Origin: an uncultured Rhodospirillales bacterium
GTDB lineage: Bacteria; Pseudomonadota; Alphaproteobacteria; Kiloniellales; Kiloniellaceae
Direction of reading: 5' to 3'
Length of the DNA stretch: 64,000 nt
Assembly: GCA_913060675.1 (NCBI GenBank)
Contig: CAJXUS010000017.1
Coordinates: 3,988 to 67,987, forward strand
This document shows, piece by piece, positions 1-64,000 of this stretch. Numbering within the stretch: the stretch's first letter is position 1; every line of letters begins with the position of its first letter. The position numbers were made by a program, and so were the translations under genes. The notes beneath the pieces were generated by a model, which worked only from the letters and a program-made list of their open reading frames with translations, searched no databases and was not told the origin of the DNA.

Positions 1-1
1 C

Positions 2-745
2 TTCGTCCCTGGAAATATCTAATCCCAGCTTTTCGGTTTCAAGATTTTTGTTCTGAATTTGCACAGCAGTATCGCGTTCAATATCGTTACGCATTTTTTT
101 GCGCTTCTCGATTTCTTCAGTCAATCGAGTTAAACCCTCGGCATCAAAGGCATTATTTGGGTTAAAGAATTCCATTCCCGTTTGGTCGAGCCCCGTTAGA
201 GAAACCGCTTCCAACTCAAGACCATTTTTTAAGAGATCTTCAGAAACAGCCATTTGCACCTTTTGTACAAAGTCTGTGCGTTTCTCATGCAGTTCTTCCA
301 TGGACATTTCAGCCGCTACAGACCTCAATGCATCGACGAATTTACCTTCAACAAGCTCTTTTAACTCGTCCGTCCTCATCGTACGGCGCCCAAGGGTTTG
401 CGCAGCATTAGCAATTGATTCGACCGTTGGCTGCACCCTCACATAAAATTCTGCGACAACATCGACCCTCATGCGGTTTCTTGTAATCAAAGCCTGACCA
501 TCAGAACGCATGACTTCCAAACGCAGCGTGTTCATGTTTACCGGAATAATTTCGTGAAGCACTGGAAAGACCAAAGCTCCACCATTCATAATGACCTTCT
601 GCCCACCAAAGCCCGTTCGAACGAAAGATACTTCCTTAGAAGCACGGTTATAAAGTTTAGAAAAAATCAGACCAATCGTGATCAAGGCAAAAACGATCAG
701 GCCTGCTGAAAAAAGTATTGGAACCAGATTATACATTGAATACAT
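2..745 (-). CDS. yqiK: Flotillin/SPFH (band 7) family protein, YqiK-like; 3' part runs off the window's left edge
   Basis: Not in the ORF track (no stop inside the window). Manual translation from ATG at 745: MYSMYNLVPILFSAGLIVFALITIGLIFSKLYNRASKEVSFVRTGFGGQKVIMNGGALVFPVLHEIIPVNMNTLRLEV...LITRNRMRVDVVAEFYVRV...FNPNNAFDAEGLTRLTEEIE, typical of YqiK flotillins. Lies directly downstream of yqiJ. Confidence 0.9.
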   Translation of the reverse strand, partial: MYSMYNLVPILFSAGLIVFALITIGLIFSKLYNRASKEVSFVRTGFGGQKVIMNGGALVFPVLHEIIPVNMNTLRLEVMRSDGQALITRNRMRVDVVAEFYVRVQPTVESIANAAQTLGRRTMRTDELKELVEGKFVDALRSVAAEMSMEELHEKRTDFVQKVQMAVSEDLLKNGLELEAVSLTGLDQTGMEFFNPNNAFDAEGLTRLTEEIEKRKKMRNDIERDTAVQIQNKNLETEKLGLDISRDE

Positions 746-846
746 GCGTATCCCCCATTAGTACGAATTTTTTAGATGTAGGTTAGACTTCGGCAAATCT
801 AAATGACGGCCACACTTTCTTGATAAATGATTATAATAGTTAACTT

Positions 847-1524
847 CTAAGACGTGAGAATTTCAGAAGCTGTGGTTATGGCGTAAAAAGTTATCCCAGA
901 TTTTCGAACCACAAGAACCTTAGATCCTTGCTCAAATACCTCTCCCTGAACATCTGGTTCGATCATGAGATAATGATCTAATCCATGTTCATCGCGGACT
1001 TTTGCTTGCGCGGGTTTGCCTGTCTCTGCGGCACCGAGAACAATTGTCGCCATACGCCCGATGAAACTGTCAGACGAAACTGCGCTGGTTTCATCGTTCG
1101 GCATAAGTTCTTCAAACCACATACCAAACCAGCGCACGAGAAATAAAGTGATAACAAAGGCCGGTATCGAGATGATCCAACTCGGCAATAAAAGCCCGAG
1201 AACCTCTTCGCTTACTGCCTGGAAAAACAACCCGGACAAGCCAAAGAATAGAAAGAAAAGGATTAAGAGAACAAGGAGAGGAACTTTACCAACCCGTAAC
1301 CAGGTAAATAGATTTCCAAGCGTATTATTGGCCCCAACATCTGGCCCATCTATATCTAGATCCACATCTATTTCTGGCAACAGATTATCCAAGACGGCAG
1401 AAAACCCTAACCCAACAATCAAGGCAGCTCCTTCAAGAACCCCAATGATCACAAGAATGGTCAATGAAACAACAAAGGGCAGGTTTTCTCCAGCAGCCAA
1501 AAATTCCATATTCAATTTCTCCAA
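847..1524 (-). CDS. yqiJ: YqiJ family inner membrane protein (NfeD-like C-terminal OB fold)
   Basis: N-terminal TM helices, WLRVGKVPLLVLL motif, C-terminal GxPAQAKVRDEHGLDHYLMIEP OB-fold region; adjacent to a yqiK-like gene. Confidence 0.85.
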   Translation of the reverse strand: MEKLNMEFLAAGENLPFVVSLTILVIIGVLEGAALIVGLGFSAVLDNLLPEIDVDLDIDGPDVGANNTLGNLFTWLRVGKVPLLVLLILFFLFFGLSGLFFQAVSEEVLGLLLPSWIISIPAFVITLFLVRWFGMWFEELMPNDETSAVSSDSFIGRMATIVLGAAETGKPAQAKVRDEHGLDHYLMIEPDVQGEVFEQGSKVLVVRKSGITFYAITTASEILTS

Positions 1525-1545
1525 TACCTCAAACGAACTTATCTA

Positions 1546-2217
1546 TTAGTCAGCCTTCATAGCGGCCATACGTTCTTCTATACGATGATCTCTTGTAAGC
1601 TTCTCAAGCTCTTGAACCCTTGCTTTATTTTCGGGATCAAAAGATCCATCCCCGGGAACATTAGTGTGTTTGGTCAGGATACGATCAAAACTAGAGGTTG
1701 CTTTGGATATTTTTTGACCAACAGCCTCTCCATTTCCTTTCGGTGAATAGCCAACATCAGAGGTTATTGATGATTCTCGACTAGAAATAAAATCGTTAAG
1801 GTCTTTTTCCATTTCACGCTTTTTTGCTGTTAACGCTGAAACATAACCCTCAAGTTCTTTTTCTTTTTCACTTGCGTCCAATATCGCCTGTTCTAATACA
1901 GGTAATTGAGCTTCGATATCTAATTGCTCAGAAACACCTGCCCGTGCGAGATCTTCTCTCTCACTTTTCATTGCAATTGATATTTGACCAAGCAATTCAT
2001 CATGACGGGTACTTTTTTCAGCCAACCGTTTATTTGATAGATGTTTAGAGGCAAGAATTCTACCCAATTCAACACGAACATCATCAATAGCCGTATCAAT
2101 TTCCCTGACGGCTTCCTGCATGATGCTTTCAGGTGCCACATCTTCTAGGGTATCAATTATGGAATTAAAACTTGCAGAAACAATACGACCAACTCGGCTT
2201 GTAATATTTTCAGACAT
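1546..2217 (-). CDS. PspA/IM30 (bacterial ESCRT-III-like) family protein
   Basis: N-terminal amphipathic helix (SRVGRIVSASFNSIIDTLED), long coiled coil, EREDLARAG motif, C-terminal IEERMAAMK. Start placed at ATG 2217 (GGAG upstream), overlapping the upstream stop codon. Confidence 0.85.
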   Translation of the reverse strand: MSENITSRVGRIVSASFNSIIDTLEDVAPESIMQEAVREIDTAIDDVRVELGRILASKHLSNKRLAEKSTRHDELLGQISIAMKSEREDLARAGVSEQLDIEAQLPVLEQAILDASEKEKELEGYVSALTAKKREMEKDLNDFISSRESSITSDVGYSPKGNGEAVGQKISKATSSFDRILTKHTNVPGDGSFDPENKARVQELEKLTRDHRIEERMAAMKAD

Positions 2218-2722
2218 TAGGGGCTCCATCTTTAATTTCAAGAGAACTCAACAGGGCAGCTAATTTGAGTGTGCTGCCGAGATTTTTACGGATGATATTC
2301 GCGTCGTAACAGGGCGCTTCAGGGATAATACCCAAGCGCAAGGTTGCATTAATGATGCGTATAAGGCGCTGCATAATCCCTCGCTCCATTTCTGATAAAC
2401 TGAGTTCATCCTCGTGAGCGTGATAAGCGGTGTACGATGTGGCTTCGACCAACCATTCCAAAAACAGTGATAACAACTCAGAATGTTGATCACTTTCAAG
2501 TTCAGCTATTTTCAACTTATGGATAATCGGCTGCAAAATTTCTTCCGAAGTATACAGCAAACCTTCGTAACTATTCTCCCGCTCAGATTTTTCACGTCGC
2601 GATTTAATAATGGCCCTAATCTTATCACTGGATGTTACAGCTCCAGGTACATTCATCTTCACGATAAAATCAGAATCTTCCTCGCTTAAACGAACTGAAT
2701 GAGGGACCATTTTATGCGGCAT
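2210..2722 (-). CDS. Hypothetical protein with a putative N-terminal ribbon-helix-helix DNA-binding element
   Basis: 170 aa ORF overlapping the PspA-family start by 8 nt. N-terminus VPHSVRLS-EEDSDFI...TSSDKIRAII resembles the beta-alpha-alpha pattern of CopG/Arc/MetJ proteins (inference). Confidence 0.6.
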   Translation of the reverse strand: MPHKMVPHSVRLSEEDSDFIVKMNVPGAVTSSDKIRAIIKSRREKSERENSYEGLLYTSEEILQPIIHKLKIAELESDQHSELLSLFLEWLVEATSYTAYHAHEDELSLSEMERGIMQRLIRIINATLRLGIIPEAPCYDANIIRKNLGSTLKLAALLSSLEIKDGAPNV

Positions 2723-2765
2723 TTATATAACCTTTATCATCACAAAGTATTTTTGTTTACATTTA

Positions 2766-2779
2766 AATACATATGTATT
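2766..2779. promoter_or_regulatory. Perfect 14-bp palindrome AATACATATGTATT, candidate operator
   Basis: Lies 44 bp upstream of the first gene of the PspA/flotillin operon, in an AT-rich promoter region. Confidence 0.35.
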
Positions 2780-3077
2780 CATTATGACAATTTCAAGGTT
2801 AAACTCGCATAAAGTGTAATTATATTTAAAATTTATAAATTCTAACTTTTGACAAAATGCCGAAAATTGTGAATATTTTCTATACCTTATGACATGGATA
2901 TCATTGGAGAAGAGGGTTAAGCTAAAGGCATAGATCGCTGTAACTTAGTCCACTAGAGAAGTGAGAGGTTATTTGAAATAGTGAGTTTCTCGTATTATTA
3001 AATCAAACTATTCTTGGCCACCGACAACACAAACAGGTTTGCCGCACCAATCAGCGAGCTAAACCGAGAATGATGAC

Positions 3078-4454
3078 TTACATTTGGAATTTGGTGGCTT
3101 GCGGACTGCTGTTCCATAACTCGACAACTGAGGAGAGGGACTTTTTCAACAAATCATCATCAATATTAGTGAGATTAATCCGCACCCCTGATGGCGCCGA
3201 CACAGGATCAACTGCAAACAATTCAGAAGGCGACACACGCACACCACGTAGCCCTAGAGTTTCAGCAAATTCTTCAGCCTTCCAAGCCCCAGATAAAGGT
3301 ATCCAAAGATGTGAGGTTGCTTCATTGAACCGATAAGGCATATCAGCCAAGGCGATCTTCGCTTGACGCAACAAGTTGGCCGTAATTGTCGTGCGTTGAC
3401 GCTCCAGCTCAGCAGCTGTGCCATCCTTGATCCAGTGACAAGCAACCTCAGCCATCAAAGGTGGGGCCATCCAGCTTGTGGTTTGGCTTGCTGCAAGAAA
3501 TTGCGATAGCAGCCCCTGAGGCGGCATAAGAGTGCCCACACGTAATCCCGGAGATATCGTTTTGGAGAGACTGCTGATATAGACGGTTCGTTCAGGATTA
3601 TAAGCCGCTATTGGCTTAAAGTCAGAGCTTGATGGTCGTGGATTAACATCGTCTTCTATGACAAAAAAACCATACCTGTTTGCCATATCTGCAATCTCGG
3701 CAATGCGTTCCTCCGACATCGTGGCCGTCGTTGGGTTGTGTGCAAACGGCATGCAATAAAGCGCTTTGACAGAATGTCGAAGACAGGCCTGTTCTACAGA
3801 TTCAGGAACCAACCCGCCTTCATCTAAAGACACGGGCACTAGATTTATACCAAAGAACCGCGCGTAGTTTTTAATACCGGGGTAAGAAAGCTCCTCAACA
3901 AGAACTGTATCACCTGGAGAAGTCAACGCCCCCAGAGCCGCCGTTAGAGCTTGTTGTGCGCCGCCCGTGATAATAACCCTGGCCGGATCAGCTTTAAAGC
4001 CGCGACCATCAAGCCACTCACACAAAATTTCTCTATGGCGCAACAACCCCTGACTTTGCCCGTACTCCAACATGCCATCGAGGTTACTGTCTTTACTGAT
4101 TTCCATCAGAGAACGTCGCAATTGGGCTTCGAGATTGATAAAAGGCGGGGCATTGCGACTTAAATCTACCGCACCTGTCTCATCCAAGGCTTCTCGAATG
4201 TGTTGTGACTTTTCTTTTTTAGAACGTACAAAGCTCCCCCGGCCCGTTTGCTTGACCAAAAGTCCCCGTTGTTCAGCGAGATCATAGGCACGCAGGATAG
4301 TTCCGACGGTAACGCCGAGCTCATCGGCAAGATCCCGCATTGGCGGAAGCTTTTGCCCTTCAGTCAGACGTCCTTCTTCAATGTCCAACGCAAGACATTC
4401 GCTGATAGCACGGTACACTGATAACTTTGGATCTAGATTATGTGGAACCCACAT
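3078..4454 (-). CDS. MocR/GabR-type GntR regulator with PLP-dependent aminotransferase-like domain
   Basis: N-terminal wHTH (KLPPMRDLADELGVTVGTILRAYDLAE...GRGSFV), then an aminotransferase class I/II domain (NPT, IEDD, SLSKTISPGLRVG with the PLP lysine). Confidence 0.92.
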   Translation of the reverse strand: MWVPHNLDPKLSVYRAISECLALDIEEGRLTEGQKLPPMRDLADELGVTVGTILRAYDLAEQRGLLVKQTGRGSFVRSKKEKSQHIREALDETGAVDLSRNAPPFINLEAQLRRSLMEISKDSNLDGMLEYGQSQGLLRHREILCEWLDGRGFKADPARVIITGGAQQALTAALGALTSPGDTVLVEELSYPGIKNYARFFGINLVPVSLDEGGLVPESVEQACLRHSVKALYCMPFAHNPTTATMSEERIAEIADMANRYGFFVIEDDVNPRPSSSDFKPIAAYNPERTVYISSLSKTISPGLRVGTLMPPQGLLSQFLAASQTTSWMAPPLMAEVACHWIKDGTAAELERQRTTITANLLRQAKIALADMPYRFNEATSHLWIPLSGAWKAEEFAETLGLRGVRVSPSELFAVDPVSAPSGVRINLTNIDDDLLKKSLSSVVELWNSSPQATKFQM

Positions 4455-4546
4455 TGTTACCCCAACAATGTTTTCATTGACTACGACAATAATAAGAACA
4501 TTATTCTAACAATAACGGCAACCATAAACATTGTTACCATAACAAT
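4451..4546. promoter_or_regulatory. Two near-identical palindromic boxes ACATTGTTACCnnAACAAT between the MocR gene and pdxJ
   Basis: 4451-4471 ACATTGTTACCCCAACAATGT and 4528-4546 ACATTGTTACCATAACAAT; a weaker copy ACATTATTCTAACAAT lies at about 4498-4513. Confidence 0.55.
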
Positions 4547-4557
4547 TCGAGGCAAAC

Positions 4558-5298
4558 ATGACTGTCCTGAGCATAAATTTAAACAAAGTCGCCCTGCTCC
4601 GTAATCAACGGAACATCGATTACCCGAGTGTCACTGGAATGGCTCGAATTGCTCTTCAAGCAGGCGTTGGTGGTATTACAGTGCATCCCCGTCCGGATGA
4701 ACGCCATTGCCGTAAATCTGATGTCTACGAGCTCTCGGAAATGCTTGGGAAAGAATATTCCGCGCCGATCGAGTTCAATATAGAAGGTAACCCTACCGAA
4801 GATTTTATGGCGCTTGTGGCCGAAACCAGACCGCAACAAGTCACACTGGTACCTGATGATCCTGATCAGAACACTTCTGACCACGGTTGGGACATTCTGG
4901 GCAACAAGGAACGATTGACCGAGATCGTTGAACGTCTACACGCTCAAGATGCCCGGGTATCCGTATTTATTGATCATGAACCAGAGATCGCACTTGCTGC
5001 AGCCGAGATTGGTGCTGACAGGGTTGAGCTCTATACCGGGCCTTATTTTGAATGTTATTTCAGAGAAGACCGTGAACAGATTCTCTCACAATATAAAAAC
5101 ACCGCTATTGCAGCGCGTGATGCCGGCCTAGGTGTAAATGCTGGCCATGACTTAAACTTGGATAACCTCGCCCACTTCCTGCAGGCAATACCCTGGACCG
5201 ATGAAGTATCAATCGGTCATGCCTTGACCGCTGACGCGCTGATCTATGGTATGGACGGTGCTATCCAAGCCTATCTTGCCGAAATTGCCAAAAAGTAA
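4558..5298 (+). CDS. pdxJ: Pyridoxine 5'-phosphate synthase
   Basis: LSINLNKVALLRN, GITVHPRPDERH, NIEGNP, QVTLVPD, RVSVFID, VELYTGPY, VNAGHDLNLDNL and EVSIGHALTADAL motifs. Confidence 0.95.
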   Translation: MTVLSINLNKVALLRNQRNIDYPSVTGMARIALQAGVGGITVHPRPDERHCRKSDVYELSEMLGKEYSAPIEFNIEGNPTEDFMALVAETRPQQVTLVPDDPDQNTSDHGWDILGNKERLTEIVERLHAQDARVSVFIDHEPEIALAAAEIGADRVELYTGPYFECYFREDREQILSQYKNTAIAARDAGLGVNAGHDLNLDNLAHFLQAIPWTDEVSIGHALTADALIYGMDGAIQAYLAEIAKK

Positions 5299-5392
5299 GA
5301 TTCCCGAAGCACTTTCAGTTGGGTTTGTACAAGAAGGACTTACCTTGATAGGATTGCCCTTCTTGAGCAATGATCTATGAAAAATCTGAACC

Positions 5393-5821
5393 GTGCAGAT
5401 GTCGCAATACCCTTTACCACCAGCCTTACAGCCTAGTTATCTAAGCTACCCAGAATGGGTACGCGGCAAACTACTGTTCCTGCGTGATCTAATTTTGGAA
5501 ACGGCAGAACTTACAAAGGGCGTTGGAAGAATAGAAGAAACGCTTAAGTGGGGCCAACCGAGTTTCCTCACCCCGGAGACAAAAAGCGGCACAACCATCC
5601 GGATTGACCAAACCAAAGCAGACAACGGCCAATATGCGATCTATTTCCACTGCCAAACCAATCTTGTAGATCGCTTTCGTGAGCTTTACCCGCAAGAGAT
5701 GACCTATGGCGGTAATCGGTGCATCATTTTTAATCAGGATGATGAAGTCCCGACTGCCGCACTACAACACTGTATCGCTATGGCCCTGACCTACCACTTA
5801 AGTAAAAATAATCAGCTATAG
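5393..5821 (+). CDS. DUF1801 (YdhG-like) domain protein
   Basis: LRDLILETA...IEETLKWGQPSF...SGTTIRID...YFHCQTNL...GNRCIIF pattern. Confidence 0.8.
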   Translation: MQMSQYPLPPALQPSYLSYPEWVRGKLLFLRDLILETAELTKGVGRIEETLKWGQPSFLTPETKSGTTIRIDQTKADNGQYAIYFHCQTNLVDRFRELYPQEMTYGGNRCIIFNQDDEVPTAALQHCIAMALTYHLSKNNQL

Positions 5822-6082
5822 ATACTTAGTAATTTCTTTAAACTCCCTCAAGGCATCCGCGGTACTACCAGCCCCGTCACTCTTTTCAAGACAGTGATCA
5901 ATATGATCATGAATAAGCACCCGCTTCGCCTGTACCACGGCCTTTTCAACCGCATAAAGCTGCTGGGCCACATCCACACAAGACTGCCCGCTTTCCAACA
6001 TATCCATAATCTTATGCATATGCCCATGCGCCCGCTTCAAGCGGTTCAGAACCTGTTTGTGGGAGGAGTGAGTGTCATTCAT
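5816..6082 (-). CDS. CsoR/RcnR family metal-sensing repressor (NreA-like)
   Basis: HSSH N-terminus, NRLKRAHGH, SCVDVAQQLYAVEKA and HDHIDHCLE motifs. Confidence 0.88.
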   Translation of the reverse strand: MNDTHSSHKQVLNRLKRAHGHMHKIMDMLESGQSCVDVAQQLYAVEKAVVQAKRVLIHDHIDHCLEKSDGAGSTADALREFKEITKYL

Positions 6083-6170
6083 GTGTACATGGTATCTTCA
6101 AAGTTTCAGATAAGGAAAAACTGGAAACAAACCACTTTCCAATTTCATCCTGATAGCAAGAATAATCACC

Positions 6171-6941
6171 TCAACTAAAAACAGCAGCAATCCGGTCTGA
6201 TGAGATACCTTCTTTTATAGTACGCAAATTATTGTAAGTGACAGCACCAACTATAATCCAAAAAGCCATATATAATGACTGAGCCACAGTTGTTACAATA
6301 ACAGCAACTATATCGAAACCCATACCCTTAAATAGAGTGCCAAGGAATTGGCCAAGATAACCTCCGCCTAGGGATATTACTAACAATACCAAAGATAGTC
6401 CCAATAATGACCAGAGATTACCTTTTGTCAGATAATAACTTCTCTTTAAGCAATCGAAAATCCCCGGTTGCTCAACAATAATCACAGGAAATACGACAAA
6501 TAAAACAAGAAAGACTAATACGCCAGGTATGATAAGAAGTGCCAACCCAACGAAAAACAGAATGTTTACGAGGACACCCATTACAATTACGGGGACTAAA
6601 ACTGAAAAGCTTTTAGATAGGCAGTCACCTATCGTGAACTTACGCCCAGTAATGTCCATAAAAACACCATATGTAACTGCGGCAGTAGATACACACGATA
6701 AAATTACTGACAAAAATATAACGCCAAAGTGTACTATCCAATTTATATTCGAAAAAGTACTTGGATCATCAAAGTTAATATCGTATTGGCCAGATGCTAC
6801 TAACCAAGTTACGGCTGGTATTTGAAATAAAATCACTATGGTCACTAAAGGTAATATATTTCTCGAAAAAATATAAAAGCTCCTCCCAAGTGTCTTTCCT
6901 ACACTAAATTCACTACTGATATTTTGATTTATTACTGTCAC
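6171..6941 (-). CDS. Uncharacterised multi-pass membrane protein (paralogue A)
   Basis: 256 aa, about 6 hydrophobic segments, IIVEQPGIFDCLKRSYYLTKGNLW motif, C-terminal YNNLRTIKEG; homologous to 7173-7940. Confidence 0.75.
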   Translation of the reverse strand: MTVINQNISSEFSVGKTLGRSFYIFSRNILPLVTIVILFQIPAVTWLVASGQYDINFDDPSTFSNINWIVHFGVIFLSVILSCVSTAAVTYGVFMDITGRKFTIGDCLSKSFSVLVPVIVMGVLVNILFFVGLALLIIPGVLVFLVLFVVFPVIIVEQPGIFDCLKRSYYLTKGNLWSLLGLSLVLLVISLGGGYLGQFLGTLFKGMGFDIVAVIVTTVAQSLYMAFWIIVGAVTYNNLRTIKEGISSDRIAAVFS

Positions 6942-7116
6942 AGTTTACTTATCCTCTATCCCAAAGACATTATTTACAAATTTCAAAATGTCATCTTTTT
7001 TAAGTAAAGAATTCCAATCCAATAGAAGTAATATTTCCGATTGAGAGCAATAATTTATACGAACGAATTAATGGTTCTGAATGGGCTCTAATTTTTAGTA
7101 GTAACCTTTACAAACA

Positions 7117-7150
7117 ATAGAGGTCGAAAAATTAAATTTTCGACCTCTAT
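7117..7150. terminator. 14-bp perfect stem-loop between the two paralogues
   Basis: ATAGAGGTCGAAAA / loop ATTAAA / TTTTCGACCTCTAT, 22 bp downstream of the stop of 7173-7940. Confidence 0.55.
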
Positions 7151-7172
7151 ATTAGAATAACTTCAATTTAAA

Positions 7173-7940
7173 CTATTCGAATACAGACACTATTTGGTCC
7201 GTAGAGATACCCTCTTTTGCCACCCGCAAATTATTGTAAACAACAGCATAGAGTACAGGTCCTATTGCCGTATAAAATATCTGGAAAGCTATAGAAACAA
7301 TAAGTCCAACAATCTCCATTCCCATTGCAGCTATAATTCCGGAGATAAGAGAGCCAACAATACTTACAACGATGACAATAACCATAAAGATTAGCAAAAT
7401 ACCAAAAAGAGCCCAACGGTTGCCTTTTGTAAGCTCAGCACTACGCCCCAAACTCGCAAATACTCCAGGGTTTTCTATAACAATGACTGGTATCGTCACC
7501 ATTAAAATCATAAAAATGATAATTCCAGGTATAAAGAAGACCATCATCCCTAAGAAACTAAGCACGGACACCACGATTCCAGCTAAAATGGTTGGAACCG
7601 CAACGGATAGACCATGAGAAAAAGACTCAGTAAAATTCACAGGTTTCCCTGTTAAATCTTGAAAAACACCATGCGTTATTGCTGCTGCAGAAACAAAATA
7701 GAATACAAAGGTCAAAATAACAGCAATTAAAGCAACGATACCTAGAAGGGTATCCACTGCTTCAACACCATTACCATAAGACAGAATATCCGTGAACAAA
7801 ACCAAAACCAATATTGGTGCTGCGATGATCAAAACCAATAAATTAAAAGGTATAAAGTTCCGGAAATATACCGAAAAAACCTTACTTAATGTATCGCCAA
7901 TACGAAAATCGTTCCCGACACTCTCATCAATAGTCGTCAT
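7173..7940 (-). CDS. Uncharacterised multi-pass membrane protein (paralogue B)
   Basis: 255 aa, IVIENPGVFASLGRSAELTKGNRW motif, C-terminal YNNLRVAKEG. Confidence 0.75.
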   Translation of the reverse strand: MTTIDESVGNDFRIGDTLSKVFSVYFRNFIPFNLLVLIIAAPILVLVLFTDILSYGNGVEAVDTLLGIVALIAVILTFVFYFVSAAAITHGVFQDLTGKPVNFTESFSHGLSVAVPTILAGIVVSVLSFLGMMVFFIPGIIIFMILMVTIPVIVIENPGVFASLGRSAELTKGNRWALFGILLIFMVIVIVVSIVGSLISGIIAAMGMEIVGLIVSIAFQIFYTAIGPVLYAVVYNNLRVAKEGISTDQIVSVFE

Positions 7941-8115
7941 GTTTCCCCCCTCGAGAAATATAACAATAAATAAAACACGTTTTACGAGAAGAGAACACTA
8001 ACCGAAGATAAAAAAAATATCAAACAGATCAATATCTAAAAGAAAGATCACACTCAGAAATTAATCAAAATATAGACAATTTGATCTACAAGAGCCCCTT
8101 CCCTGATACAAAAGG

Positions 8116-9150
8116 CTATTTTGTATCGTGTTTATTTTCCCGGCGCTTACCAAACAGCATCTTGGCTTCCAAGCGCCTTCGGAGAGCTGCGTAATACGCT
8201 TTGAGAAATTCTGTATCCCTGTGAATTTTTCCTTGATGATTTTTCCAGTAATAATTTGATGAGCTAATATTTGGTTCAACCCAGCCAATCTTGGTTTTAA
8301 TGCGCTGTGTGACTTCTTTAATGGTCTTTGGGGCAACGGCAGGTTTTCGCAAAAGCTCTTCGAGGGTTTGCAATTCATAAATCCCATAGGCATCAACCTG
8401 CTCATCAGTGAAGGCATAGCGTTCCGGTTGTTTCTGCTCTTTGCCCTTTATAAGAGATTCTCCTGTTATTTTCGTGCCACTTTCCTGTGCAATGTCACCC
8501 ATCAACACAGTCTTTGGGATTTTCACCACCCAAGTTCCAGCAATCATATCGCCTGCGCGTAAGCGGTCTTTGTTAAAGAAGGGAATACAAACAAACAGCC
8601 CCACCCAGATAATCGTCAGTAAATCAGTAAACCCCTCACTGCCTGTGCCAAAGGGGGAAAAAAGGATGGAGATCGGTAAAAATAATTCCAGCTCCCGCAT
8701 AAGATTGCGGGCAAAGACAGCGTCTGATCTCAACTGACCGCCATGACGATCCACGACCTTTATACCCAAGGCTCTTTTGCCCGGTGTTCGCCCCTGCCAC
8801 TTAATTTCAAAGAAGGTGAAGTAAAAATTATACCAAAGAAAGAGCACAACATTACTCACGGCAAAGAGGATCTGAATGGACCCTTTATCGGTTTCAAGAG
8901 AGGTCCAAATGGCAGAAAACACAAAGGCAATGATCAGAACAACAGGTAATCCATAAACGATCATAAGATCGAGTAACAAGGCGGCGAAACGGTCTCCCCG
9001 AGAGGCCAATTCAAGCCGAACAGGAACACCTTCAGGCGTGATCACCCTGCGCCAAGCTCCTTCAGCTTTAGCTTTCTTCTTACTGGTCTTTGTTTTCTTA
9101 CTGGCTTTTTTGCCCGGATCGTATTTAGGAGAAATTAATGCCTTTGACAT
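8116..9150 (-). CDS. RDD family membrane protein with a C-terminal extension
   Basis: ITPEGVPVRLELASRGDRFAALLLD (RD), GRTPGKRALGIKVV, RNLMRELE and LRAGDMIAGTWVV motifs. Start placed at ATG 9150 (GGAGG upstream). Confidence 0.9.
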   Translation of the reverse strand: MSKALISPKYDPGKKASKKTKTSKKKAKAEGAWRRVITPEGVPVRLELASRGDRFAALLLDLMIVYGLPVVLIIAFVFSAIWTSLETDKGSIQILFAVSNVVLFLWYNFYFTFFEIKWQGRTPGKRALGIKVVDRHGGQLRSDAVFARNLMRELELFLPISILFSPFGTGSEGFTDLLTIIWVGLFVCIPFFNKDRLRAGDMIAGTWVVKIPKTVLMGDIAQESGTKITGESLIKGKEQKQPERYAFTDEQVDAYGIYELQTLEELLRKPAVAPKTIKEVTQRIKTKIGWVEPNISSSNYYWKNHQGKIHRDTEFLKAYYAALRRRLEAKMLFGKRRENKHDTK

Positions 9151-10142
9151 ATTTTCCTCCCCCAATATCCCAAATAACTAAGCCAGAAAACTAGCATCAG
9201 GCCACCGATTGTAAAACGGGTAGTTATGTCTGTTATCCATTGACGACCAAAGCTCTCTAGCAGTGCTGCAATAAGAAGCATTAAAACAGCCCCAATCACC
9301 ACCTTTGCGGCCTGCTTGCCCTCACTTGCAAGGTTGGATAGGCGGGTTTTCTGCCCGGGTGATATTATTCCCTTTGCCACCCCCAAACCGGCAGCACCAC
9401 AGAGTATGATCGCCAAGAGTTCCGTCGTTCCATGGATGGATAACCAAGCTGCGATATCTAGACCAAGCCCACGGCTGGCATAGAGCGCCACAAAAGATCC
9501 AAGTATCAACCCGTTGTAAAATATAAGAATAAACGTCGGCACACCCAAGGCAAAACCAAGGGCAAAAGAGAGCATGCCAACAGAAGAGTTATGCGAAAAA
9601 AGCCCTGACGCAAAATAATTCAGGTCATCTGCATCAAGTTCTCCGCCATCATAAAGCCCCTTGCGAAGATCTTCTGTCGCGCTGGCAGGGTTTCTTCCTC
9701 CTGCCATGCCCTCTCCCACCATCGTGTAGTACCACTCTTCATTTCCAATAGTAAGATAGTAAGCAATAAGAGCCCCAGCGAGCATAATAAGGGTCGTCAG
9801 TAAAACGCGCCAACGGGCATTCCAAACCGCGATCGGAAAATCTTCGAAGATAAACTTGAGGACAGTTCCGCCAAAACTCGCATGTACACCGTAAATACAA
9901 TAATAGGCTCTGGTCGAAAGCAGCTCGAGATATTCCAGTAAATTACGATCAAGCGACACGCCCCTAGCCACTGATAACGAAGAGAGCGTGAAACGATAAA
10001 GATTGGGCAGACGTGTAAGCTCTTGAGCACTAAGGGCTTTAATACCTTTTTTCTCAATGGTCTCAACCAGAGACTGAAGCTCTTTCCATGACCCTTCTCG
10101 CTCTTTTCGAAATTGGGAACTCTTGAGGACGCCATCTGACAT
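9135..10142 (-). CDS. Stage II sporulation protein M (SpoIIM/DUF95)-like membrane protein
   Basis: FSHNSSVGMLSFALG, NGLILG, IHGTTELLAIILCGAAGL and AALLESF motifs; N-terminal ELTRLPNLYR...LSVAR. Confidence 0.88.
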   Translation of the reverse strand: MSDGVLKSSQFRKEREGSWKELQSLVETIEKKGIKALSAQELTRLPNLYRFTLSSLSVARGVSLDRNLLEYLELLSTRAYYCIYGVHASFGGTVLKFIFEDFPIAVWNARWRVLLTTLIMLAGALIAYYLTIGNEEWYYTMVGEGMAGGRNPASATEDLRKGLYDGGELDADDLNYFASGLFSHNSSVGMLSFALGFALGVPTFILIFYNGLILGSFVALYASRGLGLDIAAWLSIHGTTELLAIILCGAAGLGVAKGIISPGQKTRLSNLASEGKQAAKVVIGAVLMLLIAALLESFGRQWITDITTRFTIGGLMLVFWLSYLGYWGRKICQRH

Positions 10143-10162
10143 TTAATTAACACCCCTCATGA

Positions 10163-11479
10163 TCAGATAAGCTCCTGATGTTTAATTTCGAGATATCGCT
10201 CAACTAATGCCGCACTCACAGACGCTGCTGGAGCTTGAATGCAATGAACCCCAAGTCGACGAAGCCTTTCAAAGACAACCTGCCGGTCTCTTAAGAAATC
10301 ATCTGCGACCACTGACTTGGCAATATTATGAATGGAACTTGGCTTTTGGTCTGCGACGTCTGCCAGTTCGCGGTCTTCTAGAGTTACAAATATAATCAGA
10401 TGCCGTTTGGCTAACCGCGTAACATTCTCAATCATCAACTCTGCGGTTACCGTATCTACAAAATCCGTATAGAGAACGATAAGCGAACGCCGTTGTAATC
10501 GACCCATGAGATTAGAAAGACCCAAAGTAAAATTGGTCTCATTATATTGGTAGTCGAGTTTGGCACAGTTTGACTGCAAGTGATTAAAAGCCTGATTACC
10601 GCCAAGGGGTTCTGCATGTATCCTGATTTTGGCATCAAATCCATAGAGGCCGACCCTATCGCCCCCCCGCAAGGCCATGAAGCCCAAAAGCAGCCCCGCA
10701 TTGATCATATGGTCAAGCTGCGGAAGCCCATCCAGGGGGCGGGTCATGAGATGCCCGGTATCAAAAGCCAAAATCACATTGTGATTACGCTCGACCTGAA
10801 ACTCTTTACAGACTAGTTTTCGATGTCGGGCCGAGTGTTTCCAGTCGATTGATCTCAAGTCAAAGCCCGGAACATACTCTTTGAGCGCATCAAACTCGGT
10901 GCCGTCTCCACGGTGTTTTTGTATTTTCGTCCCGTGGAATGCATCTCGGCTGTTAATCTGTAATGCAGCGGCTTTCACAGCATGAACATTTGGGAGAATA
11001 GATACTTTATGATCCAATGGCCATATGGTTTGTCTCTGGATAAGCCCCCAAGGGCTATACCATCTTACCCAAAGTCCCGAGATATGCGCAGATCCCCGTC
11101 GTTTCACAATAAGCGGAAAAGCAATTTCGCCCTCTTGTGAATTATCGAGGTGACGTATTTTAGCGACATCTGGCCTGACAAGATACTCATCCTCAACTTC
11201 TAACAAAGCCTCCAAACCATAAGCCTTGTGCCTGCTGCCAACCGACAAAGAAAAGTAAGCATAATCATCGTGGCCAGCATAAAGAAGCGGGGTAATATTC
11301 TGAGCCAGCGTAACTCGTGAGGGTGCCAAGGAGTTTAAAAAATCAACACCAATGAGTAAAAGAACCAGAAACAAGTAGACGATGCCAAACAGCCACAAAC
11401 TCTCATCCCAGACAATCAGGACAAGACTTAGTGGTATCCCTAGGGATATGAGTAAGGCGGCACGCTGAGTGGGTCTCAT
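10163..11479 (-). CDS. DUF58 domain (vWA-like) protein, MoxR partner
   Basis: GDGTEFDALKEYVPGFDLRSIDWKHSAR signature, AFDTGHLM, GDRVGL, RRSLIVLYTD; two N-terminal TM helices. Confidence 0.92.
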   Translation of the reverse strand: MRPTQRAALLISLGIPLSLVLIVWDESLWLFGIVYLFLVLLLIGVDFLNSLAPSRVTLAQNITPLLYAGHDDYAYFSLSVGSRHKAYGLEALLEVEDEYLVRPDVAKIRHLDNSQEGEIAFPLIVKRRGSAHISGLWVRWYSPWGLIQRQTIWPLDHKVSILPNVHAVKAAALQINSRDAFHGTKIQKHRGDGTEFDALKEYVPGFDLRSIDWKHSARHRKLVCKEFQVERNHNVILAFDTGHLMTRPLDGLPQLDHMINAGLLLGFMALRGGDRVGLYGFDAKIRIHAEPLGGNQAFNHLQSNCAKLDYQYNETNFTLGLSNLMGRLQRRSLIVLYTDFVDTVTAELMIENVTRLAKRHLIIFVTLEDRELADVADQKPSSIHNIAKSVVADDFLRDRQVVFERLRRLGVHCIQAPAASVSAALVERYLEIKHQELI

Positions 11480-12435
11480 TATCTTGGCGCGGCTGTCTGT
11501 TCTAGAATTTCACGAATAACACTGGTGGCCCGAATGCCCTCTATCTCAGCACTTGGGGATAGAACAACACGGTGGTGTAAACCGGGAATAGCAATAAACT
11601 TAACATCATCAGGAATTACATAATCCCGCCCTTGTAGAGCAGCATAAGCCCGTGATGCCGCAGCCAGCATGGTTGCGGAACGCGGTGATCCACCGAATTG
11701 AAGAGATGGGTGTTCCCGGGTCGCGCGGACAACCGAGACGATATAGTTTGTAATTTCCGGGCTCAGTTTAATACCACTGACAACCGTGCGCATTTCTTCC
11801 AGTTTGGCTAAATCAGCAACACTTCTAAGCCCAAAATCATCCAGCTTAGGCATAGAGGTTTGATGACCATGTCGGGTAACAATCGATCTTTCTTCCGCTT
11901 CACTTGGATACTCGAGAACATACTTGAACATAAAACGATCAAGCTGAGCTTCTGGTAGAGGATAAGTCCCTTGTTGTTCTATCGGGTTCTGGGTTGCGAT
12001 GACCAAGAAACCCTCTCCCAGATCATGACTGGTGCCATCAATCGTCACCGTACGCTCGCTCATGGCTTCAAGCAGGGCAGATTGTGTTTTTGGTGGCGTT
12101 CGGTTGATCTCATCAGCCAGCAAAAGATCCGTAAATATCGGTCCTTTTGTTAAGGAGAATTCATTGGTTTGAAAGTTAAACAGGTTGGTTCCCAGTACAT
12201 CCCCAGGCATAAGATCGGGTGTAAACTGGATACGGCCAAAATTCAGGCTCAAGGCCTTGGAAAAGGATCTCACTAAAAGAGTTTTACCTGTTCCAGGCAC
12301 CCCTTCTAAAAGTAAGTGCCCTTTGCACAATAAGCTGACAAGCATCAGGTCCAAGGCGCCTTCTTGTCCAATGATTGTACGACGTACTTCTGCTTTCAAA
12401 CCGTTACTAATGGTCCGGATATCATCCAGTTCCAT
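11479..12435 (-). CDS. MoxR family AAA+ ATPase
   Basis: Walker [25 protein letters not shown], Walker [50 protein letters not shown]. Confidence 0.95.
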
Positions 12436-13678
12436 GCAACATCTCCTGTTTCCAACGATGAATATCCTGAGCCGCCTTTATGGCCGCCAGAACATTAAAT
12501 GAATTTGATGTATATTGTTGTTCGGCTTTGTGAACGGCCTCACTACCATTGATCCGTAATCCCCGAGCATGGCCGACACGATCAAGCCATTGGAGAAGTT
12601 CATACCCTTCAAGATCTTTAGGGGCGTGGAGGTTGGTCGCGACAGAATGTAGAGATCTTTCAACATAATGACGCAGCATCAAGGCGCCATGCCCTCCAAA
12701 AGCAAGTAACTCAGCCGTATTCCCGATTAAAAATTCTTTGCCTGCCTGATAGGACTTCTCTGTTTTTTCCGGTGCGCCAAATCGAGACATCGAACTCCAC
12801 ACAAGCAACAATACAGAACAGACAGCCAATAGAGTAACCACAGCAAAGGGAAATTCTAACATCTTCCGCCATAAGCTCGGCTCTGAAGCATAGCCATGGG
12901 AGGTTTCATCGACGATCACGCCGCCGACATTATTCAAGGTCAACTCATTGAGAACACTAACGATAAACTCTGCGTTGCCACCGTTATCCAGGCCATGATT
13001 AGACAGCACATCGGGATCGCTTAAAATCCATGTTCGATCAATATCATATAGAAAGCCCGGCTTAATAACTTCTGCCAACAAAATGCCGCTATCATTATAA
13101 ACCAGAGGTCGAATAAGGTCGGAATCACCCGATATCAGTTGAGGCGCAGGCAGTGAAGGTTGCTGGCTTAACGAGAAAAAATCAGGATCCCATGAAAAAT
13201 TTTCGGCCCGTAAATCAAGATCGCTACGAACAAGGGCAATATCATTCGAAACATAATCAATTATGTTTTCGACCTCTGTAGGACTTCGAAGTTCGAGGAG
13301 CTTTACCCATTTACGTTTTTTACGGTCTTGTTGAGCATTCCATTTAGGTAAAACGATTAAAGATCCGACACCGCTAAAACCAGACAAGGTGTCCGATAGA
13401 CCCTTTTGGCTTTCAGGTTCAATAACAAGTTTCACATCAGAAAAATTAAAACCACCCTGGGCTTGCTGACTGATCCTTACCCGGTAATTTAACTTTTTAA
13501 GTAGTTTGGTGAAAGCCTTGTGGCCAATCGCCGATTCAGAATAGGAGTTTGCGCCATACGAGCTAATTTGAATGAGTTTATCTTGATATATCGAAGCAAT
13601 GAAAGCACCGGCAAAAGACAGCGTTCCGATTAAAACCAACCAGAAAAGAGTCCGTTTGGAAAATATCCGATCATCCAT
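12422..13678 (-). CDS. DUF4350 domain membrane-anchored protein
   Basis: [34 protein letters not shown] and SRFGAP motifs; position upstream of MoxR. Confidence 0.8.
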
Positions 13679-14538
13679 CAGATTACCGCCCCCTCAACCG
13701 AGGTTGATGAGCGTCCCGGTTTTACAAAGACATGAAACGCATCCCTGCATACATTAAATTCATGTTCACCAGCTGATCGGCCCCCAAACTCGGTAAGCTC
13801 TTCAGCATCGACAATAACACTCATTTTCTGACGCACATCAGATGGTAACCAGTCAGCTTTTAATATCTCTCGATTTGTCAAAGCTGCAGGCAAAGCTGAG
13901 TGATAGCTTTCACGAACATGTTTCAAGCAACAAAACAATAAAGCCCTGATCGCGGCTTCAAACTGACCTTTTTGGGCCAGTTGATCTGCGTATTCCAAGG
14001 TCTCCTTGCTCAATGTCTCTGGCATATTGGTGACACGAGAATAAGAAGCTGGTTTATCTTCAAGAACAGTTTTGTTTTGAGGTCGCCGCTTCAAATCCTT
14101 GAGATAATTAAAAATCGCTTTGGCGATTAACACCGCAACTAAAGCCAAAAAGCCATAAACCAAAATTTTCCCCAAAAACCCTAAGGCAGAAAGGTCTAGT
14201 TTCTCAGAGTTTTCTTCTTTTTTCGGAGGCGGAATTTTTTTTTCAACCTTGGTTTCTTTTATTTCGAGCGGGAGCTCGCTTTGATAGCGATCATCTGAAT
14301 ACAAACTATCCATTGCTTCCTCTATTTCAGAAGAAGCAGCATAGGATGTGTCCAGCGATGCCAAATGACCGATGATCACAAGAGAGATAAAGCAAAAGAA
14401 AAAGCCTTTTCGAACGGATCGAAAGACTTTTGTCTGCTTATTTATTTTCCCAGATGACAACACTGGATTAAATAACCCCCAACACACCTTAATCAACAAC
14501 ACATTATTGGTGGTTAATAAAATTACTGCGTACAGCAA
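13678..14538 (-). CDS. DUF4129 domain membrane protein (true start uncertain)
   Basis: TM helix, then ADQLAQKGQFEAAIRALL...ALTNREIL...ELTEFGGR...EFNVCRDAF, typical of DUF4129 C-termini. Confidence 0.75.
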   Translation of the reverse strand: MLYAVILLTTNNVLLIKVCWGLFNPVLSSGKINKQTKVFRSVRKGFFFCFISLVIIGHLASLDTSYAASSEIEEAMDSLYSDDRYQSELPLEIKETKVEKKIPPPKKEENSEKLDLSALGFLGKILVYGFLALVAVLIAKAIFNYLKDLKRRPQNKTVLEDKPASYSRVTNMPETLSKETLEYADQLAQKGQFEAAIRALLFCCLKHVRESYHSALPAALTNREILKADWLPSDVRQKMSVIVDAEELTEFGGRSAGEHEFNVCRDAFHVFVKPGRSSTSVEGAVI

Positions 14539-14740
14539 CGCATCACCAAAACCTTTACGAGCATTGCCCGAACAATGACACAGCCATAGGAAATATGTCT
14601 AGAGGTTTTATACCAATTAAAACAACTAAGAAGCTTTAAATCGAATATTTCAGAATCACACCGGTTCAATCAATATCATAGTACAAACGCAACGTGACGC
14701 ATATTGTAACATTAGGTAACTGGATGACGGCTTCATAGGC

Positions 14741-15292
14741 TCAAGCTAATTCTTGAGATATTAATTGGTCAAAAGTTGCCATCCCATCCAGGGAACGTGC
14801 AACTATGAGCCCGCCCTCAAGCAAAGCAAGAAGGCGTAAAGACTTTTGTCTCGCTTGTTCAATTGAAATGTTATCATCACTTTTTGAAAGATAAACTTGA
14901 TCCAACCACAAAAGGTTTTTTACGAAAAACACTTTTGAAACGACAATCATATTCTCAGGTAGGGATGAAATTTCAGCTCCGAGCATGCCACACAAACACA
15001 TCTGGTCACCTGAAGAATAAGAAGACCTGAAAGCAGCAATATATCGAGATATTTGCTCCTCAAAGGTGTACCTATCGGGAGGACCTAGGGCTTCGAGAAA
15101 CTGTTCTGTGTAGCGCTCGGCCACGGCAGCACCGAGATCAGCTTTGGAAGGAAAATGATAATGAATACTGGCGGTTTTAATACCAACATCTGCAGCAATA
15201 TCACGAAAGCTAAAAGCATTGTAACCTTTAGTTCGAATATAGCCTTCTGCCGCATCCATAATTTTCGTCGACGTGTCTGCTGTACTACTCAT
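14741..15292 (-). CDS. TetR/AcrR family transcriptional regulator (NemR-like)
   Basis: IMDAAEGYIRTKGYNAFSFRDIAADVGIKTASIHYHFPSKADL HTH; MCLCGML motif. Confidence 0.92.
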   Translation of the reverse strand: MSSTADTSTKIMDAAEGYIRTKGYNAFSFRDIAADVGIKTASIHYHFPSKADLGAAVAERYTEQFLEALGPPDRYTFEEQISRYIAAFRSSYSSGDQMCLCGMLGAEISSLPENMIVVSKVFFVKNLLWLDQVYLSKSDDNISIEQARQKSLRLLALLEGGLIVARSLDGMATFDQLISQELA

Positions 15293-15301
15293 ATAAACCT
15301 C

Positions 15302-15384
15302 TTATCTACTACTTGATAGATAACCTCTTGCAGAATAAATTTAAAGACCTAAGTATAAACACAGCAACCTACCTATTGATAGAT
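15302..15384. promoter_or_regulatory. Two related boxes in the TetR/cupin divergent region
   Basis: Palindrome TTATCTA-N8-TAGATAA at 15302-15323. ATCTACTACTTGATAGAT (15304-15321) and ACCTACCTATTGATAGAT (15367-15384) match at 14 of 18 positions. Confidence 0.5.
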
Positions 15385-15402
15385 TGAGCACTGGATTTAC
15401 GT

Positions 15403-16092
15403 ATGCGCATCAATGCCGATTTCAAGCAATTAGTTATCATCAAACCAGAAGACACAACCTGGACTCCCTCGCCTGCAATGGGTGTTGAACGGATCATGCT
15501 TGATCGCATTGGGGATGAAGTTGCAAGAGCGACAACGATTGTTCGCTTTGCAGAGGATAAATATTTCCCAGAGCACCAGCACGACGGTGGCGAAGAGTTT
15601 TTCGTATTAGAGGGCGTGTTTTCAGATCAGTACGGAGATTTCCCAGCAGGGACCTATGTACGTAACCCCGTGGGTACAAGTCACTCACCCCATACGGTTG
15701 AAGGCTGTACGATCTTTGTAAAACTATGGCAATTTGAACAACAAGATAATAAACAATTTTCCATAGATACTAACACTGCGCAATGGATCTCAGGTGATAA
15801 TCAAGAGCAAGATATCCTCCCCCTTCATCAATACAAAGATGAAATCGTTCAACTTGAAAGATGGAATAAAGGTGCCGATATCGATCGTGTGGCGCCGAAA
15901 GGTGGCCTTGAAATATTAATTCTTGCAGGGACACTTCAAAATAACGGCGAACTCTATCCCCAAAGAACCTGGCTTCGTTATCCCGAAGCAGAAAGAATTA
16001 ATTTCACTGTTTTTGAAAGTTGCACCCTGTTTTGTAAAACGGGCCACCTACTCAATCTCGATAGCCCTGATAAACAGCCTGAAAAAGAATAA
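15403..16092 (+). CDS. ChrR-like tandem cupin domain protein
   Basis: MRINADF, SPAMGVERIMLDRIGDEVARATTIVRF, HQHDGGEEFFVLEG, GTYVRNP, HSPH and IFVKLWQF motifs. Confidence 0.88.
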   Translation: MRINADFKQLVIIKPEDTTWTPSPAMGVERIMLDRIGDEVARATTIVRFAEDKYFPEHQHDGGEEFFVLEGVFSDQYGDFPAGTYVRNPVGTSHSPHTVEGCTIFVKLWQFEQQDNKQFSIDTNTAQWISGDNQEQDILPLHQYKDEIVQLERWNKGADIDRVAPKGGLEILILAGTLQNNGELYPQRTWLRYPEAERINFTVFESCTLFCKTGHLLNLDSPDKQPEKE

Positions 16093-16128
16093 AACAAGAT
16101 ACGGTATATTTTTTCTCATTATTTTTGG

Positions 16129-16159
16129 AAAAGGAGATCGTCATTCGATCTCCTTTTTT
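16129..16159 (+). terminator. Rho-independent terminator
   Basis: AAAAGGAGATCG-TCATT-CGATCTCCTTTT followed by further T residues, downstream of the cupin gene. Confidence 0.75.
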
Positions 16160-16222
16160 GCTAGAGTACTAAAACAAGACCTATTGATTAGAAACAAACC
16201 CATTTACCCAACAGGTTCCTCT

Positions 16223-17221
16223 ATGCTTACAGAATTCAATCCTTCTGTCCCGCTTGCGTTTCTTCCGACACCGCTCCAACCTCTTAACCGACTTTCCAAG
16301 GCTCTCGGTGGGCCTTTGATTTATATGAAGCGCGATGATTGTACCGGTCTCGCAGGGGGCGGAAACAAAACCAGGAAGTTAGAATTCTTGATAGCTGACG
16401 CGCTTGAAAAAGGGGCCGACTGCGTCATTACTGCCGGTGGGTTACAATCTAATCACGTCCGGCAAACTGCCGCGGCAGCCGCACGATACGGATTGAAATG
16501 TCACTTGGTTCTTGTCCGAAATGTCGCCTGGGATGACGCCGCGTATCAAACCTCGGGAAACATTGTCCTTGATCACTTGCTCGGCGCTAAAATTTCAATC
16601 CATCCTGCCGGTGCTGATCGTGACCAGATAATGGAAGACCTGTCAGCGGAGCTAAGCGGAAAAGGAAAGACACCCTATATTATTCCGGTTGGGGGATCGA
16701 ACGCGGTTGGAGCATTAGGTTATGCTTCCGCCGCTATTGAAATCCTAGAACAATGCCGCAATCTTAAAATATCTCCTTCAGCTCTGTACCACGCAACGTC
16801 CAGTGGCGGCACCCAAGCCGGATTAATTGCGGGTTTAATAACCGCAAAACGCCCCTTCCCGGTTATTGGTATAGAAGTCGACGGTAAAACTGGCCCCGTG
16901 ACAGAAGCTATAGAGAGCATTGTTCCTTACACACTGGAAAAGCTCGGCCGTTTTGAAGTCTGGAACCCTGACCCAGATCTAAACGTCATTACGGGCTATG
17001 GTGGTGAGAACTACGGCATCCCGACATCATCAGGAAAAGAGGCCCTTGAACTTGTCGCCAGAATAGAAGGCATCCTGTTAGACCCAGTCTATTCAGGCAA
17101 AGGCTTTGCTGGTCTGATCGATCACATTCGTACTGGCAAGTTTTCTAAGGATGAAAGCGTAATTTTCCTTCACACAGGTGGCGCACAAGCCATTGGGGCT
17201 TATCCATCCGTTTTCTCTTGA
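16223..17221 (+). CDS. dcyD: D-cysteine desulfhydrase (PLP-dependent, ACC deaminase superfamily)
   Basis: MKRDDCTGLAGGGNKTRKLEFL and QSNHVR motifs. DPVYSGK and LHTGG carry Ser/Thr where ACC deaminases have Glu/Leu. Start placed at ATG 16223, after the terminator. Confidence 0.85.
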   Translation: MLTEFNPSVPLAFLPTPLQPLNRLSKALGGPLIYMKRDDCTGLAGGGNKTRKLEFLIADALEKGADCVITAGGLQSNHVRQTAAAAARYGLKCHLVLVRNVAWDDAAYQTSGNIVLDHLLGAKISIHPAGADRDQIMEDLSAELSGKGKTPYIIPVGGSNAVGALGYASAAIEILEQCRNLKISPSALYHATSSGGTQAGLIAGLITAKRPFPVIGIEVDGKTGPVTEAIESIVPYTLEKLGRFEVWNPDPDLNVITGYGGENYGIPTSSGKEALELVARIEGILLDPVYSGKGFAGLIDHIRTGKFSKDESVIFLHTGGAQAIGAYPSVFS

Positions 17222-17243
17222 AACACAAACAGGTACAATTGAT

Positions 17244-17882
17244 ATGAAACGGGTTTGTTTTATTGGCGCTTCCATTATGGAGGGTATGGGCGATGAAGCG
17301 AAATTGGGCATGCCGGGCCGCCTTGCGCTCCTTGAAGCTCAAAGCAAGACACCTTTTATTCACTATAATCTCGGCGTCCGCGGTCAGACCTTGCGTGAAA
17401 TTTCTGTACGCGCGATCGACGAATGTAAATCACGTTTGCTAAACATAGAAAGCAACTTTATCGTTTTTGCAACGGGATCAAATGACTTTGCCATAACGGA
17501 TACAGGTATCCCTCGAACCCCACGGCACCGGGCCATGAAACAATTTCGAGACCTTATTGTTCAGTTAGAGAACGTTGCTCCGCTATTGGTTTTGGGTCCA
17601 ACACCTGTAGATGAAAATAAAATGCCTTTTCTTTCGGTCCAAAGTGGTATGAGCTTTGACTTTAAGAACAATGACTTGGTTGAGGGCGCTAATGAATATA
17701 AGGATATCTGCTCACAACAAGAGATCCCCTTCTTGAACTTGCATCAAGAGCTTGTCAAAGACCCCGATTATATGGAGGGCTTAAGAGTTAACGACGGTCT
17801 ACATTCCATTGGGAGAGGCTATCAGGCAATGGCTCAAACCGTATACTCTTCACCTCAGTGGAAAATCCTTCTCTCTAAATAA
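17244..17882 (+). CDS. SGNH/GDSL hydrolase
   Basis: Block I FIGASIMEG (GDS-like), block II NLGVRG, block III GSND, block V DGLH. Start placed at ATG 17244. Confidence 0.85.
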   Translation: MKRVCFIGASIMEGMGDEAKLGMPGRLALLEAQSKTPFIHYNLGVRGQTLREISVRAIDECKSRLLNIESNFIVFATGSNDFAITDTGIPRTPRHRAMKQFRDLIVQLENVAPLLVLGPTPVDENKMPFLSVQSGMSFDFKNNDLVEGANEYKDICSQQEIPFLNLHQELVKDPDYMEGLRVNDGLHSIGRGYQAMAQTVYSSPQWKILLSK

Positions 17883-17904
17883 ATTGGTTCTGAAACATCC
17901 AGAT

Positions 17905-18363
17905 TTAAATCGGTATTTCTAATCCGACCTTAACCTTGTCCATAACAACAGTTGTCTCAAATTCTTTTATGGCTGGTTTGTCAAAAAAGACTTTCCGGGT
18001 GAATTGTTCGTAAGCTTCCATATCTTTGGCCGTCACGATCAGAACAAAATCGAAAGCACCCGTCACATTGTAGCATTGCTGAACTTCAGGCAGGGCGATT
18101 AAGTCTCGCTTCAAGCGGTCAAGGATCTCTGCGCCACAACGCCCGATCACAAGTTGAACGATTAACGTAACAGGTCTGCCTGCAATTTCAGGATTTAGAA
18201 CGGCGACCTCTTTTGTTATTGCTCCAGTATCTCTTAAACGCTTAATCCGACGCTGACAGGCCGTAGCTGATAGGCCCACCTGTTCAGCTATATATTCCGA
18301 CTTAAAGCGCACGTTTTCTTGTAAACATCGCAAAATTGCTTTATCGAAATTATCTATCGTCAT
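17905..18363 (-). CDS. Lrp/AsnC family transcriptional regulator
   Basis: DNFDKAILRCLQEN...IAEQVGLSATACQRRIKRLRDTG HTH; PEVQQCYNVTGAFDFVL. Confidence 0.95.
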   Translation of the reverse strand: MTIDNFDKAILRCLQENVRFKSEYIAEQVGLSATACQRRIKRLRDTGAITKEVAVLNPEIAGRPVTLIVQLVIGRCGAEILDRLKRDLIALPEVQQCYNVTGAFDFVLIVTAKDMEAYEQFTRKVFFDKPAIKEFETTVVMDKVKVGLEIPI

Positions 18364-18557
18364 GGCGGGCTTTCTGACCTATTAATTTAATGTACTTTAG
18401 AAGTGTGGGTCGTTAATACGCATGTATTACTCTTTTATGCAGTTTTTATACGCATAAACCACTCATTTTGCAGCCGATCATTTTTTTATCCGCCTTAAGA
18501 TGCTTCCAGTTAAGGAAGGATTTTCCTTTAGTATGATTGGTAGTTCAGGAACAAGTA

Positions 18558-19463
18558 ATGTTAAATACGCTCAAAGCAGATCAAAACACACTGACCATGG
18601 GGATCGTCTACGGCCTTATGGCAGCTCTACTTTGGGGGGCTTGGCCTGTTGTTTCCAGCCTTGGGCTCAAGGAAAACACTCTTACACCTTATGATATTAC
18701 CGCTTTGCGATTTGCCGTATCAGGTACCGTTTTGCTTCCCCTTATTTTAAGAAAGGGTGTAAAGGGAATTGGATGGCCTGGCGCCTTACTTTTTGCTTTT
18801 GGTGCTGGAGCACCATACATGCTCTTGACAGTAACCGGGCTTAATTTCGCCCCGGCCAGCCACATGGGGATTGTCGCCCCGAGCTGCATGATGACCATTT
18901 CAACAATTGGAAGCTGGTTTATTTTGGGAGATCGGCCCAATAAAAATCGTTTATTTGGATTGGCTGTTGTTATTCTCGGGGTGGCTATCTTGGGCTGGCA
19001 AGGGCTGACTTCTTCTGGTGAAAATCAGTGGATGGGACACCTCCTGTTTATTGCCGGGGGTGGCTGCTGGGCTTGCTATACCGTTGGAACGAAATACTTC
19101 CAAGCTGACCCTCTGCACGCAACGGCTCTCGTTGCCGTCTTATCGATGGTTTTCTACCTCCCCCTTTACTTCCTGTTTGGGGACCCTCAGATCTTTGACG
19201 CCCCTATAGAAGAAACGCTGTTTCAGGGAATTTTCCAAGGTTTTGGTTCTGCAATACTCGCCTTGTTATTTTACACCAAAGCCGTCGCCATACTTGGTGC
19301 GTCTCGTGGTGCCGTATTCGCTGCACTTGTCCCAGGGATAGCCGTCATTCTGGCGCTGCCTGTACTTGGAGAAGTTCCAACAATTGTTGAAATCATTGGC
19401 GTATGCGTTGTCACAATTGGTATGGTCGCAGCTCTTGGTTTGTTAAAGCTTAAGAAGACCTAG
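18558..19463 (+). CDS. EamA/DMT family transporter
   Basis: About ten TM helices in two repeats (ITALRFAVSG; ALVPGIAVILALPVLGE); divergent from the Lrp gene. Start placed at ATG 18558. Confidence 0.9.
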   Translation: MLNTLKADQNTLTMGIVYGLMAALLWGAWPVVSSLGLKENTLTPYDITALRFAVSGTVLLPLILRKGVKGIGWPGALLFAFGAGAPYMLLTVTGLNFAPASHMGIVAPSCMMTISTIGSWFILGDRPNKNRLFGLAVVILGVAILGWQGLTSSGENQWMGHLLFIAGGGCWACYTVGTKYFQADPLHATALVAVLSMVFYLPLYFLFGDPQIFDAPIEETLFQGIFQGFGSAILALLFYTKAVAILGASRGAVFAALVPGIAVILALPVLGEVPTIVEIIGVCVVTIGMVAALGLLKLKKT

Positions 19464-19574
19464 GACCCATTTTCCTTTTTGCGCCAAATGATTTCGTCGT
19501 TTTTAGTGAAGCAACATCTTGAGTAATTTGCTAGGTCTTTCGCTTTACAGGGAATTTTTAGGGAATACTGAGTA

Positions 19575-21575
19575 ATGTTGTTAGGGATTGATACCGGAGG
19601 CACCTATACAGATGCCGTACTATTTAATGAAGAAGACGGTGTTCTTCGAACTGCAAAGTCCCTAACAACCAAGCACAATCTTTCACTTGGAATTTATGAC
19701 GCGGTAAATACTATCCTGGACAACGAAGGCGACCAAATCCGAATGGTCTCCCTTTCGACTACTCTGGCGACCAATGCGATTGTTGAGGCGCATGGTAGTC
19801 CTGTTTGTCTCATCCTTATAGGTTACGATAAAGGGGCTCTACAGCGTTCTAATCTGGGCGATGCTGTCGGCAAGAACCCTTGTATTTTCATTCAAGGTGG
19901 ACACACACCTATGGGTGACGAGCTCGCGCCTCTCGATATTAAAGCCGTGGAAGATGCCGTAAAAGAATATGCTCCATCGGTTTCATCTTTTGCCGTTGCA
20001 GGTTATTTTTCTGTAAGAAACGCATCGCACGAAGAAGCCGTCCGGGACATTGTTTTCAAAGAAACAAACCTTCCCGTCTCCTGTGCGCACGAACTTTCTT
20101 CCAGCCTCGATGCCCCGAGGAGAGCCCTAACAGCCCTCCTCAATGCTCAGCTAATTCCGCAATTACAGCAATTGGTTTTAGCCGTAGAAACCATGCTGGA
20201 ACAAAAAGCCATCAGAGCACCTTTGATGGTGGTTAAAGGTGATGGTTCACTGATAACAGCAAAAACAGCACTTTCTCGCCCTGTCGAAACTATTCTTTCT
20301 GGCCCCGCAGCTTCGGTTGTTGGGGCCCATTATTTATCTGGGGAAGAAAACGTGTTTGTTGTCGATATGGGTGGCACGACAACTGACATTGCTGTCTTAA
20401 AAGATGGGGAGCCTCAATTGAATAAAGATGGCGCCATCGTTGGGGGTTGGCGAACCATGGTCGAGGCCGTAGCCGTTCATACTTTCGGGCTTGGCGGCGA
20501 CAGTGAGATTGCCATCAATTCTTCGACAAAGTCCCTATCCATCGGCCCGCGCCGCGTTCAACCCATCAGTCTTTTGGCCCTGCAATATCCAGAAGTCCTC
20601 TCTGTCATGGAACAACAGCTCTTAAATGACAGAGTTTGGCCAAATGACGGGCGGTTTGCTTTGAAATTGCGGACACTTGATGCAGGACTATCAAGCCTTT
20701 CTCGGCTAGAGCAGGAAATATGGGGTGGCCTTCAGGCAGGCCCGGTGGCCTTGAACACCATACTGGAAAGGCCAGCTATGGCTAGCCCTCTGCAACGGTT
20801 AATTGATCGAGGTCTTGTTATTGTCTCTGGACTAACACCAAGTGATGCAAGCCACCTACTTGGCTTCCAAAATTCGTGGGATAAAGAGGGCGCAAATTTA
20901 TCAGCTCAACTCTTCATACGACACGTCGAAAAAGAGAGCATACTCTTGGGCCTCACGCCTCAAATTTTAGCTGAAATGATTTACGAAAAAACCGTAACGG
21001 GCTCAGCCACAACCATTCTCGAAACAGCTTTATCAGAAATCAGCTATTCGCCACTCACTGATAATCAGAAATTGGGGCACGACCTCATCAATAATGCCCT
21101 AAGAGATAAAAGTAACGAAAGCCAACCCTCTGTCATTGATTTTTCAATCAACTTGGGAAGACCAATTGTTGCCACTGGTGCACCAGCAACAACTTACTAC
21201 AAAGATGTCGCAAAACGATTAAACGCCTCACTAAACCTACCTGAACATGCCGAGGTATCCAATGCTGTCGGTGCCGTAGCGGGTGGTGTCGTTCAAAAAA
21301 TATCCGTGTTGATTTCTTCGCCAGAAAAGGGACGCTACCGTGCCCATATCGGTAAAGATCAGATTGATTTCACCAACAGCGAAGAAGCTATTCAATATGT
21401 TCTGTCCTACGCCGGGAAAAAAGTAAGGCAGCTTGCACAGGAATGTGGAGCGGCAGAAATTACCGTCAAAACGGACCGCCAGGATAAAATCATTACCGAT
21501 GCTGGCGGCGACAAACTCTTTATTGAGAGTCGGATATTTGCCACAGCAAAAGGCCGCCCAGTTTTGGCGGCCTAA
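19575..21575 (+). CDS. Hydantoinase/oxoprolinase (HyuA/OplA-like ASKHA) family protein
   Basis: LGIDTGGTYTDAV, SLSTTLATNAIVE, ETILSGPAASVVGA, VDMGGTTTDIA, GLGGDS and SNAVGA motifs. Confidence 0.9.
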   Translation: MLLGIDTGGTYTDAVLFNEEDGVLRTAKSLTTKHNLSLGIYDAVNTILDNEGDQIRMVSLSTTLATNAIVEAHGSPVCLILIGYDKGALQRSNLGDAVGKNPCIFIQGGHTPMGDELAPLDIKAVEDAVKEYAPSVSSFAVAGYFSVRNASHEEAVRDIVFKETNLPVSCAHELSSSLDAPRRALTALLNAQLIPQLQQLVLAVETMLEQKAIRAPLMVVKGDGSLITAKTALSRPVETILSGPAASVVGAHYLSGEENVFVVDMGGTTTDIAVLKDGEPQLNKDGAIVGGWRTMVEAVAVHTFGLGGDSEIAINSSTKSLSIGPRRVQPISLLALQYPEVLSVMEQQLLNDRVWPNDGRFALKLRTLDAGLSSLSRLEQEIWGGLQAGPVALNTILERPAMASPLQRLIDRGLVIVSGLTPSDASHLLGFQNSWDKEGANLSAQLFIRHVEKESILLGLTPQILAEMIYEKTVTGSATTILETALSEISYSPLTDNQKLGHDLINNALRDKSNESQPSVIDFSINLGRPIVATGAPATTYYKDVAKRLNASLNLPEHAEVSNAVGAVAGGVVQKISVLISSPEKGRYRAHIGKDQIDFTNSEEAIQYVLSYAGKKVRQLAQECGAAEITVKTDRQDKIITDAGGDKLFIESRIFATAKGRPVLAA

Positions 21576-21623
21576 TGTAATATTAAGAGTCGACGGTATA
21601 AGAGAAAACTTAATTAAAAAAAG

Positions 21624-22040
21624 TTACCGAAGACGACCAAGGACGATCTTCTCCAACGTGTTAAAATCCCGATTTCCGATATTTATAAAACGGGCGCCTA
21701 ACTTTCCACGTTCTTGGTCGGCTCTACGAATCTCAATAGCAATCGAAAACGGCTCGGCTTTTTCTAAGAGAATTTCTATGCTGATAACATCTCCAACCGA
21801 AAGTCCTAGCCCTTCAATATCAAGCTTTTCGTCGTCATCAAGAACAACATCCATATCAGCATAATCGTCAAGATCCGCCTCTTCACCAGAAATACCAACG
21901 CCGCCAGGACTAATATCTTTAATCGTGACATCTTTACCATTAATCCGCGCATCAAGACCGTTTAGCTTAGCAGCCAGACTTACCGCGCGTCGGTGATCAC
22001 GTCTTCTATCTTTGTTATATACGGCAACAATCTTCGCCAT
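21624..22040 (-). CDS. Stand-alone PilZ domain protein
   Basis: RRDHR (RxxxR) and DISPGG (DxSxxG) c-di-GMP-binding motifs; C-terminal GARF. Confidence 0.8.
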   Translation of the reverse strand: MAKIVAVYNKDRRRDHRRAVSLAAKLNGLDARINGKDVTIKDISPGGVGISGEEADLDDYADMDVVLDDDEKLDIEGLGLSVGDVISIEILLEKAEPFSIAIEIRRADQERGKLGARFINIGNRDFNTLEKIVLGRLR

Positions 22041-22174
22041 AGATCCTGTAATCCTAATCTATTATTCACATCCCTACACATTATGAATAACATGAAAATA
22101 CTCAGAAAGCATTTACAAAACCCATAGTTAAGCATTAAGGATACAAAAGATGTTTTCTCAACTATGGCGGCCCA

Positions 22175-23140
22175 ATGCCTGATAAATCGTTCAATACTCT
22201 CGTTGAAATCAAGTGGAATAGTGTTTCTGTAAAAGAGTGGCGAGAGCTTATTCGTAAGGCAGAAAAATCAAATCTACTCCAGAGCTGGCCTTATGCTCAA
22301 ACTGCGCTTGTAACTGAACGACTGGTTGGTAAATTTGCCACCATCCATTACAACAACCGCATCGTTGGAATTTGCCAAGTTCTTGAACAACGTATGATGA
22401 AGGTATTTCACAAAGTACGTCTTTACCGAGGCCCACTCTGGTTAGAAAAAGATATTCCAGAACACGTTCAAAATACCTTTTGGTTAGAAATTCGCAAAAA
22501 ATATCCCAAACGACTTTGGCGCTTCACCTATTTCTTACCAGAAATTACAGATTCGGAAGAAAGCCGCTCTAGTCTTCAAAAATGTGGCTTCAATCGTATT
22601 GATACAGACGGTTATTCTTCTATTTGGCTTGACCTTCAAAAATCAGAAGCTGATCTTAGAGCTGGCTTAAAGTCCAACTGGCGAAATCAGCTCAACCAAT
22701 CACTCAAAAAGGGGCTTTCTCTCGAAATCGATACTCAAGGAACTCATTTAAACTGGTTGTTAGCCCTAAATGAAATGGACAAGCTACTAAAAGAATTTAA
22801 AGGACCAAGCCCGGCCCTGGTATCAAATTTAAAACGCTTCACCAAAGATCGTAAAGATTTCTTATTATTAAGAGCTATCGAAAAAGGCACGCCCGTTGGC
22901 GCTGTTTTAATTATTATTCATGAAGCAAGTGCGACCTACCTCGTTGGTTGGAACAGCCAAGAGGGGCGAAAACTAAGGGCTCACAATTATCTCATATGGA
23001 ATGCAATTATAGAACTCAAAAAACGTAATATTAAGTGGCTAGATCTTGGAGGAATAAACCCTCAAGAAGCTGCCGGTGTCACAGCTTTCAAACGTGGTAT
23101 TGGCGGGAAGGAATTTACACTTACAGGAAACTACAACTAG
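22175..23140 (+). CDS. FemAB-like/GNAT family acyltransferase
   Basis: LLQSWPY, RGPLW, SIWLDLQKSEADLRAGLKSNWRNQL, AHNYLIWNAI and LDLGG...GVTAFKRGIGG motifs. Confidence 0.8.
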   Translation: MPDKSFNTLVEIKWNSVSVKEWRELIRKAEKSNLLQSWPYAQTALVTERLVGKFATIHYNNRIVGICQVLEQRMMKVFHKVRLYRGPLWLEKDIPEHVQNTFWLEIRKKYPKRLWRFTYFLPEITDSEESRSSLQKCGFNRIDTDGYSSIWLDLQKSEADLRAGLKSNWRNQLNQSLKKGLSLEIDTQGTHLNWLLALNEMDKLLKEFKGPSPALVSNLKRFTKDRKDFLLLRAIEKGTPVGAVLIIIHEASATYLVGWNSQEGRKLRAHNYLIWNAIIELKKRNIKWLDLGGINPQEAAGVTAFKRGIGGKEFTLTGNYN

Positions 23141-23154
23141 CTTTACTCTCATAA

Positions 23155-24345
23155 TTAGAGACGGATTTTTTTACGAATTCGAACACCAATAAAATTACCG
23201 GCAAGAGCAGTAAATAACCAAAGCCAGCCGTGAATACTGCCTGAAGCAACACCACTAAAAAATGCTCCAATATTGCACCCATAGGCGAGACGAGCCCCAT
23301 AACCTAGCATTAGTCCGCCAATAAGAGCCGTGATAATCCCTTTCGCTGTCACATTTTGAGATTTTCCAAATTTTCCAGCCAGAAAAGAAGCGCTCATCGC
23401 TCCAGCAATAATACCGATATTCGTAGCTGAAGAATCGTGTCTGAAAATCGATCGATCCAAGGCCGCCATACTGCCTCTCCAATAGGGTATGTCCGAAAGA
23501 TCTACGCCCAAAAGAGTAACCAGTTTCCCTCCCCACAAGGTAATACCAGAAGTTATCCCCCAAGGATGTCCCAGAGTTGCCAGCATCGCAAAATTCAATA
23601 AAGCCAACGCAACGGCACCAAGAACCAAAGGCCATGGCCCTTGGGTTAACCTGAAGAGATAGGACCTTTTAGGAGCTGCAAAAGTTTTAGAGGGTAGTTC
23701 TTTTATTTCAATTTTTTGAATGAAAAAATAAAGTAGCACGAAAACGACGAGGTGGAGAGCCAGAGCCAATTCCCACCCCCAAAGAGAGACCATTGATAAA
23801 CGATCAAATTTAGGGAGGCTGTGCCAAAAGGGTAAATTAATCGTTGCGAGGACCGAGCCCAACATGAATGTCAGAAGCGTGACAGCCATGCGAATACTAC
23901 CACCGCCAACGGTAAATAGTGTACCACTTGCACAGCCACCAGCTAGCTGCATTCCAATGCCAAAGATAAAAGCCCCCACTGCAACGCCTGTTCCAGCAGG
24001 ATTAACAAACCCACCGACCCTGTGGCCAAAAATACCACCACTGTCCAGTACAGGAAAAAACAGGGTAACGACTATGGCCAGCATAATGATCTGGGCTTTA
24101 AGCCCCGCACCCCATCGATCTGTGAGAAACCGGCGCCAGGCAGAAGTAAACCCAAATGCTGCATGATAGAGACTTATACCAAGAGCCACCCCCAATCCTG
24201 TCGCAATGGCAGCGCGATCTCCGACAAATAGATAAAGATAGGTGACAAGACCCACAGATAGAATCAGGGGTAAAAACCTATTTAATGGTGTAGTCACTTC
24301 AGATTGAACGAGCATTAAAAGCCTCAATTTAAACGAATCTGTCAT
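23155..24345 (-). CDS. YeeE/YedE (TsuA-like) sulfur-compound transporter
   Basis: GMQLAGGCASGTL and GARLAYGCNIGAFFSG motifs; multiple TM helices. Confidence 0.9.
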   Translation of the reverse strand: MTDSFKLRLLMLVQSEVTTPLNRFLPLILSVGLVTYLYLFVGDRAAIATGLGVALGISLYHAAFGFTSAWRRFLTDRWGAGLKAQIIMLAIVVTLFFPVLDSGGIFGHRVGGFVNPAGTGVAVGAFIFGIGMQLAGGCASGTLFTVGGGSIRMAVTLLTFMLGSVLATINLPFWHSLPKFDRLSMVSLWGWELALALHLVVFVLLYFFIQKIEIKELPSKTFAAPKRSYLFRLTQGPWPLVLGAVALALLNFAMLATLGHPWGITSGITLWGGKLVTLLGVDLSDIPYWRGSMAALDRSIFRHDSSATNIGIIAGAMSASFLAGKFGKSQNVTAKGIITALIGGLMLGYGARLAYGCNIGAFFSGVASGSIHGWLWLFTALAGNFIGVRIRKKIRL

Positions 24346-24604
24346 TATCTTAGGCCCGATTGCCGCTTACTTCCTTTCACAATTTTGTCAGATGGCTGTG
24401 TGCACTAATTTTATGTAAGGGAAAGGCTGCGCAAAAATCGTAACCTTTCCGCCATTCTCAAAAACAAACTCCGATCACAGTGATCACAACCCTCCAAATC
24501 AGTCAGGTTTGACATCTTTTGAGCACTGGAAACTAACGGTCATAACATGCCATATGAAGTTTAGTTCTTAATCATTGCTCATAATAACTGCTGGGAGGCA
24601 TACC

Positions 24605-25969
24605 GTGTTGTTTGATTGTCGTGGACACGAAGTAACAGCATTAAATCAAAACGCCGTTGATCATTTCGACAACACTGTCTCTCTGTTTTTGGCTCATTCG
24701 AAAAAAACACCCGAAGCTCTAAGCCTTACGCTTGATACAGATCCTCAGATGGTAATCGCTCTTGTTGCCAAAGGCTTCTTTTATAAGATGCTCGCCAAAA
24801 TAACTACGGACCCTATTGCCCTAGAAGCTGTTTTCAAGGCTAAATTAAGTGTCCGAGAACGCGGTGCAAATCATAGAGAAAGAGAACTCCTCCAAGCACT
24901 TGATGACTGGTGTTACGGTGATATGGATAAAGCCATCTCTCGCCTCGATAACCTATTGGATGTCTATCCACTCGATGCGCTTACTGTAAAACTTAATCAC
25001 GCTTGTCAGTTTCTTCGTGGCAAAAATCATGGCATGCGGGCATCGACAACAAAAATTCTCTCTGCCTGGAATGAAGGTATACGGGATTACGGTTTTGTTC
25101 TTGGTTGTCATTGTTTCGGACTTGAAGAAACCGGGTCGTATGCAGAAGCAGAAAAAACAGGAAAATACGGTGTAGAGCTTGCCCCAAATGATGCGTGGGG
25201 TACGCACGCTGTAGGTCATGTTCTGGAGATGTCCAATAGGCCGACCGAGGGTCTTGCTTGGCTGAACCAGTATCAAGATGAATGGGAACAGTGTAATAAC
25301 TTCTCCTATCACATGCACTGGCATAAGGCATTGTTTCACCTGGAACTTGGCCAAAAAGAAGACGTTTTAAAACTTTACGATTCATACATTAGAAAAGACC
25401 ATACCGATGATTTCCGCGATATAAGCAACGGGGTTTCGCTGCTCTATCGCCTGGAACTCGAAGGTGTGGATGTTGGCAACCGCTGGGAGGAGATGGCAAC
25501 CCTATCTGCGAACCACGTAAACGATCACAGTCTTGCTTTTGCTGATGCCCATTATCTCCTCGCAATTCTGAGTAGTGGTAATCGTAATGCTGCAGATGCC
25601 TTCATAGATACCATGCAACAAAAAAGCTTGGGTGAAGGCACTTCACAACAAGTATTCCGTGATTTCGGAATGCCACTCGCCAAAGCAATTCATGCCTGCA
25701 AAACAGGTGACGATGATAAGTGCGTTGACCATTTATTACCCGTATTTGATGATCTCCAACAAATCGGTGGCAGTCATGCTCAACGCGACGTATTCCACCG
25801 ACTGTTAATCGATGCGACAATCCGTTCAGGCCGTCACTCAACCGCAAAAAACTTGCTTAGCCGTCGCCTAGAAGCCCGTCCAGATAATATATGGGCTTTA
25901 CAACGTATGGACAAAATTTCAGGTGCAGGAGACGTTAGTTCTCGTGATAAAGTGGAAATGTCAGCTTAA
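24605..25969 (+). CDS. TTC38-like tetratricopeptide repeat protein (paralogue 1)
   Basis: FGLEETG, DAWGTHAVGHVLEM, HMHWHKALFHLE, SLLYRLELEG and GGSHAQRDVF motifs. GTG start at 24605 with GGGAGG upstream. Confidence 0.85.
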   Translation: MLFDCRGHEVTALNQNAVDHFDNTVSLFLAHSKKTPEALSLTLDTDPQMVIALVAKGFFYKMLAKITTDPIALEAVFKAKLSVRERGANHRERELLQALDDWCYGDMDKAISRLDNLLDVYPLDALTVKLNHACQFLRGKNHGMRASTTKILSAWNEGIRDYGFVLGCHCFGLEETGSYAEAEKTGKYGVELAPNDAWGTHAVGHVLEMSNRPTEGLAWLNQYQDEWEQCNNFSYHMHWHKALFHLELGQKEDVLKLYDSYIRKDHTDDFRDISNGVSLLYRLELEGVDVGNRWEEMATLSANHVNDHSLAFADAHYLLAILSSGNRNAADAFIDTMQQKSLGEGTSQQVFRDFGMPLAKAIHACKTGDDDKCVDHLLPVFDDLQQIGGSHAQRDVFHRLLIDATIRSGRHSTAKNLLSRRLEARPDNIWALQRMDKISGAGDVSSRDKVEMSA

Positions 25970-26019
25970 CTGAATATCGGCTTAAATACTGTGAAAACGC
26001 GGCTACTGATCAATTTAAG

Positions 26020-27351
26020 TCAGGCCGCGTTTTCTAAATCTATTGGTGTCCCGTCTTGAAAACGACTTAGTTTAAATCGTTTCAGATCATGTCCCGGTGG
26101 CCTACCAATCAATAGATCGGCCATAACCCGTCCAATAGCTGGCCCAATACCAAAACCATGACCACTCAATCCGGCAACGACATGGAACCCCGGAATAGTA
26201 TCTATCTCAGAAATAATAGGCAGGACGTCAGGCGATGTTTCAATCATCCCCGCCCAAGTCTCAACAAAAGGGGTATTAGCAAGTTCCGGAACATATTTTT
26301 GAAGATGCTTGCGCATTTGAATCAACAATTTTGGATCTGGTAATGGGTTCAAGACGCGCGTTTTTTCAAAAGGCGTAATCTGATTTTCATTCCATCTACT
26401 TCTACGGCTGATATCTGAGAAAAATGATTGATCCAGTTTGAAAGAAACATCCTGAAAGGATTTTCTCATAAGCGGTACAAATTTTGGGAAATATCGAAAA
26501 CTATTGGGAGAAATATTATGTGTGGTGTGATCTGCCAGAGCTATTGTATAGCCACCATCTTGCCTTTTACGAAAGGCAATTTTTTCTGAAACGGCATTAC
26601 CCAGATAAAAGTTAGCTACTGGAGATGTTCTTGCAACACAGCCTTTAACCTTTAGCTGCGGGAGCGAAACATTATGGTGTCCTAGCAGTAGAGAAGACCA
26701 TGCCCCAGTGGCAGAGACAACCCGACGCGCTCTTACTCTCCCCATCTCGGTAACGACACCCTTTAATTTTCCAGCTGATAGGTCAAGAGAGCGGACAGCA
26801 CAGTTTTCAATAATTTTGACATCTAATCTTTGAGCCGCACGAGCCAATCTTGGAACCGCAATTCTCGGCTCAGCCCGGCCATCACTTGCTGTATAGATTG
26901 CACTTTTCCAATGACTATTGGTCTGGCCAAGGAGTTCATTGGTTTCTTTTGCATTTATGAGACGGGTATCAAGTTGATGTTGACGCGCAACATCAAGCCA
27001 TTGTTCATTTTCTTTCTGCATCGCATTTGTTTCAGCCAGATAGAGACATCCGGCTTGCCGAAAACCAAGGTCCTCGCCAATCTCAGCAGAAAGACCTTTC
27101 CAGATATGAAGGCTTTCTTTCATTATCGGAAGTTCAGACGAATGCCTACCTTGTTGACGGACCCAACCCCAATTACGGCTAGACTGTTCTCCTGCAACAC
27201 GGCCTTTTTCGCAAACGAGAACCGACACGCCCTGCTTACCTAGGAAATACGCAATAGAGATGCCTATAATGCCAGCCCCAATGACGACAACATCAACAGC
27301 TTCTGGCAATTTGTCCTTAAATGTAATTGGAGTTTTGTCACTTATTACCAT
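26020..27351 (-). CDS. FAD-dependent oxidoreductase, DadA/D-amino-acid oxidase family
   Basis: VIGAGIIG dinucleotide-binding motif, EQSSRNWGWVRQQGR, WAGMIETSPD, GLSGHGFGIGPAIG. Confidence 0.9.
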   Translation of the reverse strand: MVISDKTPITFKDKLPEAVDVVVIGAGIIGISIAYFLGKQGVSVLVCEKGRVAGEQSSRNWGWVRQQGRHSSELPIMKESLHIWKGLSAEIGEDLGFRQAGCLYLAETNAMQKENEQWLDVARQHQLDTRLINAKETNELLGQTNSHWKSAIYTASDGRAEPRIAVPRLARAAQRLDVKIIENCAVRSLDLSAGKLKGVVTEMGRVRARRVVSATGAWSSLLLGHHNVSLPQLKVKGCVARTSPVANFYLGNAVSEKIAFRKRQDGGYTIALADHTTHNISPNSFRYFPKFVPLMRKSFQDVSFKLDQSFFSDISRRSRWNENQITPFEKTRVLNPLPDPKLLIQMRKHLQKYVPELANTPFVETWAGMIETSPDVLPIISEIDTIPGFHVVAGLSGHGFGIGPAIGRVMADLLIGRPPGHDLKRFKLSRFQDGTPIDLENAA

Positions 27352-27772
27352 TACTCAACTCAATAAACACACCGAATGAAGATAGGTTTATACAGGATTT
27401 TTTTCAAAAATGACAGTCTTTGATAAAAAGGGAATATAACAGTAACTGTATAAATTAGTTATGTTAGTATAAATTCAATAGGTTAACCTAGGATCAAGAC
27501 CTAAGATCTTTACACAAAAATCACTCCACACATGCTATTACAATAGCTCTAAACGCACCAAGCATAAGGGTGTCGCGAACAAGGATCTCTGCCTCCTAAA
27601 AGGTGTTGTCGTTGCCTTTGAACTTTGGCAAGCTCGTATGAAATACGTACTTACAGGGGGTAGCGGTAAAAATGGCCGCAATTCATAATACAATTGGTTA
27701 TGACTGAGCATTTTGATACCTCCTTCATCCCAGCACCACTAAAATCCCTTACCAAGAAGCGCGATCAATCCT

Positions 27773-28672
27773 ATGAAATTAATTAGTTACAATATTCAAT
27801 ATGGTTTTGGAACTGATGGTTGTTATGACCTTGAACGCATTTCTCGTGTCATTGATGGTGCTGATATTATCGCCCTGCAAGAGGTAGAACGTCACTGGCA
27901 CCGTACCGGATTTGACGACCAACCCGAAATACTCTCCCGCTTACTCCCTAATTACTACTGCGCCTACGGGCCTGCATTTGATATGGATGCGAGTACTTTT
28001 GAAAAGGGCCGTGTGATTAACCGCCGACGACAGTTCGGAACGATGATATTTTCGCGATTTCCTATTTTATGGTCACGACTTCACACACTGCCCATGCGAA
28101 GGACAATTGCGCCTCTAAACACCCAAAACGCAGCATTAGAATGTATGATCCGTACACCATACGGCCCTGTCCGAGTGTTTTCACTCCACCTTGCTCACAT
28201 CGGCGTCGAAGAGCGCTTAGAACAAATCGAATATCTACTTGAACGCCACCAACGCACACCACTCGAAGGCGGTCCTTGGAGCGGTGCTGATGACGAAGCG
28301 CACCGCGACTGGACCCATGGAGAGAGCGAACCTGAATGCCCTCTCGACGCCATCTGGATGGGCGACTTTAATTCAGAACCTGGCAGCGCCGAATATAACC
28401 GTATTACCGGACAAACTCCGTATCATAAGGGAGCGACCTATTACAACGGGTTCACCGATGCTGCTATCGCTGCTGGGCTTAGTCCAAATGCCCTCCATAC
28501 CCACGTAAAGAAAATTGGCGGTCAGATACAGTTGAGACAACTCGACCACTGTTTTGTCGGCTCCATGCTTGCCTCCCGAGTTAGATCTGTTCAAGTCGAT
28601 AACAACGAGATTGCCTCTGATCATCATCCAATGCTGATCGACATCGACCTTGAAACTCCTTCGACATTATGA
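27773..28672 (+). CDS. Endonuclease/exonuclease/phosphatase (EEP) family protein
   Basis: SYNIQYG, IALQEV, MGDFNSEP, LDHCFV and ASDHHP motifs. Confidence 0.9.
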   Translation: MKLISYNIQYGFGTDGCYDLERISRVIDGADIIALQEVERHWHRTGFDDQPEILSRLLPNYYCAYGPAFDMDASTFEKGRVINRRRQFGTMIFSRFPILWSRLHTLPMRRTIAPLNTQNAALECMIRTPYGPVRVFSLHLAHIGVEERLEQIEYLLERHQRTPLEGGPWSGADDEAHRDWTHGESEPECPLDAIWMGDFNSEPGSAEYNRITGQTPYHKGATYYNGFTDAAIAAGLSPNALHTHVKKIGGQIQLRQLDHCFVGSMLASRVRSVQVDNNEIASDHHPMLIDIDLETPSTL

Positions 28673-28852
28673 GGACTGTATTACGATACTTAATACTTAG
28701 GAAAACTGATCATGTATGGAAAGTTGTCCAATCTCATTTTGACCAACTCCTTAAAAAAACTTGATCAAAACTTGCATTCGTCATTTTTAACACTAGGCTT
28801 AATATCTGAAATACTTGTATTTTCTATAAAATAACCAACAAAAGACCTGCTC

Positions 28853-29101
28853 ATGAAACCTTTCATACCACCAAAATTTGAATTCATACTCTTTGGTTTT
28901 CTTTTATCGGGCATGATGTCATGCATCGTGACTTTTATAGCAATCATACAGACTATGGGTTTTGTACCTGAGTTACTAATTACTTGGTTAGAAACGTGGC
29001 TCTCTTCCTGGTTGGTCGCGTTTCCTATCGTATTGGTCGTAGCACCTTTGGTTAGAAAAACCATACATAAGCTCGTGATTTCAACGAACTCGAATAACTG
29101 A
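28853..29101 (+). CDS. DUF2798 small membrane protein
   Basis: LSGMMSCIVT...WLSSWLVAFP...VAPLVRK pattern. Confidence 0.8.
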   Translation: MKPFIPPKFEFILFGFLLSGMMSCIVTFIAIIQTMGFVPELLITWLETWLSSWLVAFPIVLVVAPLVRKTIHKLVISTNSNN

Positions 29102-29225
29102 TCCAGAGCATATTAAGTCGTGTATTAATTCACGGGCTTGATCGTATTTCAAAATCATATATAATTTACCAATCGGTTTATTATATATAAACACTTCTGA
29201 CTACAACCTACTTTCAGGACGGAAA

Positions 29226-29609
29226 ATGAGTGAAATCGTTAACGTTAACTGGCTTGCAATAACTGTAGGTACCATTGTTTCATTCTTACTTGGATGGGCA
29301 TGGTATAGTCCCAAACTCTTTGGTAAAAAATGGGCAGAGGGTTCTGGTATATCCCTTGATAGTACAGATAAAATGCCGGTTTTTGCGATGGCTACTCAGC
29401 TCATTGCTTTATTTTTTCTCGCTTGGATTATAGGAATAACTGCTACAAATAACGCGTTATTTACAGCAATTTTTACAATAATCGCAATCGCATCATTCGT
29501 AGCTTCCGCAGGAGGATTTGTAAAAAAATCAACCTATGCCATCGTGGTTGATTTTGGCTACATCGTTGCCGCAGGTGCCTGTATGATAATCATACAGGGT
29601 ATATTCTGA
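29226..29609 (+). CDS. DUF1761 family membrane protein
   Basis: VNWLAITVG...LGWAWYSPKLFGKKW motif; four TM helices. Confidence 0.85.
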   Translation: MSEIVNVNWLAITVGTIVSFLLGWAWYSPKLFGKKWAEGSGISLDSTDKMPVFAMATQLIALFFLAWIIGITATNNALFTAIFTIIAIASFVASAGGFVKKSTYAIVVDFGYIVAAGACMIIIQGIF

Positions 29610-29649
29610 GTTTGAATTCGTAAACTTAGATATCAATTTTAGATACGAG

Positions 29650-30576
29650 TTAACCCGGAGAGCAAAAAGAAGACTGCTCCCTCCTAGTAGTGATACCTTT
29701 TGACGAGGGAATTTTGGTAGCAGCGGACAATTGGCTATCCAGAAAAATAAGTGCTGGCTCTATTTCTTTCGACCATAATTTCCAGTCATGGTTTCCATCT
29801 GTAATCCTCAATTCTGCAGCTATCTTTTGACTTTTCAATTGTTGATAAAAGGCAAAAGTTCCGTCGTACAGGCCAAACCAATCATCATCTCCTACAGTTA
29901 AATAAGTTGCTGGCGGATTGGAAGCTGTCTGAACGAGAGTAAACACGTTCTTTTCATTGTATTTGGTCACTGAAAATGGGTCATCGAAAGCACCGGCAAA
30001 AAGTTTAATTTGCACAGGTTTAAATTCATCCTTGCTGATAACATTTGGGAAGATCGCTGGACTTAAAGCGGCCACTGAAGCAAAGCTTTCCGGAGATCTA
30101 AAAGCAAACCTTAACGCGCCATACCCTCCCATTGAAAGACCTGCAACAGCACGCCCTTCTCTCGTTTTTAAACTATATAGTTCTGCTTCTAGGTATTTCG
30201 GGAGATCGTGTAAAAGAGCCGTTTCGTACTTCCCATATTTGGATGAATTAACATACCAGGATTTCGACGCAGAAGGCATTACAACAAGGATAGGAGAAAT
30301 GCGCCCCGCCGATATCAGTCGATCAAGAGTTTGGCCAACTTGCCCAGCCTTTAACCAGTCACGATGTGTACCTCCATAGCCATGAAGAAGATATAGAACC
30401 GGATAGGATAAACCGCTATCACAATACCCTTCTGGAAGGTATAAAGAATACGGCGTGGAGCTAGCCAACGAAGGTAAGTCAATGTGCCGATCAATAACTT
30501 TGCCGCCAGCAAAAGCACCGGACAAGGCGCTCAAATAAACAAAACTTATTGATATGAGAACCCCAATTCTCATCAC
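29650..30576 (-). CDS. Secreted alpha/beta-hydrolase (putative esterase family)
   Basis: Signal peptide, YPVLYLLHG, nucleophile elbow GLSMGG, VGDDD, GNHDW. Confidence 0.85.
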   Translation of the reverse strand: MMRIGVLISISFVYLSALSGAFAGGKVIDRHIDLPSLASSTPYSLYLPEGYCDSGLSYPVLYLLHGYGGTHRDWLKAGQVGQTLDRLISAGRISPILVVMPSASKSWYVNSSKYGKYETALLHDLPKYLEAELYSLKTREGRAVAGLSMGGYGALRFAFRSPESFASVAALSPAIFPNVISKDEFKPVQIKLFAGAFDDPFSVTKYNEKNVFTLVQTASNPPATYLTVGDDDWFGLYDGTFAFYQQLKSQKIAAELRITDGNHDWKLWSKEIEPALIFLDSQLSAATKIPSSKGITTRREQSSFCSPG

Positions 30577-30618
30577 TTATAACAGACTTCTATATTCAAG
30601 TTTATTATCTCCATATTA

Positions 30619-31845
30619 TTATTCGGCAGGCTGAACCGCGTTATCCCCAATCCTCGTATGTGTTACGGGCTTTGGGACAGATTTATGTACGGGTTTCGTC
30701 CTCCATGGAGATGACTTGGTCCAAGACATAACATAAGCAAAGCCAATTAGAATAACAATTCCACTCACATTTATAATTGTAAGGCCAAGCGCTTCGCGGC
30801 CAATTTGATCAAGAATTATGCCCCCAATCCATGAAAGCGTCATACTCAAAAGGAAAACAGGTAACGCCTGTTGACCACACTTGATAATGGGATCGAAATA
30901 ACGGTGTTTGAGTATTTGTTCACGCCCTTTGAGCAAAGTCACACAAATATAGGCCAAAGCAAGGAAATGTATCCAACGCAGAATTCCAAAGTTAGTTTTC
31001 TTGAAGCCATATATCAATTCAGACCTAAACTCTTTCAATACCGGGAACTCACGCATAATTGGCCAGTTACTAATGGGAACCAGTGCAAGGACAAAAATAA
31101 TGCAGGCGAGTAATAAGTATCTGTTAGGTGGCGGGGCTTTTATCCAGCCGGCGGATATTGCAAAACCAGTAAAAAATAACAGCTGCCAAGCCAACGGGTT
31201 AAAAAACCAGGGTCGGTTAGAAAAAGGTTCAGCAGGAAATTGTAATTCCCAATACCAAGTTGCTATGTACAAACCAAGTGAGAACACAGGGACCATCAAA
31301 GGATGTATTCTTGCGAGTAAAATTACCACGGGGACAAGAGCCAAAACCCCTATGTACATGGGCATGATATCAAAGAAATTTGGTACATAGGTCAAAGTAA
31401 ACAAGCCTGCTAAGGCTTCACCCGTATTATTAAAAAAATACGTCAGGTTTAATTTACCAATATAATTAAAGTCTATGAAATAGGCCGTTGCAACTGCACA
31501 AACAGTGGCAAGGACGAAAAATAGTCCCAGATGAGCCATATAGATCTGGACACAGCGGATGACAATACGCGCCGTTCCCATAAAGAATCCCGAACGTCGA
31601 AAAGTTCCACCAAAAGCAATCGCCGCAGCAAAGCCAGAACAGAAAACAAACATTTCCGCAGCATCACTCGGTCCAAATCGTGCGGGTATGAACTTCGCCC
31701 AATAGTTTCCAGGAACATGAGCGACAAAGATAATCAACATCGCCACCCCCCTGAAAAAATCCAAGCGGGGATCGCGTTCTCTCTTCACCGCAACTGCTGC
31801 TTGAGACAACTTTTGTTCGGGAGGGAGCGCTTTATCTATATTCAT
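30619..31845 (-). CDS. opgC: OpgC-domain membrane protein (OPG succinyltransferase-like)
   Basis: RDPRLDFFRG, SDAAEMFVFCSG, PNFFDIMPMY, WFFNPLAWQ and CGQQALPVF motifs. Confidence 0.85.
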   Translation of the reverse strand: MNIDKALPPEQKLSQAAVAVKRERDPRLDFFRGVAMLIIFVAHVPGNYWAKFIPARFGPSDAAEMFVFCSGFAAAIAFGGTFRRSGFFMGTARIVIRCVQIYMAHLGLFFVLATVCAVATAYFIDFNYIGKLNLTYFFNNTGEALAGLFTLTYVPNFFDIMPMYIGVLALVPVVILLARIHPLMVPVFSLGLYIATWYWELQFPAEPFSNRPWFFNPLAWQLLFFTGFAISAGWIKAPPPNRYLLLACIIFVLALVPISNWPIMREFPVLKEFRSELIYGFKKTNFGILRWIHFLALAYICVTLLKGREQILKHRYFDPIIKCGQQALPVFLLSMTLSWIGGIILDQIGREALGLTIINVSGIVILIGFAYVMSWTKSSPWRTKPVHKSVPKPVTHTRIGDNAVQPAE

Positions 31846-32141
31846 TTACTCATAACTCGGTTCATTTTTCAGGGTTGTCGCCTTCTCTATCTTTAAAATG
31901 ATACCGGATCAATGCCCTATACAGTAAACCCTGTTCGCGAAGTTGTGATGAGGATTGTATATCCTCGCCCTAACAGAAAGATTACAAAAAACCAATCTAA
32001 CATAGATACAAGTGAAAAACTTGGAGGAAGACAAATTACAAAAAAATGCAAAAAAAATGCAATGCCACAGAAATAACCCTTGAAAAGCCATTACATTTCA
32101 GCGACTTCCTCTGCAACATAGATTACATAGAATAAGAACTG

Positions 32142-33701
32142 ATGAACCGTAGAGACTTTCTTCTAACAACAATATCTTTAGCTGGAGTAGGTTTTATACC
32201 TGGCGCAGTAGCGAAAGCAGCCACTGGCGCTTCCCTTACCAGTTATGATGATGTCATTTCAAAAGCTGAAAAACTCGCACAAAGAGTTTATTCCAAGCCG
32301 CAGAATGGCCTGAGTGATTTTTGGAAGACTATGTCGGTAGAACAGTTCTCTAAGATTTATTACAATCCACAAAAGCCGCTCTGGAAAGACAGCGGCCCCT
32401 TTCAACTTCAGTTCTTTCACCCGGGCGGCCCCTATTTTCACGATACCGTTGCCATCAACTTGCAAAACGACGGCAAAGAAGTCGAACAAACAATTCAACC
32501 CGGTATGTTTTGGTATGAAGGCGAGCAACCCACAGAAAAAGATTTGGATAACCTCCAATTCTCAGGGTTCAGAGTTCATCACCAACTGAACAGTGAATAC
32601 TATGATGAGCTTATTTCATTCTTAGGGTCGAACTACTTTCGCGTACTTGGCATGAACCAGCAATATGGCCTTTCGATAAGAGGTCTTGCCATCGACACAG
32701 CCGAACCCACTGGAGAAGAGTTTCCCGTTTTCCAGGAATTTTGGATTGAGAAACCCGTCGCGAACTCTGCAGACGATGCCAATTCTGTTGTCATTATGGC
32801 TCTTCTTGATAGCCCGAGCATTACAGGGGCTTATCGGTTTATCATTCAACCTGGTGAAAACACTGTCATTGATGTTGAAGTATCCTTGTTTGCCCGAGAA
32901 GACATCCAAAAGCTTGGTCTGGCACCCCTCACAAGTATGTTCTTGTTTGGTGAGAATACCAAAGGGTTGGATGATTATCGATCTGAAGTACACGATTCAG
33001 ATGGCCTAATGGTTGAAACCAGTACAGGGGAGTGGCTCTGGCGTCCCCTTACCCGTCGAAAAGATCTTACAATTTCGTCTTTTGTCGACAGCGGGACAAA
33101 AGGTTTTGGCCTTTCCCAACGCGATCGAAGCTTTATGCATTATGAAGATCTCGAATCTCGTTATCAAATCAGACCCAGCATTTGGATAGAGCCAAAAGAA
33201 GATTGGGGTCCGGGTCATGTTGAACTCGTTGAAATCCCATCTGATCTGGAGACGACTGATAACGTTGTTTCCTACTGGGTATCCGACACACCGCTCAAAG
33301 CAGGTACGTCACATCGTTATGGTTACCGCTTAACCAGCTACATCAAATCAGAACAATGGCCACCTACTGGTAAAACCTTTAGCACCAGAGAGGGACCAGC
33401 AAATCGAGCTGGGTTTGCCTATGGACATCCCTCTGATGCCCGCTTTTTTGTCGTCGAGTTCGACAGTCAAAAACTTAAATCTATTCCAGGAGGTAGCCCC
33501 GTAGAAGCAACATTCACCTGCCAAGCAGGTAAGATCTATGATGTAAAAGCTTTTAAAAACCCTGAAAACAATCTATGGCGAGCGGAATTCAACTTGAAAC
33601 CAACCGACGATCGACCTTGTGATTTACGAGGTTTTCTCAGGTTAGGAGATGAAGCTCTGACCGAAACCTGGACTTATCTTTATACAACGAAATACGCTTA
33701 A
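32142..33701 (+). CDS. Periplasmic glucan biosynthesis protein, OpgG/OpgD family, with a Tat-type signal
   Basis: N-terminal RRDFL; FLGSNYFR, QQYGLSIRGLAID, EEFPVF, APLTSMF, RSEVHDSDGL and ETTDNVV motifs. Confidence 0.92.
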   Translation: MNRRDFLLTTISLAGVGFIPGAVAKAATGASLTSYDDVISKAEKLAQRVYSKPQNGLSDFWKTMSVEQFSKIYYNPQKPLWKDSGPFQLQFFHPGGPYFHDTVAINLQNDGKEVEQTIQPGMFWYEGEQPTEKDLDNLQFSGFRVHHQLNSEYYDELISFLGSNYFRVLGMNQQYGLSIRGLAIDTAEPTGEEFPVFQEFWIEKPVANSADDANSVVIMALLDSPSITGAYRFIIQPGENTVIDVEVSLFAREDIQKLGLAPLTSMFLFGENTKGLDDYRSEVHDSDGLMVETSTGEWLWRPLTRRKDLTISSFVDSGTKGFGLSQRDRSFMHYEDLESRYQIRPSIWIEPKEDWGPGHVELVEIPSDLETTDNVVSYWVSDTPLKAGTSHRYGYRLTSYIKSEQWPPTGKTFSTREGPANRAGFAYGHPSDARFFVVEFDSQKLKSIPGGSPVEATFTCQAGKIYDVKAFKNPENNLWRAEFNLKPTDDRPCDLRGFLRLGDEALTETWTYLYTTKYA

Positions 33702-35560
33702 TGCAGGACACATTAATGAACAAACAATCAGATAAATCCTGCAAAACCGGTCTTTCGAAACTTCGGTACCGAAGAAGACTACTTCTTGTTTTGTTGCTAT
33801 CATTGACCGTCGGCGCGCTTAGCACCAACCTTGCACTCAATTTATTTGAAAACGGGCTAAGCCTCCTCGAAGCGGCCTATGTATTTTTATCAACAATTGC
33901 TTTTCTTTGGATCAGCCAGTCGTTCTGGACCTCAGTTATAGGTTTTATCTTCCGGCTGATTTATTCAAACAAAGCAGCCTCTGTCGTTACGCCTCTAGCC
34001 CAGGATCTTGATCCAAATTCGACACCTAAAGGCCAAACAGCCATTGTAATGCCAGCGTACAATGAAGACCCAGATCTCGTATTTTTGGGGATGGAGCAAA
34101 CCTTGCGCTCAGTCCTTGCTACGGGTCACGGTAACTCTTTTGATTTCTTTATTTTAAGTGACACAACTGATCTAGACATTGCAGCAAAAGAAGAAACTCT
34201 GTCACAAGAGCTCTATCATCGCTATGGCCTGCAAGGAAAGTTTCACTATCGACGCAGAGAAATAAATACCAATCGAAAAGTTGGTAATATTAAAGATTTT
34301 TGCGACCGTTGGGGCGATGATTATGACTATATGGTGGTGCTTGATGCCGATAGCATAATGTCTGGTGAAACAATTCTCAACATGACGAGAATGATGGACA
34401 ACAACTCAGGCACAGGGCTCATCCAAGTTCTTCCTCGCGCCATGGGGCAGAAAACTCTCTTTGGCCGATTAACCCAATTCAACATCAGATTAACAGGTGA
34501 ACTATTCGCCACAGGCTTGAGTTATTGGGCCATGAATGATGGCAATTACTGGGGTCACAATGCCATCCTGAGGTTAGCCCCCTTCATCAAACATTGTGAT
34601 CTTCCCATATTATCTGGGAAGGGTCCTCTGTCCGGTGAAATCTTAAGTCACGATTTTGTTGAGGCCGCATTGTTGCGCCGTGCAGATCAAGATGTTTGGA
34701 TCTATCCCGAAGGCAAAGGAAGTTATGAACAGGTTCCGACAAACATCCTAGATCACATTGTCAGGGATCAGAGATGGTGTCAGGGCAATTTTCAGCACAT
34801 GCGTCTGATCGGCACAAAGGGATTAAAGAAAGTCAGTCGAATTCACATGTTGATGGGGGCCATGAGCTATGCCTCGTCTTACCTTTGGATGATGCTGTTA
34901 CTCATGAGTGCTTTCCTGGTTACCGAGCGTACAATGCCAATTAGCCCGGTAATTCCGCTTCCGTACGAATGGTCGATGTTGACTCCTTATACCGCATCAC
35001 CACTCAGCTTGTTTATCATTGTTATGAGTATGCTATTTGCCCCGAAAATACTCGCCTTAATACTGGCGTACAAAGAAACAAACTCCTACGGCGGCCCGAT
35101 CAAACTTACCATAAGCTGCCTGATCGAGATGGTTTTCTCTGCGATAACGGCCCCGGTATTAATGATATTCCACGTAAAGATAATCACTGCTCTGTTACTT
35201 GGAAAAACCGTTAAATGGGATGCTCAAAGTCGTAATGGTCGAACTATCCCATGGGGTGAAGCTTTCAAACAACACAGAGCCCATTTAATCGCGGCATTGG
35301 TTCTGGGAGCGGTATATCTAAATCAAGCTCCAGAATTACTCCCATGGTTAGCACCCATACTCATTGGGTTAATTATGAGCGCACCATTGGCTGTTGCTTT
35401 TGGTCAGGAAAAAATTGGTCTGTTTCTCCAACGCCACGGTATTCTACTTATTCCTGAAGAAACAAAACCTCCAGAGGAGTTACCGTTAATTTTTACCAAG
35501 CTGATACAAGAGCCATCCGGTTTCAACGATAACGCTCTTTCCCACAAAGCAGCTGAATAA
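33701..35560 (+). CDS. opgH: Glucosyltransferase OpgH/MdoH (GT2), short form
   Basis: MPAYNED, FILSDT, RKVGNI, VLDADS, NYWGHNAI, LSHDFVEAA and RDQRWCQGN motifs. Confidence 0.95.
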   Translation: MQDTLMNKQSDKSCKTGLSKLRYRRRLLLVLLLSLTVGALSTNLALNLFENGLSLLEAAYVFLSTIAFLWISQSFWTSVIGFIFRLIYSNKAASVVTPLAQDLDPNSTPKGQTAIVMPAYNEDPDLVFLGMEQTLRSVLATGHGNSFDFFILSDTTDLDIAAKEETLSQELYHRYGLQGKFHYRRREINTNRKVGNIKDFCDRWGDDYDYMVVLDADSIMSGETILNMTRMMDNNSGTGLIQVLPRAMGQKTLFGRLTQFNIRLTGELFATGLSYWAMNDGNYWGHNAILRLAPFIKHCDLPILSGKGPLSGEILSHDFVEAALLRRADQDVWIYPEGKGSYEQVPTNILDHIVRDQRWCQGNFQHMRLIGTKGLKKVSRIHMLMGAMSYASSYLWMMLLLMSAFLVTERTMPISPVIPLPYEWSMLTPYTASPLSLFIIVMSMLFAPKILALILAYKETNSYGGPIKLTISCLIEMVFSAITAPVLMIFHVKIITALLLGKTVKWDAQSRNGRTIPWGEAFKQHRAHLIAALVLGAVYLNQAPELLPWLAPILIGLIMSAPLAVAFGQEKIGLFLQRHGILLIPEETKPPEELPLIFTKLIQEPSGFNDNALSHKAAE

Positions 35561-35630
35561 GGCCGTTACCGGGATCAATAACGCCTATCGCAGTTTATTG
35601 ATCCCAGTTTCAAATTAAGACTCAGTATTA

Positions 35631-37121
35631 TCAAGATAGGTTATTGGAGCGCGGCAAGTAGATAGTCGCGTTAAGCCCTTGAACAGGTTGATTTATCAAA
35701 TCAACCGTACCCTGATGAGATTGAATGACACTGCTTACGATACTTAAGCCAAGTCCACTGCCACCAGTTTCTCTGTTACGGGACTTTTCTAGACGGTAAA
35801 AAGGCTTGAGGACATTTTCCATTTCATCTTCAGGAATACCCGGGCCTCTATCGATTACTTCTATTAACGCCCTGCTCGGCTCAATTGTTAAGCACACTTT
35901 GGCTTGAAATCCATACTTTACCGCATTTGCCACAAGGTTTGTGATCGCGCGTTTTAGGGCCCGTGGTCGCCCCTGCATCACTCCCTTTGTTAAACTATCC
36001 AAGGGCACTGACTTTTCTTGTGAACTAAAAACAGTGCCTGTAGTTCGCAGAGTTGGGTATTGAATTGGCAAAAAGGTTACAGGCATTCCAACATCAGAGA
36101 AATCATCGCAAATAGATTGCACCAAAGAAACAATTTCAAAATATTCCACTTCCTCTGTCTCTAGCCCACCTTTGAGAAAATCAATGGCATCTCGTGTCAT
36201 CGCCAGCATGAGATCAAGATCAGCAAGGATCTTATTCTTTAGCTCTTCATCTTCAACAAATTCCGCCCGAAGCCTTAAGCGTGTGGCGGGCGTTCGAAGG
36301 TCGTGAGAAATCGCCGTCAACATACGGGTTCGTTCCTCTATCACTTCGGCTTTTTCTTCTTGTTCAAGGAAAAGACGCTCTGCTATTTCACGAGCTTCTT
36401 TAGGCCACGAAATATGAGAAAACACCTTTTCCCCAGATATAACGCCATCGCCAAGATAGCGAAATGGGCGTAATATTTTGCGTGTCCCCATTACATATAA
36501 AAGGGCCGTAAAAAGCATCCCAGAGATCATGATTAACAACCATTGAACCTCCGTGGTTCGGTCGCGCCAGTACTTTGGGCTAGAAACAATAAGCTCATCC
36601 CCGTTCGGCATAACCAATACGATGTTTGAAGATTGATCATGCCGCGCGACTGCAGAAACCAAAAATGTTAGTCTTGCTGTTAAATCTTCAGGAGGGTGGT
36701 TTGTTTTTAGTAGTCGTGAACGAGGTTTTCCACCAAAAACCGTCAGAGTTATTTTTGGTGTTCGCCATAAGGTCGAAGCATTCGTGACAACTTTCGAGTT
36801 CCCCACTAATGAGGTGCTATCTTGGTAATCTTGGTCTTCAGAATTAGCCAGTTTGAACTGAACGGCGTCCGCTCTGTTAAAATTTGCAGTGGCCAAAACG
36901 CGTCTTTCCTCTGGTACATGAGAAAGTTCTTCATATACCCTTGCGATAACTGGCCCAATCCATGTCGCCTCAGCAATCTCGGCCCGCCGACTTATGATCG
37001 CACCTACCCCAATTGCTGCAAACGACGTGGCTAGCATACCGCAACAAAACCCGAATATTAATATGCGTAACCGAACTTTTTCGGGGAACCACTTTTTTAA
37101 AATTGTGTTAATAACACTCAC
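35631..37121 (-). CDS. Sensor histidine kinase (two TM helices, HisKA, HATPase)
   Basis: H-box AISHDLRTP, N-box NLVANAVKYG, DRGPGIP, FYRLEKSRNRETGGSGLGL. Confidence 0.93.
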   Translation of the reverse strand: MSVINTILKKWFPEKVRLRILIFGFCCGMLATSFAAIGVGAIISRRAEIAEATWIGPVIARVYEELSHVPEERRVLATANFNRADAVQFKLANSEDQDYQDSTSLVGNSKVVTNASTLWRTPKITLTVFGGKPRSRLLKTNHPPEDLTARLTFLVSAVARHDQSSNIVLVMPNGDELIVSSPKYWRDRTTEVQWLLIMISGMLFTALLYVMGTRKILRPFRYLGDGVISGEKVFSHISWPKEAREIAERLFLEQEEKAEVIEERTRMLTAISHDLRTPATRLRLRAEFVEDEELKNKILADLDLMLAMTRDAIDFLKGGLETEEVEYFEIVSLVQSICDDFSDVGMPVTFLPIQYPTLRTTGTVFSSQEKSVPLDSLTKGVMQGRPRALKRAITNLVANAVKYGFQAKVCLTIEPSRALIEVIDRGPGIPEDEMENVLKPFYRLEKSRNRETGGSGLGLSIVSSVIQSHQGTVDLINQPVQGLNATIYLPRSNNLS

Positions 37122-37871
37122 TTAAGACCGCCCTTTAACAGAGCTTTCGCCCACCTTCTCTGCAAAGATATAGCCCTGTCCTCTAACAGTTTTTATAAGC
37201 TTGGGCTTATCACAGTCACCTTCAAGTTTTTTACGCAATCTACTCACCTGAATATCGATACTGCGATCAAAAGCGATAGCCTCGACCCCTCGGGTGGCAT
37301 TGATTAAATCATCCCGGGTTAAAATTTGTTGTGGTTGTTCGAGAAAGGCAACAATCAAAGCAAATTCACCAGATGAGAGATGCACAACAAATTTATCAGG
37401 AGAACGCAGTTCTCGTTTTCCCTCGTTTAAGATCCACCCACAAAATTTGAATAAGCGGTTGGCAACCTTGACGCCCTCATCTTCCTCATCTGTTGTTGTT
37501 CCCGATACACGACGAAAAATAGCTTTCATACGGGCAAGAAGTTCCCGAGGGTTAAAAGGTTTTTCCAAATAATCATCTGCTCCGACTTCTAAACCAACTA
37601 TACGATCAGAATCCCCCGTAACTGCCGTGAGCATTATGATGGGCACATCCGACTTTTCTCTGACCGACTTACATAGGCTCAACCCATCTTCACCAGGTAA
37701 CATTATGTCGAGTATGATGAGGTCTATAGACCAGCGTGCAAGCTCGCGACGCATCTCTTCGCCGCCCCCCGCGACAGAGACTCTAAATCCTCGTTGAGTT
37801 AAAAATCCCGTTAAAAGCTCTCTAATTTCTTCGTCGTCATCTACGATCAGAAGGTGTTTAGCCTTTTCCAT
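37122..37871 (-). CDS. OmpR-family response regulator (GltR-like)
   Basis: LIVDDD, LDIMLPGEDG, GADDYLEKPF and RSIDIQVSRLRKKL motifs. Start placed at ATG 37871. Confidence 0.95.
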   Translation of the reverse strand: MEKAKHLLIVDDDEEIRELLTGFLTQRGFRVSVAGGGEEMRRELARWSIDLIILDIMLPGEDGLSLCKSVREKSDVPIIMLTAVTGDSDRIVGLEVGADDYLEKPFNPRELLARMKAIFRRVSGTTTDEEDEGVKVANRLFKFCGWILNEGKRELRSPDKFVVHLSSGEFALIVAFLEQPQQILTRDDLINATRGVEAIAFDRSIDIQVSRLRKKLEGDCDKPKLIKTVRGQGYIFAEKVGESSVKGRS

Positions 37872-38115
37872 ACTTTTACCTGTAATATTTCGCGCCTGCG
37901 GCAACTGGCTGAAAATTATAAACTTATTATTCTTAATGTATCTGTTTGTAACAACCGGACCGGTCTGCAATCTTCTGTTACCTTAAAAGGATCGCAAATC
38001 TTGCCCGAAGGAGTTTTACTAAGCCTATCGAAACCAAAGTGCCCTGAACAGCTAACAATAATCTATGGGGCGCTCCTTGGTTCTTTGTCAACAATACACG
38101 GGGAGGAAATTGGGA

Positions 38116-39378
38116 ATGAAAAAACTTACACATAAACTTGCGGTATCCACCGCTCTTGTCAGTTCACTTATTCTTGGCGCTGTAAATGTTCAAGCTCAAC
38201 CGACTGCAGAAGTACTTCACTACTGGACATCTGGTGGCGAAGCTAAGGCTGTTAAAGCTCTAAAAGAAGATTTCGAAGCCAACGGTGGTAAATGGCTCGA
38301 TGCTCCGGTAGCTGGCGGTGGCGGTGATGCTCAGGCTGCCGTCTTGCGCTCACGCGTACTTTCTGGCAACCCACCAGCAGCGGTTCAGATCAAAGGCCCA
38401 AACATCCAAGAATGGGCCGAAGCAGGTGCGCTTGGTGATCTGACAAAACTTGGTGAACAGGAAGGTTGGGATAACGTTCTGCCTCCATTGCTCCAGGATA
38501 TCGTTAAACACGATGGTAAATACGTTGCTGTACCTGTTAACATTCACCGTGTTGACTGGATCTGGGTCAACCCTGAAGCACTTGCAAAAGTGGACGGCGA
38601 ACCACCCCGTACATGGGACGAATTCAATGCACTTGCTGACAAACTACAAGCAGCAGGCATCATTCCATTAGCTCATGGTGGTCAACCTTGGCAGGATGCA
38701 ACTGTATTTGAAACAGTTGCTCTTGGTCTCGGCGGAGCAGAATTTTTCAATAAAGCCTTTGTCGAACTCGACGCTGATACACTGAAATCAGACACCATGA
38801 TCAAAGTGTTCGATCAGATGCGTAAAATGCGTGGTTACGTCGATGCCGACTTCCCTGGTCGTGACTGGAACTTGGCGACAAGTATGGTTATGCGCGGCGA
38901 AGCAGCCATGCAGATTATGGGCGATTGGGCAAAGGGTGAATTCATTGCTGCAGGTAAAGAGCCTGGCAAAGATTTCCTCTGTATCCCAACCCCTTCAAAA
39001 GGTGGATACATTCTGAACTCAGACAGCTTTGCTATGTTCAATGTAACAAACGATGATGACAAAGCCGGACAAGAACTACTCGCTCGCCTTATCCTTGGTG
39101 AAAAATTCCAGGAAACATTTAACCTTTATAAGGGTTCAATACCTGCTCGTATGGGTGTTTCCGCTGAGAAATTTGACGAATGTGCTGTTAAATCCATGGT
39201 CGACCTTCAGGCTTCTTCAGAAGCCGGATCTCTTGTCGGTTCTGTCGCGCATGAAATCGCTGCATCTGGTGCCGTCCGCGGTGCCGTACTTGATGTGGTA
39301 ACTGAACACTTCAACTCTAATATGACTTCTGAAGCCGCTGTCGCGCGCCTTGCAGAATCTATTGAACTCGCCGAGTAA
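38116..39378 (+). CDS. Sugar ABC transporter substrate-binding protein (GtsA-like)
   Basis: Signal peptide; EVLHYWTSGGEAKA, PVAGGGG, PVNIHRVDW, HGGQPWQDATVFE and MQIMGDWAKGEF, as in Pseudomonas-type glucose-binding proteins. Start placed at ATG 38116. Confidence 0.9.
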   Translation: MKKLTHKLAVSTALVSSLILGAVNVQAQPTAEVLHYWTSGGEAKAVKALKEDFEANGGKWLDAPVAGGGGDAQAAVLRSRVLSGNPPAAVQIKGPNIQEWAEAGALGDLTKLGEQEGWDNVLPPLLQDIVKHDGKYVAVPVNIHRVDWIWVNPEALAKVDGEPPRTWDEFNALADKLQAAGIIPLAHGGQPWQDATVFETVALGLGGAEFFNKAFVELDADTLKSDTMIKVFDQMRKMRGYVDADFPGRDWNLATSMVMRGEAAMQIMGDWAKGEFIAAGKEPGKDFLCIPTPSKGGYILNSDSFAMFNVTNDDDKAGQELLARLILGEKFQETFNLYKGSIPARMGVSAEKFDECAVKSMVDLQASSEAGSLVGSVAHEIAASGAVRGAVLDVVTEHFNSNMTSEAAVARLAESIELAE

Positions 39379-39391
39379 TCCTCCCGGTGTT

Positions 39392-39428
39392 GGCGGTGCG
39401 TCTCCCAAGGAGCACCGCCTCTTTTTTT
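39392..39428 (+). terminator. Stem-loop with U-tract after the binding-protein gene
   Basis: GGCGGTGC-N12-GCACCGCC-TCTTTTTTT. Confidence 0.6.
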
Positions 39429-39564
39429 AGGAATGAGCACTTAAGAAATATTGCTCATAATTTAAAGCTTACCTTTTTGGAACAGTGTTCTAGTAAGCTT
39501 TAGTTTTTTTACTTAGAGCACCTGATATCCGTATGGATGTTTAGGTTTTAATGCTCTGTAATAG

Positions 39565-40485
39565 ATGACGAGCCTCATGACTCAGAAATCCATACCCGCT
39601 AAACAACCGCTTTTAGATTGGTTGCGCCGGAACGTGGCAAAACTGGTAGTGGCACCGACTTTTGCATTGATGATATTCTTTGTTTATGGCTTCATCGCCT
39701 GGACAGGATACATCTCTCTTACAAAGTCAAAGATGCTTCCGAGCTACTCTTTCGAGGGTTTTTACCAGTATATCCGCCTCTGGAAAATGACCCCCTGGAA
39801 TGTTGCCATGGAAAACCTGCTAATATTTGGCGGTCTTTTCATTCTAGTCTCCATCGTTTTAGGATGTCTCCTTGCAATTGCTCTGGACCAACGCGTTCGT
39901 GCCGAAGGTGTTTTACGCACAATATACCTTTATCCAATGGCCATATCCTTCATCATCACTGGTACAGCTTGGAAATGGATCTTAAATCCAGGCCTCGGCA
40001 TTCAAAACACAGTGCGGTCCTGGGGATGGGAAAGTTTTTCTTTTGATTGGCTCATAAACAGTGAAATGGCGGTTTATACGCTTGTCATTGCAGCCGTTTG
40101 GCAATCGTCGGGCTTTGTCATGGCGCTATTTCTAGCCGCTCTACGCGGTGTAGATAGTGAGATCATAAAAGCTGCTTATCTAGACGGCGCCTCTCTATCA
40201 CGCATTTATCTCGTCATCATCCTCCCCACTTTACGACCTGTGTTCCTAAGCTGTTTCTTTATCCTCACCCACTTGGCAGTAAAGAGCTTTGATCTAGTGG
40301 TGGCTTTGACCGGCGGTGGACCTGGATACAGTACAATATTGCCTGCGAATTTCATGTACGAAATGACGTTTAGACGTAATCAGATTGGACTGGGTGCAGC
40401 CTCTGCAATAATGATGTTGGCAACAGTTATGGCAATCGTAATCCCTTATCTCTATTCGGAACTAAGGGAGAAGAAGCATGACTGA
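39565..40485 (+). CDS. Sugar ABC transporter permease (GtsB-like)
   Basis: EAA-like loop GVDSEIIKAAYLDGA; KSFDLVVALTGGGPG. Confidence 0.92.
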   Translation: MTSLMTQKSIPAKQPLLDWLRRNVAKLVVAPTFALMIFFVYGFIAWTGYISLTKSKMLPSYSFEGFYQYIRLWKMTPWNVAMENLLIFGGLFILVSIVLGCLLAIALDQRVRAEGVLRTIYLYPMAISFIITGTAWKWILNPGLGIQNTVRSWGWESFSFDWLINSEMAVYTLVIAAVWQSSGFVMALFLAALRGVDSEIIKAAYLDGASLSRIYLVIILPTLRPVFLSCFFILTHLAVKSFDLVVALTGGGPGYSTILPANFMYEMTFRRNQIGLGAASAIMMLATVMAIVIPYLYSELREKKHD

Positions 40486-41365
40486 TATCACCGCTCTGCC
40501 CGGGGGTAAAAGTCCATGGCAATCTGCTGCACGCTTTGGCCTATACACTCTTCTATTAATTTTTGCCGCTTACTACATACTTCCTCTGATTGTTGTTCTT
40601 TCAACATCCATGAAAGATCTCGACGAAATCAGAAATGGTACTCTTTTGTCCCTACCAGCTGAAATAAACTTTGATGCATGGGGTTACGCCTGGAATGAAG
40701 CTTGTATTGGGGTAAGTTGCACCGGGTTGAAACCTTATTTCTGGAATTCAGTTGCGATGACAATTCCAGCGGTAACAATTTCGACCTTGCTGGGCGCTCT
40801 AACGGGTTTTTCGCTGACAAAATTCAAGTTTAAGGGTGCAAACTTAATTTTTGCAATGATCCTTTTTGGGTGCTTTATCCCATTTCAAGTTGTCCTGCTC
40901 CCCATGGCACAATCCCTTGGTTTCCTGGGAGTGGCCAATACTGTGCCTGGACTGGTATTGGTCCATATCGTTTACGGTCTTCCGTTCACAGTCCTGTTTT
41001 TCAGAAACTACTATGTCAATATTCCAGATGATCTCATCAAGGCAGCCACGATTGATGGCGCAGGATTTTTCATGATTTTCTGGCGGATCATGTTGCCTCT
41101 TTCCCCCCCCATTATCGTGGTGACAGTTATTTGGCAATTTACTCAGATCTGGAATGACTTTCTTTTCGGTGCATCGTTTACCACTGGTGGCGGACAACCT
41201 GTCACTGTTGCTTTGAACAATCTTGTAAACACGACGACTGGTGTCAAACAATACAACGTTGATATGGCTGCAGCCTTAATTACAGCCGCTCCAACACTGG
41301 CAGTATATGTGCTGGCAGGTCGTTACTTCGTACGCGGTTTAACCGCTGGCTCAGTTAAAGGGTAA
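40478..41365 (+). CDS. Sugar ABC transporter permease (GtsC-like)
   Basis: IPDDLIKAATIDGA, FTQIWNDFLFG and GLTAGSVKG motifs. Confidence 0.92.
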   Translation: MTDITALPGGKSPWQSAARFGLYTLLLIFAAYYILPLIVVLSTSMKDLDEIRNGTLLSLPAEINFDAWGYAWNEACIGVSCTGLKPYFWNSVAMTIPAVTISTLLGALTGFSLTKFKFKGANLIFAMILFGCFIPFQVVLLPMAQSLGFLGVANTVPGLVLVHIVYGLPFTVLFFRNYYVNIPDDLIKAATIDGAGFFMIFWRIMLPLSPPIIVVTVIWQFTQIWNDFLFGASFTTGGGQPVTVALNNLVNTTTGVKQYNVDMAAALITAAPTLAVYVLAGRYFVRGLTAGSVKG

Positions 41366-41379
41366 GGAGAAATATCCTC

Positions 41380-42504
41380 ATGGCATCCCTATCCATACAA
41401 AACGTCAAAAAATCATACGGTTCTGTCGAAGTCCTTAAGGGCATTGATCTCGACCTAGAGAATGGCGAATTCCTCGTGCTCCTCGGGCCTTCCGGTTGTG
41501 GTAAATCAACCCTGCTCAACATGATTGCAGGCTTGGATACGATTACCGATGGCGAAATCCTTATTGATCAAACCGTTGTAAACGACGTCCACCCAAAGGA
41601 CCGTGATATTGCAATGGTTTTCCAAAGTTACGCCCTCTACCCTAATATGTCAGTGGCCAGAAACATTGGTTTTGGTCTCGAAATGCGCAAAGTGACCAAG
41701 GAAGAACGTGAGCGTCGTGTTGATGAAGCCGCTCGCATGCTTCAAATTGATCACCTAAGTGACCGTAAGCCTGCTCAGTTATCTGGTGGTCAGAGGCAAC
41801 GTGTAGCCATGGGCCGTGCCCTTGTACGCGATCCAGAAATCTTTCTCTTCGATGAACCCCTTTCCAACCTGGATGCAAAACTCCGGGTAGAAATGCGCAC
41901 AGAGATTAAAAAGCTCCACCAACGCCTTGGTACGACGATGGTCTATGTAACACATGACCAAATTGAAGCCATGACACTTGCCAGCCGTATTGCCATCCTC
42001 AAAGAGGGTGAAGTACAGCAATTCGCCAGCCCGCAGGAAGTTTATGAAAAGCCAGCAAACATGTACGTCGCAGGTTTTGTTGGTTCACCCCCTATGAATT
42101 TTGTCCCTGCAGCTGTTGTAAGCGAAAACGGAAAGCTCGGAGTTTCTATAGAGCGTACCGCAAATGGAAGCCGCGGCTCTGTGTTCCTTGCATTGCCCGA
42201 GGACCGTCAAGACATCAGCGAATGGGTCGGAAGAGATGTTATTCTAGGTATTCGCCCAGAAACGTTGACCCATTGTTCTGATTCTGAAATGTCCCTCAAC
42301 AACAGATTACAAGCTTTTGATTGCCAAGTAGAAGTTTTGGAACCTACTGGCGCAGATACCCTAACTTATATTGAGCTTGGTGGACGAGAAGTTATCGCAC
42401 GGGTAAACCCATACAATACTACTGAGCCAGGGGAAACTATGGCATTCATGGTAGATATGGGTAAAGCTAGCCTATTCGATCCAAAAACAGAATTACGAAT
42501 ATAG
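41380..42504 (+). CDS. Sugar ABC transporter ATP-binding protein (GtsD/MalK-like)
   Basis: GPSGCGKST, LSGGQRQR, FDEPLSNLD motifs; C-terminal TOBE region. Confidence 0.95.
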   Translation: MASLSIQNVKKSYGSVEVLKGIDLDLENGEFLVLLGPSGCGKSTLLNMIAGLDTITDGEILIDQTVVNDVHPKDRDIAMVFQSYALYPNMSVARNIGFGLEMRKVTKEERERRVDEAARMLQIDHLSDRKPAQLSGGQRQRVAMGRALVRDPEIFLFDEPLSNLDAKLRVEMRTEIKKLHQRLGTTMVYVTHDQIEAMTLASRIAILKEGEVQQFASPQEVYEKPANMYVAGFVGSPPMNFVPAAVVSENGKLGVSIERTANGSRGSVFLALPEDRQDISEWVGRDVILGIRPETLTHCSDSEMSLNNRLQAFDCQVEVLEPTGADTLTYIELGGREVIARVNPYNTTEPGETMAFMVDMGKASLFDPKTELRI

Positions 42505-42511
42505 GTGGCAA

Positions 42512-43393
42512 ATGGAACAGGGCTATACGATTAAAAAAGTTTGGGCGGGACCAGCTTTATTGGGGGAATCTCCGATTTGGGATCACCGAGAAGACTGCCT
42601 CTACTGGTTGGATATCGAAAATGCCCTGCTCTACCGGCAAAACGGAGATGGAACCAATATGGGCTTCATCTCCCTCCCGGCACCCACAGGATCGATCGCC
42701 CTTTGGCAAGACGGAGGCCTTATTGCTGCTCTCGGCCAAGGTCTTTCACATATCGATACTGAAAGCGGTATTGTAACGCCCCTCGCCCCCAGTCTTGGAG
42801 CTGAGGACTGCCTGATGAACGACGGCAAGGCTGACCGCTTTGGTAATTTTATCTTTGGTGCAAAACATCTTTTGGAAAGCAATGCAATTGCTGGCTTCTG
42901 GAGATACCAATCTGGAGAAATTATCCAAGAAAACCAAAAGTTTGTGGTTTTTAATGGTCCAGCATTCAACCCAGAAGGTGACCGTATTTATTTCGCGGAC
43001 TCCCCCTCTCAAAAGATCATGACCGCCTCTTATAGTCCCGAATATGGCATAACCAGCAAACCAGAAATTTTTGTTCAACTCTCAGGAGACGATGGCTACC
43101 CTGATGGCATGACCGTTGATAGTGAAGGCTGTCTCTGGAATGCACAGTGGGATGGATGGGCGCTTACAAGATATCGCCCCAGCGGCACCATTGAGAGAAA
43201 AATCGATATGCCGGTTAGGCGACCGACATCACTTTGTTTTGGTGGAAAAGATCTTAAAACCCTTTTTGTAACTTCTGCATCAACAAGACTTACTCCAGAA
43301 GAACTCGCTCAAAATCCAGATGCAGGCGCTTTGTTCAAAATTGACCTCGATATCACTGGTATCGCCGAAAATATTATTAACTCACAAGATTAA
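42512..43393 (+). CDS. SMP-30/gluconolactonase/LRE family lactonase
   Basis: LGESPIWD, MNDGKAD, FNGPAF, PDGMTVDSEG and LFVTSA motifs. Confidence 0.92.
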   Translation: MEQGYTIKKVWAGPALLGESPIWDHREDCLYWLDIENALLYRQNGDGTNMGFISLPAPTGSIALWQDGGLIAALGQGLSHIDTESGIVTPLAPSLGAEDCLMNDGKADRFGNFIFGAKHLLESNAIAGFWRYQSGEIIQENQKFVVFNGPAFNPEGDRIYFADSPSQKIMTASYSPEYGITSKPEIFVQLSGDDGYPDGMTVDSEGCLWNAQWDGWALTRYRPSGTIERKIDMPVRRPTSLCFGGKDLKTLFVTSASTRLTPEELAQNPDAGALFKIDLDITGIAENIINSQD

Positions 43394-43404
43394 AGATCTT
43401 AATT

Positions 43405-44205
43405 ATGCTCTTGAATAATAAAATTATATTAGTGACAGGCTCCAGTAGTGGAATTGGTCGTGCAATCGCCGAACAAGCCCTCAAAGAAGGGGCGAAGGTA
43501 TTCCTTCATGGCTTACGCGAACAACTGGTGGCCAAAGCGATCACTGAATTGAGCTCGAAATTTGGCGAAGAACGCGTTTCCGGCTTGGCAGGTAATATTG
43601 CCGAACCCGAATTTCCAAAACAGCTTGTTACTAAATGCGTTACGCACTTTGGCACCCTCCATGGGCTGGTAAACAATGCTGGTATTTCTCCTCGGCACAA
43701 TATCGATAGCGCCTCTGCCGAAGATTTTGATCATGTCATGGCCATCAACTTGCGTGCTCCTATGCTCATGATACAGGCCGCAATGGAGAGTTTTCGACGT
43801 CAGGGATTTGGTAGTGTCGTCAATATTGGCTCAATCAATGCGCATTGTGGTCAACCAGATTTGTTGATTTATTCCACGACAAAGGGCGGATTACAAACCC
43901 TAACCCGTAATCTTGGTGATGCCCTTGGACCAGAAAAAATACGGGTAAACCAAGTCAATGTTGGCTGGACCCTCACGGAAAACGAACACAAATTGCAGCT
44001 TACAGAGGGTAACTCTGAAAACTGGTTAGAAAAGGTCTCCCCTCTTTCAGCGCCATCGGGAACAATCCTAAGGCCAGAACAGGTCGCGAACCACGTTATT
44101 TTCTGGGTGTCGGATAAATCCGCTCCCGTAAGTGGTACCGTATTTGAAGTAGAACAATACCCGTTAATTGGACGCAACCGGGTAACGGGCGGGCAAGATA
44201 ACTAA
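43405..44205 (+). CDS. Short-chain dehydrogenase/reductase (candidate aldose dehydrogenase)
   Basis: TGSSSGIG, VNNAG and catalytic YSTTK motifs. Confidence 0.9.
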   Translation: MLLNNKIILVTGSSSGIGRAIAEQALKEGAKVFLHGLREQLVAKAITELSSKFGEERVSGLAGNIAEPEFPKQLVTKCVTHFGTLHGLVNNAGISPRHNIDSASAEDFDHVMAINLRAPMLMIQAAMESFRRQGFGSVVNIGSINAHCGQPDLLIYSTTKGGLQTLTRNLGDALGPEKIRVNQVNVGWTLTENEHKLQLTEGNSENWLEKVSPLSAPSGTILRPEQVANHVIFWVSDKSAPVSGTVFEVEQYPLIGRNRVTGGQDN

Positions 44206-44274
44206 AGTCAATTCAAGTCATGGAAAGAACAAAAAGCAGACTGAAAAAGTCGGGCAAGTAGGAATGAGATTAAA

Positions 44275-46068
44275 ATGACGAACCAAAAACGCATAACACC
44301 GGAAGAACTTAGAAGTAAAAAATGGTTCGATGATGTAGATGACCCCGGCATGTCAGCACTCTATTTAGAACGATATCTAAATTTTGGTCTGACCCGAGAA
44401 GAATTGCAATCCGGTAAGCCCATCATTGGTATTGCACAGACTGGTTCTGATTTAACGCCCTGTAACAGGCACCACACTGATCTCGCGGTTCGCGTAAAAG
44501 AGGGCATTCGCGATGCTGGCGGGATCCCGCTAGAGTTTCCGGTTCACCCTATTCAAGAAACCGGTAAACGTCCAACAGCTGCGCTTGATAGAAATCTGGC
44601 ATACCTTGGTCTTGTCGAAGTGCTCTATGGATACCCTCTGGATGGGGTTGTATTGACCACGGGTTGCGATAAAACCACTCCTGCATGCCTGATGGCCGCT
44701 GCAACCGTCAACATACCAGCCATTGTCCTTTCGGGTGGTCCGATGCTTGATGGTTATCACAATGGACGTGTCGTTGGGTCGGGAAGTATTATTTGGGAAG
44801 GGCGAGAACAACTCGCTGCAGGTGAGCTCGACTACGATGGTTTTATGGATTTAGCCGCCGCATCTGCGCCATCAATAGGCCACTGCAACACCATGGGAAC
44901 GGCCCTTTCCATGAACTGTCTTGCAGAAGCCCTCGGCATGTCATTGCCGGGTTGCGCCTCAATCCCTGCGCCCTATCGTGAACGCGGTCAAATTTCCTAT
45001 TACACTGGTAAACGTATCGTAGATATGGTTTGGGAAGACCTCAAACCCTCAATGATTCTCACCAGAGAAGCCTTTGAAAATGCGATTGTTCTTGCATCTT
45101 CCTTGGGCGCATCAACAAACTGCCCACCACACCTCATCGCGATTGCGCGCCATATGGGCGTAGAGTTGAATATGGATGATTGGCAAAGGATCGGTTACGA
45201 CATCCCGATGATCGTTGATTGCCAACCGACGGGTCGCCACCTCGGTGAACGCTTCCATAAAGCTGGCGGTGTACCGGCCGTTATTGCTGAGCTGATTAAA
45301 GCGGATCTCTTCCACACAAATTGCCTAACCGTGAACAACAAGTCCATTGGTGAAAATTGTCGAAATAGTTTCACCCATGATCGAGACGTCATTCGAAGTA
45401 CCGAAGACCCAATTTTAAAAGCAGCTGGTCTTATGGTTCTATCTGGTAATCTGTTTGACAATGCCGTCCTCAAAACTTCTGCCATTGATGAAGCCTTTAG
45501 CAAAAGATATTTACAAGACCCAGCACAACCCAATGTATTTATTGGTGATGCAATCGTTTTTGAAGGATCAGAGGATTACCACAAAAGAAGAAACGACCCA
45601 GATCTTGGGGTCACTGAGAACTCTATCCTCTTCATTCGTAACTGTGGCCCGATTGGATATCCCGGTTCAGCAGAAGTCGTGAATATGTTGCCGCCCGATA
45701 GCCTTGTTAAACAAGGGATTACCTCTTTACCTTGTGTTGGTGATGGTAGGCAAAGTGGAACGTCAGGAAGCCCCTCCATACTTAACGCCTCTCCAGAAGC
45801 AGCTGTGGGTGGCGGGCTCGCGCTTCTTAAAAACGGTGACAAAATTAGGATCGACCTGAACACCCGACAAGTAGATATGCTCATTGACGATCAAGAACTT
45901 GAAACAAGAAAAGCAAACTTGGTTTTACCTGAGCTGGATAACCAAACACCTTGGCAGGAAATCTATCGATCAATGGTCGGGCAACTTTCAACAGGCGCTT
46001 GTTTGGAACCAGCAACACTACATTTGAGGGTCGTTGATGAAAAAGGATTACCAAGACATTCACATTAG
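44275..46068 (+). CDS. IlvD/Edd family sugar-acid dehydratase (XylD-like)
   Basis: ALYLERYLNFGLTREELQSGKPIIGIAQTGSDLTPCN, GCDKT, GHCNTMGTA, GDGRQSGT and C-terminal LPRHSH, closely resembling Caulobacter XylD as recalled. Confidence 0.88.
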   Translation: MTNQKRITPEELRSKKWFDDVDDPGMSALYLERYLNFGLTREELQSGKPIIGIAQTGSDLTPCNRHHTDLAVRVKEGIRDAGGIPLEFPVHPIQETGKRPTAALDRNLAYLGLVEVLYGYPLDGVVLTTGCDKTTPACLMAAATVNIPAIVLSGGPMLDGYHNGRVVGSGSIIWEGREQLAAGELDYDGFMDLAAASAPSIGHCNTMGTALSMNCLAEALGMSLPGCASIPAPYRERGQISYYTGKRIVDMVWEDLKPSMILTREAFENAIVLASSLGASTNCPPHLIAIARHMGVELNMDDWQRIGYDIPMIVDCQPTGRHLGERFHKAGGVPAVIAELIKADLFHTNCLTVNNKSIGENCRNSFTHDRDVIRSTEDPILKAAGLMVLSGNLFDNAVLKTSAIDEAFSKRYLQDPAQPNVFIGDAIVFEGSEDYHKRRNDPDLGVTENSILFIRNCGPIGYPGSAEVVNMLPPDSLVKQGITSLPCVGDGRQSGTSGSPSILNASPEAAVGGGLALLKNGDKIRIDLNTRQVDMLIDDQELETRKANLVLPELDNQTPWQEIYRSMVGQLSTGACLEPATLHLRVVDEKGLPRHSH

Positions 46069-46205
46069 AGATCGACAATATCAATGTGTCCGATATAATG
46101 CTCATTAATTTATTATAATGAACATTATTCTGGCTAGCACGATCTGTTCTCTATAGAATAATGCCTTACTGCAATTTCATTTATCTTAGCCAGGGATTAG
46201 ATCAC

Positions 46206-47150
46206 TTGACCTCTATTGGAATCATCGGCGAGTGCATGATAGAGCTTTCACGTGCTGAAGGTCATGCAAACAATAGTGACCTCTATCAAAAACGTTACGG
46301 CGGCGATACTTACAACACTGCTTATTATATCGCCCAGTGCGCGAATTCGGATTTAAAGAAAGACATCGACGTTAATTACATCACAGCCTTGGGTGATGAC
46401 GAAATTAGCGAAGACATGATAGCAACCTTTGCTAAAGCGGGTGTTCAAACAGAATTAATTGAGCGGGTTCCCGGGGCAGTTCCGGGTCTTTATGCCATTC
46501 AAACAGATGACCAAGGCGAACGCAGTTTCCTTTATTGGCGATCCCAAGCGCCTGCACGGCGTTTATTCCAAACAGATGGAACGGCTGACTTGACGTCTTC
46601 CCTCCTAAAACATGACTGGTTATATTTCTCAGGTATTACACTCGCCATTCTATATCCTGAAGGCCGTCGTAAACTTTTCGAGATTTGCAAAGAGTTTCGC
46701 GCCCAGGGTGGTAAAGTCGCTTTTGATATCAATTACCGCCCACGGCTATGGGATAATATTGAAGAAGCACGAGATGTTATCAACCAAGCCTATGATGTTT
46801 GCGATCTAGCTCTCCCCTCTTACGATGATGAAGTCCTGTTGTTCGAAGCCACCAATCCAACAGAAGCCATAAACCGTATTATTGATCACGGGGTAAAAGA
46901 GATTGTTCTCAAAAACGGATCCAAAGAGATAAGCATATATTTTGATGGAAAAGTTCAGGAACTTTCTGTAACGCCAGCAGAGTTAGTTAAAGACACTACC
47001 TCAGCTGGCGACAGCTTTAATGCAGGATATATTTACGCCAGGCTTATGGGAAAACCTGTTACGGAGGCCGTCGATATTGCGGGTCAGTTAGCGCGGCAGG
47101 TCATCGCACAAGTTGGAGCGATAGTCCCCATTACCCCGCCCACTCTTTAA
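46206..47150 (+). CDS. kdgK: 2-keto-3-deoxygluconate kinase (PfkB family)
   Basis: IGECMIEL, GGDTYNTA, FDINYRPRLW and DTTSAGDSF motifs. TTG start at 46206 is preferred; the ORF track starts at 46161. Confidence 0.88.
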   Translation: MTSIGIIGECMIELSRAEGHANNSDLYQKRYGGDTYNTAYYIAQCANSDLKKDIDVNYITALGDDEISEDMIATFAKAGVQTELIERVPGAVPGLYAIQTDDQGERSFLYWRSQAPARRLFQTDGTADLTSSLLKHDWLYFSGITLAILYPEGRRKLFEICKEFRAQGGKVAFDINYRPRLWDNIEEARDVINQAYDVCDLALPSYDDEVLLFEATNPTEAINRIIDHGVKEIVLKNGSKEISIYFDGKVQELSVTPAELVKDTTSAGDSFNAGYIYARLMGKPVTEAVDIAGQLARQVIAQVGAIVPITPPTL

Positions 47151-47173
47151 GTAGAAAGCCGGAAATTCAGATC

Positions 47174-47818
47174 ATGTCTTTAGATGAAAACTATCTGTAC
47201 CTCAGTAATGCCTTGAAAAACGCAATTATCCTGCCTGTACTAGTCATTGAGAATGTCGAAGATGCTGTCCCACTGGCCGAATCACTACTCGAAGGAGGCT
47301 GCAGCTCAGTAGAAGTCACGCTGCGCACTGAAGCCGCCCTTCCGGCTATGGAAAGCATAGCTAAAGCCCTTCCAGAGCTATCCCTTGGTGCAGGTACTCT
47401 TTTGGAACCGGAACAGTTTTTACAGGTAAAGAATGCAGGTGCACATTACGCCCTTAGCCCCGGAACGACGAGGACCCTTGCCCAAGCTGCAATAGATTCA
47501 CAAGTAGCTTATGTACCAGCTGCGGCAACGCCATCAGAAGTATTAGAACTACGCGAACTTGGTTTTAAAATACAAAAATTGTTTCCAGCAGGAGCCTCTG
47601 GTGGGATAGAAATGTTGAAATCTCTGGCCTCGCCCATTGCAGACGTGCGCTTTTGCCCAACAGGAGGCGTATCAACTTCCAACGTCAATGATTACTTAAA
47701 ACAACCAAATGTAATCTGCGTTGGTGGTAGCTGGCTCGCCCCCAAGAACCTCGTAGCTGAAAAAAACTGGTCCGCAATAAGCAAAATAGTTCGCGAAAGT
47801 TTGTCAGACGTGAGTTAA
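47174..47818 (+). CDS. eda: KDPG/KHG aldolase
   Basis: VEVTLRT, GAGT, SPG, KLFPA, FCPTGGV and VGGSWL motifs. Confidence 0.95.
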   Translation: MSLDENYLYLSNALKNAIILPVLVIENVEDAVPLAESLLEGGCSSVEVTLRTEAALPAMESIAKALPELSLGAGTLLEPEQFLQVKNAGAHYALSPGTTRTLAQAAIDSQVAYVPAAATPSEVLELRELGFKIQKLFPAGASGGIEMLKSLASPIADVRFCPTGGVSTSNVNDYLKQPNVICVGGSWLAPKNLVAEKNWSAISKIVRESLSDVS

Positions 47819-47869
47819 CGGCTGACCCCAGAGAACAACTAGTTGAAGAACGAGTAAAACTACACGTAA

Positions 47870-49255
47870 TTAGCCAGCCATTAGGGACAGAGCTCTAGCT
47901 TCCGCTTTTTTCGCTTTATCCAACTGGCCAAGTCCTTTGTGTGCTCTGGCGACATACTGCCAATTTTGAACAGATGTCTTTTTCAAAGCGCAGCGTTCAT
48001 TAGCCAACGCGAGGGCAACATTAAACCGCTTTGCGCGCAAAGCAGCTTCCAAAAGCGTCCACCCAATGATATCACGCTGAGCATGACTGCCACCCAGACG
48101 ATGCGTACGATACCGTACAGCCAGTAGTCGATCGACACAGGTGCTGTATTCTTCGTTTTCGAAATCCTGTAGAGCCAAACAGAAAGGGAGACCGATTTCT
48201 CTGCTCATTGCTGTATTGGCATCAGTCGCATGATTAATATGCCGTTCGTTTGCACTGAGTAATGTCTTAGCTGCATCGGATCGACCGTCTGATACAAAGC
48301 TCATCATCGCGTGAACATCATTAAAAGCATAAAGAGTATCAGCCGCGCTCGGCTCCCACTTATCTGCAAGCGAAACCCACCGATCACCAACATCAACACC
48401 TAACAACTTTAAGCGCCACAACAACGCTGCAGCATCCAGTTCTTCATATTTATCAGCAGTTTGGTGAGCTGTTCTGAGACTGTTATCGTAAATATCAAAT
48501 ACACGGTCGACCTGACCAACATCCAGATGAAAAAGAGACAAGTGCCACCAGAGGTGGTTGGCAAAATGGCTTTTGGACCAACTGCCAGCTCTGTCCTTCA
48601 TAAAGTTAATGCCACCAGCCTGACGCCCCTGCATTTCCATCACATGTGAAACCGAATGGACCGCATAAGGATTGTCTGATCGTATTGCCAAAGACATGCG
48701 CCCCATCTCTTCAGCCTGAAAATAATCTGCGTTTTCTTCCAAGCCAAAAGAATAGAAACCAAGAACAAATTCGTACCCTGGTGTATCTTCCCCCCAAAGA
48801 GCAAAAACACGGGCAACGCAATCTCGTTGGCCAGCAACATCCCCTAAAAGAACATCTGTGAGATGAATGAGCTGAAGAGCCAGGAGATCAAAAGGGTTTC
48901 TTGTCAGAACTTTTTCCCATTGCTGGACTGCCCCAAAAAAATCACCGTCTATCCAAGCACGAACGGCTCTGATGTGGCCTTGCTCTCGTTCATTTGCCTT
49001 GCTCCAAAGAGCTTCGGCACAATGAAGGGCCGAAACCATTTTGTCATAGATCCGCGTCTCTAGTGTCTGGGTCAGCCAGGCCGCTTTAAAGCAGTGCCCC
49101 ATAACAAAATCAGGATGTTCTTCGAGAACTTTATCAATCATCCCCATCGGATCACCAAAAAAGTTCATCGTGCAGACATGCGCCTGCTCCATGGCTTCGA
49201 TAGCCTTGTGACTGTTATAGGAAACAGGCACTCCCCGACAATCTTTTAGGGTCAT
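47870..49255 (-). CDS. TTC38-like tetratricopeptide repeat protein (paralogue 2)
   Basis: FGLEENA, YAVHSVSHVMEM, HLWWHLSLFHL, ALLWRLKL and GGSHAQRDII motifs; starts 44 bp after the mdeB-like stop, with GGAG upstream. Confidence 0.85.
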   Translation of the reverse strand: MTLKDCRGVPVSYNSHKAIEAMEQAHVCTMNFFGDPMGMIDKVLEEHPDFVMGHCFKAAWLTQTLETRIYDKMVSALHCAEALWSKANEREQGHIRAVRAWIDGDFFGAVQQWEKVLTRNPFDLLALQLIHLTDVLLGDVAGQRDCVARVFALWGEDTPGYEFVLGFYSFGLEENADYFQAEEMGRMSLAIRSDNPYAVHSVSHVMEMQGRQAGGINFMKDRAGSWSKSHFANHLWWHLSLFHLDVGQVDRVFDIYDNSLRTAHQTADKYEELDAAALLWRLKLLGVDVGDRWVSLADKWEPSAADTLYAFNDVHAMMSFVSDGRSDAAKTLLSANERHINHATDANTAMSREIGLPFCLALQDFENEEYSTCVDRLLAVRYRTHRLGGSHAQRDIIGWTLLEAALRAKRFNVALALANERCALKKTSVQNWQYVARAHKGLGQLDKAKKAEARALSLMAG

Positions 49256-49299
49256 TGCATTCTCTCCAGATAAAAAACTCTACACTGCTTTGCCAACAT

Positions 49300-51687
49300 T
49301 TATTCCATTGATTTTCTGTCAAAGCGTTCTGCAGCCTTAGAAATCCAATGGTCGCTAATCCGGTAATGATCAAAAAGATCTATCAGATCACCACATTGCC
49401 CAAATGAATTCACGCCAAGTGGTGCAACCGCATGCCCCCGAACCCCACCCAACCAAGCCAAAGCCGCTGGATGACCATCAATTACCGTAACAATACGTGC
49501 ATCAGGGGCCAAAGGTTTCAAAAGATCTTCGACGTGGGCAGATTTGCCACCGTCAGAACCGATTAATCGTGCGCGTTCAAGGTCTTGCCACTCATTATAG
49601 AGCCTATCTGTTGATGTCACTGATAAAAGTCCAATATCAGGAATTTTTGACTTCAGATTATCAAAAGCCTTTAAGGCCTCCGGTGCAATAGCTCCGCTAA
49701 ACACAATTATTTTACTTGTTTGAGAAGCCGGCGGAACAAGCCAATAGCCGCCTCGTACAATATCTTCTTTGGTTTTGTCATCCAGAGTACGGTTCGGCTG
49801 ATCTAGCTGGCGAGTAGACAGACGAAGATACACAGATCCCCCGTCGTCGTCGTCTTGCATATGTGCAAAACTCCAGCCCATAATAACAGGAACTTCATCG
49901 GCAAAAGCAGGCTCAAAAGAAGTAAGACCTGGCTGCCCCATACCAATTAGCGGCGTTGATATTGATTGATGCGCACCGCCTTCTGGTGCAAGTGTTATCC
50001 CAGATGGGGTAGCAACCAGCATAAACCGCGCATCTTGATAACAAGCGTAATTCAGAGCATCAAGACCCCGCGAAATGAAAGGATCGTAAAGCGTTCCAAT
50101 CGGTAGCAAGCGCTCTCCAAAGAGACTGCCCGAAAGGCCGAGCGCAGCCAAATTCAAAAACAGATTGTTTTCTGCAATGCCAAGTTCAACATGCTGACCT
50201 TTGGGATGGCGATCCCATTTTTGCATGGAAGGAACTTTGTTCGCCCGAAAAGCATCATCTTTACGTTCACGCCCAAACAAGCCTTGATGATTAACCCATC
50301 CGCCTAGATTGGTTGAAACCGTCACATCAGGTGACGTAGTGACTATTCTATCAGCCAGATCACCCCCAGCTTTAGCCAAATCATTTAAGATGCGACCAAA
50401 CGTTTCCTGGGTGGATGCTTTATCCGTCTGGGAGAACGGTAATTCTTGGGGTAAAACCACTTTTCGGGCTTGCTTATGACCTGCCCCATCGCTCATGACA
50501 GATGCATCTTCAATAATCTGCTTTATCTCTTCCAGATCACCTTTAAGACCTGCTAAGTGTGCCCACTCTTCACCTTCGGGAACATCACAGCTTTTTTGGA
50601 ACTCTGCAAACTGCTGAGGGTTCATCAGTCCTGCGTGATTATCCTTGTGCCCTTGAAGCGGTAGACCATATCCCTTGACGGTATAGCAAACAAAGGTAGT
50701 CGGTTTATCATCGGGAACAGACTTAAAGGCTTCAAGAATAGTTTCCATGCAATGACCGCCAAGGTTGGTCATAAGCTTTTGAAGATCATCATCTTCATAA
50801 CTATCGATCAGCTCTAAAAGAGCTATATTATCTGGCTGGTCTTCTTTTATTTTTTTACGCCAAGCAGCAGCACCCTGGAAGGTCAAAGCAGAATAAATAT
50901 CATTCGGACAAGAGTTAATCCAACGACGGAGCGATGATCCGCCCGGCTTTGCAAAAGCTGCGCGTTGTAACTTACCATACTTGACGGTTATTACGTTCCA
51001 GCCAACCGCACGGAAAAACCGTCCTATGATACGAAAGAGATCCTCATTTACCGTACCATCCAGACTTTGACGATTATAATCAATGATCCACCAAACATTG
51101 CGAATATCGTGCTTCCAGGTATCCAGTAACGCCTCATAGATATTACCTTCATCCAGTTCTGCATCCCCTACCAAAGCAATCATCCGGCCGGGCTCTTTAT
51201 CACTCGGAATGATATCTTTATGACGAAGATAATCCTGCGTGAGCGCAGCAAAGTTAGTTACCGCAGCACCAAGTCCCACGGACCCGGTTGAAAAATCGAT
51301 CATGGCACCGTCTTTCGTACGCGACGGATAGGATTGAGCACCGCCAAAAGCACGAAAACCAGCCAATTTTTCCCTAGTTTGGTTCCCAAGAAGGTACTGA
51401 ATAGCATGAAGAACAGGACTTGCATGAGGCTTCACGGCAACGCGATCTTCAGAACGAAGTTCGTGCATGTAAAGCGCTGTCATAATGGTCGTGATAGAAG
51501 CACAGCTTGCTTGGTGGCCGCCAACTTTCAGACCATCCCGACTTTCTCGAAGATGGTTCGCATGATGAATTGTCCAGGTCGCAAGCCAGCGGACCTTGTT
51601 TTCAATTTCCAATAGCGCATGCGTATGCTCGTTTTCACCATCCCACGCATTATCGTACGTTACGTTTCCCGCTAACTTTGCTTGCAT
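49300..51687 (-). CDS. mdeB: Homodimeric AceE/transketolase-type 2-oxoacid dehydrogenase E1 (MdeB-like, probably 2-oxobutyrate)
   Basis: KVGGHQASCAS, KPHASP, STGSVGLG, ThDP motif GDAELDEG...N, ELGIAENN, EGGAHQS; directly downstream of methionine gamma-lyase as in P. putida mdeAB. Start placed at ATG 51687. Confidence 0.8.
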   Translation of the reverse strand: MQAKLAGNVTYDNAWDGENEHTHALLEIENKVRWLATWTIHHANHLRESRDGLKVGGHQASCASITTIMTALYMHELRSEDRVAVKPHASPVLHAIQYLLGNQTREKLAGFRAFGGAQSYPSRTKDGAMIDFSTGSVGLGAAVTNFAALTQDYLRHKDIIPSDKEPGRMIALVGDAELDEGNIYEALLDTWKHDIRNVWWIIDYNRQSLDGTVNEDLFRIIGRFFRAVGWNVITVKYGKLQRAAFAKPGGSSLRRWINSCPNDIYSALTFQGAAAWRKKIKEDQPDNIALLELIDSYEDDDLQKLMTNLGGHCMETILEAFKSVPDDKPTTFVCYTVKGYGLPLQGHKDNHAGLMNPQQFAEFQKSCDVPEGEEWAHLAGLKGDLEEIKQIIEDASVMSDGAGHKQARKVVLPQELPFSQTDKASTQETFGRILNDLAKAGGDLADRIVTTSPDVTVSTNLGGWVNHQGLFGRERKDDAFRANKVPSMQKWDRHPKGQHVELGIAENNLFLNLAALGLSGSLFGERLLPIGTLYDPFISRGLDALNYACYQDARFMLVATPSGITLAPEGGAHQSISTPLIGMGQPGLTSFEPAFADEVPVIMGWSFAHMQDDDDGGSVYLRLSTRQLDQPNRTLDDKTKEDIVRGGYWLVPPASQTSKIIVFSGAIAPEALKAFDNLKSKIPDIGLLSVTSTDRLYNEWQDLERARLIGSDGGKSAHVEDLLKPLAPDARIVTVIDGHPAALAWLGGVRGHAVAPLGVNSFGQCGDLIDLFDHYRISDHWISKAAERFDRKSME

Positions 51688-51730
51688 TAACCCGTCCCCG
51701 TAAAAAAAACACTTTAGTTTTAGTTTTTCA

Positions 51731-51764
51731 CCTGCCCTCAAAAACCTAACGACATGAGGGCAGG
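51731..51764. other. GC-rich 10-bp stem-loop between mdeA and mdeB
   Basis: CCTGCCCTCA-N14-TGAGGGCAGG; no U-tract immediately after it on the coding strand. Confidence 0.5.
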
Positions 51765-51774
51765 ATATTTTTAA

Positions 51775-53007
51775 TTATGCGCTTTTAGGCATCACTCTAA
51801 TATTACTTCCACCGCCTGCAATATCCAAAGCCTGCTCAAGATCAGAAAGAATATCCTCTTCCTCTTCCAGACCAACGGAAAGGCGAACCAGGCTATCGGT
51901 GATATCGTATTTCGCACGCTCTTCTTCGGTGTAAGTTGAGTGTGTCATTGTTGCAGGATGTTGAATGAGAGTTTCTGCATCACCTAGGCTAACAGCGCGA
52001 ACAATCATCTGACAGGCGTCAATAAAGTTACGCCCCATATCAAGACCACCCTTGAGTTCCAAAGCAATCATGCCACCAAAATCTGACATTTGCTTTTTGG
52101 CAACATCATAGTATTCAAAACTTTCGAGGCCAGGGTAGTACACTTTGCTAACCAAACTGTGGCTTTCAAGGTAACGCGCGACAGTCAAAGCAGATTTACA
52201 ATGGCGGTCCATACGTAAGTTCAAGGTCTTTAGACCACGCAATATCAGGTTTGCGTCTTGTGCTGAAAGCACAGCTCCCGTCATATCCTTTAAACCAACG
52301 AGGCGAATATCGTGCATGATCTCTGCAGACCCGACAACAACACCTGCCATTAAATCGCCATGCCCACCGAGGTATTTGGTCGCAGAATGCACAACGAGAT
52401 CGGCACCGAGTTCCAAAGGTCGCTGTAGATATGGGCTACAATAGGTATTATCAACAACAACGGTTGCGCCTTTAGTGTGTGCAACTTCTGAAATCGCTGC
52501 GATATCCACTACACGCATGTTCGGATTTGCTGGAGTTTCGAAATATACGATACGGGTTTTATCGTTGATGGCTTCTGCCAATTTTGCAGGATCGGTAAGA
52601 TCAACATGGCGAATTTTTACGCCAAAACGTTCCAGTCCATGGTTAAAGAAAGAGAAAGTGCAGCCATAGAGTGTCCGATCAACGATGATCTCGTCACCAG
52701 GATTAACAAGTGTCCAGAAAACGGAGGTTATAGCGCCCATACCTGAGGAGGTGACCAGTGCCGCTTCGCCACCCTCTAAAACTGTCATTCGTTCTTCGAG
52801 CAATGCAAGTGTTGGGTTTGAGATACGACTATAGATGTACCCACCTTCTTCTTCCTGAAAGCGGCGCCCGCCTTGTGCAGCAGTATCAAAGGCAAAAGTC
52901 GACGACATATATACTGGAGGGTTCAATGCCCCTTGATGATCCAGCGGATTATAAGCATGGTGAATTGCACGGGTTGCAAAGCCTTTTTTACCTGTGACGT
53001 CAGACAT
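51775..53007 (-). CDS. mdeA: Methionine gamma-lyase
   Basis: YSRISNPT, LYGCTF (the MGL-specific Cys next to the conserved Tyr), FETPANP, DNTY, SATKYLGGHGD and RAVSLGDAETL motifs. Confidence 0.92.
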   Translation of the reverse strand: MSDVTGKKGFATRAIHHAYNPLDHQGALNPPVYMSSTFAFDTAAQGGRRFQEEEGGYIYSRISNPTLALLEERMTVLEGGEAALVTSSGMGAITSVFWTLVNPGDEIIVDRTLYGCTFSFFNHGLERFGVKIRHVDLTDPAKLAEAINDKTRIVYFETPANPNMRVVDIAAISEVAHTKGATVVVDNTYCSPYLQRPLELGADLVVHSATKYLGGHGDLMAGVVVGSAEIMHDIRLVGLKDMTGAVLSAQDANLILRGLKTLNLRMDRHCKSALTVARYLESHSLVSKVYYPGLESFEYYDVAKKQMSDFGGMIALELKGGLDMGRNFIDACQMIVRAVSLGDAETLIQHPATMTHSTYTEEERAKYDITDSLVRLSVGLEEEEDILSDLEQALDIAGGGSNIRVMPKSA

Positions 53008-53063
53008 TTAAATATTCTCCCAGAATGAGCACTTTGTAATGTGTTATGTTTCACTTCTATATT

Positions 53064-53080
53064 AGCAACAGTTGTGCCAA
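53064..53080 (-). promoter_or_regulatory. Sigma54 (-24/-12) promoter for mdeA
   Basis: The minus strand reads TTGGCACAACTGTTGCT, an exact match to TGGCAC-N5-TTGC, 56 bp upstream of the mdeA start. Confidence 0.85.
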
Positions 53081-53131
53081 CTTAAATTTCTCATTTTTCT
53101 CAAACACTTAACTTAATCAGCGAAAATTTAA

Positions 53132-53149
53132 TGTAAGAATTATCTTACG
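53132..53149. promoter_or_regulatory. TyrR/PhhR-type box 1
   Basis: TGTAAG-AATTAT-CTTACG (TyrR consensus TGTAAA-N6-TTTACA). Confidence 0.7.
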
Positions 53150-53209
53150 GCCACAGATATACACATACCTTTTACTATATTTATCATTGATTTCAGAGAA
53201 GTAACGTGA

Positions 53210-53243
53210 TGTAAATATATTCTTACGTAAGGAATACTTTACA
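53210..53243. promoter_or_regulatory. Overlapping TyrR/PhhR-type boxes 2 and 3
   Basis: TGTAAA-TATATT-CTTACG (53210-53227) and CGTAAG-GAATAC-TTTACA (53226-53243), abutting the regulator's ATG. Confidence 0.7.
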
Positions 53244-54857
53244 ATGAGAGTTCAGCTTACTGGCGACAATCGTTTAGGAATCACCCAAGAAGTATTAACA
53301 GTGCTGGTAAAATCTGGCTTGGATATCCGAAACCTCGAAGTCACCACACACTATATTTACATGGATATTCCAGCGCTAAGAAAGCCAGGTTTAAAAGCCT
53401 TGGCAGAGGCGGTAAAATCAGTTCGAGGCATCCATGAGGTTATCGCCATAGATTTGCTCCCCACTGAGCGTCGTCGCTTACAATTACATGCTGTGCTCTC
53501 CAGCTTACCCGATCCTGTAATCGCCATAGATACCCAGGGCTTTATCACTCAAACCAACGAAGCCGTGCAAAAAATCACCAATAAAAGCGAAGCGAAGCTG
53601 CGGTGCTACCCCCTGGATAAACTATTAAACTCTCCAATTACGGCACTACTGCAACAAGCCGCATTTCAAATACCCGAAACGGAGATGGTGCTCGGCACAG
53701 AAACTTTCATGCTCCACGCAGAACCAATCACATCGCGTGACAAAAATGACACTGAAGTATCCGGAAGTGTTTTAATCTTTCAGCGCCCGACAAGAATAGG
53801 GCGCGCCTTTAGCGCACTCGACACACGGCAAGCGACAAGAGGTTTTAGTGCCATTCTTGGCGATACCGACGTAATGAAAAACATCAAAGCAAAAGCATTA
53901 CGATTATCAAAAGTCGACGCTCCCTTACTCATTCTTGGTGAAACGGGAACAGGTAAAGAACTGTTTGCAAGAGCAGCTCACGAAGCCAGCAATAGAAACA
54001 AACAACCTTTTCTTGCCCTAAACTGTGCTGCTTTACCTGAAAATTTAGCAGAGAGTGAGCTCTTCGGTTATGCGCAAGGCGCATTCACATCAGCGGCAAA
54101 AGGCGGTAAGCCAGGACTACTGGAACTTGCTGATACGGGAACGGTATTCCTCGACGAAATTGGGGAGCTTTCACCATACTTACAGGCCAAACTCCTTAGA
54201 TTTCTTCAAGATGGTACTTTTAGACGTGTGGGAGGCACTAAAGAAATTAGGGTCGATGTCAGGACCATCAGCGCAACCAACAGAGATCTCGAAAAGATGA
54301 TTGCAACCAATAATTTTCGGGAAGATCTTTTCTACCGCCTCAACGTTCTTTCAATTACGATCCCCCCTTTGCGCAACCGGGTCGAAGACATCCCCTTACT
54401 TGCCAGGCACTTTATATCACGAGCTGCTCGACAAATTGGTTGCCAGAAGCCAAGTATCTCAAGTGACTTACTGGAGCTCCTCAACAGCTACCCCTGGCCG
54501 GGAAACATACGACAGATGGAAAATTTATTATTCCGCGCGGTTTCCCTTTGTGATGAAGAGTATCTGTTGCCAAAGGACTTAGATCTAAGAATAGAAGAGC
54601 TACAGGATACAAGGCAGTTAGAGATAAGGTCAGCTTTCCAGAACACTTCTAATAGCGCTCTACACCAAGATGGGTCTAACAAGCCAACTGTACCCAGCTA
54701 CAAGGAGGCGCTCGAGATCTTTGAGAAGAACCTCTTCACGGAACTCTACCCTCGATACCCAAGTAGCCGTAAACTTGCACAAGCGCTCAAAGTATCCCAC
54801 ACAACAATCGCAGATAAACTAAGGAAATATAAGATCAAAGCTCCTTATCAAAGATAA
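53244..54857 (+). CDS. TyrR/PhhR/GcsR-type enhancer-binding protein (ACT-PAS-AAA+-HTH)
   Basis: ACT-like MRVQLTGDNRLGITQEVL, PAS LPDPVIAID, GETGTGKE, ESELFGYAQGAFTSA, DEIGEL, and TyrR-type HTH YPSSRKLAQALKVSHTTIADKLRKY. Confidence 0.92.
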   Translation: MRVQLTGDNRLGITQEVLTVLVKSGLDIRNLEVTTHYIYMDIPALRKPGLKALAEAVKSVRGIHEVIAIDLLPTERRRLQLHAVLSSLPDPVIAIDTQGFITQTNEAVQKITNKSEAKLRCYPLDKLLNSPITALLQQAAFQIPETEMVLGTETFMLHAEPITSRDKNDTEVSGSVLIFQRPTRIGRAFSALDTRQATRGFSAILGDTDVMKNIKAKALRLSKVDAPLLILGETGTGKELFARAAHEASNRNKQPFLALNCAALPENLAESELFGYAQGAFTSAAKGGKPGLLELADTGTVFLDEIGELSPYLQAKLLRFLQDGTFRRVGGTKEIRVDVRTISATNRDLEKMIATNNFREDLFYRLNVLSITIPPLRNRVEDIPLLARHFISRAARQIGCQKPSISSDLLELLNSYPWPGNIRQMENLLFRAVSLCDEEYLLPKDLDLRIEELQDTRQLEIRSAFQNTSNSALHQDGSNKPTVPSYKEALEIFEKNLFTELYPRYPSSRKLAQALKVSHTTIADKLRKYKIKAPYQR

Positions 54858-54871
54858 GAACTCTTCAAATA

Positions 54872-56896
54872 TTATTCCGCCGCGGCACTGGAGGGGTGAA
54901 TAATTTCATTCGCCAGCTTCCCCGTAAGCTCAACCAGATGAGAAAACTCGGAACTAAATGTTCCGATCCCCTGCGTTTGTGACCTCAATTCTATGATTAA
55001 GTCACTCATCTCTGCCTGCGGTAAAAGCGCCGTTATCTCATCCCACCCTTTCCAACCGTCCTTGGCATCAAAGCCCAGAATTTGTCCTCGCCTACGTGAA
55101 ATCAACGCCTGGCCATTGGAAGTAAACGGACTGGGAATAGAGATTTTTAACTCATAAATTGGCTCCAATAATGCAGGGCGACAACTGGAAAGCCCTTCCT
55201 TCATCGCCATAATTCCCGCTTTCCTAAACGCCAAGTCAGAACTATCGACCGCGTGATGTTGACCATCGAGAAGGGTCACGGCGATATCAACAACTTGAAA
55301 ACCCAAAGGACCCGATACAATATATTCTTTCACACCTGCCTGAACGGCAGGAATATGTTTTTTAGGAACCGAACCCCCTGTTACAGAGCTCTCAAAAATA
55401 AACCCGCTACCACGTGACAAGGGCTGTATATTCAGATGCACATCCCCAAACTCACCATGGCCGCCACTTTGTTTTTTATGGCGCGCGTGTGCTACTGTCC
55501 CCTTCAAAATAGTTTCTTTATAGGCGACCTTAGGTCGACGTGCTTTGACCGATACGTTGTATTGACGCTCTAATTTACTGAGGGCTACTTTGAGATGGAT
55601 CTCACCTTGGCCCCACAACAAAAGCTCATGTGTATCGGGATTACTTTTAAAAGAAAGAGAGGGGTCTTCTTCAGCTAATCGAGCCAATCCAGTAGATAAC
55701 TTGACTTCATCTTCATGCTTGAGAGTTTCGATAGAGAGTGAATATACAGGAGGCTCTATATCAGGACAAAAATCTTGATCTTTTAACAATCCATCTTGGG
55801 TTAAGACTTGCCCCGAACGCACCTCTTCCATACGCCCTAGTGCTGCAATATCTCCCTCACAAACCTCTCTCACTTTTTCATTTTTTTGACCGAGAATAAA
55901 ATTTAAACCACTAACTCTATGCTCCCCTAAATGATCCCCATCATGGATCTCCCCGCGCCAAATTCTTGCATAAGAGAGCTTGCCAATGTGAGGAACAAAC
56001 TGGGTTTTGAATACTTGAATAAGCTGCTTGTGATCAGGAAATGCAAGACGTTCGCGTGTAATCTCAGGTTGAGGGCAATCGTGTCGTAGAGTTTTCCAAA
56101 GCCGATTAATACCATAGCCATGTTCAGCACCGCCGATAAGAACCGGCACGACGAGATCGTCGCTCAGATCCTTTGAAAATTGCTGATATATCTCTTCAGA
56201 AGAAGGCGCTTCATCCTCCAGTAATTGCTCCAAAAGCACATCGTCGAAATCTGCGAGCCCTTCTAGCATATCCTGCCTTGCATCGGCTTCGCGTTGTTTG
56301 ATTACGTCTGGCATCTCGATGACATTAGAGCCGTCTTCGCCGTAGCGGTAAGCCTTTTCAGAAATCAGATCCACATACCCATTTATTTTACCCTCTTCCC
56401 GCAAGGGAACCTGCCGAAGAATGAGAGGTCGTTCCGACACATCCTGAAGCGCATCGAAAACTTCGGATACAGTGTGTGTTGAGGTATCAATTTTATTTAT
56501 AAAAATAAGGTGCGGAATATCATTTGTATCGAGAAAGTGGAGTAATGGCGACAAAGCCAAAGCTTTTTCCGGGTTGGGTTCGCAAACAACGACAGCGATG
56601 TCAACCACAGATAAGGCAGCGACGGTATCTTGATGAAATTCAACAGATCCGGGAGTATCTATCAGGGTCCAATTGTCGCCGAGATACTTAGTACGTGCGA
56701 GGGATAATTCGACAGACATATGCCGATCACGAGACTCCGGCGACGTATCACCGACGGTATTTTTCTCTTTTACAGTACCACGCCGCTGGATTTCTCCAGA
56801 CGCGCAGAGCAAGGCCTCCATCACAGATGTTTTACCACTGAGATATGGGCCAACTATGGCGGCACTACGGGCCGCCACGGATACAGATCCAGGCAT
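54872..56896 (-). CDS. Elongation factor G paralogue (EF-G2/FusA2-like)
   Basis: Divergent G motifs GPYLSGKT, DTPGSVEF and NKID; LLWGQGEIHL, HKKQSGGHGEFG, VDSSDLAF and LLEPIY. Start placed at ATG 56896 (GGAGG upstream). Confidence 0.9.
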   Translation of the reverse strand: MPGSVSVAARSAAIVGPYLSGKTSVMEALLCASGEIQRRGTVKEKNTVGDTSPESRDRHMSVELSLARTKYLGDNWTLIDTPGSVEFHQDTVAALSVVDIAVVVCEPNPEKALALSPLLHFLDTNDIPHLIFINKIDTSTHTVSEVFDALQDVSERPLILRQVPLREEGKINGYVDLISEKAYRYGEDGSNVIEMPDVIKQREADARQDMLEGLADFDDVLLEQLLEDEAPSSEEIYQQFSKDLSDDLVVPVLIGGAEHGYGINRLWKTLRHDCPQPEITRERLAFPDHKQLIQVFKTQFVPHIGKLSYARIWRGEIHDGDHLGEHRVSGLNFILGQKNEKVREVCEGDIAALGRMEEVRSGQVLTQDGLLKDQDFCPDIEPPVYSLSIETLKHEDEVKLSTGLARLAEEDPSLSFKSNPDTHELLLWGQGEIHLKVALSKLERQYNVSVKARRPKVAYKETILKGTVAHARHKKQSGGHGEFGDVHLNIQPLSRGSGFIFESSVTGGSVPKKHIPAVQAGVKEYIVSGPLGFQVVDIAVTLLDGQHHAVDSSDLAFRKAGIMAMKEGLSSCRPALLEPIYELKISIPSPFTSNGQALISRRRGQILGFDAKDGWKGWDEITALLPQAEMSDLIIELRSQTQGIGTFSSEFSHLVELTGKLANEIIHPSSAAAE

Positions 56897-57150
56897 AACG
56901 ACCTCCTTTGTTAAATATTGGTCGTCCACCCCTGCTCCAGGGGCGGTCCCCCCTGATTGGTATGAATATATATGTTTTCATACCGACTGTAAGAAAGGCA
57001 ACTAAAAAGTGAATTTTGATCTGATCATGGAGTACTATTTTCCGAACATTACTTGACTATTTAATCACGCCCCTCATCTTTGATACTCAAACCATTTCCC
57101 TCTAGTATTAGAGGTCCCTTTCACATTCGACATTTTTACGGGTTTCTCTC

Positions 57151-57804
57151 ATGGATAGAATGCGCCTCATAATTGGTAACAAAAACTACTCTTCATGGTC
57201 GTTGCGTCCATGGCTTGCAATGAAAGTTGCTGGCCTTGATTTTGATGAGCAAGTTATTCCCCTCTACGAGAGTGATACAAAAGAAAAACTTCTTGAATAC
57301 TCTCCTGTAGGAACGGTTCCTGTTCTCAAAGATGGAGATCTAACGATTAGTGATAGCTTTGCTATTCTTGAATACCTCGGAGAGAAATATCCCGATGCCA
57401 GACTTTTACCCGTCAACATAGCTGACCGTGCCAAATTGCGTTCTATTTGTTGTGAGATGCATTCTGGATTTTTCCCAATGCGTGGCACATTACATATGAA
57501 TATGCGTAAAAACATCACAATAAAATTGCCCGAAGATGTAATTGCTAATGTTGAAAGAATTAAGGATGTCTGGCGCAATTGCAGAGAGGAATATGCCAGT
57601 AAGGGACCATTTCTTTTCGGCCATTTCACCATTGCCGACGCAATGTATGCACCAGTTGTCAGCCGGTTTAAAACCTATGGCATCAGTCTTGACGGTGCTT
57701 GTGAAGAATACAGCCGTACCATGCTTAATCTGCCTGAAATGAAAGCTTGGTATCTGGATGCTATAAAAGAAACCTGGATTATCAAAGAAGCTGAAATCGA
57801 ATAA
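57151..57804 (+). CDS. Glutathione S-transferase family protein
   Basis: IIGNKNYSSWSLRPWL, SPVGTVPVL, DSFAILEYL, EMHSGF and FTIADAMYAPV motifs. Confidence 0.92.
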   Translation: MDRMRLIIGNKNYSSWSLRPWLAMKVAGLDFDEQVIPLYESDTKEKLLEYSPVGTVPVLKDGDLTISDSFAILEYLGEKYPDARLLPVNIADRAKLRSICCEMHSGFFPMRGTLHMNMRKNITIKLPEDVIANVERIKDVWRNCREEYASKGPFLFGHFTIADAMYAPVVSRFKTYGISLDGACEEYSRTMLNLPEMKAWYLDAIKETWIIKEAEIE

Positions 57805-57826
57805 CACCAGATCTTAGTCACCCTTA

Positions 57827-57866
57827 ACAGAAAAAGGCTGCTCCGAAATGAGCAGCCTTTTTCTGT
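57827..57866. terminator. Bidirectional intrinsic terminator between GST and xsc
   Basis: 17-bp perfect stem ACAGAAAAAGGCTGCTC-CGAAAT-GAGCAGCCTTTTTCTGT. Confidence 0.85.
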
Positions 57867-57898
57867 ATTTAAGCGTTTTATCTTAAGAAATATGTTTC

Positions 57899-59674
57899 CT
57901 AGAGACCTTTTTGCGGCTGCATGTCAGAAGCATCAATGCCTGCAACTTCAACCGGTTTTGTCATGGCATCACGGCGGAAAGGCTCACCGAGCTCCTGATT
58001 AAGAATAACCTCAATAAAAGTGGTTACACCATCTTTTTGCGCAGCAGTCGCTTCTCTCAATGTAGCAGTTAACTCTGCTTGAGATTTAACAGTTACGCCT
58101 TTGAGGCCACAACCTTCAGCAACTTTGGCATAACTCAAATGCGGATCCAATTCGGTACCAACGAAGTTGTTGTCATACCAAAGAGTCGTATTACGTTTTT
58201 CAGCACCCCACTGGTAATTACGGAAAATGACCATCGTGATTGCTGGCCATTCATCACGGCCAACAGAAGTCATTTCGTTCATGCTAATACCAAAGGCACC
58301 ATCGCCGGCAAAGCCAACAACAGGTACATCTGGGCAACCAATTTTAGCACCGATAATGGACGGGAACCCATAACCACAAGGACCAAACAGTCCCGGAGCC
58401 AGATATTTGCGCCCCTGTTCAAACGTTGGATAAGCATTACCAATGGCACAGTTATTTCCGATATCGCTGGAAATAATCGCGTCTTGAGGAAGGCCTTCTT
58501 GGATAGCACGCCATGCCATACGTGGAGACATACGGTCTGCATCACGGGTACGAGAATCTGCATTCCAAGATGTACCGGGATCATCATCTTCATGGTCCAT
58601 GCTGCTAAGTGTCTGCAGCCAGGAAGATTTTGTGTGATGGATAAGTGCTTTACGCTCTTCGCGTCCAGCATCACCAGCAGTTGGGCTTAACTGTGACAAG
58701 ATTTGCTGGGCAACTTGCTTTGCATCTCCACAAATACCGACGGTGACTTTCTTTGTCAGGCCAATACGGTCTGAGTTGATATCAACCTGAATAATGTTTG
58801 CATCTTTAGGCCAGTAATCAATGCCATAACCAGGCAGTGTAGAAAACGGGTTCAGACGGGTACCAAGAGCGAGAACAACATCTGCTTTGGCTATTAATTC
58901 CATCGCAGCTTTCGATCCGTTATAGCCCAAAGGACCAGCTGCAAGAGGATGACTTCCTGGGAAACTATCATTATGCTGGTAGCCACTGCACACCGCTGAG
59001 TCCAGACGTTCTGCCAAGGCCTGACAATCAGGAATCGCGCCGCCGATCACCACACCCGCACCGGACAGGATCACAGGGAACTTAGCATTGGAAAGCAATT
59101 CAGCTGCTTTAGAAATAGCAGCAGCCCCGCCAGCGGGAAGCTCGAGATCCACCATTTGCGGCAGTTCAATATCTATAATCTGAGTCCACATATCGCGTGG
59201 AACGTTAATTTGTGCAGGAGCAGAGCCGCGGATCGCTTTTTGAATAACCCGGTTAAGGACTTCAGCCATACGAGATGGATCACGGACTTCTTCCTGATAG
59301 CAAACCATATCCTTAAACAGAGCCATCTGTTCAACTTCCTGGAAGCCACCCTGCCCGATTGTCTTGTTCGCAGCTTGAGGGGTAACCAATAGCATTGGTG
59401 TATGGTTCCAATAGGCGGTTTTTACAGGCGTGACAAATCCTGTGATGCCCGGACCGTTTTGAGCAATACACATGGCGACTTTACCTGTGGTGCGGGTATA
59501 GCCATCACAAATCATCCCACCGTTGGTTTCGTGGGCAACATCCCAGAACTTAATTCCCGCTTTTGGAAACAAGTCCGAAATAGGCATAAAAGCTGAGCCG
59601 ATAATTCCAAAACCATGTTCGATACCATGCATTTGCAGAACTTTTACGAAGGCTTCTTCTGTCGTCATTCTCAT
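57899..59674 (-). CDS. xsc: Sulfoacetaldehyde acetyltransferase
   Basis: MTTEEAFVKVLQMHGI, FGIIGSAFMP, QNGPGITGFVT, ThDP motif GDGAFGISMNE...N, QWGAEKRN and ELGEPFRRDAM. Confidence 0.95.
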   Translation of the reverse strand: MRMTTEEAFVKVLQMHGIEHGFGIIGSAFMPISDLFPKAGIKFWDVAHETNGGMICDGYTRTTGKVAMCIAQNGPGITGFVTPVKTAYWNHTPMLLVTPQAANKTIGQGGFQEVEQMALFKDMVCYQEEVRDPSRMAEVLNRVIQKAIRGSAPAQINVPRDMWTQIIDIELPQMVDLELPAGGAAAISKAAELLSNAKFPVILSGAGVVIGGAIPDCQALAERLDSAVCSGYQHNDSFPGSHPLAAGPLGYNGSKAAMELIAKADVVLALGTRLNPFSTLPGYGIDYWPKDANIIQVDINSDRIGLTKKVTVGICGDAKQVAQQILSQLSPTAGDAGREERKALIHHTKSSWLQTLSSMDHEDDDPGTSWNADSRTRDADRMSPRMAWRAIQEGLPQDAIISSDIGNNCAIGNAYPTFEQGRKYLAPGLFGPCGYGFPSIIGAKIGCPDVPVVGFAGDGAFGISMNEMTSVGRDEWPAITMVIFRNYQWGAEKRNTTLWYDNNFVGTELDPHLSYAKVAEGCGLKGVTVKSQAELTATLREATAAQKDGVTTFIEVILNQELGEPFRRDAMTKPVEVAGIDASDMQPQKGL

Positions 59675-60015
59675 TTTAGTAATTCCTTATTTCAAAAATT
59701 ATTCTCTGTTTTCAGAGAAAATTCTTAAACGCCCATATCAATATCTGGGTACAATTCCAGTTGTTCTTAAATTCGGCTTTTGCTTTTAAAGCTCTGACCG
59801 CTAACTCAAACACAAATGCTTGAGCATCGGTCAAAACGTGTGCTCATCCTGTGACTAGAAAAGCAACAAATCACGCCGTCTCATAGGTCCAGATCTATTC
59901 ATCAATGATGCCAGTTTTATATAAAGAATTCACACACATATAAATTTTAATTTTCTTAACTGAATTTTACCCAGCAGTTCCAAAAATATGACTAACTAAG
60001 CCACTTAATTAACAT

Positions 60016-60050
60016 AAAAAAACGGGCCTGCTCATTTAAGAACAGACCCG
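60016..60050 (-). terminator. Probable intrinsic terminator after tpa
   Basis: Minus strand CGGGTCTGTTCTTAAATGAGCAGGCCCG followed by T7; imperfect stem. Confidence 0.6.
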
Positions 60051-60095
60051 ATAGTCACAGGAAGATATTGTACGAACCCTTATAGGTTCTTTTAT

Positions 60096-61478
60096 TTATG
60101 CGCAGACTTTTGTGAGAGCGTTGTCGATGGCTGTAACAATTTCATCCAACTCCACTTTGGTACAGATCAATGCGGGGCTAAGACATATAGTATTATTAAA
60201 CTCTTTAAAGCTCCGGTTTGTGGCCCCAATGATGACGCCTTGAGCCATACAATCCGCGACAACGGCTTGTGTTATACTTTCATGCACAGGTTCCTTGGTG
60301 GCTCTATCAACAACGAGTTCTAAACCACAGAACAATCCCTTACCTCTCACGTCACCAACAACCTGATGCTTTTCTTTAAGCTCATTTAGCCGATCCATAA
60401 GGTATTCGCCCATTCGGGTAACATTATCCAAGAGATTTTCATCTTCGATAATGCGAATATTTTCCAGGGCCGCGGCAGGTCCTGCGGTACATCCCCCAAA
60501 AGTAGAGATGTCGCGGAAGAAACTCATTGGATCAGATGGATCGTTTTTGAAATGATTAAAGACTTCTTCCGTTGTCACCGTACAGGAAATCGCAGCATAA
60601 CCAGAGGCCACGCCCTTTGCCATTGTTACGATATCTGGCTTAATTCCGTAGTGCTGATACCCAAACCATTTACCTGTACGTCCAAGGCCGCAAACCACTT
60701 CATCAATATGAAGTAAAATGTCGTACTTTTTGCATATTTCCTGAACTTTTTCCCAATACCCTTCTGGCGGTGTAATCACCCCTCCACCAGCAGTTATCGG
60801 CTCAAGAACCAGTGCGCCAACCGTATCTGGCCCTTCACGAAGAATAACCTCTTCAATGGCAAGAGCTGCTTTTATACCGTAGTCATCACCTTCACCATAC
60901 TGGGAGCGATACTCACAGCAATGAGGGACTTCAATGAACCCTGGTGTAAAGGGACCGTACTGATCTTTGCGTTGCGACTGTCCTGTAGAGCTCAAAGCAG
61001 TGATTGTTGTGCCGTGATAATCACGATCGCGATACAGAATTTTATATTTTTTGCCACCATACTTGTTATGGGCTATTTGGCGGACAATCTTGTATGCCTT
61101 TTCGTTAGCTTCGGATCCAGAGTTTGAATAATACACCCGGCTCATCCCAGGCATTTTATCAATCAGGCTTTTGGCAAAATTAGCACCTGGAATAGATCCA
61201 GCAGAGTTAGCAAAGTAATTTAACTTTACAAGCTGCTCACGGACGGCGTCAGCAATCGTCTCACGACCATAACCAACATTAACTGTCCAGACGCCACCAG
61301 ACACAGCATCAAGATACTTTTTGCCCTTGGCATCCCATACATTCATCCCCTTACCTTCGATAATAACCATAGGATCTACGGTTTCATATCGTTTGTGTTG
61401 GCTTATATGGTGCCAAACGTGGGCGCGATCATTTTCGATGACTTCACTAAAGTCGTTTGTATGTTCTGTTAATGTCAT
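60096..61478 (-). CDS. tpa: Taurine:pyruvate aminotransferase (class III)
   Basis: DRAHVWHH..QHK, LDAVSGGVWTVNVGYGR, YHGTT, IDEVVCG, MAKGVASGY and FRDISTFGGC motifs; next to xsc. Confidence 0.88.
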   Translation of the reverse strand: MTLTEHTNDFSEVIENDRAHVWHHISQHKRYETVDPMVIIEGKGMNVWDAKGKKYLDAVSGGVWTVNVGYGRETIADAVREQLVKLNYFANSAGSIPGANFAKSLIDKMPGMSRVYYSNSGSEANEKAYKIVRQIAHNKYGGKKYKILYRDRDYHGTTITALSSTGQSQRKDQYGPFTPGFIEVPHCCEYRSQYGEGDDYGIKAALAIEEVILREGPDTVGALVLEPITAGGGVITPPEGYWEKVQEICKKYDILLHIDEVVCGLGRTGKWFGYQHYGIKPDIVTMAKGVASGYAAISCTVTTEEVFNHFKNDPSDPMSFFRDISTFGGCTAGPAAALENIRIIEDENLLDNVTRMGEYLMDRLNELKEKHQVVGDVRGKGLFCGLELVVDRATKEPVHESITQAVVADCMAQGVIIGATNRSFKEFNNTICLSPALICTKVELDEIVTAIDNALTKVCA

Positions 61479-61593
61479 GATTCACTTCCAACTACACAGG
61501 TCCCTGACTGCTTAAATTCACGATCGCAGTGGAAACCTAGCCAATATATTCATGGTAACTATGAGAAAGTGTCACACGGCTTTTTATAAAGCT

Positions 61594-61639
61594 GATAGTT
61601 CCAGTTCAGCCAAATTGATAAACCCACTTTGAGTCCACT
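61594..61639 (-). promoter_or_regulatory. Candidate TauR (MocR-type) repeat sites upstream of tpa
   Basis: Minus strand AGTGGACTCAAAGTGGGTTTATCAATTTGGCTGAACTGGAACTATC, resembling the CTGGACYTAA direct repeats recalled for Rhodobacter TauR. Confidence 0.4.
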
Positions 61640-61975
61640 GATTTTACATTCGCACCAGATAACCAGCAAACAAAAGGAATTAGCGAATTCCTGGCCCTAT
61701 CTGCTCTCATAATTACGTTCAAAAAAGTCGCCAAGGTAAGTACTGTCTTCGAACCACAATTAACAATTTGGTGAGTCCAGTTTTTACACTCCGTGGTCGA
61801 GTGCACTCATACGTGATAAGATTGGATACTAATAAATATATGCCTTCCGATATATATCAGAGGCTTCTCTTTGATAGAGTTCACGAAAATTAAATCTGTT
61901 TATGAATAATCATATCGTCCAGAAAGAAATTTCTATCAGCCGAAATAAGGACGAGCGACTACAGAGGACGGGACC

Positions 61976-62353
61976 ATGATGCCGACGACAGTACACAGTA
62001 TCTCTAAATACACAGTTCAAATCCTCAATACTAAATCGACTCCTGACAATCCAAAAGCCCAGATTATTATCAGGCTTCTGAATGAAAAAGATAAAGATTG
62101 CGGTTTCGCTGTATTCAAGGATTATGGCGATAAAAATGCTCAAAATCCCCATGGTGACCATAAAAAAGGTACTGCAACTGCCTATTTCGATATCAAATAT
62201 TACCAAGCATTTATCGAGGTCCTTAGGTTAGAAAAAGAACTGTTTTGGAAAATCGCCTGGAAACAGACCGGGCCAACAAAAACTGTTTCAGATGTTTCAC
62301 TGGATACTAAAGAAGAAATTATTGGTGATCATTTTGGAAATGGTGGGGCATAA
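61976..62353 (+). CDS. Hypothetical soluble protein
   Basis: 125 aa ORF not overlapping other genes and ending at a terminator; no family recognised. Confidence 0.7.
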   Translation: MMPTTVHSISKYTVQILNTKSTPDNPKAQIIIRLLNEKDKDCGFAVFKDYGDKNAQNPHGDHKKGTATAYFDIKYYQAFIEVLRLEKELFWKIAWKQTGPTKTVSDVSLDTKEEIIGDHFGNGGA

Positions 62354-62400
62354 CTTCTTCCTCTCCAATTAGGCCCAACCAAGAGTACTAAACACATACG

Positions 62401-62439
62401 AAAACGGCGGTAGAGATAATCTCTACCGCCGTTTTTTTT
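62401..62439. terminator. Bidirectional intrinsic terminator
   Basis: AAAACGGCGGTAGAGA-TAA-TCTCTACCGCCGTTTT with further T residues, between convergent genes. Confidence 0.85.
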
Positions 62440-62462
62440 AATCCTGTTATCTGATAATCAGC

Positions 62463-63350
62463 TTAGACGGGTGCCATGGCTTTATCAGCGGCATGTGCGG
62501 CTCGTTTAGCTGCCTCAGCAGCAAGTTCATCTTTTCGAACCTCTCGACGTCGATAGATTTCATGGAACGTAACACCCACTAAGGTAATCCCAACAATTAC
62601 AACAGCCAAAGCACTAAGAGAAGGATCTGTTCCTAACCGAGCTTTACTTGCCAATGCCGTTGTTAACGTTTTCCCCTCTGTCATGGTAAAGACTGTGGTG
62701 TTGTAGTTTTCAAAACTTGTTAAAAAAGCCAATACTGCTGCCGAGCCGATAGCTGGCTTTAAAAACGGTAACATTATTTTTTTGAAAACCTGAACATTCG
62801 ATGCTCCTAAATCCAATGCCGCTTCTTCCAATGTTCGATCAAATCTTTGTAATCGTGACAAGAAAATCAGCATGCAATAGGCAGAAACGAAGGTGGATTG
62901 ACCAACAATTGTTAGAAAGTAAGGATTATAGTAAAACGCATCAAAATCTTGGCCTTGGCTTGTGCCAATCTTGTCCCAAAAAACCAACGTAGAGATACCA
63001 ATAATAACACCCGGCGTTAATAGAGGTGATACAACAATCGTATAGTAAATTGGTTGTACTTTTCTGTGGACCTGCGACATCAATAAGGCTGCTGCCAAAC
63101 CAATGGGCACAGACAAACAAATAACGCCTATTCCAACTAATAAAGAATTTTGAAGCCCTTCAATGATCGTTTTATCATTTGCTAAAACGGTAAACCATTC
63201 GAGCGTACCTTCTTTAAAAGGAATAGCTGTTGGGAATTTTGGTGTATTAAATGCGGTAGTCCCCATTAATATTAACGGACCAAACAGGTACAAAAAGAAC
63301 ATCGCAATATAAAATCGCACCATGTATTTTTGAATAAGATCAGAAGTCAT
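62463..63350 (-). CDS. ABC transporter permease, PotC-like
   Basis: RFDRTLEEAALDLGAS EAA loop; LAFLTSFENY. Confidence 0.88.
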   Translation of the reverse strand: MTSDLIQKYMVRFYIAMFFLYLFGPLILMGTTAFNTPKFPTAIPFKEGTLEWFTVLANDKTIIEGLQNSLLVGIGVICLSVPIGLAAALLMSQVHRKVQPIYYTIVVSPLLTPGVIIGISTLVFWDKIGTSQGQDFDAFYYNPYFLTIVGQSTFVSAYCMLIFLSRLQRFDRTLEEAALDLGASNVQVFKKIMLPFLKPAIGSAAVLAFLTSFENYNTTVFTMTEGKTLTTALASKARLGTDPSLSALAVVIVGITLVGVTFHEIYRRREVRKDELAAEAAKRAAHAADKAMAPV

Positions 63351-64000
63351 TTAGCTAACTCCCCTAAATTAACCTTGAAATACTTCATGACTGTGAGAAC
63401 AAACACAATACACGATAACAAAAATAGGAATGCGTAGGCCGAGCCACGTGTCCAATCACCAAGGTTAAACCAGTTCGTTATAATTTGTGTAAACCACAAA
63501 CTACTTGGTCCACCTAAAATTTGAGGTGCAGCCAATGCCCCAGCTGTAAGCATGAACACCATCGTACAGCCAGATGCTATTCCCGGTTTGGCATAAGGCA
63601 TTACAACGCGATAATGTATACGTGACCATGAAGATCCAAGATCTCTCGCAGCCTCAATTTGATTGTGATCCAAGCTTTCAATTGCATTGTAGATCGGGAA
63701 GATCATCAGCAGAATATAAGCATAACTTAAACCTGCATACATCGCGATATCGGCTTTGATGAAATCAAATGGCTCATCCATTATGCCACTACCAATCAAG
63801 ACAGAATTTATCACACCACTTGATCCAAATAAAATCCTGAACGCAAAGGCTCTAAGAATTTCGTTTACCCAAAAAGGTAATACCAAGCAGATTAGAAGTA
63901 ACCGTACGGTACCGCCTTTAGCTGTCTGAGCCATGTAATAAGCAATCGGATAACAGAGTACAAAAGCGAGCAATGTAATACAAACTGATGCGATGATTGT
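63347..64000 (-). CDS. ABC transporter permease, PotB-like (5' end outside the window)
   Basis: CYPIAYY, PFWVNEILRAFA, LDHNQIEAARDLGS and PQILGG motifs; the frame stays open to the window edge. Confidence 0.88.
   Translation of the reverse strand, partial: TIIASVCITLLAFVLCYPIAYYMAQTAKGGTVRLLLICLVLPFWVNEILRAFAFRILFGSSGVINSVLIGSGIMDEPFDFIKADIAMYAGLSYAYILLMIFPIYNAIESLDHNQIEAARDLGSSWSRIHYRVVMPYAKPGIASGCTMVFMLTAGALAAPQILGGPSSLWFTQIITNWFNLGDWTRGSAYAFLFLLSCIVFVLTVMKYFKVNLGELAK

Follow-up and report, generated by a model that had tools for sequence, protein, structure and literature searches.

The eight minus-strand genes (A to H) at positions 6171 to 14538 of the window, the 64,000-nt stretch of DNA that was analysed, are very probably an ordinary, intact copy of a widespread seven-family module of the Rv3689-Rv3695 ('moxR2') type. 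The seven families are DUF4129, DUF4350, MoxR AAA+, DUF58, SpoIIM-like, RDD and DUF7847-like, and all of them are represented at the locus, DUF4129 through the orthologues of gene A. The features are listed below.

14741 to 15292, minus strand: regulator of the TetR family, immediately upstream in the same orientation (TetR_N, 46.7 bits)
14544 to 14609, minus strand: conserved non-coding block upstream of gene A
13678 to 14463, minus strand: gene A, bitopic membrane protein, DUF4129-like through its orthologues
12422 to 13678, minus strand: gene B, DUF4350 protein (PF14258, 26.2 bits, below the cut-off of 30.4)
11479 to 12435, minus strand: gene C, MoxR-proper (MRP subfamily) AAA+ ATPase (AAA_3, 212.2 bits; AAA_lid_2, 79.7 bits)
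10163 to 11479, minus strand: gene D, DUF58 protein (PF01882, 86 bits, cut-off 23.4; VWA_2, 21.9 bits)
9135 to 10142, minus strand: gene E, SpoIIM-family polytopic membrane protein (PF01944, 106.9 bits, cut-off 26.9)
8116 to 9150, minus strand: gene F, RDD-family membrane protein (PF06271, 70.5 bits, cut-off 24.1)
7173 to 7940, minus strand: gene G, six-TM DUF7847/GPDPase_memb/UPF0259-like protein (weak PF10110 match; family alignment)
7117 to 7150, minus strand: 14-bp terminator-like hairpin between G and H
6171 to 6941, minus strand: gene H, paralogue of G with 37% identity (weak UPF0259/DUF7847 matches)

The first six genes are tightly joined. The initial annotation had described six co-oriented genes with these overlaps and gap, and the sequence confirmed them: a 1-nt overlap at A/B (TGATG), a 14-nt overlap at B/C, a 1-nt overlap at C/D (TAATG), a 20-nt gap containing GAGGGG between D and E, and a 16-nt overlap at E/F, given the ATG start of F at 9150 in the public gene calls. 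Genes G and H are preceded by gaps of 175 nt and 231 nt, respectively. Upstream of gene A, the pattern TGGCTGTG.CAT...C.CGT in the block at 14544 to 14609 is invariant in seven Kiloniella loci, with flanks that cannot be aligned. The block matched no Rfam family and is a candidate promoter or operator. The TetR gene is syntenic in nine of ten Kiloniella loci and does not accompany the module in other lineages; as a neighbour it is specific to Kiloniella and lies outside the conserved module. The source organism is a marine Kiloniella bacterium.

The families of the module recur together in all Kiloniella, in seven alphaproteobacterial families, in other Pseudomonadota, in an Acidobacteriota genome and in a Planctomycetota MAG, so the gene set is not special to the present genome. 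The order of genes A to F is identical in ten Kiloniella loci, three Rhodobacteraceae, six other alphaproteobacterial families and the Planctomycetota MAG. A rotated order of the same families was found in Acidobacteriota and five non-alpha Pseudomonadota, and a mycobacterial-type order, as also tabulated in PMC8191103, in a metagenomic locus (L039) reached through the G/H family. The complete set of seven is shared with loci L023, L028, L031, L033, L037 and L039. Among 151 sampled alphaproteobacterial genomes, a SpoIIM-like gene was present in 7/7 with a full-length DUF4350 and in 0/144 without one. SpoIIM-RDD fusions (n = 4) and a DUF58-SpoIIM fusion (n = 1) were identified. Conservation, co-occurrence and fusions support the initial view of a conserved functional unit with a MoxR ATPase and its membrane-anchored DUF58/vWA partner at the centre.

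Of the six family labels first given to genes A to F, those for MoxR, DUF58, SpoIIM and RDD were upheld by Pfam, that for DUF4350 received a weak match, and that for DUF4129 was reached through orthologues only. The maximal open reading frame of gene A begins at a TTG at 14538; the GTG at 14463 is favoured by the orthologue alignment and public calls, and gives a protein of 261 aa with a signal-peptide-like N-terminus, followed by a short periplasmic stretch, one TM segment and a cytoplasmic DUF4129-like helical domain. The orthologue alignment shows a conserved motif, LTNRE...AEELTEFGGR. Protein A had no Pfam match even at E ≤ 10, and a whole-genome DUF4129 scan was silent at the locus. PF13559 (DUF4129) was matched by four of 12 gene A orthologues (best 2.1e-6), with 26.9 bits against a cut-off of 24.8 for the Rhodobacteraceae orthologue (locus L013), and the gene at the same position in locus L023 is annotated as DUF4129.

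Gene B encodes a first TM segment, a periplasmic GIFT/GATase1-like domain, a second TM segment and a cytoplasmic helical bundle. Syntenic orthologues gave PF14258 scores of 75.9 bits (locus L014) and 99.3 bits (locus L033). With a structure model of moderate confidence (pLDDT 73.5) as query, Foldseek ranked the N-terminal domain of IFT52 first in the PDB (5fms/5fmr; probability 1.00, E 1.7e-3, TMt 0.52-0.54), ahead of GATase1 folds. There is no Cys in residues 45-260. The DUF4350 domain is thus modelled as a GldG/IFT52-type GIFT fold without the catalytic Cys, which agrees with the published HHpred match of DUF4350 to GldG (PMC5898192).

The MoxR ATPase encoded by gene C matches PDB entry 2r44 (2.1e-72). 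The catalytic motif residues are intact and invariant across 22 orthologues, and comprise Walker A GVPGTGKT (45-52), Walker B D108-E109, sensor-1 N150 and the Arg finger R167. An adjoining DUF58 gene, used to define the MoxR subfamily (Snider & Houry 2006, as cited in PMC12067865), is present and shares 1 nt with the moxR stop codon. Its 438-aa product has an N-terminal TM hairpin followed by a cytoplasmic vWA-like domain. A MIDAS-like site had been proposed for this protein (DTGHLM...T...YTD). The residues are D240-T-G-H-L-M, then ETNFTL and TDFVD, and the pattern D-[TNC]-G-x-[LAS]-M holds across 21 DUF58 orthologues. The first MIDAS Ser is replaced by Gly in 21/21, the second is retained only in the Acidobacteriota copy, and the Thr and distal Asp are retained. 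The site is degenerate (D-x-G-x-x-M) and does not conform to the canonical D-x-S-x-S ... T ... D. Because both serines are missing, clients may not be captured through a metal as in classical MoxR-vWA systems. A second MoxR-DUF58 pair is located on a different contig of the same genome, with a cytosolic DUF58 protein of 321 aa.

Protein E carries an N-terminal cytoplasmic four-helix domain, assigned to DUF8413 (PF28475) in precomputed Pfam annotation. In the RDD protein (gene F), the N-terminus is rich in Lys, and ~130 aa at the C-terminus form a conserved cytoplasmic domain. A SpoIIM-like protein in a non-sporulating Gram-negative had been called unexplained. It is no anomaly, as PF01944 is common in organisms that do not form spores, and its association with vWA and COG0714 ATPases was pointed out in 2015 (PMC5898192); the subfamily of gene E comprises 3,467 cluster representatives at 50% identity. 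The sporulation DMP engulfment complex was rejected, since its partners SpoIID (PF08486) and SpoIIP (PF07454) were not found in the genome (completeness score 100%), with a positive B. subtilis control.

The DUF7847-like trailing genes, first seen as two more membrane genes added to the cluster, are a conserved seventh family of the module and not bystanders. Members adjoin the module in five of eight independent look-ups, in at least four gene arrangements or orientations. Conservation within the family is highest in cytoplasmic loop 2 and the C-tail, which in gene G reads Y..LR..KEG......VF[DE], and lowest in the periplasmic loops. The copy number ranges from 0 to 3, and the genes are missing beside the modules at loci L006, L012, L014, L019 and L020. 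No gene in the window has a lower GC3 than H (0.296; mean 0.410, sd 0.039), and the G/H slot has been replaced between Kiloniella genomes with 90% identity on either side of it. G and H thus behave as a replaceable, low-GC3 cassette in Kiloniella. Since core proteins reach 96-99% identity within the genus despite the replaced slot, the DUF7847-like subunit is singled out as the variable part. The core of the Kiloniella copy is in no way unusual, and the copy offers a clean natural experiment on this slot within one genus.

Cross-phylum conservation, the strict pairing of SpoIIM-like with DUF4350 genes, and gene fusions point to one complex. As an overall explanation, we give about an even chance to a single inner-membrane complex, made of the products of A to H and remodelled by MoxR/DUF58; the mechanism in the form given below falls a little short of even. 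Gene order and coupling, conservation, co-occurrence, fusions, the modelled fold of the DUF4350 domain and the degenerate MIDAS are shown by the analysis, whereas a physical complex, the direction in which it acts and its role in the cell are what we infer. A cytoplasmic MoxR hexamer would dock onto the membrane-tethered, vWA-like DUF58 adaptor, which would be placed beside the SpoIIM-like/RDD pair. The bitopic DUF4129 and DUF4350 proteins would cross the membrane and tie their cytoplasmic helical domains to the periplasmic side, represented by a short stretch and a putative non-catalytic GldG/IFT52-type GIFT domain, respectively. The six-TM proteins G and H may be exchangeable partners or clients. 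ATP hydrolysis by MoxR would then assemble, gate or remodel the membrane complex, perhaps within cell-envelope or membrane homeostasis. Nothing in the analysis pointed to a client, which the earlier proposal had placed on a SpoIIM/RDD/DUF4350 scaffold. Points against this reading are the gaps before G and H, with their hairpin, the absence of G/H beside some modules, the loss of both MIDAS serines in DUF58 and the lack of a nearby enzyme or substrate gene conserved across lineages.

A more specific reading, which we consider fairly unlikely, is that a MoxR-powered machine of the inner membrane uses G and H as interchangeable subunits, for specificity or as clients, docked and exchanged as cassettes. 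The loop RS..LT.G.RW and the tail Y..LR..KEG......VF[D/E] would dock them onto the invariant A-F core, and the periplasmic loops and whole cassettes would be traded among close relatives under diversifying selection, with phages, bacteriocins or changing envelope ligands as possible selective agents. If true, the widespread module would be an 'engine plus swappable membrane adaptor' and not a fixed housekeeping complex.

The same genes could instead form a dedicated export, secretion or surface-assembly system, in which the SpoIIM-like, RDD and DUF7847-like proteins form the conduit, DUF4350 handles cargo, and MoxR/DUF58 energise or assemble it. 'A novel secretion system' was proposed for the neighbourhood of arCOG01314 (DUF4350), vWA and COG0714 genes (Makarova et al. 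2015, PMC5898192), the GIFT/GldG-like fold is borne out by our model, and the majority of the subunits are membrane proteins. However, in none of the lineages examined is a cargo gene, a signal-bearing gene or an outer-membrane component conserved beside the module, monoderms and diderms alike carry it, and the model of protein E (pLDDT 87.3) matched no PDB fold, transporters included (best E 0.14, TM ≤ 0.2); we regard secretion as fairly unlikely. Metal or cofactor insertion or enzyme activation, as by NorQ/NorD, CbbQ/CbbO, CoxD/CoxE or RavA/ViaA, on a membrane or periplasmic target encoded elsewhere, is clearly unlikely. It is the established role of MoxR-vWA pairs (PMC12067865), and a MoxR-proper ATPase with full catalytic motifs and a vWA-like partner are both present; the degenerate MIDAS of all 21 orthologues, the lack of a neighbouring enzyme or substrate gene conserved across lineages, and five or six dedicated membrane proteins, atypical of known activase systems, argue against it.

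Defence had also been offered as an option in the initial annotation. A conflict system, with MoxR/DUF58 as its effector switch and G/H as fast-turnover elements for sensing, decoy or immunity-like functions, would account for the swapped slot between otherwise closely similar genomes, the low GC3 of gene H and the variable copy number, and gene C has a secondary bpMoxR match, weak at 35.8 bits and far below AAA_3. A role in conflict has been put forward for ternary MoxR-vWA systems (Kaur et al. 2020, as cited in PMC12067865). We nonetheless consider this reading quite improbable. PADLOC-DB 2.0 lent it no support, since MoxR gave matches at the level of P-loop noise only (E ≥ 1e-4) and the other seven proteins gave none; Pfam showed neither a beta-propeller nor an effector domain among the eight; across Kiloniella, genes A to F have been passed on vertically between conserved housekeeping genes; and the flanks in other lineages are riboflavin, prfA/prmC, scpAB and similar genes, not defence islands. 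The MoxR-vWA-beta-propeller ternary system itself was rejected, as there is no propeller and the bpMoxR match is secondary. That the genes are neighbours by chance or through shared regulation, with no common machine, is very unlikely and hardly credible: G and H do have their own intergenic regions, but the families keep together across phyla in several permuted arrangements, the SpoIIM-like/DUF4350 co-occurrence is perfect, and translational coupling and gene fusions also speak against it.

The single inner-membrane complex is our preferred reading, and no function was assigned to the cluster in the searched literature, as the initial annotation had held. To our knowledge, few multi-gene membrane systems without a tested function are as widespread as this module. 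It reaches mycobacteria and, with the SpoIIM-like gene as a marker, ~10% of sampled Pseudomonadota genomes (32/301). The role of a MoxR ATPase with five or six dedicated membrane partners is a gap in both AAA+ biology and envelope physiology.

Several known systems share parts of the module. In TgpA operons, such as P. aeruginosa PA2875-PA2873, MoxR-proper and DUF58 genes are followed by a gene for a membrane protein ending in DUF4129; these transglutaminase-DUF4129 operons are not known to include DUF4350, SpoIIM or RDD. A TgpA-type operon was rejected for the Kiloniella locus, which has neither a transglutaminase core (no Pfam match in protein A) nor DUF3488. Bat and RL3499-RL3502-type operons likewise combine an MRP-subfamily MoxR, a DUF58 partner and membrane proteins; however, their DUF58 is short and their membrane proteins are the vWA proteins BatA/BatB, whereas the Kiloniella cluster has no BatA, BatB or TPR genes and its DUF58 is membrane-anchored. 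RavA-ViaA, CbbQ-CbbO and NorQ-NorD follow the same logic of an AAA+ MoxR ring and a vWA adaptor, but belong to other MoxR subfamilies and use a canonical MIDAS. They act on defined client enzymes, soluble or in the membrane, and lack polytopic membrane proteins as dedicated partners. Protein E is in the same Pfam family as B. subtilis SpoIIM of the SpoIID-SpoIIM-SpoIIP engulfment complex; with its added DUF8413 and MoxR-module context, it is a family member and not a functional equivalent.

The system is not new. Parts of the neighbourhood were already described by Makarova et al. (2015, PMC5898192), including bacterial SpoIIM homologues adjoining vWA and COG0714 genes. The archaeal and bacterial arCOG01314 neighbourhood shares the GldG-like extracytoplasmic DUF4350 domain, a MoxR-type ATPase and a vWA protein; the archaeal clusters differ in having extra Ig-like/S-layer-type proteins and no RDD, and the full seven-family bacterial set with its DUF7847-like partner is not described there. 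A close counterpart in family content is the mycobacterial locus (PMC8191103), with a membrane protein, Rv3691 (DUF4350), Rv3692 (MoxR), Rv3693 (DUF58), Rv3694c (SpoIIM) and Rv3695 (RDD). Its orthologues in M. chelonae and M. abscessus are MAB_0386c-0392c, the block is co-regulated in M. chelonae (PMC8191103), and Rv3694c and Rv3695 were recovered in one M. tuberculosis pull-down (PMC8093794), in keeping with a common complex. As compared by published description, the mycobacterial locus differs in its gene order, in having SpoIIM on the opposite strand, in its monoderm host and in a glpK neighbour, which is mycobacteria-specific; in Kiloniella, unlike mycobacteria, the RDD end carries the DUF7847-like genes, duplicated and cassette-like. 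The present analysis adds the DUF7847-like seventh family and its cassette behaviour, the fusions, the degenerate DUF58 MIDAS and the modelled GIFT fold of DUF4350.

The cluster is made up of eight open reading frames, all running in one direction on the minus strand, in which six core genes (A–F) are trailed by two genes for membrane proteins (G and H).

Features of the cluster and its flanks (positions in the window)
15403-16092, Cupin_7 (ChrR-like) protein, upstream of the TetR gene
14741-15292, minus strand, TetR gene, upstream of A on the same strand
13678-14538, minus strand, gene A (DUF4129-like), maximal open reading frame; probable start at 14463
12422-13678, minus strand, gene B (DUF4350)
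11479-12435, minus strand, gene C (MoxR)
10163-11479, minus strand, gene D (DUF58)
9135-10142, minus strand, gene E (SpoIIM-like)
8116-9150, minus strand, gene F (RDD), start at the ATG of the public gene calls
7173-7940, minus strand, gene G (DUF7847/GPDPase_memb-like)
7117-7150, minus strand, terminator-like 14-bp hairpin with a T-rich tail, between G and H
6171-6941, minus strand, gene H (DUF7847/GPDPase_memb-like)
5816-6082, CsoR/RcnR-type metal-sensing repressor (Trns_repr_metal), just downstream of H

Genes A and B overlap by 1 nt (TGATG), B and C by 14 nt, and C and D by 1 nt (TAATG). D is separated from E by a 20-nt gap with GAGGGG inside, and E overlaps F by 16 nt when F begins at the public-call ATG. 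These junctions are exactly those described in the initial annotation. Its gene set was also largely correct, with the reservations that the start of A was over-long, the DUF4350 score is weak and the DUF4129 label is indirect. G and H are preceded by gaps of 175 and 231 nt, respectively, and the hairpin between them probably terminates transcription, in which case H would be expressed from a promoter of its own. The flanking repressor and Cupin_7 genes keep their adjacency in the closest Kiloniella relatives; nothing shows a functional tie of either to the module.

Pfam analysis identified C as a MoxR protein (AAA_3, 212 bits, with AAA_lid_2), D as DUF58 (86 bits, with a weak VWA_2 match), E as SpoIIM (107 bits) and F as RDD (70.5 bits). 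B matched DUF4350 with 26.2 bits, under the cut-off of 30.4. The Pfam matches of G and H to GPDPase_memb, UPF0259 and BPSS1780 were weak. Public precomputed annotation gave a weak DUF7847 match for H and placed the N-terminal domain of E in DUF8413, a new Pfam family. The direct Pfam assignment of A to DUF4129 failed: nothing was returned for the protein, even at E ≤ 10, and a PF13559 scan of the whole genome had no match at the gene A locus. DUF4129 (PF13559) was matched by four of twelve orthologues of A (best 2.1e-6). The syntenic Rhodobacteraceae counterpart scored 26.9 against a cut-off of 24.8, and the Planctomycetota counterpart carries a DUF4129 annotation. The label is thus accepted for A because orthologues and syntenic genes match, although it is not directly visible in the sequence of A itself.

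The model of B (pLDDT 73.5) comprises a transmembrane helix, an alpha/beta domain, a second transmembrane helix and a C-terminal helical bundle. The best fold match of the alpha/beta domain was the IFT52 GIFT domain, followed by GATase1 folds; the domain lacks a cysteine and is therefore considered non-catalytic. E was modelled confidently (pLDDT 87.3) as an N-terminal four-helix domain and a six-helix membrane domain. A PDB fold search with this model gave no meaningful match, and the SpoIIM fold therefore offers no functional lead. PDB sequence searches with profiles of E, D and B returned nothing. The catalytic motifs of C are all present and invariant, and its sole close solved relative, 2r44, is unannotated.

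The closest loci were all from Kiloniella (Alphaproteobacteria), across which TetR-A-B-C-D-E-F is syntenic, with core protein identities of 47-99%. In a survey of 151 alphaproteobacterial genomes, one per family, a SpoIIM-like protein was present in exactly seven, and full-length DUF4350 was confined to those same seven. The A-B-C-D-E-F order was found in all six alphaproteobacterial regions fetched, one of them interrupted by a contig end. A full-length E homologue was present in 32 of 301 Pseudomonadota genomes. Five non-alphaproteobacterial examples from this phylum all have the rotated order RDD-SpoIIM-DUF4129-DUF4350-MoxR-DUF58, as does an Acidobacteriota genome; a Planctomycetota MAG has the alphaproteobacterial order. 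In a whole-library search, the E subfamily comprised 3,467 cluster representatives. What the window carries is an ordinary copy of a module that is already known, widespread and uncharacterised, and as a system it is not novel. The initial annotation had regarded a SpoIIM-like protein in a non-sporulating Gram-negative bacterium as unexplained; this is not an anomaly, because the family is simply widespread.

One alphaproteobacterial MAG (L028) has NnrS and RidA-like genes inserted between DUF58 and MoxR (8051-9703); this split module keeps all of its parts, plus two G/H-like genes. Two open reading frames flanking the Acidobacteriota locus (L014, 6299-7090 and 8947-9798) were rejected as extra components; they are Arg-rich, have no Pfam match and look like spurious high-GC frames. 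The closest relative of the window, L010 (JBALWN010000008.1), carries the label 'MAG: Halopseudomonas aestusnigri', the name of a gammaproteobacterium. Over 17 kb that take in the flanking genes, its DNA is ~90% identical to the window, and the contig has probably been mislabelled or wrongly binned.

G and H, 37% identical to each other, are paralogues in a six-TM family that conserves VxxP...E, RS..LT.G.RW and, at the C-terminus, the tail Y..LR..KEG......VF[D/E]. The family adjoins the module on the same strand in 9/10 Kiloniella and 2/3 Rhodobacteraceae loci. Three other alphaproteobacterial families have two copies each on the opposite strand, the Planctomycetota MAG has three convergent copies, and two non-alphaproteobacterial genomes have a distant form upstream of RDD. 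In an independent test, the neighbourhoods of eight family members from a profile search were looked up; the module lay beside five, in four arrangements, and was absent beside three. With topology predicted from simple hydropathy and the positive-inside rule, the conserved parts are cytoplasmic (loop 2, 0.69; tail, 0.68) and the periplasmic loops are least conserved (0.43-0.44). G and H belong to the system as a seventh conserved family. The rotated form has DUF975/GPDPase_memb-like accessory proteins (L033, 7195-8166 and 8308-9075; protein P0171), which bear an N-terminal NPF/NPY..P motif and have no KEG...VF[DE] tail at the C-terminus; docking tails may thus differ between the two module types.

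Over the 10 kb that end with F, the DNA of the window is 90.7% identical to L010. Identity collapses in the slot at 5811-8121, where only 187 nt (80%) and 277 nt (66%) align, and is back at 90.3% from 5811. The slot holds two genes in the window and one in L010, a divergent gene whose protein is 41-45% identical to those of G and H. G and its K. antarctica counterpart share 88% DNA identity, with only 77% in the flanks. GC3 is 0.336 in G and 0.296 in H, compared with 0.39-0.46 in A-F; H has the lowest value of the 41 long open reading frames in the window (mean 0.410, sd 0.039). The collapse of identity between ~90% flanks, together with the low GC3, shows that the slot is a gene replacement site beside a vertically inherited core.

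A non-coding block of ~65 nt upstream of A (14544-14609, minus strand) is nearly invariant in seven Kiloniella loci, with the consensus TGGCTGTG.CAT...C.CGT, in intergenic DNA that otherwise fails to align. As a candidate promoter or operator, the block may serve the neighbouring TetR. An Rfam scan of this leader found no family. TGGCTG-N5-TTGT was not accepted as a sigma-54 promoter, as three of the compared loci (L003, L007 and L008) lack a conserved -12 element. The leader 16-mer, searched genome-wide with ≤3 mismatches, gave 71 matches versus 25 for the control, and so loose a match does not define a regulon.

The MIDAS-like site to which the initial annotation pointed in D proved degenerate (D240-T-G-H-L-M). 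The first MIDAS serine is an invariant glycine in 21/21 orthologues; the ETN.TL and TDF.D motifs are retained. That G/H might supply a ligand to this site through their acidic C-terminus is speculative, and the absence of the MIDAS serines in all orthologues weakens the idea. A second MoxR-DUF58 pair of a different type lies in the same genome (L027, contig C13, ~23955-25590). Its MoxR has 337 aa and its short, cytosolic DUF58 has 321 aa, likewise without the canonical DxSxS; it is probably a Bat/RL3499-type operon, broadly conserved in alphaproteobacteria. According to a 2025 review (PMC12067865), the role of DUF58 beside MoxR is still unclarified.

Among the cluster representatives, there were four SpoIIM-RDD fusions, one DUF58-SpoIIM fusion and one GAF-SpoIIM fusion; fusions are a classical sign of physical or functional coupling, here of D, E and F. 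In P0277 (1161 aa), three GAF domains are fused to a SpoIIM domain, a hint that small-molecule sensing is linked to some members of the SpoIIM family. The fusions that tie DUF58, SpoIIM and RDD together, the degenerate MIDAS and the seventh conserved family, a swappable cassette within Kiloniella, are useful additions to the known module.

The initial annotation proposed that MoxR and DUF58 pull on or remodel a client presented by a SpoIIM/RDD/DUF4350 scaffold, which was reasonable but generic. From the observed anatomy, coupling, conservation, co-occurrence, fusions and fold of B, we infer a complex, who acts on whom within it and its physiological role. The products of A-H would form one inner-membrane complex, with a MoxR hexamer atop the vWA-like domain of the membrane-tethered DUF58; the fusions suggest that DUF58 in turn contacts the SpoIIM-like/RDD pair. 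A and B would be bitopic connectors from cytoplasmic helical domains to the periplasm, where B would place its GIFT domain. G and H would be exchangeable partners or clients, docking through their conserved cytoplasmic elements. Within membrane or envelope homeostasis, ATP hydrolysis would drive the assembly, gating or remodelling of the complex.

A secretion or export system is a rival reading, in line with the 2015 prediction of Makarova et al. (PMC5898192) that the DUF4350-vWA-COG0714 ATPase neighbourhood encodes a secretion or membrane-remodelling complex. That paper also showed the GldG/flavodoxin-like relationship of DUF4350 and noted that SpoIIM homologues of non-sporulating bacteria adjoin vWA and COG0714 genes. 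Cofactor insertion or an activase function is the classical MoxR job, but is less likely here, where the MIDAS is degenerate and no enzyme is encoded in the neighbourhood. A conflict system is suggested by the turnover of G/H only; none of the eight proteins matched a defence family in PADLOC.

The earlier statement that the gene set has no assigned substrate stands. Literature searches for DUF4129 with MoxR, MoxR with SpoIIM, DUF4350 and the Rv names yielded tables and the 2015 comparative-genomics paper, and no functional study; in the literature searched, no paper combined DUF4129 with MoxR or gave a function for Rv3690-Rv3695. E is not part of an engulfment-type complex, since a search of the genome found neither SpoIID nor SpoIIP. 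The module is like M. tuberculosis Rv3689-Rv3695, where the same families are tabulated (PMC8191103), as they are in M. chelonae, in which they are co-regulated. The only experimental hint for the module is that a pull-down of Rv0954, which is divisome-associated, brought down both Rv3694c and Rv3695 (PMC8093794).

Follow-up and report, generated by a model that had tools for sequence, protein, structure and literature searches.

Gene arrangement and gene products

The window, a 64,000 nt stretch of one contig from an uncultured Rhodospirillales bacterium of the Kiloniellaceae, contains a methionine gamma-lyase gene (mdeA) followed on the same strand by an E1-like gene (mdeB) and a TTC38-like gene, with the gene for a TyrR-family activator on the other side of mdeA (Table 1). 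This four-gene arrangement is as a first-pass annotation had described it: the open reading frames were found at the coordinates claimed and the gaps of 87 nt between mdeA and mdeB and of 44 nt between mdeB and TTC38 were reproduced.

Table 1. Genes and predicted regulatory features of the locus, with positions in the window.
Feature	Position	Strand	Remarks
TTC38-like gene	47870-49255	-	Open reading frame
mdeB, E1-like	49300-51687	-	Open reading frame; true ATG at 51687
Hairpin, 10-bp stem	51731-51764	-	Just past the mdeA stop codon; RNA fold -22.7 kcal/mol
mdeA, methionine gamma-lyase	51775-53007	-	Open reading frame
Sigma-54 (-24/-12) promoter of mdeA, TTGGCACAACTGTTGCT	53064-53080	-	Exact TGGCAC-N5-TTGCT
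A/T block, TAAnnnnTTTGA	53096-53110	-	Between UAS and promoter; conserved island in alignment
TyrR-type box 3, CGTAAGATAATTCTTACA	53132-53149	-	Motif match; centre about 63 nt upstream of the -24 element; proximal UAS
TyrR-type box 2, CGTAAGAATATATTTACA	53210-53227	-	Motif match; contiguous with box 1
TyrR-type box 1, TGTAAAGTATTCCTTACG	53226-53243	-	Motif match; directly next to the activator's ATG, with overlap of the Shine-Dalgarno
TyrR-family activator	53244-54857	+	Open reading frame, divergent from mdeA

At 690.7 bits the mdeA product exceeds the cut-off (666) of NF005695, the NCBIfam equivalog for methionine gamma-lyase; it is also above the cut-off of TIGR01328 (582 against 550 bits) and matches PF01053 in Pfam at 1.4e-144. 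The mdeB product had been called an AceE-type E1, and of this description the E1 part stands, as the protein has the Pfam domains Transketolase_N and PDH_E1_M, but the AceE part does not, as it scores only 205 bits against the NCBIfam aceE model, far under the cut-off of 860. Its homologues carry only the names “transketolase” or “PDH E1”, and no Pseudomonas sequences were seen among them; it is presumed to be a homodimeric E1-type ThDP enzyme providing the 2-oxobutyrate decarboxylating component. Thalassospira, Aestuariispira and locus L091 likewise have an mdeB-like gene after mdeA or in its vicinity. Within Kiloniella, mdeB is missing from 6 of the 11 loci; K. laminariae DSM 19542 has the gene and K. 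majae is without it. The hairpin just after mdeA is possibly a partial terminator or an mRNA stabiliser; because of it, mdeB and TTC38 may be transcribed independently or with attenuation. Kiloniella species without mdeB have a stronger hairpin in the same place, with an 18-bp stem inside the 149-nt gap that precedes TTC38.

The intergenic region and the activator protein

The mdeA promoter is the single full TGGCAC-N5-TTGC match in the window, and its conservation covers all Kiloniella loci as well as eight activator-mdeA loci of lineages outside the genus. Upstream of it three boxes fitting GTAAR-N6-YTTAC lie within 120 bp, and the 31 sites of this kind found across the 4.9 Mb genome form no second cluster. 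As motif matches, these are predicted palindromic TyrR-type sites, present both at the target and at the start of the activator's own gene; box 1, the core of which is invariant in 10 Kiloniella loci, is probably an autoregulatory as well as a distal UAS site, and an equivalent of box 3 was found in Thalassospira, Aestuariispira and other loci. The A/T block is a candidate IHF-like bending site. Across the 10 Kiloniella loci, the boxes, this block and the promoter are conserved islands amid otherwise divergent intergenic DNA.

The activator has the Pfam domains PAS (residues 80-152), Sigma54_activat, AAA_lid_14 and HTH_50 (AAA+ and HTH matches to PF00158 at 1.6e-66, to PF25601 and to PF18024 at 1.4e-15), and over residues 1-187 it aligns with 2JHE (residues 1-190), the crystal structure of the ACT-PAS region of E. 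coli TyrR (E 6.9e-21). The TyrR model NF008085 aligns with it from end to end at 464 bits, under the equivalog cut-off of 576, and thus by sequence it is a member of the TyrR family and not a TyrR equivalog. It is the sole full-length TyrR-family gene in this 100%-complete genome, the family being rare in Alphaproteobacteria (5 of 301 genomes), and rpoN is present on contig C9 (455.7 bits, cut-off 277). The sigma-54 contact loop reads GAFTSA, as opposed to the canonical GAFTGA; this variant occurs in 59 of 120 activator homologues and is conserved throughout the clade linked to lyase genes, of which, on the sequences compared, it is a marker. In that clade it is always accompanied by -24/-12 promoters, and it is only because of this co-conservation that we infer contact of the GAFTSA loop with sigma-54.

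The activator-lyase pair in other lineages

In Thalassospira, Aestuariispira, two genomes of another genus, genome G056 and loci L090-L093, a homologue of the activator (43-55% identity) is placed head-to-head with a gamma-lyase gene, and the promoter and boxes are arranged alike. The survey of mdeA with TyrR-like genes that had been proposed bore out the pairing, for which at least five lineages were found besides Thalassospira and Aestuariispira, and with it the earlier view that a TyrR-family activator faces a sigma-54 mdeA(-mdeB) operon. A true gamma-lyase is encoded in 11 of the 301 alphaproteobacterial genomes, 4 of them with this activator and 6 with a divergent Lrp/AsnC regulator, and from these sequences the TyrR-clade activator appears to be a non-orthologous substitute for MdeR, the regulator of the Pseudomonas putida mde operon.

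The activator might instead be an ordinary TyrR/PhhR that senses aromatic amino acids, with mdeA one member of a broad regulon. Its similarity to TyrR over the full length, the match to the ACT-PAS structure and the fit of the boxes to the TyrR consensus would all agree with this, and in Shewanellaceae control of mdeA by TyrR has been predicted in silico, within an expanded TyrR regulon (Leyn et al. 2016, PMC5343134). We nevertheless reject this explanation as very improbable, because a scan of the whole genome for further box clusters, or for boxes paired with sigma-54 promoters, found none besides mdeA, and because phhA is paired with a gene for an Lrp/AsnC-type regulator; no sigma-54 promoter was found at phhA, and hmgA is absent from the genome. 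A general TyrR would also fit poorly with the tie of the entire GAFTSA clade to lyase genes in distant lineages, and with G056, where the one of two TyrR-like paralogues that falls in this clade is the copy next to the lyase gene. Given that lyase genes of many lineages are flanked by this clade, promoter and box layout, and that the genome shows no other target, we regard the dedication of this TyrR-family activator to the sigma-54 mdeA(-mdeB) operon as strongly supported by the sequence comparisons.

The TTC38-like gene and its neighbours

The label “TTC38-like” given in the first-pass annotation proved apt, as the protein is 32% identical over its full length to zebrafish (Danio rerio) TTC38, A3KPN8 (E 9e-67). 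Pfam and NCBIfam gave nothing besides a weak C-terminal TPR match, and a PDB sequence search returned designed TPR proteins only. The AlphaFold2 (AF2) model (pLDDT 90.8, 25 helices) predicts an all-alpha TPR-like solenoid, and although this model is confident a Foldseek search with it found only generic TPR scaffolds at TM < 0.6, and so no function could be assigned from the fold. Residues E174, H200, H204, H234, H238, R281, H315 and S390 are invariant across the family; conservation of the family extends from bacteria to humans, and our literature search found no function for it. The gene has its own Shine-Dalgarno, and no promoter-like element or terminator was detected in the 44-nt gap between mdeB and TTC38; because the gap is this short and without a terminator, TTC38 is probably transcribed by read-through.

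In a survey of 80 TTC38 orthologue loci the gene adjoined mdeA at each of the 11 from Kiloniella, even at the six without mdeB, and at none of the others. Outside Kiloniella a different context is seen: at 14-17 of the 69 loci (about a quarter) the TTC38 orthologue is in an operon, often with 4-nt gene overlaps, with genes for a 3-sulfinopropanoyl-CoA desulfinase and an acetolactate-synthase (ALS)-like ThDP enzyme. By genome, the TTC38 family and the desulfinase co-occur in 36/40 against 43/261 (301 genomes; raw counts which ignore phylogeny and genome size), and TTC38-family genes are enriched in lyase-bearing genomes, at 9/11 against 70/290 in raw counts of the same kind. The presence of TTC38 orthologues in operons with LysR, desulfinase and ALS-like ThDP enzyme genes makes a general organosulfur-to-propionyl-CoA step, as judged from gene context, the more likely role for TTC38 than one specific to methionine, while its retained adjacency in the 11 Kiloniella loci and the enrichment with the lyase mean that a methionine-related role is possible.

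The stronger form of that role, in which TTC38 is an integral third enzyme of the gamma-lyase pathway that deals with methanethiol or the enamine intermediate or partners the E1, had been suggested in the first-pass annotation. It would account for the position of the gene on the same strand as mdeB with so short a gap, for its adjacency being kept where mdeB was lost, for the tendency of a ThDP enzyme gene to precede TTC38 in both types of context and for the enrichment just given, and the invariant His, Glu and Arg residues do suggest an enzyme. The suggestion did not survive the synteny survey, in which co-conservation with mdeAB ended at the genus Kiloniella: mdeA, mdeB or the activator lay within 9 kb of the TTC38 orthologue at 0 of 69 loci outside Kiloniella, TTC38 was found at 0 of 9 activator-mdeA loci from other lineages, and orthologues of 60-63% identity occur in G112 and G131, both without a true lyase. 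Synteny within one genus being weak evidence, we consider a third pathway enzyme unlikely. A neutral origin for the arrangement, with TTC38 an independent transcription unit which came to lie after mdeA/mdeB by a rearrangement accident in the Kiloniella ancestor, deserves somewhat more credit, although we would still doubt it. A single relocation event would explain the pattern, the Kiloniella sequences being a single clade in the TTC38 tree; there are the hairpins past mdeA, and the gene is at a strand-switch boundary beside the convergent eda-kdgK-ilvD genes. Against this, the 44-nt gap offers no promoter-like element from which an independent unit might be read, and the arrangement is still in place although the proteins have diverged to about 83% identity and mdeB has undergone an internal deletion.

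Discussion

We think it likely that the locus, which belongs to a marine Kiloniella species, is a sigma-54 methionine gamma-lyase operon controlled by a divergent TyrR-family enhancer-binding protein (EBP) which replaces the Lrp-type MdeR, and that TTC38 has a Kiloniella-specific placement there and, more probably, a general organosulfur role. An amino acid would be bound by the ACT-PAS module of the activator, most probably L-methionine, a candidate ligand suggested by the identity of the target gene. The activator would then oligomerise on the boxes, loop to the RNA polymerase-sigma-54 complex and open the mdeA promoter, while occupation of boxes 1 and 2 would throttle the activator's own gene. 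MdeA would convert methionine to methanethiol, ammonia and 2-oxobutyrate, and the E1-like MdeB would decarboxylate the 2-oxobutyrate en route to propionyl-CoA.

The P. putida mde operon consists of mdeA-mdeB with a divergent Lrp/AsnC-type MdeR, as outlined in a later account (Inoue et al. 1997, cited in PMC8707732). The Kiloniella locus resembles it in the order of a gamma-lyase gene and an E1-type ThDP gene, in having a local divergent regulator and in having L-methionine as the predicted inducer, but differs in that the regulator is a TyrR-family sigma-54 EBP and not of the Lrp/AsnC type, in the -24/-12 promoter and in the extra TTC38 gene. The Shewanella prediction places mdeA among the many targets of a global TyrR, whereas here a TyrR-clade activator is adjacent and dedicated. 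A sigma-54 activator, also named “MdeR”, has been predicted in silico for mdeA-metT in Clostridium (Nie et al. 2019, PMC6615313), but that is a separate Firmicute system, whereas the TyrR-clade activator described here alternates phylogenetically with Lrp-type regulators. For proteobacteria, our literature search found no paper that connects rpoN with methanethiol, and none that connects an enhancer-binding protein with gamma-lyase.

With TyrR, PhhR and GcsR the activator shares the ACT-PAS-AAA+-HTH architecture, boxes of the TGTAAA-N6-TTTACA type, a box over its own gene and an amino-acid catabolic target; it is unlike them in its score under the equivalog cut-off, its GAFTSA loop, mdeA as its only visible target and phhA not being a target. 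Characterised members of the TyrR family sense aromatic amino acids or glycine, GcsR being an instance of a switch of ligand within the family, and if methionine is the ligand here it would be a third ligand class for the family. One regulator seems to have displaced another here in a clear-cut way, with one enzyme gene under Lrp-type or under TyrR-clade sigma-54 control among alphaproteobacteria, and the fully readable enhancer and the diagnostic GAFTSA loop can both be tested in culturable strains. As methionine gamma-lyase is one of the direct biological sources of methanethiol, the triggers of its genes in marine bacteria are of importance to volatile sulfur flux models.

The link of TTC38 with the desulfinase in genomes is, we believe, a more novel lead than the regulator, and it is concrete and testable. 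In Variovorax paradoxus TBEA6 the desulfinase AcdA occurs with an ALS-like IlvX in 3-sulfinopropionate catabolism (PMC6370202), and the LysR-acdA-ilvX-like operons with TTC38 orthologues resemble that cluster; we found no report of TTC38 as a member in the literature on 3-sulfinopropionate clusters. In Kiloniella, unlike in these clusters, TTC38 is detached from the LysR-acdA-ilvX-like operon and placed behind mdeA/mdeB. More speculatively, and with a good deal of doubt, TTC38 proteins including the animal TTC38 may be metal-dependent organosulfur enzymes that act beside the desulfinase and a ThDP enzyme, the Kiloniella copy having been rewired under a methionine-responsive sigma-54 circuit. 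If this is true, it would imply that gamma-lyase catabolism has a step in common with the 3-sulfinopropionate route to propionyl-CoA, and it would provide the first functional handle on TTC38.

A strict rule by which TTC38 always partners a ThDP enzyme was considered and rejected, as six Kiloniella loci are without mdeB and loci L078 and L080 are without the ALS-like gene. The genome studied here has a LysR-desulfinase-ThDP operon of its own, on contig C5, and this operon is without TTC38.

The mde locus and its control region

The source of the window is a species of Kiloniella, the nearest named homologues being those of K. antarctica, K. majae and K. laminariae. The first-pass annotation had described an mdeA-mdeB-TTC38 row with gaps of 87 and 44 nt, divergent from a TyrR-family activator, and our measurements gave identical gaps, with all four genes in the interval that it named. 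The 236 bp of divergent DNA between mdeA and the activator contain an exact sigma-54 promoter (TTGGCACAACTGTTGCT, 57 nt 5' of the mdeA ATG) and three TyrR-type palindromes (boxes), and RpoN is encoded in the same genome. Against the TyrR model the activator gives a full-length alignment of 464 bits, short of the equivalog threshold of 576; its residues 1-187 align end to end with the E. coli TyrR ACT-PAS crystal structure 2JHE (E 7e-21), and its sigma-54 contact loop is GAFTSA, not GAFTGA. This 100%-complete assembly has no other full-length TyrR-family gene, seven further matches covering the AAA+ domain alone, and TyrR-family proteins are scarce in Alphaproteobacteria (5 of 301 genomes sampled).

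Positions of the genes and features discussed (window coordinates unless a contig or locus is named)
Feature	Position	Strand	Remarks
YedE/YeeE-type sulfur-transport membrane protein	23155-24345	(-)	
Second TTC38-family paralogue	24575-25969	(+)	
DAO-type FAD oxidoreductase	26020-27351	(-)	
TTC38-like	47870-49255	(-)	461 aa; without Pfam family
mdeB	49300-51687	(-)	E1-type ThDP enzyme, 795 aa; putative counterpart of Pseudomonas mdeB
Hairpin	51731-51764	(-)	directly after mdeA stop codon; GC-rich, 10-bp stem, no U-tract after
mdeA, methionine gamma-lyase	51775-53007	(-)	NF005695 (NCBIfam), 690.7 bits, equivalog cut-off 666
Sigma-54 activator	53244-54857	(+)	537 aa; divergent from mdeA
EF-G-family paralogue	54872-56929	(-)	NF009379, 944 bits
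Glutathione S-transferase	57151-57804	(+)	
Sulfoacetaldehyde acetyltransferase Xsc	57899-59674	(-)	954-1024 bits
LysR, desulfinase, ALS-like ThDP enzyme	C5:87438-91497		same genome, outside window
phhA locus	C75:15678-17075		same genome, outside window
Class I/II aminotransferase	L059 (Roseovarius MAG):10389-11597		

The EF-G paralogue is convergent with the activator, 14 nt past its stop codon; it occupies that spot in the window and in one other locus (L011) and is missing from most other Kiloniella loci. Xsc and a glutathione S-transferase gene lie close to the mde genes, so that genes of organosulfur catabolism abound in this neighbourhood. Locus L001 (JBALWN010000008.1), a contig of 215 kb deposited under a Halopseudomonas aestusnigri MAG, is fully syntenic with the Kiloniella locus, at 91-99% protein identity, and is probably mis-binned Kiloniella DNA.

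Conservation of the activator-lyase pairing

Comparison of the intergenic DNA of 10 Kiloniella loci, whose activators are 67-91% identical, revealed conserved islands amid diverged sequence, namely the promoter, an IHF-like block rich in A/T, the third box and, at the start of the activator gene, the two boxes that abut each other. Outside Kiloniella, the head-to-head arrangement of a gamma-lyase gene and an activator homologue (43-55% identity) recurs in Thalassospira, Aestuariispira, two genomes of one more genus, genome G056 (a second TyrR-like paralogue) and four metagenomic or MAG loci; in all of these the lyase gene is preceded at 45-75 nt by a -24/-12 promoter, together with the same three-box layout. 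On a tree built from 118 homologues, sequences with the GAFTSA loop fall in one or two clades, the lyase-linked ones; the exceptions sampled were a long-branch GAFTSA-loop sequence (P0201) adjoining genes for a TonB receptor and SHMT, and a homologue from Azospirillum, placed where the loop is not GAFTSA, adjoining a DAO-type oxidase. The earlier proposal that a TyrR-family activator drives a sigma-54 mde operon is thus well supported by boxes, promoter and cross-lineage synteny.

Of the 301 genomes sampled, 11 have a lyase that scores 660 bits or more and so counts as true, partnered by this activator in four and by a divergent Lrp/AsnC regulator in six, one of the latter being a sister genus within Kiloniella's own family. 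The simplest reading of these gene arrangements is non-orthologous displacement of an Lrp-type MdeR by the TyrR-clade activator. P. putida MdeR is known to be Lrp-type and responsive to L-methionine (PMC8707732). The precedents for TyrR-family or sigma-54 control of mdeA are in silico only, these being TyrR control within an expanded Shewanella regulon (PMC5343134) and a sigma-54 'MdeR' in Clostridium (PMC6615313). From its target gene we infer that the activator's ligand is methionine.

A scan of the 4.9-Mb genome with a loose box (GTAAR-N6-YTTAC) gave 31 sites, three of them between mdeA and the activator, and no second region with two or more; apart from the mdeA region, none of the 31 strict -24/-12 matches genome-wide had boxes nearby. 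The classical PhhR/TyrR target phhA is present, head-to-head with an Lrp/AsnC gene, and has no sigma-54 promoter; the genome lacks hmgA. In effect, phhA and mdeA have swapped regulator types in comparison with Pseudomonas. The phhA locus contains no correctly spaced TyrR box; a TGTAAC-N4-TTTACA palindrome lies directly 5' of the ribosome-binding site there.

Genes downstream of mdeA

The gene 3' of mdeA in activator-lyase loci varies, being an E1-like mdeB, an ABC transporter, an AI-2E-family transporter, a solute-binding protein or none, and in Thalassospira mdeB is nearby, separated from mdeA by an inserted opposite-strand gene. Within Kiloniella mdeB is present at five loci and missing from six, and the activator tree points to one loss event. 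With or without mdeB, mdeA is followed by a stable hairpin, which has an 18-bp stem and no U-tract in the mdeA-TTC38 gaps of species lacking mdeB (L003-L008); its position is kept across the genus and its sequence is not. Given this hairpin, the main transcript may be that of mdeA, the downstream genes being reached by read-through.

TTC38 and a possible link to organosulfur catabolism

The first-pass annotation had also cast TTC38 as a third methionine-pathway protein, which largely did not hold up, co-conservation with mdeA and mdeB being confined to Kiloniella: within 9 kb of the TTC38 orthologue, mdeA, mdeB or the activator occurs at just 11 of 80 loci (64-98% identity), all 11 in Kiloniella, and some genomes that lack a true lyase carry orthologues of 60-63% identity. 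A methionine-specific role is unlikely. Some link is nevertheless favoured, in that TTC38 and mdeA have stayed adjacent where mdeB was lost, no terminator lies in the 44-nt gap before TTC38, TTC38-family genes are commoner in lyase genomes (9/11 vs 70/290, p 1e-4), and the mde and desulfinase contexts both yield propionyl-CoA and reactive sulfur species. Co-transcription with the mde genes is, from the gene layout, somewhat probable.

Although not supported as first put, the methionine claim leads to an unexpected and testable tie between TTC38-family genes and 3-sulfinopropanoyl-CoA desulfinase. At 14 non-Kiloniella loci the orthologue belongs to or adjoins an operon that comprises LysR, this desulfinase (NF042439, 646 bits vs a cut-off of 600) and an acetolactate-synthase-like (ALS-like) ThDP enzyme, frequently with 4-nt stop/start overlaps; one arrangement lacks the ThDP gene (L078), another has the desulfinase downstream (L080), and three further orthologue loci have the ThDP gene only. 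A TTC38-family gene was found in 36 of 40 desulfinase genomes and 43 of 261 others (odds ratio 46, Fisher p 4e-20, with no correction for phylogeny or genome size), the two genes being no more than 3 kb apart in at least nine. The ALS-like 'IlvX' of the Variovorax desulfinase cluster is induced by 3-sulfinopropionate (PMC6370202). In L059 an aminotransferase joins the operon, overlapping the TTC38 stop by 4 nt, which hints at a sulfur-containing amino acid, e.g. a C4 sulfinate, as substrate rather than free 3-sulfinopropionate.

The Kiloniella genome has the same set, with LysR divergent from a desulfinase (620 bits, above the cut-off) followed by the ThDP gene, but unlike those of other alphaproteobacteria this operon ends without TTC38. 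The Kiloniella TTC38 genes form one clade, sister to that containing most desulfinase-linked genes. With mde adjacency restricted to Kiloniella and desulfinase links elsewhere, a single move in the ancestor of Kiloniella appears to have brought TTC38 to the end of the mde operon, out of, or away from, a desulfinase context. Whether TTC38 acts in organosulfur catabolism we regard as evenly balanced.

The TTC38-like label itself was correct (zebrafish TTC38 is matched along the whole protein at 32% identity, E 9e-67). The predicted fold is an all-alpha TPR-like solenoid (pLDDT 90.8), for which no specific structural relative was found in the PDB. Polar residues near-invariant among 133 diverse members (E174, H200, H204, E207, H234, H238, D257, R281, R292, H315, S390 and Q393) suggest enzymatic activity rather than a scaffolding role. 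Panobinostat, a hydroxamate, is bound by human TTC38 (PMC6885700), which is also a metabolite QTL for unidentified compounds (PMC5780481); no reported function was found in the literature searched. The second paralogue in the window, 28% identical to the first, is divergent from the YedE/YeeE-type gene and convergent with the DAO-type oxidoreductase gene, and groups in the family tree with a distant paralogue, in genome G006, that is divergent from a desulfinase.
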